DNA of 64,000 nucleotides, taken from NCBI GenBank assembly GCA_030141605.1, contig JAQGDQ010000084.1, positions 496,001 through 560,000 on the forward strand, written 5' to 3'. The notes beneath the pieces were generated by a model, which was not told where the DNA came from, did no database searches, and was given only the letters and a program-made list of their open reading frames with translations. The position numbers and the translations under genes were made by a program. Numbering within the stretch: the stretch's first letter is position 1; every line of letters starts with the position of its first letter. The DNA is from Tubiluchus corallicola (taxonomy: Eukaryota; Animalia; Priapulida). This document shows, one piece after another, positions 1 through 64,000 of the stretch.

Positions 1-639
1 TTAGCTGACGTTCTTTCCTAAATGAATTCATGTTCCTTTAGCACACGACCTTGGACTAGTTGGCACTCTCCCTATTATCTTATCAAGTGATTACAGTTAT
101 TTACCTGGTTGTGAACGGAACGTTGAAGGTATGATAATAGAGTAATGTAGGATAGAGTAGCCACCACAGGACAAATAAAACTCTGTGTGTTATCGACGCG
201 CTAGGAGATTTTCGTTGTTCTACTTTCCTCTGCGATGTGTATTCAGAACTTTCTACTTTTTTCTTCCACATTCTGCACCATACTGTGGTTTTGGTTATCT
301 TGTTGCAAACTCGTGTGCTATTGTCCTTGAAGCACAGGATTAACCTAGCTAATAATAATCACGGTTCTTTTCTTCCAAACTTCTGTTTCATTCATTTTTG
401 TTCGAGACACGTACGTCGTGTGAATGTGATATAACAAATGTTTCGAAATATGATGCAGACAGCTAGTTGTTATAAACAACAATTTCGCTTAGGGTTGGAA
501 CGATTTTTGGAAGGTAGATCTAACTCACTTACCACATCATATAATTTCATCTTTTTGAAATTACGGTATTTTTTAGGAATTCTTTTTTTTCGGTTTAAGA
601 TAGCATGGGTTCAAAGCAGTTAATTCACCAAAAAAAAAA

Positions 640-982
640 AATATTTTTGCCGTTGAAAATTATGTTATTTTGTGATCTAACTAGTCGTCACTAGTTGCGC
701 TCGCCCGCCGTTAATTAAATTTTAACCTATTATTTAATTGTCAGAAATCTTTTGGTATTATTATATGTGTTAAAATGTATACATTTTATCATACTTCAAA
801 ATGGGGTAGGATATGAAAAATCGTCCTGTTTAGCTTCAAATCTTATGAAGTTGTACCAAATTCTTTGGTTTCGTTTCTTCCAGAAAATCTAACGCAGGAT
901 TATTAACTGTGTTAAAATGTATATTTTTTTATCGGACTTGAAAATGGGGTAATATATGAAAAATGATCCTGTCTTCCTTTAA
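640..982 (+). mobile_element. Kolobok-type MITE family A, 3' fragment with duplicated end
   Basis: ends ...CCTGTCTTCCT-TTAA like the other family A copies. Confidence 0.8.
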
Positions 983-1757
983 GAAAATTGATCTTGAAAG
1001 TTTTTGCACGTTTCTTGCTGGCTTGCTGGGATGCTACATGCAGAAGGCGCTGTAAATTCCAGTTTATAAATGCGCAAAAACTGCCATCATCTCCGTATTT
1101 TGATTACATTTAATCACACGATGTGTTGAATTATCAACGAATGCAAAAACTGTCGTTAGTTTAACGCTAACAGCCGTGAATAATAATAATAATAATGCAG
1201 TGCTGGCTGTAGAAATTTCACAAATTAATCACCAAGTTCATGGGAGCACTGGCTGTATACGGTCCGAGACCTGAAAGCACCTGGTTTTGAAGTTGGTTGC
1301 GCTTTGAGATGACGTGCAGGAAATGGACGAAATAAAATGGACGAACGAGAAATAGTAACGAGACGCTGCAGCCATTATTAATTAATTAATGTTACTGCTG
1401 TAATTATGGACATAATCTAGCAGTAACATTAATTAACTGGATTTAAATACAAATAACCTATCACCAAATTTGAATGTTCTATCAGTGCAAACTTGGATCC
1501 TATTTCTTCATTGAAAGCGATGCTTCCGTCATATTCGTGAATTTGGGAACTAATCATATTCTGTTCCTCGGACTGTCAAATAAAAACAATGTTTCTCTTG
1601 TCTTGAAAACCGTAGCTTGTTCTAGAGAGACTGGTTGTTTTACTAAACATGATTTCAACTAAATGAAGTTGCAGGATAATCAGTATTGAGTACCGAATAT
1701 TTCGATGGCAAATAAGATTGTTTAACAAGACTGCAGGCTTTTTATTCTGGGCAGAAA

Positions 1758-2153
1758 AATAAGCTTTTTCGTAGTTTCGTTGTGCGCAAGCGTATTTGCT
1801 GCAGGTCAAAGGTTAAGTGTGCCGGAGTAACGTGTCTTAACTACAACCATGAGGTAACGTATGTGTAAAGCAAAACCGTTTACCGCATCAGTTCAGTAAC
1901 TTGAGTTGTTTTACGTGGACTTTACATAGTTATACATTAGTCTATGCGTCGGGTGATTTTCTAGTAGAATCTTACTTGAGAACAAGAAGAAATGAACTAG
2001 GTAAGGTTCTAGCCAGCTGTTAAAACTTTTACTATTACAACAGCATGGGCTGCGAGGCGTTGTCAAGTGTACACAAATGCGTTGTCTAGTACAGTTAACC
2101 TTTGACCTTTTTACGATCATCATCAATCGCCGGAACTGTGAAAAGGCTTATTA
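1758..2153 (+). mobile_element. TIR MITE family E (AATAAGC..TTTTC / GAAAAGGCTTATT)
   Basis: terminal inverted repeats plus internal GTCAAAGGTTAA inverted pair; superfamily unresolved. Confidence 0.8.
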
Positions 2154-2821
2154 TCCGCTGATTTTCTGTTAATGTTTTATACGTGTTTGATGTTTCCTTC
2201 TCAAAGCCGAGTGGCTATTTGCAATTGAAACAAATGTAGTTATTTCACTAACGATTAGAAAATATGTGTGTCGGGCTGCTAGAAGCAGGTGTAAGCAGAC
2301 CTAACAGTCATAGTTTACGAATACTTATTACGTAGCCGTCAGCAACAAACATATGGTGCTTTTCTAGTTGCCACGAACTTAGTCTGATTAGCACATGATT
2401 TCATTTAATTATTACTGGTATAAAATCTGATGGAGCGTGCTGTCTCTTAATAAATTAATAAGTATCATACTGTGATTAAAATTTAAACATGTATGATAAA
2501 AAGATTATGAGTATTAGAAGGTGGTGCTGAGAAGCCAGTGGCATAGAAGTGTCTGATGCATGTTGGACTAGCTGCTGAATTTACTTGTCCTTGAAGGCAA
2601 ATATTTATAGTAGAATATTGTTTGCCGATGCCTGCTTTCACTGATTTTGAGGGCACATTTCTTCTAGCAGACTTTTGACTGCCAAGTCTCCAATAGACAT
2701 GCGATATTCACCCATTTGAGGGCGACAGACTGGCGTAGCTGAATCAGCCTGTACCTGTATGTCCGTGTCTTATACGTCGCTTGTGGCTCCATCTCTTGGT
2801 GGTGCCAGATAACAGCATCGC

Positions 2822-3390
2822 AAAAGATACTTACAATCATTAATTGAAATCGGTCGGTATCTCATGCAGAAAAAATATACGTAGAACGATACTGACGATC
2901 TTTAATTGAAATCGGTCGGCATCGCATGAAGAAAAAAAACACATGTAGAACGATACTGACGATCTTTAATTGAAATCGGTCGGTATCTCATGTCGAAAAA
3001 ACACATGTAGAACGATACTGACGATCTTTAATTGAAATCGGTCGGCATCGCATGAAGAAAAAAACACATGTAGAACGATACTGACGATCTTTAATTGAAA
3101 TCGGTCGGTATCTCATGTCGAAAAAACACATGTAGAACGATACTGACGATCTTTAATTGAAATCGGTCGGCATCGCATGAAGAAAAAAAAACACATGTAG
3201 AACGATACTGACGATCTTTAATTGAAATCGGTCGGTATCTCATGTCGAAAAAACACATGTAGAACGATACTGACGATCTTTAATTGAAATCGGTTGGTAT
3301 CTCATGTCGAAAAAACACATGTAGTACGATACTGACAATCTTTAATTGAAATCGGTTGGTATCCCATGCCGAAAAAAATACATGTAGAAC
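2822..3390 (+). repeat. 62-65-bp tandem repeat, about 9 units, alternating A/B variants
   Basis: CGATACTGACGATCTTTAATTGAAATCGGTCGG core repeated. Confidence 0.95.
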
Positions 3391-4689
3391 AACGAGTATG
3401 TAAAAAAACTTGTTTTCATAAAGTAAAGGACATAAACTGCATGTAATTACTGAATGTCCACTGTATGCTCGTATAAGGAACATTTTGGTATTCTCTCTGA
3501 CTTGTATTAACTTTCGGTATATCTCCTAATGAGAAGTTTGTGTCTTTAAATTCGTCACAGGATGTAGAAGTTATAAAAATCAATGCTAGATCGGTCCAGA
3601 AATCTTTGACTGCAGACCTGAGTGAGTGAGATAACTCAGAGCAAGCCTGACTGATTAATTACAATAATTGTAGAAATCTATGTATAATATTAAGGCATTT
3701 ATAAATACGTATGCACACAGTTTTATTGCATGCGTTTGTATATGCTTGAGTCATTATACCATGGAGATGTTGGTTTCTATTTTGTATTGTGTGGTGAAAT
3801 ATGTTTTTTTTCGTTTCTAGTATAATCAGTTTTTTATCGCCATCTATTGTATGGTTTAGTAAATATTATTAAAAGCGTAGGTTTGACGCATTATTACTTA
3901 TTAAGGTGTGTACTGCATGTAATATAACAGATGTTAAAATATTATTACATCCTGAAACTTGATTATATTAAAACATGAAAGTCCTGTGACCTTTGTTCAT
4001 CTAAACAAGAATAAGTGAACAGTGTTGAGAACGTCTTCGATGACGCACTTTTCAAAAATTTGCTTAGCAGCATTATCGTAGCCTGCTACGCCAGCATATT
4101 TAGCCTAAAGCTGTAGGATTGTCGCTTCCTTACTATAACAATTCACTTTACCTCTAAACTCATAACAAAAGTCTATGATGTCATGTAATAATCTTGTCCA
4201 ACAGACCTAGTTTTGGCATTTTAGGACCTTCAAAATGATGGAAACAGATTTAATGCCACTACAAGGAATAATAAAATGTTCATATGCATCGCAAAATTGA
4301 TTTATTGCATTCAACTTACAGACCACCAAAGGTCAATGTACCTGATTATTTTTGTGAAAGATCTAGTAAATTTCATCAGTACTATGCGTGCTGATTACCC
4401 GCATTTACTACAGTTATAATTACGATGTAATACTGTAAAACGACCAGCTTAGTGATTTTTGCATCGTGATGTATAACCATTTTCTGCGGCTGATTATTTA
4501 TTTTATTTTTGTTTATTTCATCCTCACCCAATAGTAAAATACAGTCTACAATAAAAACAATATAATGTAAAACACGTGAGGAAAAAACATACAAATAAAA
4601 TATTTACAAGAGTGTGGTAAAGACACAAAGAGATTAACTGCTTACAAGTGTCTGTTGTGTACAAGGAATTTATGCAAGTTAACTTTGTA

Positions 4690-4968
4690 TAAGCGGCTTT
4701 TAAATAACTTAATATTTTGTGCACTTACGAGGGGTGGACCATCAACATATGCAGGCAATGAGTTCCAAATCTGTACAACTCGATTTAAGAAAAATTGACC
4801 AAATGATACTTTAGCTGTTCGATGCTCGAAAAGCTTCAGAGAATGATTTTGCCTTGTTCTATTGCAAGATACACGGGTAAAAAATTTGCCAAAATCAACA
4901 TCAACTTCTCTATGAATAATTTGGTAGCATAAAGCTAAATCTTTTTGAATGCGTCTCCCTCTAAGAAC
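4690..4968 (-). mobile_element. CR1/L2-group LINE 3' fragment
   Basis: translates LRGRRIQKDLALCYQII...FF...RTR.NHSLKL...FFLNRVVQIWNSLP, a typical RT C-terminus. Confidence 0.85.
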
Positions 4969-5159
4969 TAGATGTAGATTATATGGATTTCACTATGATT
5001 TGCGTACGAGCTGGCAAAATTTTGTTTTAAAGTACAGTGTGCAATTGTAAATGTAAAGAAGTGACAGGGTAAAAGGAGTATACTGCACTTTTATAGAAGT
5101 GCTGTATAGACAAATTTCGTTAGTTGGCCTGAAAGCAGCTTTCCTGTATTTACTACTGT

Positions 5160-6310
5160 ACAGGGATTGTAGGAAAAGATGGTACAGGAAAATGGCACGT
5201 AAAAAGGAACATAAAAAATGACACAGGTGGAAAAGTAGATAAAAATGGCACAGGTAAAACGACACAGGAAAATGCACAGGTAAAAACGACACAGGAAAAA
5301 TGGCACAGGTAAAAACAACACTGGAAAAATGGGACCAATGGAGAAATAGGAAAAAAGGTGCAGGTAAAAATGGCGCACTTAGTAAAATGTGAATTTATGG
5401 TTAGGATTACTGGGGGGGGGGATAACTATTTTAGTTATTTTTACCTCTGCCAAGGAAGTTATGCTTGCTTCAACACAGTTTGTTTAGTTGTTTTTTGTCT
5501 GTTATGGCATTAAGCCTATTACGCAAATGCTTAATGGATTTCCATGAAACTTACTTGACCGAACACCACGTACAAACAACATTCGTGAAGCTCTTCGTGG
5601 AGGTCTGAGAGAGAGTGTTTAGTGTTATTTTTTATTATCTCCACCAGGACCACCAGGGCAAACAACTGTGAGTTAATTCCAGGTTCCATTTCGAAAAATT
5701 TTCGCTTGAATATTAATATTGAATATTCGCTTAATTATTGTATAACCTTACAAGCTGACCTGGCATGTAAATACCGTTTCCGAAATTAATGGTTAAACAA
5801 AGGTAGGTAAACACTATGTGGAGTATTCGCGAGTTATTGATTATAATTCTATTTAATGGGCAAAATAACTTTTGCTGTTCTATATAATACCGACACTGGT
5901 ACATTTTTGTATGCCTGCTTGTTTATCTTTGTGTTAAATTTTTGAATCAAAAGAATCAGACGAGTAAGTTTAGGAGTGTTCAGCTTTAGCAGAGATCTGC
6001 TTCCTACTGAGTGCATTCTAGTTTTATTATAGACACCTTTTGCGTCAAAATAACACGTCTTTTCCTACTTTTGCATTTCTGCCATTATTTCCAGTGCCAT
6101 TTTACCTACATTTCTATTTGTGTCATTTTTTCCTACTATTCCATTTCTGCCATTGTTACCAGTGCCATTTTTGCCTACATTTCTATTTGCGCCATTCTTA
6201 CCCGTGGCACTTTTTCGTGTGCCATTTTTGCCGTGCCATTTTCCTGTGACATTTTTTGTGTGCCATTTTTGCCGTGCCATTTTTACATGTGTCACTTTTA
6301 CCGCGCACCG
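5160..6310. mobile_element. foldback-like element: inverted arms of (AAAAATGGCAC..)n subrepeats (5160-5380 and 6050-6310)
   Basis: same subrepeat in opposite orientation on the two arms. Confidence 0.6.
5436..6023 (+). mobile_element. non-autonomous Helentron/HINE (DINE-1-like) element
   Basis: sub-terminal IR ACCTCTGCCAA / TTAGCAGAGAT followed by a short stem-loop and TTCTAGTT. Confidence 0.65.
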
Positions 6311-7039
6311 TTGAACGATTCTTTGTGATTTTTTTCAAGGCATTGTTGACATAAATGTGTACTATACTGTGTAACTGTAATCTTTATATTAGGTCATTTG
6401 TAGTACGTTTGAATTCTCCTAGTTCGGTGAAATACAGTAGCGTCTACAATGTCGATTTGTATCGTTATCTGGCATTCGAGACAGCGGGTTTGCTTTGTTG
6501 ATTCTTTGAGACTGCAGCGAAACATCTTCTCGTGAAAAATTGTTTCATTTTCTGAGGTTTTTTTTAAATAATAACAAGGTCGAACACTTCCCGTATTTGC
6601 AAATGCATTTTGCCCATTCATTACGGCTAGCACCGTGGAAGTAGGTCTTTCTCGGCGGGTTAAACTGCAATTAATCATCTAACCTGGAACTCGGTGACAA
6701 GACTTAGCGATGTCGCAATTAGCTCCACGCTGCTAAAGACTTTTTGAATAATTTGTAGCTTGTTGAAAATGTGTTTGTGTAAAATTTTGAAAACTTCCTG
6801 GTACAGTTTTTGCGCGAATTGTCTGTGTTTTGGTAGAATTCTGCTCATGTTTTGCAATGGGCCCCTATACAGTATCTTCCTCTTGTTGAGTTCGTACCTT
6901 TGTCAACTTATGTTTATGTTTACAATTTATAAATTAACTTATTTCCCCAAAGGACACTCGCCTGTGTGCATACATATAAAAATTTGCTTACTTAGCGTAT
7001 ATATCAAAGTTAAATTTTACATACTAATATACAAATAAT

Positions 7040-7327
7040 AATGATGATGTTGTTTTCAATGTTAAAATACATATTTACATAAACAGGCCTCTAGCTCCAG
7101 GCAAAGCCTTGACTTGCAAGTACACACATGCATATATATATATAGTTACAAGAATATAGTTACATAGATAGTTCAAAAACACAAGTAATTCATTAGTTAA
7201 CACTCAAAATTGAAATATACGAAGTTCACAGAGTACAGAAGCGATACCAGAAACGATTATCAATGTACATCATCCTGTTAGTTATATAAAAGTATGATTG
7301 CTCAATAACTGGTGTTTAATTCAAAAG
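7040..7327 (-). repeat. dispersed repeat, probable LINE 3' UTR (copy at 25208-25387)
   Basis: about 180 bp near-identical to 25208-25387. Confidence 0.7.
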
Positions 7328-9083
7328 TGAGATAGTTTGTATATGAGCTGTATCGCTGAAAGTTTCAGTACGGGAATAAAATGAACTAAATTTTGTAGAC
7401 GAGTTAAACATTTAGATGTTACAACGTTAATAATAAAATGTTTTTTTCTTTAAAACTTACAAATACGTCAATTATGTAGTAAAATCACATAAATGGAAGT
7501 ATGTTTAAACCGATTTTGATGTACTGATCTACTTTTTACGAAGGCAGACTCAGTAGTCAGACAGTAGCAGTAAAATGATTCACACGTAAGATAAAGGTAT
7601 TTCTTCGTGACCGCAGTGTTAAAGTTTTAATTGGTAAGCAAAACAAATAGTCTTGTTACAGTACGCCTATCAGAAAATTTACAACTTGTTGTTAATGCTT
7701 AACATTTGGCTTTCCTAGCTGTAAAGTTCTGTACACATGTTTAAGATTATCTACCAAAGTAAATAAGATTGTTCCGTTCCGCCTGCAAGTATGCTTTGTT
7801 GTCGGTCGCATACTGTAGTTGTCTAGCCCCTGTAGTCGCCCTATAGTGAACTCAGAGTAGTGGTAATTAACGTTAGGCGATTTAGCTTACTTCATGGAAT
7901 TTAGTGCCTTGTGCGGGAGAATATTCGGCTGGCATTTGTTTGATTTTGTGAGTTGTTGATAGATGGTGCTGGTGTGCAACGCGCGGAGTCTGATGGTCGA
8001 AGTGCAGCTTGGTTGAGAACTCGATGGATTTTGAAAGATACTTCATCGCGGAGAGTAGCAAAAGAACGGCGGCAGAAGGTGGCCGGTGTAATGTCATTCA
8101 ACGATTGATATACGCGCCATATGATATGATTGGTTCAAAACGTTATATTATATAATGCTGGTACCTCTGATACTCGTATATTTAATTTTTAGAATTTACA
8201 TACCTAACATCACAAAACCAAATTATTCATGTTGTAGTGTAATATAATAGTTTACATGGACATAAAAAATTCCCCATTTATCAAAAAATTATCCAAACTG
8301 CGTAAATTACTTTTTTAAAGTTACTCACTTTTTGAGCAATTTGGTTTTACCGTATTTAAGAATAAGTTAAGGTGTACGATGTTAAAATAAAGTGGCCACG
8401 TTAACTTCTAAAGAATTAAAAATGGTTATTAATATAATGTTATATTTATTGTTTGATTTCTTTTCACTAATATCTGCTTACGTTGCCGTTGATCTCTCAG
8501 GGTTTGGCCACTAATTAGTGCTCAAAGCTTTCACACCACCACATTGAATTTAAATCCTCCCTGACCAATTTTCTTCGCCATAAATGCGTAACTGCCACAT
8601 CCCAAAACCTCTAAATTCGGTTTCGCTCTGGGAATGATCTCCTAATGACCTCTAATCGAATGTCCAACCTTGTGGTGTGTCAAATACTTGCGACCCTAAA
8701 CTGCCAGGAATTTACAACCCCCGCACAATTACAGACCCCACAGTAGCAATTATTGTGTGCGTGTAGTTTGCCAAAGTGCGTGATTTATGTCGAATAGATG
8801 ACTTTGTCGGTAAGGGACAGATATTGCTGGAAAAACGCCACACGTGTGCTAACTGCTGGCTTACCTGGCAGGCTCATCTACCTGGCTAGAAACTCAGATT
8901 GTAGTTGCATTGTTGCGTTGTTGCGATGCTTTAGCAACATTTGGAAGTTTTCGAAGGTTTGTCGTTGAACATTGCAAATTCCAAACCCTGAAGCCTGTAA
9001 ATAACGACAGCTACGAGGTCAGGTCCATTTCCTCTTTGTTACCAAATGAATTTCTTTGAAAATACAGAACAGTTATCAAATAT

Positions 9084-9476
9084 TAGGGGTGAGCATTCTC
9101 TACCCGAAAGCGAATTCGAATCGAATTTGTGACTTTCGAATTCCAATCGGACTGAATTTCAGTATTTCGAATCCGAATCGATTTCGAATTGAATTTGAAA
9201 GATTTTCGAACAAGTTTTCGAACCACTAGTAAAAAGTGGTCTTACAAAGATCATGCATATTACTTGATTTTTTTCTGCAGTAAAACCACTATTAGTTTGT
9301 TAAAAAAATTGCACAGAAACTGCAGCTGAAGTGTACTAATTGCATGCTGTTTCAAACATTTTAATGATAAAGAATGTGTGTGGTTGAAGTGCTGATTATT
9401 CGAATCTATAATTTTAGGTTCGAATCGAATGTAAACTAAAAACTCGTTCGACTCGAAGGTTCCATGCACTTCCCTA
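9084..9476 (+). mobile_element. hAT-type MITE (TAGGG termini, TCGAA-rich subterminal repeats)
   Basis: TAGGGGTGAGCAT / ATGCACTTCCCTA; homolog at 60865-61243. Confidence 0.72.
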
Positions 9477-10050
9477 GGGAGACAGGTCCCCTAAAATAGA
9501 GAGCTTTCCTTGTTTCCCTCCCAAATAGGAAGAGTTGAAAAGTTTGTTTTAGTTAAAAATATAAGTTAAACCATGCTAACTGCCAAGTCGAAGAGACGTT
9601 ATAGTGTCATCATAATTATGCACATTTTGCGCACAGGTCAGTGCTAGTGCGTCTGTTTTTGTTGTTTTCATTGGTGTCATGTTGTACAGCTTTTACCTGA
9701 AATGTATGCTTAGTTTTCTCGCACCACACAAAACCGTTACAATATTAATAAAACTTACGCGAAATAAAATAAAACTTATGACGTAACGATTTAAGAGATT
9801 CAAGGATTTCAGTATTTTCCGCGTGCTTGTATAGTGTGTAACGTTTGTTTAAGTGTCAAGTGTAATTTGAATGTAGAAGTTTTGTTTAGATTTCAAAGAT
9901 CTAAGTAAAGATTAGACTGGTTGGATTCCAAAACTCTGGCGTAGTGCAGTGACCCTTGCTGTTGTTATTACAATTTCCTGCCAAAATATAATGTAATTTG
10001 GTCGTATAGGTAACCGCATGCTGATAGACTATTGTTATTCTTTTTTGTAG

Positions 10051-10121
10051 GCTGTCACGCGAAGAAAATTCAAAACCTGTGATTTTCGTGAATCGTTAGA
10101 GGATGGAGTACACCTTTTACA
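10051..10121 (+). CDS. LMO7: LMO7/LIMCH1-family gene, internal exon A (CH domain start): AVTRRKFKTCDFRESLEDGVHLL(Q)
   Basis: ttttgtag acceptor, gtaagt donor, 71 nt (phase 0 to 2); resembles vertebrate LMO7 AVTEKNFETKDFRASLENGVLLC. Confidence 0.9.
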
Positions 10122-10589
10122 GTAAGTATGCTTGCATAAGAGCTGCTTATTCTCCAACATGGTTGCCTTTTCAACGTGGCCACCATTAGGTTATAATTTA
10201 CGCTAAATTCTGATTTAATTTAAACCATTTCTACCTCTATAATGGTACCTCGATACTGGATGTGCACAACGAAATGTGTTACTGGTTTCAAAGTGTTCTT
10301 CAGTAAGATTGTATTGCTCCCCCATCCCCGGTCCCATTGGAAAAATGTAATTAAGACAGTAATATCACTCCTACTCTTTACCACACCCATAATAGTTACT
10401 ACTGCATGGACAACAACAGAATGTTGCTTTCCAAAATGGAATAAAAGAACTAAATTTTTTTAACTAAAACAATTCGTAAAACCTTTTTTGCACAATTGCG
10501 CATGCATGTATAGTATTTCTTTAAGGACAAGAAAAGGGGTACCTGAAGTAGGTTTCTGAAAATTCGCTTTAAAAATTATACTACTTCAC

Positions 10590-10940
10590 AGCAATTTTAT
10601 GCGTATATCGTACTCGCATTGAAAGAAATTTTTGTTTGTTTTCATTTTAAATCTCCCGCAATACTGTTCTGACTGCACCGTTACATGACGTCATATACGC
10701 ACAATGTAAGCTAGAGGAAGAAAAGGAAATGTTAAACAATGTCCCAAAAACCTTCCATGCAAATCTATATTACTTAGCATTTCACTTACCAGTCTTACCT
10801 GCTGGAAAGACGTATGTAACTAGAGAAGAAAAGTATTAATTATTTAAAATGTTTTTACCTATTTGTAAAATATAATTGACTCACCACCGGGGTGCACCAC
10901 ACACTAACCAAAAAATGAATTGTTAATCTTGTTGACTTAT
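10590..10940 (+). repeat. dispersed repeat family D (inverted homolog at 35360-35675)
   Basis: about 330 bp of reverse-complement similarity. Confidence 0.75.
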
Positions 10941-11730
10941 CTAAACTTGTTTGAAATGACTTATCTTTAAAATGGCTGCATGTAACAGTCATCGCGGCAG
11001 TTTAAATTTACAAATTTTATACTGCGTTACTGCCGACGCAAGCCCTGTATGCAAAAAGGCCGTATGTAAGTGTCAAGACGATTTTTTGAAGCTTTATGTA
11101 AGTGCTGTAAGTTCTTTCATGCAACATTTATTGTAATTTAGTAAAGTTGTTGTCGTTTTCTAATGTTCAACAGTTTACTTATTCAGAAGCAGGGAATTAC
11201 TTACATTAGTGTAATTATTGTGTAATGGGTTCTCTTGAGTTGTAAACTCATCAATCAAAGTAATTGTGTGATTCTAGTTACTCGTGAATAATTGATCAAT
11301 CATCAGTGGAAGTTTATTTTAATTTATCTTTAAGATCAGTGTTGGCTTACTGTTATGCAAATCATACTGTAAATTAATGAATTAATTAACCCTCAAGTAG
11401 GTTGGTTGTTCTTTTCTTTACACAAAAGGTGCACATTTCAATTTTACTTTCTGTTAGTGTTCAAAAATTCTTTCACTGATTTCAATTTTGAACATCAAGT
11501 ATATGATTTTCTTTTTTGCTCATATGAAGTTGTTAAAGTAGACTGCTATATATTTATATATCAAGAATTTTATTTTTTGTAAGGGGTGTATATATGTATA
11601 TATATATATGACATTTCTATGTGGACATGTTTTTTTGCTTATGTGATAAAATATGCTAATTTTTAGTTTCAAGATAGCCATTATTTTAATAGTTTTAGGC
11701 AAGAATAGTATTATTATTTTCTAATTTCAG

Positions 11731-11788
11731 GTTGTTAAATTGCATTCAAGATGATGTCATAGACATTAAAGATGATTCCACACCTGAG
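11731..11788 (+). CDS. LMO7: LMO7-family exon B: (Q)LLNCIQDDVIDIKDDSTPE
   Basis: ctaatttcag acceptor, gtaatt donor, 58 nt (phase 2 to 0); aligns to LMO7 DLINKLKPGVIKKINRLSTP. Confidence 0.82.
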
Positions 11789-11927
11789 GTAATTTTTGTT
11801 GTGCTTCTTCTTGTACTTTTTATTCCTATTAAACGATTCCTTGTTGTACACAAATTCCAGCAGTGGCTATGTTAATCTACTCTCACTCTACTCTCTTTTG
11901 AGTACCCAGATTTTCACATTGTGAGTA

Positions 11928-12533
11928 TTAAAGCAAAACTGGACCCAATGTTAAACTGTAGGCGAATTTTTAAACAACCTACTCCTTAAAATATTGAAAG
12001 TAAACATACTAGTTTTTCAAAAATGACTTACGTGCAATTTCGCATTCGCGCTACTAGTTCTTTGCTGCTACATGCATTTTGCTATTCGTTAGTTAATTGG
12101 GCACTAGCACCTGCATTTCGGAAATGTGTTGCACAAGAAACAGGTGCTGTACCTCTCAGTTCAGATGTGTTAGTTTGTGATGCACACACGTTGGGCAGCT
12201 CATGCGTGAGCACAACGGCAAATTTGAAATTTAAATTTTTATCTTAAAACTTGCCGAGCTTTATTACAAAACACTGAATATCTTACAGTAGTACTGTACT
12301 TCAATTTTCGCTTTAGCAAACACTTACAACGCGCTCGTAGAGCAGTTTTACTGTTGAAAATTATGTTAATTTGTGATGTCATCAATAGTTCGGCTCGCCT
12401 GCCGTTAATTAAGTTTTTAATCTATAATTTAATTATCAGAAATGCTTTTGCAGTATCATTGTGTTAAAATATATACTTTTTATCGGATTTGAAAATGGGG
12501 TAGCATATGAAAAATCATCCTGCCTTCCTTTGA
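11928..12533 (+). mobile_element. Kolobok-type MITE family A, full copy (about 600 bp)
   Basis: TTAA|AGCAAAAC..GG...CCTGCCTTCCT|TTGA; TTAA target plus purine termini is the Kolobok/T2-MITE signature. Confidence 0.88.
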
Positions 12534-15118
12534 CTATTAATAGGTTTCATGGTACTCCCACCCAAATTCGCTTTACTGGCGGACAACTTGTTCTATACCC
12601 ACTAACTAATAGAAATATTTGTTTATTTAATACTTCAAACAAAAGAACACATGCTCGTAAAAGTACACGATTGCTCCTAAATTTTCTAATGGATTTAACA
12701 AATCACTGTTTGACAGCTGTTACCATTAAATTCACCTCGTATTCTGGCTAACTGTGCACCTTGATTGCTCCTAAATTTTTTGACTGAAAGAGTACATCTG
12801 CCCTCTTCACCGTAATCAAAAATGTTCTAATGGGTTTAACAAATCACTGTTTGACAGCTGCTACCATTAAATTATCGTACGTTCCTTCACCTCGTATTCT
12901 GGCTAACTGTGCACCTTTTCGTAATTATTAAAGTAAAGTAACCACCTAATGCATTTTTTCTTCAAAAACGTTTCTTGCGATATTATTTCTCTACACACAG
13001 GTTTTTATTGTTCATGTTTGGGATCTTTATCTTTAACTGAACGTAAATCATGATTAAGACAATCTTTTTTTAATCTGAGAATCTTAAGATGATTGTATAA
13101 TTATAAAATTCCGTGCATTCCTTTCCTTATTTCCGACATTTTTAGTTGTAAATTACAAGGCAACCATTTCTGTTGACGAACAGTCAGACAGAGATATCGT
13201 TTCACGAGAAATCATTTCTTACATCATTATTTCATTCGCTTCATGGGAAAGTACATTCGTTACTTCAAAAAGCCAGTGCTATGTTGCTTTATTGATGGTC
13301 TGTATATAGTAACGAGTTTTTAAATTGACGGGAATGTAGTATTTCTTCTATTTTTTCCACTTTACTGCTTCTCTATGTGTCACTTTGTGTTGTGCACAAC
13401 AATTAAAATCATCAAATTTATCTTGATCATATTTTATAAATTCTGATTTGTAATTTATAGCATTTACTATGTAGGGCAATTATTATGCATGGATTTTAAA
13501 TATTTTGCGCTTATAAAGCTGAACAATTCTGTTGGTTTTTGTTTAGGGCGTAGACTATACTGAGAAACCTTAGAGAGTGTAAATTGTATAATTTGATTAA
13601 AATCATGTGGAGGTTCTGAGGGCAAGAGAGCTGTGGCTAATCTCTAATAAGTCACGGCACATTTTTTACTCATTTACACAGCTTAATTATCACGATTTAG
13701 TCTTCTTTTCTGATTGTCCCTGAATTACAACAATTTTGAAAAAAATTAATAATTTTAATTTTTTGTGTCAATCATTTCTTTCAAAATCAACAGTGTTTTT
13801 GGACTAAAACGTGCCGCATTTTTTGCTTGCATCGCTAGGAAAATAACTTTATAAAGTGGTGTATTTTGCTGTTACGCTGTTCTTATTCTCATTCTCGTTG
13901 TTCATGTAATAAAGTTTTAGGAGGTCTTATATTGTGACGTCACAATAGAGTTACTCCCGTATTCTAAATTTTTGCGATAACCGATAAACAGCATTCTAAA
14001 TGACATGTTTACAAAGAAACAGATCCATGACGACAGTAATTAGCGTTCTACTTGACATATCCAGGCGGTAGATCGACTAAGCGAGTAACCCAGTGCTTCG
14101 CATTCCGAATTTGGCTACATTGCATTTTCCTGTCTGCTCTTGAAACAGTATACTCTCCTGTCAAACACGAGTTAGCAAAGAATTCTAAATCAAATTTACA
14201 CAGTAGTGAAAACAGTCGCGGATCTTCCACGAGAATGCAAATACACATAGAGAAATCGTTATTTGTCAGATACTTTACGTAGCTCGGTCTGTCCCTTCCG
14301 TAAAGTTGCCACACATACATGCCGCAATTAAATATGTAAACTTGCTAACGGGGTAAACTGGTCTGTTTGCACTCCACAGTTCCTGTTGGCTTGCGTTTAT
14401 TCCGTTGTTCTTTGTTTAAAGAAGTTTTCTGCTATTTTAGACTTTGCCCCGTAATGTTTGGTTTCAAAAATTGTAGACTATTCAGCAACTTTAATTAAGT
14501 CTTCGGTATCAAGGCGTAGTTGCATATTTTCATGCCATAAAATTTACCACGTAATGGTTGGCTAGATTTATTATGCGAATTCACAACATGTTTAATTGGT
14601 CACTGTAATATTAATAATAATATGGTAATAAATAATGCTACTTAAACAATCTGGTCAATCGAAACGAAACAAATGTTAAGTGCTATTAATATTTCGAAAA
14701 ATAAATTACTGAAGCAAAGAAATAATGGGTATAATGAAAGATGCATTATTTACAATCTCTTGTCTTTCTGTCATTTTTAAAACTTTGTTCTTTTTTACTG
14801 ATTTTTAAACTAAGAGGCTTGTGAAGATGACAATACGGGAGTTATCCATGTTTTTTATCTTTGTTTATATGCTGTAGTGACTTGCAGTCAGCGAGTGTTT
14901 ATGTGAACGTGTTTTACGTCATCAAGGTGGGCGTCATCTAATGTAATGTGTTGTGCTCCTTAAAAGAATATAAATTTTATTTATTTTTGGCTGCAGGCCT
15001 CGAGCTGCTACCAGAAAAAGCCCTAATTATTGGTTATTTTCTTTTAAGCTTTTTTTAAATTACACTTCTTATTGCATGAAAAATAAGTTTTACTCATAGC
15101 CTGACCGAATAAAAATTA

Positions 15119-15746
15119 TGAAAGAAAGATAGGATAATTTTTTTCATATACTGCCCCATTTTCAAGTCCGATATAAACTATACATTTTAACACAGTTAAT
15201 ACTGCAAAAGTGTTTCTGATTATTAAGTAATAGATTAAAATCTTAATTAACGGGAGACGAGCCCAACTATTGATGACATCACAAACTAACATAATTTTCA
15301 ACAGCAAAAATATTCCACGAGCGTGTTGCACGTGTTTGCGAAAGTGAAAACTGAAGTACAGTGCTGCTGTAAGATATTCAGTGTGTTGTACTAAAACCAG
15401 GCGAGTTTTAAGACGAAAATGCAAATTTCAAATTTATCGCTGTGCTCACGCATAAGGTGTCGAATGTGTGCAGTTCGTCACAAACTAACACATCTGAACT
15501 GAGAGGTATAGCACCTGTTTTTGTCCAATGTGTTTCCGAAATGCAGGCGTTAGTACCAGTTTAACTAGCAAATGGCGAAATGCATGTAACAGCGAAGAAC
15601 TAGTGGCGCGATTATGAAACTGTGTTTGTGAGGTAATAATTCTTTCACGGAAGTCTTTTTTGAAAAAATAGTATGTTTCCTTTTCTGTATTTTAAAGAGT
15701 AGATTGTTTTGACTACAGTTTAAGATTGGGTCTGTTTTTTTCTTAA
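15119..15746 (-). mobile_element. MITE family A, full copy
   Basis: reverse complement of family A. Confidence 0.88.
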
Positions 15747-16721
15747 AGTTTTTTGCGAATAGAGCAACGCGAGCCACGGCCTTCGAATGTAGGCTGGGTT
15801 TCTTGTATGTACATACGAAAGTTTGTAATCAAGAGGAATAATTCCACTGTGGAATAGCGGTGACCCTTTGAAGCTTTCTAGTTTTCCTGATATAGCTGTA
15901 ATTTGAGATCGTTGATATTAATATAGGTTACAATGAGAATCATAAACCCGTGACCCGACTAGGGGGATAAAATAGGGCTTGAGGAGACGTGTCTTCCAGT
16001 GTCAACCGAAACTAGCTTGTAGTATATCAAATGAAAGGTCTGAATGAGACAAACTAAATGATATAAGTTATGCCGAGATTGGTTAACCTTTGACCCGCGG
16101 GCTGAGAGTTAGATGCTGAGGTTTCATTGTGAAATGCACTTCCCATGTATTCAAGTAATGTGAATAAAGAAAAATAAGCACTTTTAAGGAACACTGTCAT
16201 CTGTTCATTTTAAGGCTCAATTTTATAACTATTGTTACAAAATCTTCAGTTTCTGACCAGGTCAGAAACATTGTCGCCTAGTTCTGTGACTGTTACACTT
16301 CCCGTAGATTTTGATACAGTAAAAAAATCGGCAACAGTGTAGCTCACATGCACCTTCCAACTTCCTACATTCCTTGCACACTTTTCTGAGATGATAATTA
16401 AGCAATAATTATTAATTACACCAGTTTGTTTACACGCGCTAATCTCGCCCGCACGCTAATCTGCAACTACCTCTGATGTAGATCTGCTATTTCTGTCTTT
16501 TTTGTAAATTGATTGAGTCGACGAATCTCGTTTGCTTATTAATTGCGCATCTCGTGTTTACGGGGCGTCACGTTTGGGTAATTAGTGCAAGATTAGGCAA
16601 TAAAGCTATCACACGTTACCTGTCAAGTTTTGATCGCCCGATGACACACTTTGGTGTGTTTATAAATTTGTAAATGAAGATTAAAATCGGCCGCTGCATA
16701 TTCAACTGTATAGGTAAAGGA

Positions 16722-16795
<74 letters not shown>
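16722..16795 (+). repeat. (ATT)n microsatellite
   Basis: direct inspection. Confidence 0.97.
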
Positions 16796-16796
<1 letters not shown>

Positions 16797-16960
16797 ACTC
16801 TTCATTTTGATATATGCGCGCGCCCTCTATTTGCAGGACTATAATAGTTAACAATATAACAACTTATAATAGCTATGCTAACATTGTATTATCATTACCT
16901 TCCTAACTGAGCTTGATAACCGTTTTCTAAAATTAATTAGTGCCATTATGAAAGAAGTAA

Positions 16961-17501
16961 AAAAAGGAAAGAACAATTCACTGTGTACGATGGGTTTATT
17001 TTACTGTTATCACTTAAACTTAGAAAAATATAACAAAGAAATTTGCCTATAAAGCATAAAGTTAAAATAATCTACCTCTGAATAGAAATTTTCAAGCGTG
17101 GCGGTTGCCGCCATTCACTTGAAAATTATGACGTAACTGGAGGACTTCGTAACTTTTCGTAAGCGCGTCGTGGCTTTCCGTAAGCGCGCTTTGCTTAAAC
17201 TAATTTTAAACTTCCGCAATTTACATAATGTTCACGCAAAAATATTACAAGATTATCTACCCATTTTTTTGTAAAAAGTTATTATACTTTTGGTGAAGAT
17301 TGACACTGCGTTACTTTTCTTCATTGGAAGAAGAATGGGAATTGAAAATAGGAGCACCCAAGCATGAAGTGATCGCAACTTTAAAGTGGTTTTACTAATT
17401 ACACGAAGCGCTTATTGCAGTTTTATTATTAAATCCTTCTAATATTTTTCGCGAACATTAAAATAAGCCTAACTTCCCAGAAAGTTTGACCTTTCCTTTA
17501 A
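16961..17501 (-). mobile_element. Kolobok-type MITE family C
   Basis: ends ...GACCTTTCCT|TTAA; homologous to 36819, 45577 and 48935 copies. Confidence 0.82.
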
Positions 17502-17589
17502 ATGAATCCCTAGTTAGTAATAGCAGAGTTCATATACTCAGCTTTTCAGGGTTTCAGCCCATCTCAGATTATATGAAGTGTGCTATGTA

Positions 17590-17730
17590 CTTTTTTGTAC
17601 TGTATTTCATTTATTAGTTTATCATTGTACTATTTCATTTATTTGTATTTTATTGTACTATTTCATTTATTTGTATTTTATTATACTATTTCATTTATTT
17701 GTATATTATTGTACTATTTCATTTATTTAC
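17590..17730 (+). repeat. 28-bp AT-rich tandem repeat
   Basis: TGTACTATTTCATTTATTTGTATTTTAT repeated. Confidence 0.85.
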
Positions 17731-18086
17731 ATATCAGGTTTTACTTCATCATTTGTCGTCATCGTCATCTCTTGTAATGTTCATTTTATTATCGCAATTA
17801 CCTGGACGAAATACAGTCATTAGTTTTACAAAAAAAAAAAAAAAATTGCGCGCAACCTAGAAATTGAACGTAAAAGATTTTAAATTCTAAGCAGAGAAAG
17901 TGACCAGGTTAAACGCGATTCTGGGTTCACATTTTTGTCTGTGGTATGGAAAGCTACGTTAGTCTGTAGAGACACATGCATTGAACGACTTTTGTGCTCG
18001 GCTCAGCAAATCTCATTTACGTCCACGGAAAGTTTTCATAAAAGCATCCTTACATACAATACTAAATATATATATATATATATATG

Positions 18087-18515
18087 CAGTGTTCCCTCGC
18101 TACTTCGCGGTTCGCTTTATCGCGGACTCGCTGTTTCGCGGGTTTTTGCGATACTCCGTCTAAAGTATTTTTGCACATGCGTAGTACGTATTGTACAGTA
18201 ATGTTTAGATTTGATGAATTTTGCATAAAAAATCACAAAATGTATAAACATATATTAAAAATATTAATTCTAACATAATATTATAAATCATAGAAAATTA
18301 CCATTTACAGTAAATAGTGTATTTATTCGGCGGATGAATACACACCAAAAACGAAATGTAGTACTTGCGCCCGCTTGAGATGCTACTTGCCGACGTGAGA
18401 TTGTACACAACACACGAATAACTACTAAAATAAGTATAGCGTCCCTACTTTGCGGAAATTCACTTATCGCGGGTGGGCCTGGAACGGAACACCGGCGATA
18501 AATGAGGGAACATTG
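18087..18515 (+). mobile_element. Tc1/mariner (Tigger/pogo-like) MITE
   Basis: TIR CAGTGTTCCCTC / GAGGGAACATTG in (TA)n context, CGCG-rich subterminal motifs. Confidence 0.82.
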
Positions 18516-19039
18516 TGTATGTATATAGATGAAAATGAGAATGAGAACGGTTCCGGTCCTGCTGCTGTACGCTTTAATTGCGGCGAAAAAGTCTTTAAAA
18601 AACTTGTGAATTCTAAAATCAGACCCTAATTAAGTCATACGTTGGGCTTGTATTAGTTGTTTCTTTGTGATGTCGTGTGACTTCCGTGTGTACGTCTGGA
18701 ATTAACACTTCACTAATTCAGCTACTGTAATCCGTCATTCTTTTCATCGTTTCCTAATGCTCTTCAGTGGTCAGGGGCGTTGCTGTCAGGCACAAAATAT
18801 CTCAGCGGTCAGTGGCAGCGCCAGTGTAAAAACAAAAACATATCGTCTGATAGTTGTGACCCAATGACTCCTCTATATTTTGTGGTGATCCTATCAGCCT
18901 GGAAAAATAAACAGACGCTACTACTGCCACCTTTCAACTCATAACTATCCGAATTCTCGGGAAATTCGTTATCTATAGCCTGTAACAATTGCCGTTAAAT
19001 TTTGCTTAGTACATATAGAACTAGATGAATTAATATGAT

Positions 19040-20050
19040 TAATTAGAACAACCGCAAGACCATGAATGTAGAGAGAAGTTAGAGCAACGGCAAGACTGTG
19101 AATATAGAGCGGAATTAGGACAATTGCAAGACCATGAATGTAGAGAGAAGTTTGAGCAACGGCAAGACTGTGAATGTAGAGCGGAATTAGGACAATTGCA
19201 AGGCCATGAATGTAGAGAGAAGTTAGAGCAACGGCAAGACTGTGAATGTGGAGCGGAATTAGGACAATTGCAAGATCAAGAATGTAAAGAGGAGTTAGAA
19301 TAACCGCAAGACCGTGAATGTAGAGAGGAGTTAGAATAACCGCAAGACCGCGAATGTAGAGAGGAGTTAGAATAACCACAAGACTGTGAATGTAGAGAGG
19401 AGTTAGAATAACCGCAAGACCGTGAATGTAGAGAGCAGTTAGAATAACTGCTCGACCGTGAATGTAGAGAGGAGTTAGAATAACTGCAAGACCACGAATG
19501 TAGAGAGGAGTTAGAATAACTGCAAGAGCATGAATGTAGAGAGGAGTTAGAATAACTGCAAGACCATGAATGTAGAGAGGAGTTAGAACAACCGCGAGAC
19601 CATGAGTGTAGAGAGCAGTTAGACCATGCGCAAGAGCATGAATGTAGCGAGGAATTAGAACAACTGCAAGACCATGAATGTAGAGAGGAGTTAGAACAAC
19701 TGCAAGACCACGAATGTAGAGAGGAGTTAGAATAACTGCAAGACCATGAATGTAGAGAGGAGTTAGAATAACTGCAAGACCATGAATGTAGAGAGGAGTT
19801 AGAACAACCGCGAGACCGTGAATGTAGAGAGGAGTTAGAACAACCGCAAGACCGTGAATGTAGAGAGGAGTTAGACCATCCGCAAGAGCATGAATGTAGC
19901 GAGGAATTAGACCATCCGTAAGAGTATGAATGTAGCGAGGAATTAGAACAACCGCAAGACCATGAATGTAGAGAGGAATTAGAACAACTGCAAGACTGTG
20001 AATATAGGGAGGGAGTTCCTACATTCATGGTCTTGTGGTTGCCCTAATTT
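19040..20050 (+). repeat. 36-bp minisatellite, about 27 units, capped by one inverted unit
   Basis: GAATGTAGAGAGGAGTTAGAAYAACYGCAAGACCRT; 20017-20049 is a reverse-complement unit. Confidence 0.95.
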
Positions 20051-21668
20051 AGATAGTATTAATTCTTGTAGTTCTGCATGTACCAAAGATTCAAAGCTGC
20101 TTAAGCGAGCCGCTTTAATCTGATGCAAAGATCAAATTATGTTATTCTTGCTGGCTGTATATGGCACTTTAACTAAACTCCTTTTTTTGCAAACCTATTT
20201 GCATTGCCCAATTGTAAGTAGTAAAGTAATTTAATATGATAATGTATACGTATATATGCGTGTTTGAAGAGATACCCCGGAGGTATTATGACATACGCGG
20301 CGTCGTTTTTTGGCTGTTAGCTTTGCATTTAAATCGCACAATGTATAATAGCTTTCTTCCTGTGCACTTTCAGCCTAGAATTTTTGACTAAACAGAACCG
20401 TGAAAAGATGCATGGGAGCTTTTGTTACGAAAAACTGCGTATTCGGTGCACTAACTAATTGCATTTTTTTGTTTATTTAAGACTTGTTTGTCTGCGGCAT
20501 GGGTTAGTTCATTTTGGTTTACTTCCCTTTGTACCAGATTCTTCTGCTTACTTCTTGTAATAGTTTGACTTGCTGTGTCTGTAAGTGGCCTGGTTTGCTT
20601 ATTCGATGATCAATGCTTTTCAGTTTTTCTGATTTTATTACCAACATTGGTGACAATGTATTTGCTGCCTACTCTCTTTGTACTCCTGTCTTCAGATTTC
20701 GACCAGTTGTGCCTGGAAATCAATGCGAGCGCGGAGACATGGTTGTCAAGAATATTGGAAAGGTGAACATTTGCCAAGATTTGAATCAAGTGTAGACAGT
20801 ACAGCATTAACGGTTTTTGTAGTTTCAGCAAAAGCCATCGCAGAATTTCACTTTCAACTCTAAATGTTTGTAAGTGTAATGAAAAAGACAGCAAAAAACT
20901 GAATAATCCTCAGCGCCATCTATTGGGGACTCGTGTCGTTTGTGAATTGATTGATTTCTGTATTTAAACGGCTTCAAGCCTAGGGTTACTGTACGGTCAC
21001 GGACACGACTTGTACGTGTAATTATACTCATTGTTTCAGCCCTTTCCATTGTTAACTGCTGCTAATCGACGCGAGTTAACCTGTGTACCTGTTGTTTCAG
21101 CCCAGGTAGCACGCGTGTGGGCGGAAATGTTCAGGTAACACCGTTCAGGTGAGCAGTAGTTAGCTGAGCGTTGCAGAAGCTAGACGAGAACAGACTCACT
21201 CGGTCACTGTTGTGTGGAAAGTACTGGGACATTTGTAAACTGTGCTATGTAGGATGCTTGCGGCAAAAAACCTTGTGCAGTTATTTTCCTATATTATAAA
21301 GTCGTTATTTATTGTGCGACATTCGACATAATTGGCAAAATAACGTGTGGGAGCGCGGAGGAGAATTAAGAGGTCCAGTTTTGCTTGTTTTTGAACAGAC
21401 GTCATGCAGCAGTATCCTCGAGTTTAATCTTCTTGTACAAAATACACACATTCTTGTTTTTGTCTACTGAACTTGGACACAGTGTGGTGGAATTTTCTCC
21501 GGATCATGCAGCATCCTAATCGGAGGATGTAAACCAGTTCTTCAAGCAGGTGTATAAAATCATGCTTTCACCTTTACACTAGGATTTAACCTGCAGGTAT
21601 GGATTAAACATTAGAGCAATGTTACCAGGGAGTAATTCTACAGTAGGCTTCTAAACGGTTGAGGGCTG

Positions 21669-21841
21669 ATAGTACCAAAACTGAGCTCTGAGATTGTAAA
21701 TATGTTATTTTACTAGTACCAAAACTGAGCTCTGAGATTGTAAATATGTTATTTTACTAGTACCAAAACTGAGCTCTGAGATTGTAAATATGTTATTTTA
21801 CTAGTACCAAAACTGAGCTCTGAGGTTGTAAATATGTTATC
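21669..21841 (+). repeat. 44-bp tandem repeat x4
   Basis: TAGTACCAAAACTGAGCTCTGAGATTGTAAATATGTTATTTTAC. Confidence 0.92.
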
Positions 21842-22931
21842 TTCATTTAGGATACCTGTCAGAACTACATAATGATATAATTGATAAATTGTATGTTTAC
21901 TCTGCATATCACAATACAGTTAAAGGGATGAATCAACAAACTATGAAATCAACATCTTTTACCATTTTAAAGGAGATTTATTGGGTTTTCTGCCTCTGTA
22001 TATTGTGTTTTTTAGTGGTCTGTTTTGCGTTTTTATGTTTTGTGTCTGGTGTATAATAGTAATAAACGCTTTATTTCACAAACATAAACACAAGTCCATT
22101 TAACAAATCACACAGTTAAATAAAGTAACAGTAACAGTAACGCATACAGTAACACGTCCCTACAAATACTGGGCTCTTTTTAAGCGAAGTTGATTAAAAA
22201 GTACAATAATTTATAACAAACACATCTACATATATATCACACTGCCGATTGAATACACTAATTCGTACCTCTTAATTTAGAATCACGTATTGTTGAAATT
22301 TTATGCGCATAATTAATCAACAGTAATATATATGTGTACATGTAAATATTTTACTAGTTTCTATCGTAATTTTATAGTATAGCTAAGTGATTTTTAATTT
22401 TTGTACAATGCTACGTACTTTTAAATTATGAAATTAATTTAAAATAAAAATAAAGTAAATTTAAAATGATGTAAAACTGGATGTTTACGACGCAGTTTTG
22501 ATTCTGATATCGACCTAGATTTTTTTAGCTTAATTCTAATATCATGCATCATTAAATACATTGTTAAAATTAGCCGGGTTGTATTATGACTACATAGAGT
22601 AAGCCGCAGTTAAGATTATAATTAGTGTAATTAATACTTTTCATGGGGCTATAATGAAAGTAATTTGTTGGTGTCCTATATAAACGTGAAAGTTAATTAG
22701 CATGATGGGTTTAAGTAATGCCTTGTTTTTTTTTTCTATAACCATCACTTTCATTGCAAGGCACAGATGTAGGTCATATTGTTACAGAGTAGAAAAATGG
22801 TGAGTGTTGTGTGCAAGCAGAAACATTCATAGTTCATCATTTCCTAATTTCTGTGTAAAACGTTAGCTTTTTGTACGTTGCAGGGTACAGGTAGTATAAA
22901 TTATAGACCTTTTAAAGACGTGCTCAATAAG

Positions 22932-23031
22932 TGTTGTTGTTGTTGCTGTTGTTGTTATTGCTGCTGCTGCTGCTGCTGCTGTTGTTGTTGTTGTTGTTGT
23001 TGCTGCTGCTGCTGCTGTTGTTGTTGTTGTG
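22932..23031 (+). repeat. (TGT/TGC)n microsatellite
   Basis: direct inspection. Confidence 0.95.
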
Positions 23032-23106
23032 TTTTTCTCGCACTGATTGATGCATACCTTTTTTTTAAAGAATTGTTTATTAATCCTGAGTCCTGGAAGA
23101 AATTGA

Positions 23107-23481
23107 GTAGTTTCGTTGTGCGCATGCGCAGTTGCTGTAGGTCAAAGGTTAAGTGTACTACAGCATCGTGTCTTAACTGTAACCGTCTCATGATGTGTGG
23201 GCAGAGCAAAGCAGTTTGCTGCATCAGTTCAGCAACTTCAGTTGTTTTACATGGATTTTACTTAACTATGCATCATTTTGCATGTAGAGTGACTTACTAG
23301 CAGGATCTTGCTTGAGAACAAGAAAAAATGAACTAGGTAATGTTCTAGCTATTTGTTAAAACCGTTACTATTACAATAGCATGGGCTGCGAGGCCTTGTC
23401 AAGTGTACAGAAATGCGTTGTCAGGTACACTTAACCTCTGACCTTTTCACGATCATCATCAATCGCTGGAAAAGGCTCATT
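23107..23481 (+). mobile_element. MITE family E copy
   Basis: similarity to 1758-2153. Confidence 0.8.
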
Positions 23482-23557
23482 TGTGGACAGTGTCGTCATA
23501 AATTTGTGACATGTAACCATTAACTAGATTGCAATTTTCAGTCTGTACGTACCTTAT

Positions 23558-23721
23558 GTATTGAAAGAAGAAACACGAACGTTTCAATTTCATTTTCATC
23601 AGTAGTGTGGGTATTGAAAGAAGAAACACGAAAGTTTCAATTTCATTTTCATCAGTAGTGTGGGTATTGAAAGAAGAAACACGAAAGTTTCAATTTCATT
23701 TTCATCATTAGTGTAGGTATT
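23558..23721 (+). repeat. about 53-bp tandem repeat x3
   Basis: GTATTGAAAGAAGAAACACGAAAGTTTCAATTTCATTTTCATCAGTAGTGTGG. Confidence 0.9.
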
Positions 23722-24235
23722 GTAACGTGCGTTTAAATGTGTTCGTTTAGTTCCTAAATCCCTGCTATTGTGTTCACACCTGTACAGCATGTAAACGTGC
23801 ATTGCATCTGAACCCCGTGTATCGGATCCTATCCTTTGTTAAGAAAATCGGAAAAACGGGCTCCCTCTTATTTCTAAGGGGCAAAGGCGTCCTTTTACAA
23901 ATACGTGAGTGATTACTATACCTGTTCAATCTAGAACCGGATCCTTGCCTATTACTCTGTGTCGTCAGTTATAATTCATCGATATGAACAGGAATTAAAT
24001 TATTAATGTAATAATTTCACAGGTACAATGCTCCTGGCTGATTGGTAATGGTTGCTGGTACTAGTGTGCACTGTACTGCCTGGTATTATCGTTTGCTTAT
24101 GTCACGTATATGTATAGTGTTCTACGTATATATCTGCTTCCGTGTAGTAAATAACAGTTTTCATTTATGAATGAAAGAATTTTACACGAAAAGTTTGGTT
24201 ATACGTTAGTATGATTCTGTGCAATACTTATGTAT

Positions 24236-24705
24236 TTAAAGCAACACCGGAGCCAATCTTAAACTGTAGGTCAAAACAATGTACTTTTTAAAATATTGAA
24301 AGGAAACATACTATTTTTTGCTTACTTCCTTGCTTCAAAAATGACCTGCGTGAAAGAATTATTACCACACAAACACAATTTCACGTTCGCGCCACTAGTT
24401 CTTCGCTGTCACATGCATTTCGCTGTTCGCCAGTTAGACTGGCACTAGCGCCTGTATTTCGGAAACGCGTTGCACCAAAAACTGGTGCTGTGTCTCAGTT
24501 CGGATGTGTTAGTTTGTGGCGAATTGCACATGTTTGAGAGCTCATGCGTGAGCACAGCGGTAAATTTGCCCGCCATTAATTAAGTTTTTAATCAATTATC
24601 TAATCATCAGAAACGCTTTTGTAGTATTATTTGTATTAAAATGTATACTTTTTATCGGAGTTGAAAATGGGGTAGTATATGAAAAATCATCCTGCCTTCG
24701 TTTTA
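24236..24705 (+). mobile_element. MITE family A, internally deleted
   Basis: both termini present; about 150 bp internal segment missing. Confidence 0.85.
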
Positions 24706-26214
24706 TGTCTTATCAACTAAATATGGCGCTGCTGCTGTGAGCATATTTGCACACATGATATTGTCCTAGCTAATGTTTATCATTTTGAACTTCTGTTCTG
24801 AATTTCTTACTAGCAAATATTGGCATAAATCATCTTATCAGTTGGTAGACTGATGTTGTAGTGATATATTTCCAAGTCGGCAGAAGGTTTATAGGTCCTT
24901 ATTTAATTCTGTTTATATACGTTTGTTATAATAGCAAAGTGCTATTTGGTTACTTTTTCATACATTAAACAGTAGTAATGCAGTTATACTGTATATAGGT
25001 GATGGATATATGCAAAAGCAGACATGCTGTAGCACTCACTGTAGCAGTACTTAGATAAGCAACCTGATAACTGTATATTTGCTGTACGTGTAGCATGTAT
25101 AATATACGAATTTTATTTATCTTAAGTGATGGACATACAGTAAGTGGAATTTTTCCACTGTGCAACAAATGCATTTTAGTTGAGAACAGATATATACAAC
25201 TGGTTATCAAGAATATAGTTACACAGATAGTTCAAAAACACGAGTAATTCATTAGTTAACATTTAAAATTGAAATATACAAAGCTCACACAGTACAGAAA
25301 CGATGCCAGAAACAATTATCAATGTACATCATCCTATTAGTTATACAAAAGTATGATTGATCAATAACTGGTGTTTAATTCAAAAGACTAAAATTCAAAA
25401 TACTTCAGGTTGCAGTTCATTTTACAATTATACGTACAATCAATTAGCAAAACATTTAGTAGACGTTATGTAGTTCTGCAACAATATGAAGAGAATGGCA
25501 CTGGATGGATGACCTGATCTGAGTTTATGAAAAATGTCGTTGTTAATAATAGCAGGTCTAGGGTTGGCGTGTAATTCTTGAGTTATGAGTCGATAATCAC
25601 AGAGCTGATGCAGTAATAGTGTTCTGTGTATGTCATAGTTTGGACACTCAAGAAATAATGGTGGGGGGGGGGACTCTCAGTCGAATTGTTACATCTACAT
25701 GAAGGGTCATCGATAATATTCCTAGAAAACAAATCACGTTTTAATTGTGTAAAATTAGCGATGAATCTATTTGTTGAAATCTGATTACTTCGATCATCGT
25801 TATAATTGGGGCATACTGATTTAATACGAACATTCAGTATGGGTACTATACAGATAACACTGTCACTACAGTATAGTTAAACCTCGTCACATTAGAAGGA
25901 ATAATTAATAGTAGATTTGGTTTATTTATAAGTTAATTAATTAAATTGTTTGTGTATAAACACGAACAAGTATAGTGCTGTTGTGGTACTTAGTCAGTAG
26001 ATAATAAAGACCTGTCACCAGTGAACGTCAATGCTACGTTTCCCATCGTGAAAACAAAATAATGTGATACAACGTTTTTATGCATTGATCTAATATCGTA
26101 GTGAATAATAAGAGGGCAATACTGTAGTTTGTAAAAACTAATTATTTGTGACTAGTCAAATAATATTGTCTTCAATATATAGTTTGCCCAGGGTGCCAAA
26201 CTCGATCAGAAACT

Positions 26215-26600
26215 TAGAATATGTCTGAGCGCTCTCCTACTACCCCATGGATTGCTTCAATGCTGCTTCGACTTTTTGTGCAACTGCTGTCTGCTTCGAC
26301 TGCTCGTACGTTATTGATTTTTTGTGCCAGTGCTCTGTGCACTGCCATTCAGCTGATATTGGATACTGTTGAATTACTATGCCTGAAACACGACTGACTG
26401 ACATTTTTCGTGCACTTTGGCTTACAGTATGCAGAAGCAGGATTTACTCAACCGCATATTTGTAGAGAGACCGGTACCTACCTGGATATCAAGGATATCC
26501 TTCTCAGAGGAGGCACTGATCTGGTATAGTTGTCCTTTCCACGTTTGGATGTATATACGTCCTCCTCAGATTCATGCAGAAATTAACTGCTTTGGTTAAC
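26215..26600 (-). pseudogene. putative SPFH/band-7-like gene, C-terminal remnant
   Basis: frameshifted KAV...YIH...GYP*YPGRYRSL...IL*AKV...GIVIQQYPIS.MAVHRALAQK...R..IEAIHGVV parallels SPFH YPY......SL...LQ.RV..AG..I......Y...IAQ. Confidence 0.4.
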
Positions 26601-27286
26601 CATAATTAGTCTTAAAACTTTCAGTTACTGTAGGAATCACCATTAACATCTTAAATATTTCATGACTAAGTGTAGCTGCTGGTATCATACCTACAATGTA
26701 TAGACTAAGTTACATTTTTTAATATTATATACAGTATAAACAAAGGTATAGCCTGAAAAAGCAAAAAATATAATGTGCGTGTGCTCATGTGTATATTATA
26801 TGACTTGGCAAGTCGAATAAACTTTCAACTACGGTAAGTAGTAAGGCTAACTGTTTGTGGTGTGTTAACGCATTCGTTTGATAAATTCTCTTCGGCGAAG
26901 CATTGTCGTATACAGTTTAGTTTGAATTGTAGCCATGGCAAAGTTCTAGGACATAACTGTAGTACACATTCGTAAAACGAACCAGTGCTTGAATACCACC
27001 AACGTGCGCGACGAAGAGACAATTACAATTTGTGACAAGCAAGTCTGGCACTGTGATTTATATTTTAATCTCGGTACACAACATGCTTTTAATGGATAGT
27101 CAATTTGTGTTTGTAGGTCATGTTTTGTTACATTAATATGCGTCCCGCGGTTCCACATTCAACGCCCAATAGATTACGTGTTCATTATGATATACCTGAC
27201 ACCTCTTTTGGAAATTTGACGAGCGTGAATGTTGTGTAAGAGAGCTGTCTTTTGGGATTATAACATTATGTGGACAGAACGTTGCT

Positions 27287-27859
27287 TTAAAGGAAAACCG
27301 GATCCAATCTTGAACTGTAGATCAAAACAGTCGACTTTTTAAATATTGAAAGGAGACATACTATTTTTAAAGACTGACTTACGTGAAAGATATATTACCA
27401 TGCAAAAGTAATTTCCTGTTCCCGCGGCTGGTTCTTCGCTGTTACATGCATTTCGCCATTCGTTAGTTAGATGGGCACTAGCGCCTGCATTTTGGAAACG
27501 TGTTGCATGAAAAATAGGCGCTGTACCTCTCATGCGTGAGCACAGCGGCAAATTTAAAATTTCAGTTTTATGTTAAAACTTGCCTAGATTAAGTACGACA
27601 CACTTAATCTCTTACAGCAGCACTGTACTTCAATTTTCGTTTTCGCAAACACGTGCAACACGCTCGTGGAATATTTGTGCTGTTGAAAATTGTGTTCGTT
27701 TGTGACGTCATCACTAGCTGGGTTCGCCCGCCGTTAGTTAAAATTTTAATCTATTAGTCAATTATCAGAAATGCCTTGGCGCTATTATATGTGTTAAAAA
27801 ATATATATTTTACCATACTTCAAAACGGGGTATGATATGAAAAGATCGTTTTGCTTTAA
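27287..27859 (+). mobile_element. MITE family A
   Basis: TTAA|AGGAAAACCGG...TTTGCT|TTAA. Confidence 0.87.
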
Positions 27860-28901
27860 TTCCTATGAAGCTGCACCAAATTCTTTGGTTTCGCATTCAA
27901 AAAGTCCGACGCAGGATTATTAATTACAAGGCCCAATTTTTCACACATTTTCTGGGTCATCTACTGTTATGCGGTGTAAATAGTTTCTCACTGTCAGACT
28001 GTGGTATTTGATGATAGACGCGTAATCTGTCAAATAAACCTTGTAAGAAATGACAAGTTTACGAGAGCGTGCCGCTTGATAGTACTGGAGGGGACGTTTA
28101 ACAACATTTTTCAAAAGAACAGTGTGCTAGACTGCGGGATTTTTTTAGTTTATTTTCTTGTACGAAAGCTGAAATGTTTTTTCGGTAAAGTGTCGCTTCA
28201 ACAATCTTGATCAAATGGGCTACCCAAGAACTGTCGCCATGTCGGCAAAGCAACTGGTTAATTTAACACTTTTGGACTAGACCACTAGGCGACTAGAAAG
28301 GCGTGACTGGCATACAAAAACGGCCATTCTTTTTACAAAATCCGCTGTAATCATGCATAGAAAACGCACCCAACTCCCAGTTTTTTGAAAATTTTGACCG
28401 AACAGCCTATAAAAAAACGTTCAAGTAGTTCCTGGTGGGACTCTTGGGAAGAGACGAATAGCTCTTTTGAAAGAAGAGGAATGAGGCTACACGGTGATAT
28501 TTTAGGACGCCTCCACCAAGAGGAGTGGCGACGAGTTGATTAGGAGGTTCCATTTTTGGCTATTCTCGTTTAGAATCTACAGTGACGTTTACATTGTTCT
28601 GACGTCATTCCATTGTACTCTGCCTATAATTTTGCTTCAACAAAAGTTGCTGGCTTTACGTTAGGTAGATAAATTAACACAATGTAGCATTCATTACAAG
28701 TGCATCTGTACGCAAAAATTTTTGCGGAGCCTCTGCTGATATTACTATAATCATCCACACGACCTTCATTAACTCCACCACCATTATCATCGTACCTGTC
28801 TTCATTATTGCCTTCATTGTACATTCACAACTTTTACTGAGGTGAGTTAACCCGCCAAACGTCTGCACAGCAGTTTTTGTTTCATATATAAAATATGATA
28901 T

Positions 28902-29519
28902 TTAAAACAAAACCGGTTCCAATCTAAAACTGTAGGTCAAAACAATCTACTCTTTAATATATTGAAAGGAAACATACTATTTTTTTTCAAAAATGACTTA
29001 CGTGAAAGAACTATTACCACACAAACACAATTTCACGTTTGCGCCACTTGTTCTTCGCTGTTACATGCATTTCACCATTCTCTAGATAGACGGGCACTGG
29101 CGCCTGTATTTCGGCAACGCATTGCACTAAGAACAGGTGCTGTACCTCTCATTTCAGATGTGTTGGTTTGTGATGAACTACACACGTTCTACAGCTCTTG
29201 CGTGAGCACAGCGGTAAATTTGAATTTTTGTCATAAAAATTGCCTAGTTTTAGTACAACACACTGAATGTCTTACAGTAGCACTGTACTTCAATTTTTAG
29301 TTTTGCATACACATGCAACACGATCGTGAAATATTTTTGCTGTTGAAAGTTATGTTCGTTTGTGATGCCATCAATAGTTGGGCTCTCTTGCCGTTAATTA
29401 AGTTTTTAATCTATAGTTTATCAGAAACACATTTGCAGTATTAATTATGTTAAAATCCATATTTTTTATCGGATTTGAAAATGGGGTGGTATATGAAAAA
29501 TCATCCTGTCTTCTTTTAA
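28902..29519 (+). mobile_element. MITE family A
   Basis: full-length similarity, TTAA at both ends. Confidence 0.88.
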
Positions 29520-30281
29520 TGAATCGTAATGGCTGTTGTGATGGCTTGAAAAAGCACGTCATTTTGAACAGGTTCTTCCGAAATCAAAAGGAAGATGATA
29601 ATTATATTCCGAGTGACAACGATTTGTCCTAATAAACACATCTTTGCCAAGTCAATGCAAAACGCAAATATATATGAAAAAATACGATGAAATAGCCGAG
29701 TTGTTTATACTGGTCGACGTAAGTTTGCAGTTCATTCCCGAAATGCGTGCAGGTACTTCGAGAATAATTGATTATTACGCGTGAAAGGAGAAACAATTGC
29801 TGCAAAATGTCACGTTTATGTGCATTAAATTGTAAACGAGAGCTTTTAACCTTGATCGTATAAAATGTGACCCAAAAATAGACTAGACTAAGCCGAAAGA
29901 AAAAAGTCCCTGTTAGACTGCTTAATTATTCCTACGCAGATTTAGCAGTACTTAATTACGTGCATTTACAATCGTGACACTGTCAAGATAATTTAGATTA
30001 GTCTGAGCTTACTAATTTGCAAGATTGCTCTGTGCATCGCAAGGTAAATCCGTGAAGAGACGTGTAAGTGAGTGAAAATGTGCAATGCTGAACGTGCTTT
30101 CTTCATTGTTAACAGCATTACAGATTTGTGCAAGCATTGGTTACATTTGAAACTTATTATCTATGACATCCTAATTTAGAGAGTGAGCTGATAACACTTT
30201 TAGTTTCATTGCTTTTATAGAGCGCGCTTAGTCGTTAACTGTGTATATTTGTGTGGAACCAATGTGGGAATAAGAATTTTC

Positions 30282-31269
30282 TGTAACATGGGCACATTAA
30301 CAGTTGCATCAACGAATATCTCAAAGCTGCATTGTAAGATGGGCCATTAACAGTTGCAACAACGAATATCTCAAAGCTGCATTGTAAGATGGCACATTAA
30401 CAGTTGCATCAACGAATATCTCAAATCTGCATTGTAAGATGGGCCATTAACAGTTGCAACAACGAATATCTCAAAGCTGTATTGTAATATGGCACATTAA
30501 CAGTTGCAACAACGAATATCTCAAAGCTGCATTGTAAGGTGGGCACATTACATTTGCAACAACGAATATCTCAAAGCCACATTGTAAGATGGGTACATTA
30601 CAGTTGCAACAACGAATATCTCAAAGCTATGTTGTAAGATAGGCACATTTACAGTTGCAATAACGAATATCTCAAAGCTACGTTGTAAGATGGGCACATT
30701 AATAGTTGCAATAACGAATATCTCAAAGCTACGTTGTAAGATAGGCACATTAACAGTTGCCCACAACGAATATCTCTGGGCTACGTTATAAGACAGCATT
30801 CACAGTTGCGACAAATATTTATGGGCTACGTTGTAAGATTGGCACACTAAAAGTTGCAACAACGAATATCTGAAAGCTGTGTTTTAAGATGGGCACATTA
30901 ATAGTTGCAACAACGAATATCTCAAAGCCACATTGTAAGATGGGTACATTACAGTTGCAACATCGAATATCTCAAAGCTATGTTGTAAGATAGGCACATT
31001 TACAGTTGCAATAACGAATATCTCAAAGCTACGTTGTAAGATGGGCACATCAATAGTTGCAATAACGAATATCTCAAAGCTACGTTGTAAGATAGGCACA
31101 TTAACAGTTGCCCCCAACGAATATCTCTGGGCTACGTTATAAGACAGCATTCACAGTTGCAACAAATATTTATGGGCTACGTTGTAAGAATGGCACACTA
31201 AAAGTTGTAACAACGAATGTCTCTCAAAGCTGCATTGTAAGATGGGTACATTAACAGTTGCAACAATGA
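30282..31269 (+). repeat. 50-51-bp minisatellite, about 20 units, with a 351-bp higher-order duplication
   Basis: GGGCACATTAACAGTTGCAACAACGAATATCTCAAAGCT... repeated; a 7-unit block recurs. Confidence 0.95.
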
Positions 31270-31796
31270 ATCCTTCTGTCTCGGAAGACAATGGAGTGTG
31301 CGCCAAGAGAGTCAGTTATTGATCACATTGATAGACCTGCAGCGTCGACTGTGGCTGAGAAGTCCGATCCTTGAACCATTGGAGTGGCCTCTCCAGGGCA
31401 CAAGCCTGGGCAAGGTGTATGGAGATCATGAGTTGCCCAGACAACAGGAACCTCCTCTCTTCCTTCTTGGTGTAGTCCAAAGGAAAGCGGAGCGATACGT
31501 TTGGCACCAGGTTGGCTGCACTGGTCCGCCTTCGGGGCTCCAGTGATTTGGAAGGTTTAGTCCTCTACACATGGCCGTTGGGTCACTTGACCTCCTCCAC
31601 ACTCTAGCATTTGGCTGCTCGTGCAGATGCTAACCGCCTGGTGTTGAGATACAGTGTGGGCATCCCGCAGGCCTACAGCACCTGGTATTCCTAGGCGGTC
31701 ACCCATTCAAGTACTAATCAGGCTCTACATTGGTTAACTTCGGTGATCAGGTGATCAGACGAGAACCGGTGTTTTCAACGTGGTATGGCCGTAGAT
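31270..31796 (-). mobile_element. 5S-rRNA-derived SINE (SINE3) with RTE-like body and tail
   Basis: full 5S head runs without a T terminator into a GC-rich 400-bp body ending CTCCATTGTCTTCCGAGACAGAAGGAT, recalled as similar to RTE-clade UTRs. Confidence 0.72.
31671..31796 (-). pseudogene. 5S rRNA-derived sequence (SINE head)
   Basis: TCTACGGCCATACCACGTTGAAAACACCGGTTCTCGTC...AGTACTTGAATGGGTGACCGCCTAGGAATACCAGGTGCTGTAGGC; 8-bp internal duplication. Confidence 0.92.
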
Positions 31797-31899
31797 AAAA
31801 GCTACGGTATGTCATTGATTTTCTTACATTGTGTCGATTTCTGTGTGTGATCTGGGTTCTGAGTTCATGTCCTGGTTGGCCCACAATTTTTCATTACAT

Positions 31900-32478
31900 T
31901 TTTTCAGTTAATTACTGTAAAATCAGGGTAATTTCTGTAAAAGTATAATGTTCTTAATATTGCTCGTGTATTGATCAATTAAAATTTTCTTTATTAATCT
32001 GGAATTTTCTAATAAGGACGCTTAAGCTGTATTGATCAATTAAAAATTTCTTCGTTAATCTGGAATGTTCTATTAAGCATGCGTAAGCTTTAAAGTCAAC
32101 TATCACCTCAGTTACTCCTCAATTTCAAGCTTTCCTAGCTCCTCTAAATACGGCTAATTCCTAACCCCAATGAAAGGAAAGAATACGGTTTGTTTGCACA
32201 TTTTGAACAAAACAGCAGTATACAGGTACACAGCATACACGCATTATGCTTTGTATAAACTGACTTGAAGTACAGAAGGGTAAACGGTCTACTGTTCCTT
32301 CTGCATTGAGATCGTTGAAAGTTGAAGTATCTTTGTCAAGAGTTTCAATGTACTCTGCACGTCTAATCGTTGTGTTTGTCCACCCTGGCGCTACTTGTAC
32401 ACTAGTTTGACCGTCTGAGGGTTTCGCCATGGCGCTTTCAAAAGAGTTTGAAGGGCCCTTGGATTTCACTATTAACAA
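31900..32478 (-). pseudogene. putative SPFH/band-7-like gene, N-terminal part (105-codon ORF, then stop-riddled continuation)
   Basis: RVCCVPVYCCFVQNVQTNRILSFHWG*...A*N*GVTEVIVDFK...IRKFQINK resembles the SPFH N-terminus; manual alignment only. Confidence 0.4.
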
Positions 32479-32588
32479 AATGGAGTAGGATATTGGATTT
32501 AGTCTGAAATGAGCTAACCTAAGTGTCTCCTGGTAGAATAAGTATAGTGACTTCTACGTTATTACGTATCGAACTACTGCAATGAACA

Positions 32589-33205
32589 TTAAAACAAAAC
32601 GGGACCCAATCTTAAACTGTAGGTCAAAACAATTTGTTCTTTAAAATATTGAAAGGAAACATACTATTTTTTCAAAAATGACTTACGTGAAAGAATTATT
32701 ACCACACAAACACAATTTCACGTTCCCGCCATTAGTTCTTCGCTGTTACATGCATTTCGCCCTTTGCTACTTGGATGGGCACTAGCGCCTGCATTTTGAA
32801 AACGCATTGCACAGAAAACAGGTGCTGTACCTCTCTGTTCAGTGTGTTAGTTAGTGACGAACTGTACACGATCGACAGCTCATGCGTGAGCACAGCGGTA
32901 AATTTGAATTTTTATCTTAAAACTTGCCTAGTTTTAGTACTACACACTGAGTGTCTTACAGTAGCACTGAACTTCAATTTTCGTTTTTACACACGTGCAA
33001 CATAATCGTGGACTATTTTTGCTGTTGAAAATTATGTTAGTTTATGTTGTCATCAATAGTTGCACTCGCCCGTCATTAATTAAGTTTTTAATCTATTATT
33101 TAATTATCAGAAATGCTTTTGCATTATTAATTGTATTAAAATGTATACTTTTTATCGGAGTTGAAAATGGGGTAATATATGAAAAATCACCTTGTCTTCC
33201 TTTAA
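32589..33205 (+). mobile_element. MITE family A
   Basis: full-length similarity, TTAA at both ends. Confidence 0.88.
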
Positions 33206-33679
33206 GCAACCCATATTTTATATTCACATATAATTTGCAAGTTAAGGTTTTTGCTTTAGATTTCAGTTTATTTCAGTATGTAAAATGCAAGATGAAAGAT
33301 ACAAAATTACACCAAGGACTAGGACATACTAAAACTAATAAATACTACTTGTATGTACTTTTAAAAATACAAATAAGATAATAATAAAATTATACAAGTA
33401 TCGTTTTATAAATTATATATAGAATGATATATGTATGATTAGGGTTAAAGATGTGTGTATCATGCAATATAAAACCAGTTTTTCAGTACAAATAGTCGTT
33501 AATTAAATCACGTTTTTGTTCAGGACGTTAATATTACTGATGCTTGATTGTTGTAATGCATTCATGGGCCCACCTCATTGCTACCTAAACAGTGAAAATT
33601 TAGAAGAGAAATCACTATATGTAAAGGATGAAGAGTTGTATGAGTCTGAGATAACGGTTACCAGAATTGGAAGTTGAAT

Positions 33680-34300
33680 AATTTGAAAATATATTTTATT
33701 TATACAACCTGGAATGTAGCTATACGTAAATTATGGAAACAGCCGTATAGAACTCACAAGTATAGAACTGCCGGTACCGTTCAAAAGCGGTGTCTTAAAT
33801 TCTATGTAGCATGTAAAAATAGTAGTAACTCGATAATTACGTTTATAGTCAAACACACATTATATGACGTAAACTCAATAATGGGTTTCAACTTGCATAA
33901 AATTGTTATAGAAAGTAATGTTACCCTGGAAGATGTATTTAGAAATTTTCATACATTATCTCGTGAAATTGTGAAAAGATGCGAGGTAAGTTCCAGGCAG
34001 CTAGAGACAATAAACTTAGCAAAATATTGTATAAGTTGTATTGAAAACAGGAATTTTAATTTTTTATCAAAGTATTACTTGAGAGAAATGTTAGAATATG
34101 TGGTGTCTTATTAAATTAATTGCTTTGTTGTTTTGTATGTAAATAATATCCGTGCTTGTTTTTTGTTGTTGTTGTTGTTATCAGTGTTTAATACTTATTT
34201 TTAGTTTTACTGCTAGTCTACTAATTTCTTTTAATTGAACCACTTATGTAACTTAACTGTACATGTGTGTTCGAAAATAAATGACGTTACTAATAATAAT
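33680..34300 (+). mobile_element. non-LTR retrotransposon 3' end (RT C-terminus, RTE-X-like) with (TAA)n tail
   Basis: YTTWNVAIRKLWKQPYRTH...KRCLKFY...S.NSII motif; AATAAA then (TAA)n. Confidence 0.78.
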
Positions 34301-34790
34301 AAGTATTCCCGACCCGTGATTCATGACCCCTCCCGACCTTTGTGGCTTATTGCCTGCCTCAGAAATGATCTTTGACCTATTTTAATCTTTGTTGTAGATT
34401 TATCAATGTTTACATTAGTATAGTATGTTAAGTTTCATTTTTCCTATTTTGTATCCATCCAGCTAAACATTCTGTACGTTATCACTCGCTTCGTTGGTGA
34501 TCTATTCAATTTTTCATACACACACGAAGTTTTTTCAAATCGTGATTAAATGCTCAATGAAATGTAAAGTTCTATTTGCCCCGTGGCTGTAGCCTTTTCA
34601 GTTTCGGTGTAATGTGAAGATTTCTGTCTGATAAGTTGTACCTTCACTCGAAACCGGAATCTGCCGGATTGTACATTTGCCTTTGGAATGTAGTGCACAG
34701 TATTGCCCGGATGCACATTTTCTCCACTTCCTTTTTGTTAAAAAATGTTTCTACTAACTTGTATTTTTTACGTTTTGTTTTTTTTTGTAG

Positions 34791-34900
34791 GAAAATATCT
34801 GTCTGTTCCTGGAGACGTGTCACACTTACTTTGGATTAGCGTCCCACTTACTGTTCACACCTGATGACCTTGAAGAGCTCTTTGTAGAAGATTTTAACAG
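34791..34900 (+). CDS. LMO7: LMO7-family exon C: ENICLFLETCHTYFGLASHLLFTPDDLEELFVEDFN(S); GC donor
   Basis: TACTAAC branch at 34752, long T tract + tag acceptor; CH motif NI..FL..C...GL....LF.P.DL; AG|gcacgt end gives the phase 2 needed by the next exon. Confidence 0.88.
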
Positions 34901-34906
34901 GCACGT

Positions 34907-35320
34907 ATTCAATTCAATTCAAATTTTTATTTCGGTAACTAAGACCGTATAAAATACAAGTACTATACTAAAACGTAATAAAATACTACAAAATAAAAAT
35001 TACAAAAGTAAATATATATATATACAAGGTTAGGTAAATTAAAAACTAGATAAATTTTAGAGGCTAGTTATGTAATAAATCGTTCCGTTTCACAAAAAAG
35101 CGAGACTTGACTAGTCTACGTGAGTTAATAATAGTAGTTATAATACTATTGCCAGTGTACAGTACTAACCTATTTCGAAAGCTATAACATGACCTTCTGC
35201 GAATATGACTAGCATTGTTTTGCAATGTCGTATTGAAACGTTTAAGCAAAACTCACTGTTCAACACTATACGTTTTTATAAGCTTAACAAACAGGTCGAT
35301 AGATGTCGCCAGCAATGTGT
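34907..35320 (-). mobile_element. LINE 3' end with (TTGAA)n tail, inserted 6 nt after the exon C donor
   Basis: AATAAA + (TTGAA)n tail on the minus strand; upstream RRRSCYSFRNRL...NSII peptide. Confidence 0.6.
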
Positions 35321-35359
35321 CATTGTTTCTGTACTTTGATTTAATTTACTACATGTTTT

Positions 35360-35675
35360 ATGTTGTCAATAAGATTAAAAATACGTTTTTTGGTTAGTGA
35401 GTGGCACACCCTAGAGAGTAAGCCAGTGACATTTTACCAATTTGCACGAACATTTTAAATTATTATTTCTAGTGACATAAGTCTTTTCAGCAGGTAAGCG
35501 AAATGCAAAGTAATATAACTTTGCATGGAAAGTTTTTTGGGACATTGCCTTTTCTTCCCCTGATTTACGTTGTGCATATATGACGTCATGTAAAGGCGTC
35601 ATGGTAACAGTACTGCGGGAAATTTAAAATGAAAACAAACAAAAAATTCTTTTAACGCGAGTACGATAAGCGATT
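35360..35675 (-). repeat. dispersed repeat family D
   Basis: reverse complement of 10590-10940. Confidence 0.75.
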
Positions 35676-35759
35676 AGCGAATTCCCTCTTTAGGAAGTCG
35701 TATACATGCATTCGTCTCTTATACGTCAATACCCTCTTGTCCCATGTGATTACTAAGAT

Positions 35760-36255
35760 TATTTATTTTTGAACATACATGTACAGTTAAGTTATGTAAG
35801 TGGTTCAATTAAAAAAAGTTGGTAAACTGGCAGTAAAAGTAAGAACAAATAGTAAACAGTGACAACAACAACAAAAACAAGCACTGATGTTATTTACATA
35901 CAAGAAAACAAAGCAATTAATTTAAAAAGACACCACATATTCTAACATTTCTCTCAACTGATACTTCAATAAAAAATTAAAATTCCTGTTTTCAATACAA
36001 CTTATAAAATCTTTTGCTAAGTTTATTGTCATTAGCTGAATGGAACTTACCTCACATGTTTTTTACCATTTTACGAGATAATACATGAAAATTTCTAAAT
36101 ACATCTTCTAAAGTAGCATTATTTTCCATAACAATTTTACACAAGTTGAAACCCATTATTAGGTTACGACATGTACTGTGTGCTTGGCTAAGTTAATTAT
36201 CGAGTTACTACTATTTTTAAATGCTACATAGAATTTAAGAAACCGTTTTGTAAAA
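35760..36255 (-). mobile_element. second, inverted copy of the same LINE 3' end
   Basis: about 500 bp reverse-complement similarity to 33780-34290; a further tail fragment lies at 56290-56395. Confidence 0.8.
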
Positions 36256-36818
36256 TGCTTACTAGGCTGAACGAAAAAGAATATTATTATATGAGTATAT
36301 AATATATATGAATATTGCATAATCATGACTGATACATCGGCGACCGAAGTTCTTTTTAGGAAGTCGTGTATATACATTCGTCTCTGATATGTCAAGTATC
36401 TTAGTAATCATTGGTCGATCCATCAGCCGTAACATCATCTATACAGATATAATTACAAGGGCGCATTGCTCCAGTAAACAGCAATAAGACTGCCCTAGTA
36501 ATTGTAGCAGTAGTAGTTGGAATTTTTGTGCTAAACGAATTCAAAGGTCATCAGCCCTTGCTAAATTGGCCACTCATTTTATTCATTATAGGCGATTTGT
36601 TTGTCAGCCATTTTTGTCTTTGTCTGCCCCTGTTTAAAGTTATGTCCAATTATAATTAACTCAGCAAGGTCAGTGTTGTCGTATTGCAGTGGGAAATAGG
36701 AGATATCCGCCCAGTGTGTTGTTTGCTTTTTCTGTTCAGTGTAACAATCGTTATGGAGTCTCTTCTGGTTTTTCGTATTTGATGTTCTGCAATAAACCGT
36801 CCATGGGACATATGTTTC

Positions 36819-37334
36819 TTAAAGGAAAGGTTAAGCCATCTGGGAAGTTAGGTTTATTTCAACGTTTGCAAAGAATGTTGGAGGGTTTAATAAAACTGCG
36901 CCTCGTGTAAGCGCCTCGTGTAATTACTAAAATTGAACCGTAAAGTCGATATCACTTCGTGCTTGGACGCTCCCATTTTCAATGCCCATTCTTCCACCAA
37001 TGACGTCATTCGTCCTGAAGAAAAGTAGCGCACTGTCAGTCTTCGTCAAAAGTATAATATGTTTTTGAAACATTAGATAGGTAATTTTGTAACATTAGCT
37101 GCAGCAGTTTGAATTAGTTTAAGCACAAATTCCACCAGTTACGTCATATAATTTTCAAATGAATGGCGGCTGCCATGGCGTCCTGATGTTCTGCACAGCG
37201 GTAGTATAAATTAACTTCACGCTTTAAAGACAGTATTTTTTTACAATTTTTTTTAATTATGTTTTTCTAAGTTCATGTGATAAAATAAAACAGCAAAAGA
37301 AACCCAAGGTGCGCACTGACTTCTTTTCTTTAAG
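36819..37334 (+). mobile_element. Kolobok-type MITE family C
   Basis: TTAA|AGGAAAGGTTAAGCC...TTTTCT|TTAA. Confidence 0.82.
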
Positions 37335-37718
37335 GCATTTTATTTACCGTTTTCAAAGATGCTTGTTGCAAGGTACATTATTTGCATTATTTTATTTTAC
37401 TGAAATTAAATAATAAATAAATAAATAAATAATCAAAAAAATTGTGATATGTGTACACTATTTTTATATACGTGTACTAGGTATATGATATGTATCTAAG
37501 TCTTAATTTATTTTTTCGTATAAACAGAAATATAATACGTCAAATATATCGGCATATGTAATGTCTGTCAATGTAAGTGTAATGTATGGGAAATCTTCAT
37601 ACTGCCAAATTTATGGGAAATCTTCACCCCCGTACAACGTATTTTCGTTAAAATTCGATTAAATTTTCATGGAATCTCCGTAAAATCTGTGTATTTCGTT
37701 AAATGCACTATTCTTTCG

Positions 37719-38269
37719 TTAAAGGAAGACCACACGATTGTTTAGATTCAATCTCATAATAATTTACTGTCTCAAATATACGTTTTCTTGTCTATAAAAG
37801 TTAACAATTGTTTCTTATATTTGAATAATTAGCTTAGAAAGTTAATTAATGGCAATCGAACACAACTATTTCTTACGTCAGAAACTAACCACGGTTTGTG
37901 CAATGGCAGGCATCTCCCCTTGCGCGTCAAGCACGTTTGCCTAAGTGTTACTGTTTATACGCATGATGTCACGAAAATGGGCTGTACGTCACATGACGTC
38001 AGAAACTAACACTGCAGTTCATGATCATGGTTATCACTGTACCGCCTTCTATTTGTCGGACACGCGAATGTGACAAAAAGGCGCCGCTGCCAATCTTAGT
38101 AGATTCACTGAGCCACGCGTAGCTTTGAAAGTTTAACGAAGTTTGAGTATCCGTGGTAATTATTATTTGATCTAAGCTTTGATTTAAAAAAAGCTATTGT
38201 AGTTTTCCATATTTTAGAGCATTCTTTATTCTGAACTCATGTTTACACAATCATCCGGTTTTCCTTTAA
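37719..38269 (-). mobile_element. Kolobok-type MITE family B
   Basis: TTAA|AGGAAGAC...CCGGTTTTCCT|TTAA; inverted homolog at 50119-50647. Confidence 0.87.
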
Positions 38270-39019
38270 AATCGGTAAGTATTCGAAGAAACCGAATTAT
38301 GCACGTATCGTGTTAGAGCTTCTTTACCTCTGCTTAGTAGTGTATAGCACCATCTATTTGGAAAGCCTGTCTTTTGTTAGTGTAACATAGCAAAGTTTGC
38401 AAGCTGTTGGCGTACACTTTCACAGAACATGTGCATTCTCGCTTCACGTGGTTGAAGACCCCGATGTGAGATTCCTCCCTCCTGCACTCGGGTGGGTCGG
38501 TTTACATTCACTGGTTTCATCGCAGCGGCGGCGTATGCACGCTGTTTTCGTTTCACTTTCCCACATGAGACTACAGAGAGTTGTTCAGCACGTGCAGGCT
38601 GCTGCTGCTGATGCTGACGCTTCATTCACTGTTTGATACCCTGCCGTCGTTCGCTAGTTTATTATCTGTTAGTTGAAGCCTTACAATGTGTACAGTTTCT
38701 ACGCTGGTGAGTATTGACTTCTGCATGGCTTGTATTTCTTCATTTTAAAGGTTGTAAATTTTCATTGTTTGCTTATAACATCTACTGATTCAAGTCAGTT
38801 TTTATTACAGGCACATAAAAACATTTGTAGTTAAAAACAACACAACTTTATTTAAAACTTTTACGTTTAAAAAGCTGAAAGTTAAAATAATGCCAAACGT
38901 TTGGACAGGCTACTGCTGCCATTATCAACGGTAAATTTACAAACATACAACCAGTTCATATGGGCAGAGCCTATTATGCACTAATTAAGTAGTTAACAGA
39001 AGACAAATAGGTAATAAAT

Positions 39020-39278
39020 AACCCTACTCTTGACTCCTGACTTCGTGGCCTGTTCGTGACGGGATGGCAACCCTATTCTTGACTCCTGACTTCGTGGCCT
39101 GTTCGTGACGGGGTGGCAACCCTACTCTTGACTCCTGACTTCGTGGCCTGTTCGTGACGGGGTTGGCAACCCTACTCTTGACTCCTGACTTCGTGGCCTG
39201 TTCGTGACGGGGTGGCAACCGTACTCTTGACTCCTGACTTCGTGGCCTGTTCGTGACGGGGTTGGCAACCCTACTCTT
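39020..39278 (+). repeat. 49-50-bp GC-rich tandem repeat x5
   Basis: ACCCTACTCTTGACTCCTGACTTCGTGGCCTGTTCGTGACGGGGTGGCA. Confidence 0.93.
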
Positions 39279-39502
39279 ACGTAATGATCCATGGAACAGT
39301 TCTGTTAACGTTTACATTTTAATGTGAATTTTTGCGAGGTGTGTATTTAAACATAACGTCTTCGGATCACAATGATTCATCACATACCTTTAGCTGTATG
39401 ACACGTAATTGAAATTTACAAGTTTTGACTGATGTTAGAAACATTTATAGTTAAAACACCATAACTTTATTAAAACTTTTAATTTACATGGTTAAAAATC
39501 AT

Positions 39503-39544
39503 GTTAAACGTTTCGATAGAGCTACTGCTGTCATCATCAGTGGT
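39503..39544 (-). ncRNA. minimal type I hammerhead ribozyme motif (Penelope pLTR)
   Basis: minus strand CCA-CTGATGA-TGACAGCAGTAGCTCTATC-GAAA-CGTT: intact CUGAUGA/GAAA core, imperfect stem II. Confidence 0.6.
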
Positions 39545-40335
39545 TAATTTTTGCAAATGTACAACCGGTTTATATAGGTAGAGCCAACAGTATAGAACGT
39601 TATGCGCTAATTATGTATTTAACAGAAGCCATATAGGCAATGAATAAACAGACTAGTAGAAAAGAAATTGATACAGTAAATTATGCACTAATTATGAATT
39701 TAACAGAAGCCAAATAAGTAATGATTAAGCAGACCAGTAGAAAAGAAATTGATACAGTAACTTATGCACTAATTATGAATTTAACAGAAGCCAAATAGGC
39801 AATGATGTTAAAATGATTTTAGTAAATACGTTTTGGATGTGAATGGTAATGAATACAAATGTAAAGGCAATAGTAAAATATAGAACAGTTTTCTTGGATG
39901 TTAAGAATTGAAATGAATGAGCTGTTCTGAATTACAGGAGTGAGATACAATACGTTTGATCAATAATGTACAATAATGTACTAGCTGAAAATTACTTGTA
40001 GCGTGTAAGAACATTAATTTTTAGCATTAATTTTTTCTAGCAGAAATTTGCTTTTCTTTCTGTTTCCATTTTGATGTATCGCATTAATTGCAAAAACTTG
40101 TTCTACAAAGATTCTCAGTCTGGTAGTCGGCTTACTCATTTATTTTGTATGGCTGTTATTGGTGTACGTTTTGTTTACGGAATTTTGATTATTGTATGTT
40201 TATCTGGATATTGCAGTTACTGAAAAAAGTATGTTTAGTTTCCTTTAATTACAAGCAAAATATTAGGTACTTATTTGGAACAAATGCTAAAACAATTCTC
40301 CTGTCTTATGTAGTTTGCAGTGTTTGAGGTTCTAT

Positions 40336-40622
40336 TTAAAGCAAAACCGAACCCATTCTTAAACTCTAAGCCAAAACAATCGACTCTTTAAAATATTGAA
40401 AGGAAATATACTATTTTTTTCAAAAATTACTTACGTGAAAAAATTATTACCACACAAACATAATTCCGCGTTGGCGCCACTAGTTCTTCGCTGTTGCATG
40501 CATTTTGCCATTCGCTACTAAGACGGGCACTAGCACCTGCATTTTGAAAACGCGTTGCACTAAAAACAGGTGCTGTACTTCTCAGTACAGTTGTGTTAAT
40601 TTGTGACGTACTACACATATTA
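40336..40622 (+). mobile_element. MITE family A, 5' half, truncated by a 1-kb unique segment
   Basis: similarity stops abruptly at about 40622. Confidence 0.85.
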
Positions 40623-41652
40623 GCACTAACAACACAAAGGAATGGTACCATATTGTCATTAATAAATTAATTAAATAAAATAACCATAATTTTAATACAG
40701 ACAAAAATAAATAATCGTAAAATGTGAAAAGAACTTTTGAAAATTGTGGTTGTTTTATTTTTTCGAATTTATTTCTTTCAGTAACATTTGCATGATTCAT
40801 TAACCATTTCGTAATACAGAAGTGATCCTGATCTCTCCTGTAAACTGAGTGAACTTTATTAAGATTGAAGAATTTACTGGTATGCCCCTTGAACTGTGTC
40901 CAGGTTTCCGGTTTCCCCAAAATTTCTTGCAGTGCAGACAAAATGTTTTCATCCGAGAGTTAAGCCTGTTGTTATTGTAAGGCTGTGCCAATATTATTAC
41001 TCAAAATCGTTGCTAATACTCTAATACTCTCTAGGCGTTTGTCAAAAACAAATACTTTGGTGCTGTTTTTTATTTTCGTTGCCACTCATAAAGTAAAGTA
41101 GTTAGTCTCAGAAATAGCAAAGCTGGAGACCCACTAAAGCCACATCCAAGCTGTCGTCATGTGGCTTAGTCTGTCACTAATTTCCACAGGAATCCTTTTC
41201 CAGTTTTGAAAAATGTCATTTTGGAAACAGCACAAATCACTCGGGAACGACCTAGTTCCCGTTTGGCCTATTTATACGTACACAGACCAGTTAGTTTTGT
41301 CTTCGATACGGGTGTTCTTGTACGTTCTGTTTAAATGTTGTCTTTCTCTGGAATCTGCAGTGTCAATACTTTTCATGGTAGATGTTACATTAACCGACTT
41401 TGCCAAGGTTGAGACAGTGAGGCTATAATCGTTTATCCTTCATTTAAGGAGAAACATGTTAAAATTTTTGGTTTAATTGAAAGAGTCAAGGGACATTTAA
41501 ACCCTTCTCCATCGGTATTTCCTGCTGAGTGTGTGCTTCCTCTGATGGGTCAAGTTCTTGTTTCCTTGGCCAGGAGGTTGCTGAATAGATGTGTATTTGA
41601 AAAACCAACAATAAAGTAAAAAATATTCCTATTAGCGCGAGATCGTGGAAAC

Positions 41653-42236
41653 ATTATTACCACACAAACACAATTTTACGTTCGCGCCACTAGTTCTTCA
41701 CTGTTACATGCATTTCGCCATTCCTTAGTTATACGGGCACTAGCACCTGCATTTTGGAAACGCATTGAGCGAAAAACAGGTGCTGTACCTCTTAGTTCTG
41801 ATGTGTTAGCTTGTCACGATCTGCACATGTTCCACGGCTCATGCATGAGCACAGTGGTAGATCTGAAATTTGAATTTTTATCTTAAAACTTGCCTAGTTT
41901 TAGTACAACACACTGAATGTAGTAGCGCTGTACTTCAATTTTCACTTTCGCAAACACGTGCAACACGCTCGTGAAATATTTTTTGCTGTTGAAAATTGTG
42001 TTAGTTTGTGATGTCATCAAACACGTGCAACACGCTCGTGAAATATTTTTTGCTGTTGAAAATTGTGTTAGTTTGTGATGTCATCAACAGTTGGGCTCGC
42101 CCACCGTTAATTATGTTTTTAATCTATTATTTAATTATCAGAAATGCTTTAGCAGTATTAATTGTGTTAAAATGTATACTTTTTATCGGAGTTGAAAATG
42201 GGGTAGTATGTGAAACATCATCCTGTCTTCATTTAA
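41653..42236 (+). mobile_element. MITE family A, 5'-truncated, with an internal tandem duplication of about 67 bp
   Basis: family A body and 3' terminus. Confidence 0.85.
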
Positions 42237-42678
42237 ACAACAAACAACAAATGCACGATTTACACTTCAGCAAAAAGTTTGTTCTACTTTGTAATAAAAC
42301 GTGCAGAGCTTCAGAACTATCCCATTTCCTTTCGGTTTTAAAAAGCGAGTGTTTAACACACGCAAATCTATATTATAGTATCAATGTAATCCCAGGAGAG
42401 TTTAATATGCTGCTGCGTTATTAGCTGCTCTCATCTTTCAGCGGCTTCTCAGTTCGACGTAAAAATATCTGTATAAAAACACGGACTACAATAAATATTT
42501 GGGGTAACTTAGGAAAGGGTCATTGTACTTGCCACCGGTGTTTATTAGCAATATCCGGATCTGCTCAAAAATTCTATTTTTCTCTTTTGCCAGAAGAATT
42601 TGGCACAACCACCTGAGTTGAAGGCCTAGTCCTGATCTTGTGTGGTTTACATATGCGTCTGCTAGTCCTGTGCAACTT

Positions 42679-43950
42679 TTAAAGGAAGCTTGAAACAATC
42701 TACCGTATAAAATATTGGTGAAAGGGAACACGCTGTTTTTCAAGAATGACTTGCGTGAAAGAATTGTTACCACAGAATGGGTAATTTCGCGTTCACGCTG
42801 CTAGTTCTTCGCTATTAGATGCATTTCGCCATGGGCACTAGCGCCTACATCTCGCAGACGCGCTGCACAAAAATTAGCTGCTGCACCGCTCATTTTAGAT
42901 GTGTTCAGTTGTGACGTAGTGCACGCATTCGAGAGTTCATGCCTGAGCACAGCGATAAGCTTTGCCGAGTTTTTATACATCACACTGAATATTTTTCAGT
43001 AACACTGTACTTCAATTTTCGCTTTCGCAAACGCGTGCAACACGCTCGTGAATTTATGAATTATGAATTATGAATTTATTCCACAGCAACACAAACATAT
43101 ATACAAATTGTTATTACATTGAAAGAAAAAATTATAAACTAAACGAGTTACTGTGAGGAGGAGGAAGGAGCATTGAGCTTTCAAGTCCTCCTCCAGATAA
43201 GTGGAACAATTGACAATTAACATTGCATAGTATTTTCATCAGTTATAATTTGCAGTAGCACAAAATAAGTTTTATTAGTAACTTAAGATCAGGATGAGTA
43301 AAATTGTGAGTTAATTATACCGTTGTAGCAGGTAATTTTTTGATGCTTCTTTAAATTGATAAAGATTAAGAGTTTTCATTTCACACGGAATTGATGACCA
43401 TATTTTAATAGCATTATATTTTGATGACTGTTTCATTATATTTGTTTTTGGAAGGGGGAGTACATAGTTTTCGACTGAATATCTTGTGTAATGATCATGT
43501 TGATTTGAAATTGGACTAAAGTATGACCGAAAAGCTGGTGGAAGTAGTGAATTATGATACTGATACATGAAATGAAGACAATACATGTCATATATTTCTT
43601 TCACTTTAAGAGTTTTAACAGACAAATAAATTATATTTGTGGGATGGTCATACCTTACATGATATATTAGTTTGAGAATTTTGTTCTGGGTAATTTGTAA
43701 AGCTTCCAGATTACTTTTATATACACCACCCCAAGACATGACGCCATATATTAGTGAAATGTTTGTGCTGCTGAAAATCGTGTTAGTTTGTGATGTCATC
43801 AACAGTTGGACTCGTCCGCCGTTATTTAAGTTTTTAACCTATTATTTAATTATCAGAAATGCTTTTGCAGTATTAATTGTGTTAAAATGCATGCTTTTAT
43901 CGGACTTGAAAATGGGGTAGTATATGAAAAATCATCCTGTCTTCCTTTAA
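42679..43950 (+). mobile_element. divergent MITE family A copy interrupted by a LINE fragment
   Basis: family A sequence on both sides of 43053-43753. Confidence 0.82.
43053..43753 (-). mobile_element. 5'-truncated CR1/L2-group LINE (RT C-terminus + 3' UTR + (ATAATTC)n tail)
   Basis: YGVMSWGG...LQITQNKILKLI...HDHYTR...IKIWSSIP motifs; AATAAA then short tandem tail; GTGAA repeated at both junctions. Confidence 0.88.
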
Positions 43951-45576
43951 GCGCGTCAAAATTATGGAATGTTTGTGCTGTTAAAAATTATGTTCAGTTC
44001 TGCTCGTCGTGCTCGCCCGCCCTGAATTAAGTTGTTGACTATTATTTAATTACCGGAAACGCTTTGGCATTATTATAAGTGTGAAATTGTACATACTTTA
44101 AAATTGGGTAGGTGTTTTCCTTTAAACATTTATCAAGGTGTCTATGGCGCAGTTTATACAAAAAACTGATCTATGTTAATTATGGTTGCTGTTTATAGTC
44201 GTTTAAGCTCGTATTTGTAAATTCGAACTTTGAAGCTGGGCCAAGTGCGCAGCGTAGTGAAGTAGCCAAAACCATTTATTAGTGTCGCCAGAATGAAGCC
44301 GAGTTATTTCAAGGTCACTCGTGGTTGGCAGTAGCAGAATTAAGCATAGCTATCTACGTAAAATAAAATTAGTGGGCGTTTACTTTTTTACGATTTACTA
44401 ATTTAGTAGCAAATGTATTCTAAAATGAATTAGATGTTAAATTTCTGTTTTTGTTTCTCAAATTTACCATGTGAGCAGCACCATCACAAGATTTTCTTCC
44501 CGATCCTGTCCAGAGGCATACCAGTAATCTCAATGAAAATTACATATCAATGTTTTCTGTGTCAAAATTTGTGTTGATTTAATGCTTTCTGTGTAAATTT
44601 TCGTTGTAAACTTGTAATCTCATGGTAAATATAGCAATAAATTTACTTAAATTAAAATTTTTTATGGAATTTAGTATCAAAACTAAGTTACTTATTAAAT
44701 AACCCTTTTATTTTTAGATAGTGTTGCTGCTAACTTTGAGATTATCTCTAGTTTTTGAGGTTATTTGTTGTGACTATTTGCGGACTTAAAAATATCGCGT
44801 TGGTGATTTTATATTTTAACATGTTAATTCAACTGCATTTTTATGTTAGTAAACCGGAAACTGATTTCGTTAATAACCTTGATTTTAGCACTCACTTTGA
44901 TGATCCTTGCTTAAAAAAGGCAATTATGTAGATATTGTAGATACATATGTAGATGTAATATTGTAGAATTCACTCTGTCTTGTATCTATGTAAAATCGTG
45001 TAATGTTTGTACCAAAATTGTTGCCTGCAAAAGAGGCTAATAAAGAATGCTCCGATTATTTTTCCAAACTTTAGGCAATGTTTAATATCTAAATTTGTTT
45101 CAAATGACTTACATACCTTTAAAATGTCAATCGCTGTAGTTTAGATTTACACGTTTTGTACAGCGTTATTGCTAACACAAGCTCTGTGTGCAATAAAACA
45201 GCATGGAAGTGATTCAAAATTTCAAGATTTCTTTAAGCTTTATTCACGAAGATTGGGTGTTTTCTTGTCATCTAAAGCTAAATTCGTCTGTCTTATCTGT
45301 GAAGTTAACTAAGCGTTATTACATTTTCGTGACAGAAGGTGCAGAAAGTTTTTTTATTTGATTTGAAAGTTATTAGTTATGAGCCACTGTGGAGTGTTAA
45401 GCCTAATGGATGTTAATTCTAGTCTGTTGTTAATGTTCTCATTTCTAAACAACGTGTCGCTATACTTGCTTTGTCTTCAGTGAAATCTGCGTCTACTAAT
45501 TGTAAACAAAACACGGATTGCATGCTAGAATTCTGTTAACAAATATCCGATTCTTGCTGTTTTTTTACAGTATTTC

Positions 45577-46215
45577 TTAAAGGAAAGGTCAAGCCTTCTG
45601 GGAAGTTTGGCTTATTTCAATGTTCGGGCAAAATGTCAGCAGGATCTACTAAAAGTGTGATGAGCGCCTCGTGTAATTAATAAAATCATTAATCGAGCAT
45701 TTCACGACTAGGCGTCCCATTTTGAGCACCCACCCTTCCATCAATGACGTCATTTATCGACAGAAGAAAAGCAGCACACTGTCTATTTGAGGCGTCCCAT
45801 TTTGAGCGCCTATTCTTCCACCAATGACGTCATTCGTCGACTAAAGAAAAGCGCTACACTGACACTATTCTGCCAAAAGCATAATAAGTTTGTGCAATAA
45901 TTATATAGCTAATTTTGTGATGTTTTTGCTCGAACTTTAGGTATAAGCTGCGAAAGTTCGAATTACGTAGTTTAAGCAACGTTCGCTTATGGAAAGCCAC
46001 GATGTGCTTGCGAAAAGTCACGAAGTCCGCCAGTTACGTTTTTACTTTCAAGCGAATGGCGGCAGTCACCGCGTCTAAGAATTTCTCTTCACTATTAAAA
46101 TTTGCTTTATGCTTTATATACAGTTTTTTTGTAAATTTCTTAATTATATTTTTTCAGTTTAAACGATAACAGTAAAATAAACCCAACATGGCAAGAGAGT
46201 TGTATTTTCCTTTAG
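45577..46215 (+). mobile_element. Kolobok-type MITE family C with internal duplication
   Basis: TTAA|AGGAAAGGTCAAGCC...TTTTCCT|TTAG. Confidence 0.82.
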
Positions 46216-46646
46216 TGTGTTGCTTAATTTTGAATTTTTTTATCACGTGACTGATTACGATCATCCAAACGACCAATCCCTCATTAGCCTGTAAATTTTA
46301 AAAACAAGCGCTTAGTCAGGTCGACATATCACGGAATGTTATCGGGCTAGACTGCGGTAGTTCTATAATTTTGTTATTATACCTTGATTTGTTAAGAGAA
46401 CAATTATTGAAATATCTAGGTTACTAGTTGTTAGCTTAAAAGCGAATAACATTTCTGCATTTTTGTTATCGATCTGACAAAGTCTTTATAGTGTTTTCAT
46501 GTTTTCGTGTTATTTTGTGATTATGTGAATTCGGTCGATACGACATCGTAACTGTACGTTGTATAAAGTAAACCAGGGAGGCGGCATGCAGTGAATTTTC
46601 TGCATTATTGAAGATACTTTTGAATGAGGGTGTAATTTGCTGCACA

Positions 46647-46926
46647 TTAAAGGAAGACAAGATGATCTTTCATTTTCAAGTCCGATAAAAAGTATACATT
46701 TTAACACAATTAATACTGCAAAGCGTTTCTGATAATTAAATAATAGATTAAAAATTTAATTAACGGCGAGCAAGCCGAACTATTGACGACATCACAAACG
46801 AACATAATTTTCAACAGCAAAAATATTCACCGAGCGTGTTGTACGTGTTTGTGAAAATTGTAGTACAGTGTTAGTGTAAAATATTCAGTGTGCTGTACGA
46901 AAACGACAATTTTTAAGATAAAAATT
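46647..46926 (-). mobile_element. MITE family A, 3' half
   Basis: reverse-complement similarity, TTAA|AGGAAGAC terminus. Confidence 0.85.
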
Positions 46927-47090
46927 CAGCGACAGCAGCAGCAGCAGTGACAGTAACAGGAGCAGCAACAACAGCCGCACCAACAATAGGAGCAGCATCT
47001 ATAGCAATAACAGCAGCATCAGCAGCAACAACAGTAGTAATAGCAGCAACAGTAGCAGCAGCGACTGCAGCAAAAGCAATGAACACTGCA
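46927..47090 (+). repeat. degenerate (GCA/ACA)n
   Basis: direct inspection. Confidence 0.85.
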
Positions 47091-47514
47091 GTGCACGGCA
47101 CTAGAAAGAGCAAGGTTAGCTAGTGTATGCTTTGTTTTTGCGCTGAAATAAACTTGAAAGGCTAGCCAGTGTATTCGTTGCCAGTGGCTATTACCCAATG
47201 GACACGGGCTAGTTTTTTAGAGTGGATCTCCTAATATTAGATGTGACTGCACCTCTTTGTATGACCGAACGAACCCATAGTTAATGAAATTTTTCAAACC
47301 ATTCAGCCGAAACTCACTTTTCTGTCTTTCAAGTAAGCGTGGTTTCAAAAATTTTATTAGTTTGGAAACTTTGGATTCGTTCCATCATTAATAATGAATT
47401 CAGACTAGGATTATAAATAAATAACTCTTTTGTAGCCTGAAATAAGAAATCTGAGGCTTAATTAAACCCAAGTGGAATAATGATGGAAACGGTTCATCAC
47501 TTTTGAATACGTTT

Positions 47515-47965
47515 GTATTTATAGTTAAAAACAACACAACTTTATTTAAACTTTTACATTAAAAAGTTAAAAGGTAAAATCATGCCAAACGTTTCGACAG
47601 ACTACTGCTGTCATCATCAATGGTAAATTTACAAACATACAACCAGTTTTATAGGCAGAGCCTATTATGTACTAATTAAGTAGTTAATAGAAGCCAAATA
47701 GGTAATAAATAAATATACCAGTAAAGAAATTGATACACTAACTTAAGCACTAATTGTGTATTTACAAAAGCCAGATAGGTAATGAATGATTAAGCAGACC
47801 AGTAGAAAAGAAATTGATACAGTAAGAAATAGCTAAGTGTTTGAAAGTAAAGTTAGAGGAATTGATTTGCTTTGTACATTAAGAGAAGGCTTATTAGGGT
47901 ACATAGATAAACTTTCTTTTATTGATAAGTCCCAGTTATTTGAGTTTGTGTAAGTATTTTCCTGT
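47515..47965 (-). mobile_element. Penelope-like element 3' end (GIY-YIG C-terminus + pLTR with hammerhead motif)
   Basis: frameshifted KIL..NNWDLSIK.ESL...KPSLNVQSKSIPL; TTGATGA-T-GACAG..CTGTC-GAAACGTT downstream. Confidence 0.8.
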
Positions 47966-48396
47966 ATGTATTTAGCTGTACTTAGTTAAACGTTGCCTTC
48001 GCACGTTAGTAACTGACAGTAATCCAAATATACCCTCGCCCTTTGCTTCATCCCAGCCCAGATCTATTTGATGGAATTTGGCGCAGAAGCGTGCCACAGT
48101 TGAAATGTTCTGTCACACTAACGTCTTTATCTGCACTTCCGGAAGCTGTCGGGGAACTTTCCCGTTCCGGAATGCGACTGGCCTGCTTAAAATTCTAATC
48201 CTTGTTTTGACAAATGCGTCTCAACGGCTTGTAGTTTTGGACGCTAGTGAAATTTTTCCTAATTCTTTTAGTATGTCCGAACGAGCCATTCATTCCTGTG
48301 ACGGATGTGTCTTGCCTAAGCTTTGAGTAACAGGAAATTAGGTTAGTTCGTCACCTTTCGGTTTCGAATTATATGGTGTTCTAACTGTGTGTTACC

Positions 48397-48811
48397 CAGG
48401 ATCCGATTATGGCTTTTTGGGGACCCTGGGCTAATGAATTTATGGTGCCCCACAGACGGACCCACACTCTGATTTGCTCCCGTGCTTCGAATACTTTTAC
48501 TTGTGGTATATTTTAGCATTTGCATAGTTGGGGCCCCATATTTCAAATAAAGGGCTTCAAAGAGGTGCCCTTATCTCAGATAAAAGGCCTAAAACAAGGG
48601 CCCTTTGTTTAAAACGAAAGGCCGCAAATAGGGATCCTTTCGAATGGGAAGCCACTTTAAAATTGGATTTTCAGACTATCTGGTCTCTTTTAAAGTTGGA
48701 ATTTTATTTTAATTATATCAATTATACAGCACCACAAAGTATGACCCCTCCCCAAGCTTGATGGGCCCTAGTCTGCTTGCCCATACGAGCCGATAGGGTA
48801 ATCCAGCGCTG
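48397..48811 (+). mobile_element. hAT-type MITE
   Basis: CAG...CTG termini with imperfect 8-bp TSD GTGTTACC/GTGGTACT. Confidence 0.72.
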
Positions 48812-48934
48812 GTGGTACTCATTATTAACGTTGGTCTTAGTCATTTTATAAAATTTGTCTGTAAGAACATGTTATACATGTGTGCATAATAACGTTCCAT
48901 GTTTCAAGTTTAAATAACAAAAAGCTGCTTAAGC

Positions 48935-49291
48935 TTAAAGGAAAGAACAAGTCACTTTGCACGTTGAGTTTGTTTAACTGTTATCACTTAAACTTAGACA
49001 AATATTTGAATTTTTTGGGTAATCACAATTACAAATCGCACCATACACACACTGATTATAAACATACAATTACACACATCTTCAGCGCTACAAAAAAACC
49101 TATACCACGTTATCAAGAACACAAATCAAGCTCAACAATTTAAACCAAAGATACAACATCAAACCTTGATGTAAAAACCCGATGGTAAAACATGAATATA
49201 CATAAACACAAATTTAGTTGCATACACATAATTATAGTACTTAGTTTACATAAGCGATGTTAGTTGTATATATATATATATATATATGTAT

Positions 49292-49337
<46 letters not shown>

Positions 49338-49720
49338 CATTTTTTAATCTATAATAATTGAAATAGACAGTTTGCCAAAAACTGTCTGTGAACTATGAAC
49401 TTAATTTACACTACCATGGTGTAGAAATTTTCAGCCCTATTTACTTGAAAATTATGACGTAACTGGGAGACTTCGTAACTTTTCGTAAGCGCATTATGAC
49501 TTTCCGTAAGTTTTTCGGACTTATTCAGACGTGCAGCTTACCTAACCTTCTTGCAAAAATATCGCAATGTTCAGTCCATGAATGACGTCATTGGTGGAAG
49601 AATGGGCGCTCTAACTGGGAGCGTTTAAGCGTGAAATGATTGCGATTCTAAAGTGATTTTACTAATTACACCAGGCGCTTATCACACTTTTATTACTGAA
49701 TCCTTCTAACAGTTTTCGCG
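48935..49720 (-). mobile_element. MITE family C, interrupted/partial
   Basis: similarity to 16961-17501 on both sides of an insertion containing (TA)n. Confidence 0.7.
49267..49334 (+). repeat. (TA)n microsatellite
   Basis: direct inspection. Confidence 0.95.
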
Positions 49721-50118
49721 GTCGAAGAAATTTCGCAGGTCACATGCACATGAATCAACGTCTGGCACACGCAGCGTCTGGAAATTCCTCTTCTGTCTTA
49801 GCTCAGAATTATTGATTTTTTGTCTCACTTTTTGCTTGATAAAAGTTGACCCAGCAAAATTCGACTGCTTGCTTATTTAAACACTTATCTGTTTTTACTA
49901 TAAGGAGTTAATCAGTAAAAGGTGGCTTCAGAATGACTCAGCTATCGTACATTTCACTTTCCTGTTAGCAGTTTTTATATTTGTTTTTACTTTCTTTGCA
50001 AGGGATTCCCGTCTGTTTAAAAGCGTGTTTAATTATCGCTTAAAACTTTTTTCTGCTCAATGGCGTATCTATAATTGGGGTTTTGTGTCGTAAAGTCTCA
50101 ATTTCGCCTTGTCGGAAA

Positions 50119-50647
50119 ATAAAGGAAAACCGGATGATTGTGTTCAGAATAAAGAATGCTCTAAAATATTGAAAACTACAATAGGTTATTTTAAATCAAG
50201 GCTTAGCTTAAATAATAATTACCTTGGATACTCAAATTTCGTTAAACTTTCAAAGCTACGCGCGGCTCAGTGATTGGCAGCGGCGGCTTTTTGTCACGTG
50301 GCAGACAAATAGAAGGCGGTACCGTGATAACCATGATCATGAACTGCAGTGTTAGTTTCATGACGTCATATGATGTAAAGCCCATTTTTCGTGGCAGTAC
50401 GTTTAAGCAGTACTGTAACACCCATGCAAATGTACTTGACGCACAAAGGAAGACGCCTACCATTACACAAACTGTAGTTAGTTTCTGACGTAAGCAATAG
50501 CTGTCTTCGTTTGCCGTTAATTAACTTTCTAAGCTAATTATTCAAATATAAGGAACAATTGTTAACTTTTATAGGCAAGAGACTGTATATTTTGCACAGT
50601 AAATTAAAGTGAGATTGAATCTAAACAAGTGTCTCGTCTTCCTTTAA
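50119..50647 (+). mobile_element. Kolobok-type MITE family B
   Basis: reverse complement of 37719-38269; same termini as family A. Confidence 0.87.
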
Positions 50648-50834
50648 CATACATGTTATACGTGAAATTTTAACTCGAAATGTTTTACTATTATGCTGTT
50701 TTACTGGTTCAACCCCGAGTTTGCACGTTAGTGTTACAAAGCTAAGGCACTCTGTAATGTTTCTGGCTTCCCTATTGTACTGGCTTCGTGTTTTTCTTCA
50801 CTCTGGTGTTAATGTGTTCTTGTTGTATTTACAG

Positions 50835-50877
50835 TGAACAAGATTGGCAGGAGGAATGCGACGAGAGACTTAGAAAT
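50835..50877 (+). CDS. LMO7: LMO7-family exon D: (S)EQDWQEECDERLRN
   Basis: tttacag acceptor, gtaagt donor, 43 nt (phase 2 to 0); aligns to LMO7 QEETDRRVKN. Confidence 0.85.
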
Positions 50878-50887
50878 GTAAGTAATG

Positions 50888-51010
50888 TCTTTCTACAGGG
50901 TGTACCTCATTTTCTACAGGGTGTAACTCGTTTTCTGCAGAGTGTCCCTCATTTTCTGCATGGTGTCCCTCATTTTCTACAGGGTGTCCCTCCTTTTCTA
51001 CGTGATGTCC
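50888..51010 (+). repeat. 21-bp minisatellite (TTTTCTRCAGGGTGTCCCTCA), about 6 units, just after the exon D donor
   Basis: direct inspection. Confidence 0.9.
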
Positions 51011-51019
51011 TATAATAAT

Positions 51020-51544
51020 TTTCGGTAATTAAATAATAGCTTACAAATTTAATTAAAGAACGGCGAGCCCAACCGTTGATGACATCACAGCTGAACATAA
51101 TTTCGGTGTTGAAACATTACATGGTTTCAACAGCACAAACTTCGGGTGAGCGTGTTTACGAAAGCAAAAATTGAAGTACTGCGCAAGTGTAAGATATTCA
51201 GTGTGTTGTACTAAAACTAGGTAAGTTTTAAGATGAAAATTCAAATTTCAAATTTACCACTGTGCTCACGCGTGAGCTGTCGAACATACACATACAAACT
51301 AACACATCTGAACTGAGTGGTACAGTACCTGTGTTTCCGAGATTCAGCTCTGGTGCCCGTCTGACTGGCGAATGGTGAAATGCATGTAAGAGTGAAGAAC
51401 TAGTGGCACGAACACGAAATTACCATTCTGTAGTAATAATTCTTTCAAATACGTTATTCTTGAAAAAAAGGTGTTTCCTTTCAATATTTTACATATTAGA
51501 TTGTTTTGAGCTTTAGCCTAAGATTGGGTCCGGTTTTCGTTTAA
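51020..51544 (-). mobile_element. MITE family A, 3'-truncated
   Basis: reverse-complement similarity. Confidence 0.83.
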
Positions 51545-51784
51545 CTGAGATTAGACTGATACTGCGCGTTTATTGATCTGTAAAAACAGAGTGAATTGTT
51601 GTGCGTAAATACCTGTACGGATTAAACAGGTATGGTGCAATTAAAATCAGTCGACGGTATACAGGTGTAAATAAAAGTTCGTTGGCGTTTTTACCTTGCC
51701 GGGAGTGGATTTCTTCCTTGTAATTTTCTTATCAGAACTGACAAAGTCGCGACACCGTCCGGTCTGTGATGTTGGCCTTTTTAC

Positions 51785-52105
51785 GTGTCCGTACATTTGC
51801 TTAGTGTAAGTGGTTATGCTCTCTCTGTTTTACAGAGAAAATGTTGTCCAACTTTGCCCTTTTTAGGTGTCCGTACATTAGCTCAGTGTAAGTCGTTATG
51901 CTCTCTCTGTTTTACAGAGAAAATGTTGTCCAACTTTGCCCTTTTTAGGTGTCCGTACATTAGCTCAGTGTAAGTCGTTATGCTCTCTCTGTTTTACAGA
52001 GAAAATGTTGTCCAACTTTGCCCTTTTTAGGTGTCCGTACATTAGCTCAGTGTAAGTCGTTATGCTCTCTATGTTTACAGAGAAAATGTTGTCCAACTGT
52101 GCCCT
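51785..52105 (+). repeat. 82-bp tandem repeat, about 4 units, each containing GTAAGT...TTTACAG
   Basis: unit starts 51785, 51867, 51949, 52031. Confidence 0.92.
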
Positions 52106-52448
52106 ATCTCATTATATAGTAATCTGTCTAAAAGCGGAAATTAAAATTTGGCATTTACTAATTTAATTTTGATTACCTTTTTTCCGGCGATAAATTGACA
52201 GTCATTAAACTTTATTTTTTGTTTCTGCTATAGATTCGTGGAATGTACTTCCTCTTTGAATTCGTAATAGCCTGTTCTTATCGCCATTTAAATTACGTCA
52301 AAGAAAACACTTGGGTTTCAGCAAACGCCCCAAGTATTATTCTTATAGTGATCGTAGATTAGCTGTCTCCGTGTCACAAGCACACATTTGTATGAAGAAA
52401 TTAATTCAGCGCATTACTCTTTGTGTTGTAATAATTTACCCACATGTT

Positions 52449-53605
52449 AGATTTATTACAATTTTATTACTATCAACCAGTGGAATAAAGTTTCAGATTT
52501 ATTACAATTTTATTACAATCAACCAGTGGAATAAAGTTTCAGATTTATTACCGTTTTATTACAATCAACCAGTGGAATAAAGTTTCAAATTTATTACATT
52601 TTTATTACAATCAACCAGTGGAATAAAGTTTCAGTTTTATTACATTTTTATTACAATCAACCAGTGTGATAACGTTTCAGATTTAATACATTTTTATTAC
52701 AATCAACCAGTGTGATAAAGTTTCAGATTTATTACATTTTTATTACAGTCAACCAGTGGAATAAAGTTACAGATTTATTACAATTTCATTACAATCAACC
52801 AGTGGAGTAAAGTTTCAGATTTATTGCATTTTTATTGCAATCAACCAGTAGAATAAAATTTCAGATTTATTACATTTTTATTGCAATCAACCAGTGGAAT
52901 GAAGTTTCAGATTTATTACATTTTTATTACAATCAACCAGTGGGATAAAGTTACAGATTTATTACAATTTCATTACAATCAACCAGTGGAGTAAAGTTTC
53001 AGATTTATTGCATTTTTATTGCAATCAACCAGTGGAATAAAGTTTCAGTTTTATGACATTTTTATTACAATCAACCAGTGTGATAAAGTTTCAGATTTAA
53101 TACATTTTAATTACAAACAACCAGTGTGATAAAGTTTCAGATTTATTACATTTTTATTACAATCAACCAGTGGAATAAAGTTACAGATTTATTACAATTT
53201 CATTACAATCAACCAGTGGGGTAAAGTTTCAGATTTATTGCATTTTTATTGCAATCAACCAGTGGAATAAAGTTTCAGATTTATTACATTTTTATTGCAA
53301 TCAACCAGTGGAATGAAGTTTCAGATTTATTACATTTTTATTACAATCAACCAGTGGAATAAAGTTTCAGATTTATTACAATTTCATTACAATCAACCAG
53401 TGGAATAAAGTTTCAGATTTATTACATTTTTATTGCAATCAACCAGTGTAATGAAGTTTCAGATTTATTACATTTTTATTACAATCAACCGGTGGGACAA
53501 AGTTTAAGATTTTTTACAATTTTATTACCATCAACCAATGGAATAAAGTTTCAGATTTATTACGATTTTATTACAATCCACCAGTGGAATTAAGTTTCAC
53601 ATTTT
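52449..53605 (+). repeat. 46-bp minisatellite, about 25 units
   Basis: AGATTTATTACATTTTTATTACAATCAACCAGTGGAATAAAGTTTC repeated. Confidence 0.95.
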
Positions 53606-53969
53606 TATTATTCTAAAGTCAAGTGCAAACAGCCTGTGGCAATATGGCGTCTGAAGTTCACACGCTATTATATGTCACTTAGTTCAAGTTATTTGTTAAA
53701 ACTGCCTTAGAGATTTTCGTTAAAAGATTTCCCGATGTGCAATAAACTCATAGGTCTATGTGTGAGTTTGGTGTCACGTAGATCTAGTTACTTGCCTTGG
53801 TAGTATTTGTAATATAATCTATTCTAATCTAATGTAGTCTAATCTATTAGTACGTGTCTCAGCATTCGTAATATAAGCGACTGTTTAATAAGCGATAACA
53901 ATTTTACTCTTTTTGCTGTGCAGTATAATCTAATTTGATTATTGTACGGCTTAGTTCACTCCATTTCGC

Positions 53970-54800
53970 TCGTCCAGTCCAGTCCATTCACTTCATTCCA
54001 ATTCACTTCAGTCCAGTCTAGTTCATTCCACTCCGTCACTCCATTCCTCCAGTCCAGTTGAGTCCAGTCCAGTTTGCTCAATCACTGCAGTCTCTTAGTC
54101 CAATCCAGTTGACTTCTGTCCAGTCCAGTCCAGTTTGCTCACTCACTGCAGTCTCTTAGTCCAGTCCAGTTCACTTCTGTCCAGTCCAGTCCAATCCAGT
54201 GTATTCCTGTCCAGTCCAGTCCAGTTCAGTCCACTCCGTCACTCCATTCCTCCAGTCCAGTTTGCTCAGTCACTGCAGTCTCTTAGTCCAGTCCGGTTGA
54301 CTTCTGTCCAGTCCAGTCCAGTTTACTCCTGTCCAGTCCAGTTCAGTCCACTCCATCACTCCATTCCTCCAGTCTAGTTGAGTCCAGTCCAGTTTGCTCA
54401 TTCACTGCAGTCTCTTAGTCCAGTCCAGTTTACTTCTGTCCAGTCCAGTCCAGTTCAGTCCAGTTTACTTCTGTCCAGTCCAGGTCAGTCTACTTCGTCA
54501 CTCCATTCCTCCAGTCTAGTTGAGTCCAGTCCAGTTTGCTCAATCACTGCAGTTTCTTAGTCCAGTCCTGTTCACTTCTGTCCAGTCCAGTCCATTTCAC
54601 TTCTGTCCAGTCCATTCCAGTTTTCTTCTGTCCAGTCCAGTCCAGTCCAGTCCAGTTTACTTCTGTCCAGTCCAGTCCAGTTTACTTCTGTCCAGTCCAG
54701 TCCAGTTCACTTCTGTCCAGTTCACTTCTGTCCAGTTCACTTCTGTCCAGTCCAGTCCAGTCCACTCCGTCTCTTCATTCCTCCAGTCCACTCCAGTTCA
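53970..54800 (+). repeat. degenerate (CCAGT)n pentamer-based satellite
   Basis: direct inspection. Confidence 0.93.
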
Positions 54801-55389
54801 TCATCTTAACGGGTAAAGGATTACACACAATAAATTCCTCTGTTGCTCGTAACACTTTCTGTACCACTCACGTTGAAATACAGCAAAAAGTTATGCTCTT
54901 TAAAACTCATAAATTATCCGCTGAGAATGTTGTAACTCTGAGCAGGAATGCCTATAAAATTGCAGTTTTGGACTGGAGTAGCTCATTAAACAGCTTTTAA
55001 ACTGCTGAATGTGTTTGTTCACAACAAAATTAAAATACCGCCTTTCCATGCATAAACAGTCACAGTTGCATAGAGTTAATTGTCGTGTTGCGGAAATAAG
55101 TTTTGAATTTTGAAAACCAGAGTAAGGCTTGATCGAATTGCGATCTGTGATAATTTATGCAATAACTGAAATTAAATGACAAGGATTACGTAAATCAAAA
55201 ATTACAATAAATGAAATGAAATGTTTTTCATATTTATCAAATTTTGCTCGAATCAGAAACGCAAAGTCTACCTTCTGATGATTGACATTGTTAACTCTTT
55301 ACCAAATAACAATGGCCATATGAATAACCTGATGTGGTGTCCTCAACTTGGGCCATCCCAGATCCTTGGATGGCTGATTCTTGCTCATT

Positions 55390-56001
55390 TTAAAAGAAAA
55401 CTGAACCCAATCTTAAATTGTAGGTCAAAACAACCTACTCTTTAAAATATTGAAAGGAAACATAACTATTTTTCAAGAATGACCTGCGTGAATGAATTAT
55501 TACCACACAAACACAATTTCACTTTTGCGCCATTAGTTCTTCGCTGTTACATGCATTTCGCCATTCGCTAGTTAGACTGCTACTAGCGCCTGCATTTTGG
55601 AAACGCATTGTACAAGAACAGGTGCTGTTCCTCTCAGTTCACATGTGTTAGTTTGTGACGTACTGCACACGTTCGACAGTTCATGCATGAGCAATACGAA
55701 TTTTTATCTTAAAACTTGCCTGGTTTTAGTACAACACACTGAATATCTTACAGGAGTACTGCACTTTAATTTTCGCTTTCTCAAATGCGTGCAACACGCT
55801 TGTGGGATATTTTTGCTCTTGAAAATTATGTTAGTTTGTGATGTCATCAATAGTTGGGTAAACCCTTTATTTCATTAAATTTTTTAATCTATTATTTGAT
55901 TATCAGAAATGCTTTTGCAATATTAATTGTGTTCAAATGTATACTTTTTATCGGACTTGAAAATTGGGTAGTATATGAAAGATCATCCTGTCTTCCTTTA
56001 A
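55390..56001 (+). mobile_element. MITE family A
   Basis: full-length similarity, TTAA at both ends. Confidence 0.88.
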
Positions 56002-56745
56002 GCAATTCTGTATAGAGCCATTGCTAAAACCTTGATTTCGTTTTATCGCTACAAATTTGTGAATTCTACTCCTTTAAAAAACATTTGGATTCCTCTTAAA
56101 TCTTTATCAACTGTCATATTAAAATGTAATTTAAAATTGTAATTATGTAAGTAAGTACAGTTTCTGTACTTAGTAATGTTAGTGAAATGTAACTATTAGT
56201 TACAATTCAAGCTACTCTTATTCTAATTTAGTTAGTTTTAGTAATCTACATTAAGATGTCTGTACAATTTTTTATTAACATCATTTGTTTTCAAACACAC
56301 CTGTACAGTTAAGTTACATAAGTGGTTCCGTTAAAAAGAATTAGTAGACTGGTAGCAAAGTAAAAATAAGTATTAAACAGTGACAACAACAACAGCAACA
56401 ACAACATCAACAGCAACAACAACAACAACAGCAGCAACAGCCACCACCACCACAACAACAGCAGCAACAACAACAAGAACAGCAACGACAAAAAGACACA
56501 GATTCTGACTGTTAAACTTTTGAGGTTTGAAGCGAATAAGTATCTACTAGGTGCTCTGAAACTTTGTAACAATTTCACTCTTCACCCACTTCACTTTTAA
56601 CCTTTACAAAGAAAAAACTTTTATGGATGAAAACCGAAAATACGTTTAACCATAAACTCATTTCGCTAATAAAACTGTATTAAATTGCCTTTTAATGAGA
56701 AAAATGTGTTACTCTGTTAGAGATATTGGATGATTAGATACTGCA

Positions 56746-57309
56746 TACTGTTGTGGATGAATAAATCCATGAATCCACTTCAATGAATCCATTTTTTATT
56801 ACTTTTTTTTATCAAACTTCCAGGTTACTGTGACAATCTATTGGCTAGGAGTTGCTTGCAGACAAATAGAATCATTTGAACGTAGACCAAAGCTAGACTT
56901 CAGTGCCTTTACTAGTTTATTCAAGTATAAGCCTACTGCTGTGGATGAATGAATCCATGAATCCACTTCAATGAATCCGTTTCTTATTACTTTTTTTTAT
57001 CAAACTTCCAGGTTACTGTAACAATCTATTGGCTGGGTGTTGCTTGCAGACAAATAGAATCATTTGAACGTAGAGCAAAACTAGACCTCACTGCCTTTAC
57101 TAGTTTACTCAAATATAAACCTACTGCTGTGGATGAATGATTCCATGAATCCACTTCAATGAATCCGTTTCTTATTACTTTTTTTTATCAAACTTCCAGG
57201 TTACTGTAACAATCTATTGGCTGGGTGTTGCTTGCAGACAAATAGAATCATTTGAACGTAGACCAAAGCTAGACCTCAGCGCCTTTACTAGTTTACTCAA
57301 ATATAAACC
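56746..57309 (+). repeat. 188-bp tandem triplication of intron end + acceptor + 5' 110 nt of exon E (exon starts at 56824, 57012, 57200)
   Basis: three near-identical units at exact 188-bp spacing; read-through of copies 1 and 2 hits TGA at 56950 and 57138. Confidence 0.95.
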
Positions 57310-57387
57310 TTGTGCCAGAAACAGCGGAGTTTCTTCCAGTGAACATCATATTGAAAGGAGAACTCACAGCCCTTCTCACCACAACAG
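57200..57387 (+). CDS. LMO7: LMO7-family exon E (complete third copy): VTVTIYWLGVACRQIESFERRPKLDLSAFTSLLKYKPCARNSGVSSSEHHIERRTHSPSHHN(S)
   Basis: cttccag acceptor, AG|gtatac donor (phase 0 to 2); aligns to LMO7 VLITLYWLGRKAQ...PHLNLKAFENLL. Confidence 0.88.
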
Positions 57388-57612
57388 GTATACAAATGTA
57401 TATAGTACTTGTTAGAGATATTTCTGTATTTTTAATTTGGTCATAAAATTCTCTTGGCTTCTTGCATTTCTGAGTTTTAAAAGAGAAACAGAGGAAATCT
57501 TTCACCTCGTATAGTCGTAAATTCGTTCTGTCTCTAGCGCACCACACAGTTTGGAACGCAAATTGGTAAATTCTTGTTAAGTAGTTTCTTATTGTCCACA
57601 GCATTAAACGTT

Positions 57613-58010
57613 AATAAGCCTTTTTACAGTTTCAGCGATTGATGATGATAGTGACACTGTCAAAGGTGAAAGGTTCAGTGTACTGGACAATGCATTTGTG
57701 TACACTTGACAACGTCTTGGCAGCCCATGCTATTGTGATAGTAACAGTTTTAACAGCTAACTAAAACCTTACCTAGTTCATTTTTCTTTTTCTTTTTCTC
57801 AAGCAAGATCCTGCTAGTAAATCACTCTACCCACAGACTAATGTATAATTAAGTAAAGTCCACACAAAAGAACTGACGTTACTGAACTGATGTGGGAGAC
57901 GGCTTTGCTTCACCCACATGTCACGTGACAGTTGTAGTTAAGACATGTATACTTAACCTTTGACCAACAGCAAGTGCGCATGCCCACAATGAAATGGTGA
58001 AAAGGCTTAT
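57613..58010 (-). mobile_element. MITE family E copy
   Basis: AATAAGCC...GGCTTATT; reverse complement of 1758-2153. Confidence 0.8.
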
Positions 58011-58094
58011 TACAGAAAACTTATTGTTGGATACAGAACTTCGTTAGATTTTAGTGATGTTTGTTATAAAGTTTGGAGTCTTATAACAGGACAG

Positions 58095-58612
58095 TTTACC
58101 TGGGTTCTGAAGTCTATTACTGTGAGGTGACAGACATCCAGACAAGGTGGTCTGGGTTCTGAAGTCCATTGCTGTGACCTTGCAGACATCCAGACAAGGT
58201 TCTTTGGGTTCTGAAAACTATTATTGTGACCTCGCAGAAATCCAGACAAGGTGGTCTGGGTTCTGAAGTCCATTGCTATGAGCTCACAGACATCCAGACA
58301 AGATGGTCTGGGTTCTGAAGTCCATTGCTATGACCTCGCAGACATCCAGACAGGGTGGTCTGGGTTCTGAAGTCCATTGCTATGAGCTCACAGACATCCA
58401 GACAAGGTGGTCTGGGTTCTGACGTCCGCCACTGTGAGCTCACAGACATCCAGACAGGGTGGTCTGGGTTCTGAAGTCCATTGCTATGACCTCGCAGACA
58501 TCCAGACAGGGTGGTCTGGGTTCTGAAGTCCATTGCTATGAGCTCACAGACACCCAGACAAGGTGATCTGGGTTCTGACGTCCGCTACTGTGAGCTCACA
58601 GACATCCTGACA
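58095..58612 (+). repeat. 52-bp minisatellite, about 10 units, with internal CCAGAC/GTCTGG inverted pair
   Basis: direct inspection. Confidence 0.93.
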
Positions 58613-58984
58613 AAGAAACATTGAGAAAAACTTTTTGCTCTCCTTACTAATTAAAATTCCGTTGTACACTTAGAGCCAGTAAGCAAATGTGCAATTCTCC
58701 TACAGGTGTTACAGGTCTCAGTGGAGGAGTCAGGGGAGGTCAAGATTAACTTGTAAACTTACAAGGGGAATTTCACATGATTCTTACCCTATGCAGATTA
58801 TGTTATTTGCCTGAGCCTAATAAAATTGATGTAAATGTTGGCCTGTAGAAATCAGAAATTTCTTAATAAACAATTGTTTTTTTAACGAACAAATATTGTT
58901 TTTTCACTTACTACATTTGTCATGAACATGGAACCTCTTGATAGATCTGGATCAGCATTATTAAAAGCACAGATTTCATAATAC

Positions 58985-59172
58985 TAGTAGTAGTAGTGGT
59001 AGTGGTAGTGGTAGTGGTAGTAATAATAATAATAGTGAATAATGATAATAATAAATAATAATAATAAGAGTAATAATAATAATAATAATAGTAAATAATG
59101 ATAAGAATAATAAATAATGATAATTATAATAATAAATAATGATAATAATAATAATAATAATAATATAATCAT
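58985..59172 (+). repeat. compound (TAG/TGG)n-(TAA)n microsatellite
   Basis: direct inspection. Confidence 0.93.
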
Positions 59173-59250
59173 GATTTTAAATTTAATAATTAGATTTTGT
59201 CATCTATAAGTGCGAAAAGTTGAGACGATTAACTGGCATTTCTATTGTAG

Positions 59251-59362
59251 TGTTCTCAGGGATAGTTCCTATGAGTCAGCTTCCGATAAGCAGGAAGACG
59301 ACATTGGAATAAGGATCATGCCAGGAAAATACAATCGAACACTAGAACTCGAGGCTGGTGAA
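59251..59362 (+). CDS. LMO7: LMO7-family exon F: (S)VLRDSSYESASDKQEDDIGIRIMPGKYNRTLELEAGE
   Basis: ctattgtag acceptor (alternative in-frame ttctcag 9 nt downstream, exon start 59260), gtaagt donor, phase 2 to 0; RDSSY resembles LMO7 RDSGY. Confidence 0.78.
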
Positions 59363-60453
59363 GTAAGTATATACTAGTATGGCTTGCATATATATATATT
59401 TGTGTGTGTGTGTGCGTGCGTAAAAAAGCATTTCCTTTCCTAAACAATCGTTTCCTAAATATTGCCACATTGCAGTTAAACCATCACAAATTATTTAAAT
59501 TTTTGAAGCTACTGCAGTTTATAAGATTTTAGTTGTACTGTGGATGCGCCCAATCCAAGCAAAGAAACAGGAAAAATTAGCATTGAACTGTTCAATAGAC
59601 CTGCAATTTATTAAAATAACAGATCACAAAAGTGCCTAAAGACGTGCAAACGTTTAATTACTATTTAGACAAAGATGAAAAATTAGATTTATGAAGACTC
59701 AAACACAAATTATTACTTTAATATTCTAGAGACTTCAAGCAATTTCTGACGATTTTAAATTATTAACTAATTATTATATTAAAGTAGATATCGACTTATA
59801 CTTACTGGTGAGTACTTTTGCTTGACAATATGACTAAATGATTACTAAATTACAACAAAAATTAAGAAATTAATTCATGTTTCACTCAACCGCATGATTA
59901 GCATGGTGAGAACAGAAAATATGACACCGTTGAGAAAGAATAGGCACGATTGATAGGTGGCTATGCTAGTCAACTAAACAAAGCTTAGGTTACGTGACAT
60001 ACTGGCTTCATTTTAAAGCACCTGGATCAAAGTCTGCAAGTTCAAAAACGCAAAATAGTTTTACAATGCGGAATCTAAATCCCATGATAGTGATGTGCAT
60101 GATTATGTAATTTTTCAGGTTCATTAGCTTTAGGTTAATGTATTATATACAGAAAATTTTCGTAGTGCATGTCTATGACACATCCCATTAATTGATTTAC
60201 ATTGAACAGCTTGGGAAGCCAAATTATCTTAAAAACTGTTTGGTTTAGAATGATCTGCACCAGCTGTTGCTGTATGATATTATTCAGTTGTGATGTTCCT
60301 TGTGTCTCTTACAGTCACATAAACCAGCACTTACAGTGAGCAGTGTTATAATACAGGTTGCAGGAAATTTCTGTTTTGTTCAAATTGTAGTGAATCTGAT
60401 GCTATGAAATTTTAAAGCTGTTGTGCCTTCTTGTCGTCCTTTTACTCTGCCAC

Positions 60454-61243
60454 TAGGAGCAGGGATGTATCAAGATTTTACGACGCCCTAGGCTGATAGT
60501 TCTGTCCAGCCTATCTCTATTGTGACTTTGTGGTTGATTATGTAATGAGCTTACCAGATAATTACTTGTGGTTTATTAGAAACACTATTAACCTAGTTTC
60601 TACGTGGTCATTATTAGTTACATGTATTTGCTTAACGCTTATATTCGAGTAGGCTGCTCAACTGCTTGTTGAGTAATACCTTGCACCTGTTTGTTATGTG
60701 GCTTTTAAAAACTATTCTCAGTAACTACCTGTGGTGTGTTATAGAATGTGCCCTTTACATGGATATGAAAGTAAAGACATTTTCTGAGGAGAATAAGATT
60801 TTTTTCTAAAATTTGGTGCCCTAGGTTACTGCCTGGTTAGCCTATTGGTTAATACATCACAGACTAGGGGCGAGCAATTCTCAATGCGAATCGAATTGAT
60901 ATGAATTTTTCACTTTCAAATTCGAATCTAACTGAGTTTGAAGATTTCAAATGCCAGTTGAATTAGAGTTTAGTTCTAAAGATTTTCGAACAAATTTTTG
61001 AATCATCAACGAAAAGCAGTTTTGCAAAGGTAATGCGTATTGCTTGTCTTTTCCTGCAGTAAAACAGTAATAAGTATTACAAAAATTGTGCATATTACTT
61101 GCTGTAGAAAAGTATGTTACTGATAAACAACGTATGTATAGTTGAAGCTGTGAATTGTTTGAATCCATAATCTCAGATTTGATGCGAGTTCAAATAAACA
61201 AAATTGGTTCAAATCGAATTCCTACGTGTGATGTTCATCCTTA
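60454..61243 (+). mobile_element. hAT-type TAGGG MITE carrying a second hAT MITE (60460-60862) in its left terminus
   Basis: inner TSD ACTAGGAG/ACTAGGGG, outer TSD TCTGCCAC/TCTGTAAC. Confidence 0.75.
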
Positions 61244-61324
61244 TCTGTAACCTCTGTGTGTAACATAATTATGAAATTCTTTTATGTAATTGTCAGATGA
61301 ATTGTAATTATAGTTTGTACAACT

Positions 61325-61795
61325 AACTGAAATTGTACTGTACCATTGTTTTTAAAACTGAATTTGTACCAACTTTTTTTAAAGACTGCAATTATACCAT
61401 TGTTTTTAAAGACTGATATTTTACTGTTGTTTTTAAAGACTGATATTTTACTGTTGTTTTTAAAGACTGAAATTATGCCATTGTTTTAAAGACTGATATT
61501 TTACCATTGTTTTTAAAATCTGAAATTGTACCATTATTTTTAAAGACTGATATCTTACCATTGTATTTAAAGACTGAAATTATACCATTGTTTTTAAAGA
61601 CTGAAATTATGCCATTGTTTTTAAATACCGATATTTTACCATTGTTTTTAAAGACTGGTATTTTACCATCGTTTTTAAAGACTGAAATTATACCATTGTT
61701 TTTAAAGACTCAAATTATACCATTGTTTTTAAAGACTGATATTTTACCATTGTTTTTAAAAACTGAAATTATACCATTGCTTTTAAAGACTGATA
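61325..61795 (+). repeat. 27-bp minisatellite (ACTGAWATTWTACCATTGTTTTTAAAG)n, about 17 units, ending in the exon G acceptor
   Basis: direct inspection; open frame (FLKTDILPL)n continuous with exon G. Confidence 0.95.
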
Positions 61796-61961
61796 CACAA
61801 GGAAGTCTTCCATCTCCTGGTGTTATCCATTCACCGGCTAGCAGCCAATGTGAGAGTGTAGGAGCAGCGGTCAACAATAGCTATAGCAACCATTCCCGGA
61901 CCATGTCAAATGTATCAAATGAAAGTGGCTCATCTGGCATTCCGTCGGCACCTTCCAGCAG
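61789..61961 (+). CDS. LMO7: LMO7-family exon G: TDTQGSLPSPGVIHSPASSQCESVGAAVNNSYSNHSRTMSNVSNESGSSGIPSAPSS(S)
   Basis: ttttaaag acceptor at the end of the 27-bp array, AG|gtggct donor, phase 0 to 2 bridging exons F and H; the 5' boundary is ambiguous. Confidence 0.72.
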
Positions 61962-62271
61962 GTGGCTCTGATTTCCTACATTGTTGTGTCAGGCTGTTGT
62001 TTAAAATGCCCGTTACTGTGACATTTTCTTGTTGTTGATAACACAGTACTTCCAAAATTGCCAATTTTAGTGCTGTAGTTATATTTTACAATTTTATGTA
62101 AAATTACTGAGAATTTGTTCTCAAACTATGTTTCCTGTGTAACTGTCATTGGATGTTTTAAATATTTAATTTTCTCACTAACATTCTGAGTGTTTCTGTA
62201 TTTTAATATCCCTGAGTTATTCATTGAGAGTATAATTTCGGATAATAAGTAATATCGTTTATTTTTCGCAG

Positions 62272-62461
62272 TAATAAGGAAGTAGAAATACCGACTCGTA
62301 ACCTGCGTAGAGCGTCAGCGCCAACCAGTCTTGTTAATCCACTGCGGTTTGTAAAAACCCCAGAGTCTAATTTAAAGCAGAAAGCCATTGAGCAGATAAA
62401 GCTGGTTGAACAAGTAAAGAAGAATAAAGAAGTTAAAGTCGAGGAAACTGATTGGCAGTCG
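62272..62461 (+). CDS. LMO7: LMO7-family exon H: (S)NKEVEIPTRNLRRASAPTSLVNPLRFVKTPESNLKQKAIEQIKLVEQVKKNKEVKVEETDWQS
   Basis: ttttcgcag acceptor, gtaagt donor, 190 nt (phase 2 to 0); P..FVK...KA..QI...E.DWQS motif recalled from invertebrate LMO7/Smallish proteins. Confidence 0.88.
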
Positions 62462-62502
62462 GTAAGTTTGGCTTCCTTGTGTGTCAAGTTATGTTAAGTA
62501 AC

Positions 62503-62925
62503 CAGTGGCGGCTTGTAGTTAAATTTAGTGGGGGCGCTGCTTCAGAAAATTTTTAGCCATTGTTTTTATATTGTGTAAAACGAAACAAACATATATATAA
62601 ACTTACACTTACACAACAGGATCAGCACTGTGTGAGCGACAGTGCTTTTTCTATTTAGCATGCAGCTTCTTATCTTGGGCATGCACACAACAGCCAAACA
62701 CCGTGTCGCTGGAACTGTGATGCGCACAGTTCCCTAAAAGAATTTTTGTAATTTTTTTCTTCAACTGGGGAAAGGCTACTGACATTAAGCTCAAGGATTA
62801 TAAAATGTACAAGTATAAAGAAAGAATTAAAGAAAAAAGACTCATTATATTGAATATTATCGATGATATCAAGTGAAATTAGGGGGTGCTGCAGTGCTGC
62901 TGTGTCTATACACAACCCGCCACTA
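62503..62925 (+). mobile_element. hAT-type MITE
   Basis: CAGTGGCGG / CCGCCACTA TIR and perfect 8-bp TSD TAAGTAAC. Confidence 0.9.
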
Positions 62926-63117
62926 TAAGTAACTAAGGAGTTTATATCAAAAAATTTAGCAAAATATTGAAAATACACAACTTTGAAACCATTTAATTAT
63001 ATTAAATTAGCAAGGAAAAGTAGTCTATTAAAATTGTGAAAGGTATTTTTAATCCTAGTGTCAAAATTAAAAACATTCTATGTAATATAGAGCAATCGCC
63101 TTATATTATTAAAAAAT

Positions 63118-63667
63118 GGAAAGAGTTTATAATTCCCCACTCAAAAATACCCTAACCCTAATCCTAATCCTAATCCAAACCTGACACTAACCCCAATCCA
63201 ATCCCTAACCCCAACCCTACCCCTAATCCCAACCCTAATCTTCATCGAACCCTATCCCTAACCCCAACCCTATCCCTAATTCCAACCCTAATCCTATTCC
63301 AACACTAACCCTATCCCTAACCCCAACCCTATCCCTAATCCCAACCCTAACCCCAACCCTATCCCTAATCCTAATCCAACCCTAACCCCAACCTTATGCC
63401 TAATCCCAACCCTAACTGCAACCTTATCCCTAATTCCAACCCTATCCCTAATCCCAACCCTAACTCCAACCCTATCCCTAATCCCAACCCTATCCCAAAT
63501 TCCCTAATCCCAACCCTATCCCTAATCCCAACCATGACCCTAACTCCAACCCTAACCCCAACCCCAAAACCACCCAACACTAACCCTATCCCTAACAATA
63601 ATCCCAAACCTAATCCTAATCCTCCTAACAAACTGATCTCTTGTATGGGGAATTGTAAGCTTTAGCC
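63118..63667 (+). mobile_element. TIR-bounded element filled with degenerate telomere-like (CCCTAA/CCCCAA/CCCTAT)n
   Basis: TTATAATTCCCCA ... TGGGGAATTGTAA inverted pair flanks the array (63150-63630). Confidence 0.7.
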
Positions 63668-64000
63668 AAAAAAGACTTACTAATGAAGGTTTCATTTAAT
63701 GTAATTTTAGTACTTGTTTAGTTGGCAGTTTTTTGGTACCTTATTAAAATACTCATAAGATATTATTCCTGCTTACGCTTACCTATTTTATTATGTTCGC
63801 TTTCATTGTTGGATTATGAAATCCATCAGCATTGATGTAATTAGTTACAATGACTAAGTGTCAATAACTGCTAAACATGCATTAGTTTTTTAGCATATTT
63901 ATGAATCCCTCGTCAGCCACACTAAAAGTCTTTTAGATAACTGATAGTTATAAGTGTTTGGGAAGTGAAAGTGACTGGTGCTTGGCAAACGTGGAATTGT

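What the first reader, a model, noticed from the sequence alone, without database searches (positions are those of the whole stretch)
50878..61795. Recurring theme: tandem arrays seeded on the gene's own splice sites
Seen: within 11 kb of one gene, four unrelated arrays (21, 82, 188 and 27 bp units) consist of sense-strand splice signals, and three of them sit at coding exon boundaries (D donor, E acceptor, G acceptor). Established: tandem duplication across a splice site can create alternative acceptors, new exons or introns. Inference: this lineage may generate splice-site VNTRs whose copy number tunes isoform length or output, or it has unusually robust selection of the distal acceptor among many decoys. 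T-rich AG-containing repeats can arise by chance in AT-rich introns, so enrichment needs testing.
Basis: partly seen in the sequence, partly recalled or inferred. Interest (0 to 1): 0.8.

Follow-up and report, generated by a model that had tools for sequence, protein, structure and literature searches.

The report
Two exon-edge repeats in LMO7-like gene
In an invertebrate LMO7-like gene, one of the four flagged repeats copies an RNA-confirmed intron end plus exon start three times and a second likely does so about 17 times; this is a known kind of repeat (lancelet "mirages") that is likely spliced out harmlessly, and the other two repeats touch no exon edge.

Summary
All four arrays exist, but they are 4 of 10 arrays in this stretch and 4 of 32 in a window that is 15% tandem repeat. 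The host is an eight-exon piece of an LMO7/LIMCH1-like gene. Two arrays lie on a junction. The 188-bp unit triplicates the exon E acceptor plus about 110 exon bases; spliced contigs confirm that acceptor. The 27-bp unit holds the likely exon G acceptor. The 21-bp array starts 12 bases after the D donor without containing it, and the 82-bp array is deep intronic. Junction overlap is not clearly enriched (P 0.46, or 0.056 under a seed-only null), nor are 3n units (9 of 26, P 0.52). Upstream E acceptors lead to a stop; nine G acceptors are in frame but show no protein-level selection. These match amphioxus "mirages" and chicken "exon stuttering" (PMC3087553, PMC12954441). This scan has reported the same kind in other genomes (seven notes). 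Which copy is spliced in the array-bearing allele was not tested, so functional tuning is unsupported but not excluded.

The parts
10051..10121 (+). Exon A (calponin-homology domain, phase 0 to 2)
   Evidence: motif scan; borders; open 8-exon frame
11731..11788 (+). Exon B (58 nt), weakest-supported exon of the model
   Evidence: candidate scan (weak similarity score, chosen for its GTAATT donor and phase); borders
34791..34900 (+). Exon C (CH domain), predicted GC donor
   Evidence: tblastn; borders
50835..50877 (+). Exon D (43 nt); its donor is joined to exon E in a spliced contig
   Evidence: loose end equals the last 30 nt of D
50890..51001 (+). 21-bp minisatellite, 5.3 copies, intronic, 12 nt after the D donor; acceptor-like unit, not derived from a junction
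51772..52105 (+). 82-bp minisatellite, 4.1 copies, deep intronic; unit has GTAAGT and a pyrimidine tract with AG only 30 nt apart; possible pseudo-exons are frameshifting (52 nt) or carry a stop (21 nt)
56746..57310 (+). 188-bp triplication across the exon E acceptor (about 78 nt intron plus about 110 nt exon); exon starts at 56824, 57012 and 57200; copies 1 and 2 reach a stop at codon 43
56824..56924 (+). Copy-1 exon piece ending at a weak phase-2 GT (score 2.3 against 6.0-9.6 for modelled donors): candidate short alternative exon, untested
57200..57387 (+). Exon E (188 nt, phase 0 to 2), intact only in the last copy
   Evidence: spliced contigs with D before and F behind; tblastn
59251..59362 (+). 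Exon F (112 nt, phase 2 to 0); start set by the spliced contig
   Evidence: loose end compared with the window
61341..61793 (+). 27-bp minisatellite, 16.8 copies, unit about 20 nt intron end plus 7 nt likely exon start; 13 AGs, of which 9 are in frame and open into exon G (9 residues per unit)
61789..61961 (+). Exon G (173 nt if the last acceptor is used; start inferred, no RNA)
62272..62461 (+). Exon H, matching LMO7-family proteins up to the start of DUF4757

Best explanation
The 188-bp array is a tandem triplication across an RNA-confirmed splice acceptor and the 27-bp array is likely the same kind ("mirages"), likely by-products of a genome rich in local tandem duplication and likely tolerated because the last copy keeps a whole exon and would be the one spliced. 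Shown: unit anatomy, the intact last copy, the stop behind upstream E acceptors, and the exon D-E-F junctions. Inferred: duplication by slippage or unequal crossover; choice of the last E acceptor by exon definition (188 nt against 376 or 564 nt); removal of any mis-spliced E transcripts by nonsense-mediated decay. At exon G, upstream acceptors would add 9 residues per unit without a stop, so some low-level use is possible but likely unselected. The 21-bp and 82-bp arrays are likely ordinary intronic minisatellites whose splice-like words are chance.
For: The window is 14.9% tandem array (32 arrays) and the D-H stretch 36.7%, so a few junction hits are expected (P 0.46 and 0.056). Only copy 3 continues into the exon tail and donor; exons from copies 1 and 2 stop at codon 43. 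Spliced contigs of run X2 go D-E-F and pass the repeat end at 57310 without a break; no loose end of the copy-junction type was listed. Copy 2 has 2 amino-acid-changing and 1 silent private change, as a decoy would. In the 11 in-frame 27-bp units 4 of 15 distinct variants are silent, against 21-29% expected without selection, and the lack of stops is unremarkable (P 0.38). Precedents: amphioxus BflGb6 has the same anatomy with 150-160 bp units, 3 or 6 copies and normal splicing (PMC3087553, section 16); human CBS 844ins68 favours the distal site (PMC2630376, passages); F7 VNTR pseudo-sites stay silent (PMC1557585, abstract).
Against: X2 differs from the window at 19 of 215 aligned exon bases, so it may lack the arrays and does not test choice among copies. 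No RNA supports the exon G start. The last G acceptor scores at the low end of the nine (4.8, range 4.5-8.5) in a crude matrix trained on only 8 sites. Copy 1 differs from copy 3 mostly at silent sites (6 of 8). The seed-only null is borderline (P 0.056), so real enrichment of junction-spanning arrays is not excluded.
Confidence: 0.75

Rival explanations
1. Functional splice-site VNTR: the number of 27-bp units sets a graded series of exon G isoforms with extra 9-residue hydrophobic units in the linker between the CH domain and DUF4757, and the extra E acceptors lower output through nonsense-mediated decay.
For: Nine acceptors are in frame and open. Several upstream ones score above the last. 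5 of 15 units carry a branch-point-like word. The three E acceptors score identically (9.0). Repeat-length effects on splicing are known in human (PMC10078293, passages; PMC5954066, search listing).
Against: No protein-level selection on the units (4 of 15 variants silent); one 26-nt unit breaks the frame and 3 of the 15 units listed lack the AG in front. 3n units are not enriched. Published mirages do not disturb splicing (PMC3087553, PMC3902484).
Confidence: 0.1
2. Copy 1 of the 188-bp array is a young mutually exclusive exon: 56824-56924 spliced to exon F through its own GT would keep the frame and shorten the linker by 29 residues.
For: Its phase (0 to 2) matches exon E. 6 of 8 differences from copy 3 are silent, and there is no indel or stop. 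Its L-to-F change at the LD(F/L) position is the state in 5 of the 9 homologues readable at that site.
Against: The donor scores 2.3 against 6.0-9.6. The same GT is present in the working exon of X2 and is read through there, so it is an old codon state, not a new donor. The silent excess is not significant against a decoy-plus-working-copy model (P 0.075-0.15) and could be allelic divergence.
Confidence: 0.07
3. A mutational bias makes tandem duplications start at exon edges more often than chance across this genome, without any function. This is compatible with the best explanation.
For: Seed-only null expects 0.39 and 2 are seen (P 0.056); with a 15-base margin P 0.028. 2 of 8 modelled acceptors are hit; chicken dot chromosomes show exon copies in 3.4% of introns (PMC12954441, passages), measured by a different method.
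Against: One gene, 16 junctions, chosen after the fact. The whole-array null gives P 0.46. None of the 6 junctions of exons A-C has an array within 800 bases. No whole genome was held to test it.
Confidence: 0.3
4. The 188-bp triplication is an assembly error that joined different haplotypes.
For: The window alone cannot exclude it, and alleles look divergent here (one X1 contig has 8 differences in an intron).
Against: There are three distinct versions with the same precise junction twice, and copy-1 letters at 57280 and 57301 match the independent run X2, so they are real sequence.
Confidence: 0.05

Closest known systems
Amphioxus 'mirage' minisatellites (Adh3, globins BflGb6 and BflGb9, troponin C, PGBD5); PMC3087553 section 16 read, PMC3902484 one passage read
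   Same: Tandem units made of an intron end plus exon start; BflGb6 units are 150-160 bp in 3 or 6 copies and Adh3 units 10-72 bp, close to the 188-bp and 27-bp units here; the working exon stays intact.
   Different: Different gene and probably a different phylum. Normal splicing and length variation were shown there; here they are inferred or untested. The 27-bp units are in frame with the exon.
Chicken dot-chromosome 'exon stuttering'; PMC12954441, passages read
   Same: Local repeat expansion in repeat-rich introns sometimes carries part of the neighbouring exon with its splice site; most clusters are purely intronic, like the 21-bp and 82-bp arrays.
   Different: There it was screened genome-wide (236 introns) and is highly variable in the population; here there is one gene and no genotype data.
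Human CBS c.844_845ins68; PMC2630376, passages read
   Same: Duplication of an intron/exon junction in which the distal site is strongly favoured and the mRNA is normal.
   Different: One extra 68-bp copy; here two extra copies, each with about 110 exon bases.
Human F7 IVS7 37-bp VNTR; PMC1557585, abstract read
   Same: A minisatellite whose end unit spans a splice junction; the identical pseudo-sites stay silent.
   Different: Donor side rather than acceptor side; tested with minigenes.
LMO7 / LIMCH1 / smallish family (host gene)
   Same: The 315-residue eight-exon model matches named mollusc and brachiopod LMO7/LIMCH1-like proteins (best E 3e-24; names).
   Different: Only the CH-to-DUF4757 part lies in the window; no close relative was found (best identity 60% on exon H).

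Membership tests
Mirage (188-bp array) | Head-to-tail repeat whose unit holds an intron end and the adjoining exon start of the host gene | tested here: met
   acceptor confirmed by spliced contig
Mirage (188-bp array) | Working exon intact in the terminal copy only | tested here: met
   copies 1 and 2 stop at codon 43; copy 3 reaches the donor
Mirage (188-bp array) | Normal mRNA made despite the extra sites | tested here: inconclusive
   D-E-F contigs come from a run about 9% diverged that may lack the array
Mirage (188-bp array) | Copy number varies between haplotypes | tested here: inconclusive
   one low-depth DNA run gave a single contig over copy 3
Mirage (27-bp array) | Unit spans the host exon's acceptor | tested here: inconclusive
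   9 of the 10 open in-frame acceptors lie in the array and no intervening exon passed the score cut-offs; which one is used has no RNA support
Mirage (21-bp array) | Unit contains the host junction | tested here: not met
   starts 12 nt after the D donor; no similarity to it, P 0.64
Mirage (82-bp array) | Unit contains the host junction | tested here: not met
   about 900 nt from the nearest exon; best P 0.032 of 16 junction tests
Splicing-regulating VNTR (ABCA7 type, spl-TRs) | Repeat length correlates with isoform use across individuals | not testable with these tools
   needs paired genotypes and RNA; only two runs were listed
Tandem mutually exclusive exons | Each copy has its own usable acceptor and donor and is seen in transcripts | tested here: inconclusive
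   copy 1 has a weak in-phase GT, copy 2 lacks it; no transcript uses it
Intron gain by duplication of an AG|GT proto-splice site (PMC2891723) | Duplicated AG|GT lies inside an exon, so a new intron appears | tested here: not met
   the AG|GT here is the existing acceptor of exon E, and the exon count is unchanged
LMO7/LIMCH1 family (host) | CH domain followed by DUF4757, PDZ and LIM | tested here: inconclusive
   CH-to-DUF4757-start region matches named members; PDZ and LIM would lie beyond the window; single exons gave no Pfam hit

The most novel reading that the evidence does not exclude
In this lineage exon-edge duplications are a working source of new isoforms: the in-frame 27-bp acceptor array gives a graded, copy-number-dependent series of LMO7 linker lengths, and copy 1 of the 188-bp array is a mutually exclusive exon caught at birth.
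Probability: 0.1. Interest if true: 0.6.

Novelty: new member of a known kind. Interest (0 to 1): 0.2.

Why it matters
As it stands it adds one more gene, in another invertebrate, to a described class of tolerated exon-edge repeats. Its value is as a natural test: three identical acceptors at exon E and nine in-frame acceptors at exon G allow a direct look at how the spliceosome picks among equal sites with and without a nonsense-decay penalty. If upstream sites were used in a regulated way, it would show mirages producing isoforms, which the papers read here propose but do not show.

Tried and rejected
Whole-genome enrichment: no genome is held for this window, so all tests are window-only. 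Sequencing runs: no RNA holder was listed for 59200-62500. X1 contigs cross exon-intron borders, so it is likely DNA. X2 gave no contig on exons G or H at 88% likeness; this is no evidence on expression. Copy number: X1 gave one contig identical to the window over 57144-57540 that is unbroken across stretches shared with copy 2, and no copy-1 or copy-2 type contig was laid. That would fit a haplotype without the extra copies, but low depth, filtering and graph simplification can give the same picture, so it is not used as evidence. Relatives: exon H against longer proteins gave none; exon E in metagenome contigs none of 373 candidates; exon H 1 of 599 with a weak match (L001, not followed up; that scan covered 7 of 64 parts). 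Pfam on four single stretches gave nothing significant. My first start for exon F (59260) was corrected to 59251; the whole-array null was rerun with the same result. Sense-strand signal enrichment: 5 of 26 arrays had an acceptor at p<=0.1 on the sense strand and 2 of 26 on the antisense strand; donors 3 and 1 of 26. The one strong hit (21-bp unit against the D donor, score 32) arises because that test region included the array itself. Recursive splicing at the E AG|GT was considered; the site lacks the GTAAGT consensus (recalled) and could not be tested. Literature: no paper on such repeats in priapulids came up (0 papers); the library lacks most subscription papers. No supplementary files were read.
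Full report
Observation. Tandem Repeats Finder lists all four arrays at the stated unit lengths: 21 bp at 50890-51001, 82 bp at 51772-52105, 188 bp at 56746-57310 and 27 bp at 61341-61793. Its 58 rows merge into 32 arrays covering 9,567 bases, 14.9% of the window. None of the six larger arrays tested has a copy elsewhere in the window, so they are likely of local origin.

Host gene. Exon H found 21 relatives, two of them named LMO7 or LIM-domain proteins with DUF4757 and LIM. A CH-domain relative (P0027) located the upstream exons. The eight-exon model is open for 315 codons and matches named mollusc and brachiopod LMO7/LIMCH1-like proteins at E down to 3e-24 (names). Exon B is the weakest piece. 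Earlier notes on this genome call the animal a likely priapulid; I did not test that.

RNA. Run X2 is only guessed to be RNA, but its two contigs are spliced. One carries the last 30 bases of exon D directly before 57200; the other runs from exon E into exon F at 59251. This fixes the D donor, E acceptor, E donor and F acceptor, and shows no exon from the 21-bp or 82-bp arrays in that transcript. X2 differs from the window at 6 of 77 and 13 of 138 bases, so it may be a relative without the arrays. It gave no contig on exons G or H.

The 188-bp array. Each unit is about 78 intron bases plus about 110 bases of exon E, with exon starts at 56824, 57012 and 57200. The three acceptors score the same (9.0). 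Only copy 3 continues into the exon tail and donor; splicing to copy 1 or 2 would give a 564- or 376-base exon with a stop at codon 43. Copy 2 has two amino-acid-changing and one silent private change. Copy 1 differs from copy 3 at 8 exon sites, 6 of them silent, and at 5 of 78 intron sites. On the branch separating copy 1 from copies 2 and 3, 5 of 7 changes are silent; a model with one decoy and one working lineage gives P 0.075-0.15. Copy 1 has a GT at 56925 in the right phase to join exon F, but it scores 2.3 against 6.0-9.6 for modelled donors, and X2 has the same letter in its working exon and reads through it.

The 27-bp array. It has 13 AGs. Exon F ends in phase 0, and 9 of the 10 open in-frame acceptors before the exon G donor lie in this array; the tenth scores -10.2, and no intervening exon passed my cut-offs. 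So the exon G acceptor is likely one of the array's. The last one (61789) is the simplest choice but scores low (4.8, range 4.5-8.5), and the matrix rests on 8 sites only. Each upstream unit would add 9 mostly hydrophobic residues. Among the 11 in-frame units 4 of 15 distinct variants are silent, as expected without selection (21-29%), and the absence of stops has P 0.38. One 26-base unit puts the first four AGs out of frame.

The 21-bp and 82-bp arrays. The 21-bp array begins 12 bases after the D donor and its unit resembles neither that donor nor the D acceptor (P 0.64 and 0.41). Its AGs would give introns of 21-105 bases followed by a stop within 38 codons. The 82-bp array is about 900 bases into the intron; its GTAAGT and next AG are 30 bases apart, and its possible exons shift the frame or contain a stop. 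AGs scoring at least as well as the weakest modelled acceptor occur 3.3 times per kb in non-repeat sense sequence and 2.2 per kb on the other strand, so such words in an 82-base unit are not surprising.

Enrichment. Two of 32 arrays span one of 16 junctions. Random placement of whole arrays expects 1.5 (P 0.46). Collapsing each array to one seed unit, which I think is the fairer null, expects 0.39 (P 0.056); a 15-base margin that lets in the 21-bp array gives P 0.028. These are uncorrected for a locus picked by eye. Units of 3n are 9 of 26 (P 0.52). No genome was available for the real test.

Mechanism. Inferred: local tandem duplication is frequent here; a unit that crosses an acceptor leaves the last copy as a whole exon; exon definition favours the acceptor nearest the donor, and nonsense-mediated decay would remove transcripts from upstream E sites (both recalled from general knowledge). 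At exon G no such penalty exists, which makes it the more open case.

Known systems. Amphioxus mirages have this anatomy, vary in copy number and leave splicing normal (PMC3087553, section 16 read; PMC3902484, one passage). Chicken exon stuttering is the same process screened genome-wide (PMC12954441, passages). [quoted passage not shown] F7 VNTR pseudo-sites stay silent (PMC1557585, abstract). Repeat-length effects on splicing are catalogued in human (PMC10078293, passages). Intron gain by proto-splice-site duplication (PMC2891723, passages) does not apply. I recalled the word 'mirage' before one search confirmed it. The original Adh3 paper was seen only as a citation.

Verdict. Partly confirmed observation: one certain and one likely mirage plus two ordinary intronic minisatellites. 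New member of a known kind, also noted by this scan in other genomes. Interest 0.2; the isoform-tuning reading has probability about 0.1 and would deserve 0.6.

Noticed in passing
window 34898-34906: Exon C ends at a predicted GC donor opening an intron of about 16 kb; the frame into exon D fits, but the junction was not seen directly.
   Followed up: partly
window 59249-59259: Two in-frame acceptors 9 bases apart at exon F; the X2 contig uses the upstream one.
   Followed up: partly
window 62504-62924: Element with 13-base inverted ends and very high contig depth in X1 (up to about 15,800 against about 6 nearby): likely a high-copy MITE-like repeat just after exon H.
   Followed up: partly
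window 57612-58011, 1758-2153, 23111-23471: A dispersed repeat of about 400 bases, three copies at about 79% identity, two on the opposite strand.
   Followed up: partly
window 19043-20017: 36-bp array of 27 copies with long stop-free frames on both strands (349 codons on the minus strand); intronic in the model.
   Followed up: no
window 63149-63623: Degenerate array of a 6-base unit resembling the TTAGGG telomere repeat (resemblance recalled), inside an intron.
   Followed up: no
window 52449-53604, 53972-54768, 58100-58613: Three further large arrays (46-bp, 5-bp-based and 52-bp units) in the same introns, with no notable splice-like score.
   Followed up: partly
window 61492-61788: The 27-bp units tend to alternate between two types, and three units lack the AG, leaving AG-free gaps of about 54 bases before 61546, 61654 and 61789.
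   Followed up: no
window 62125-62425: An X1 contig has 8 differences, all in the intron part (62155-62239) and none in exon H: a divergent allele.
   Followed up: no
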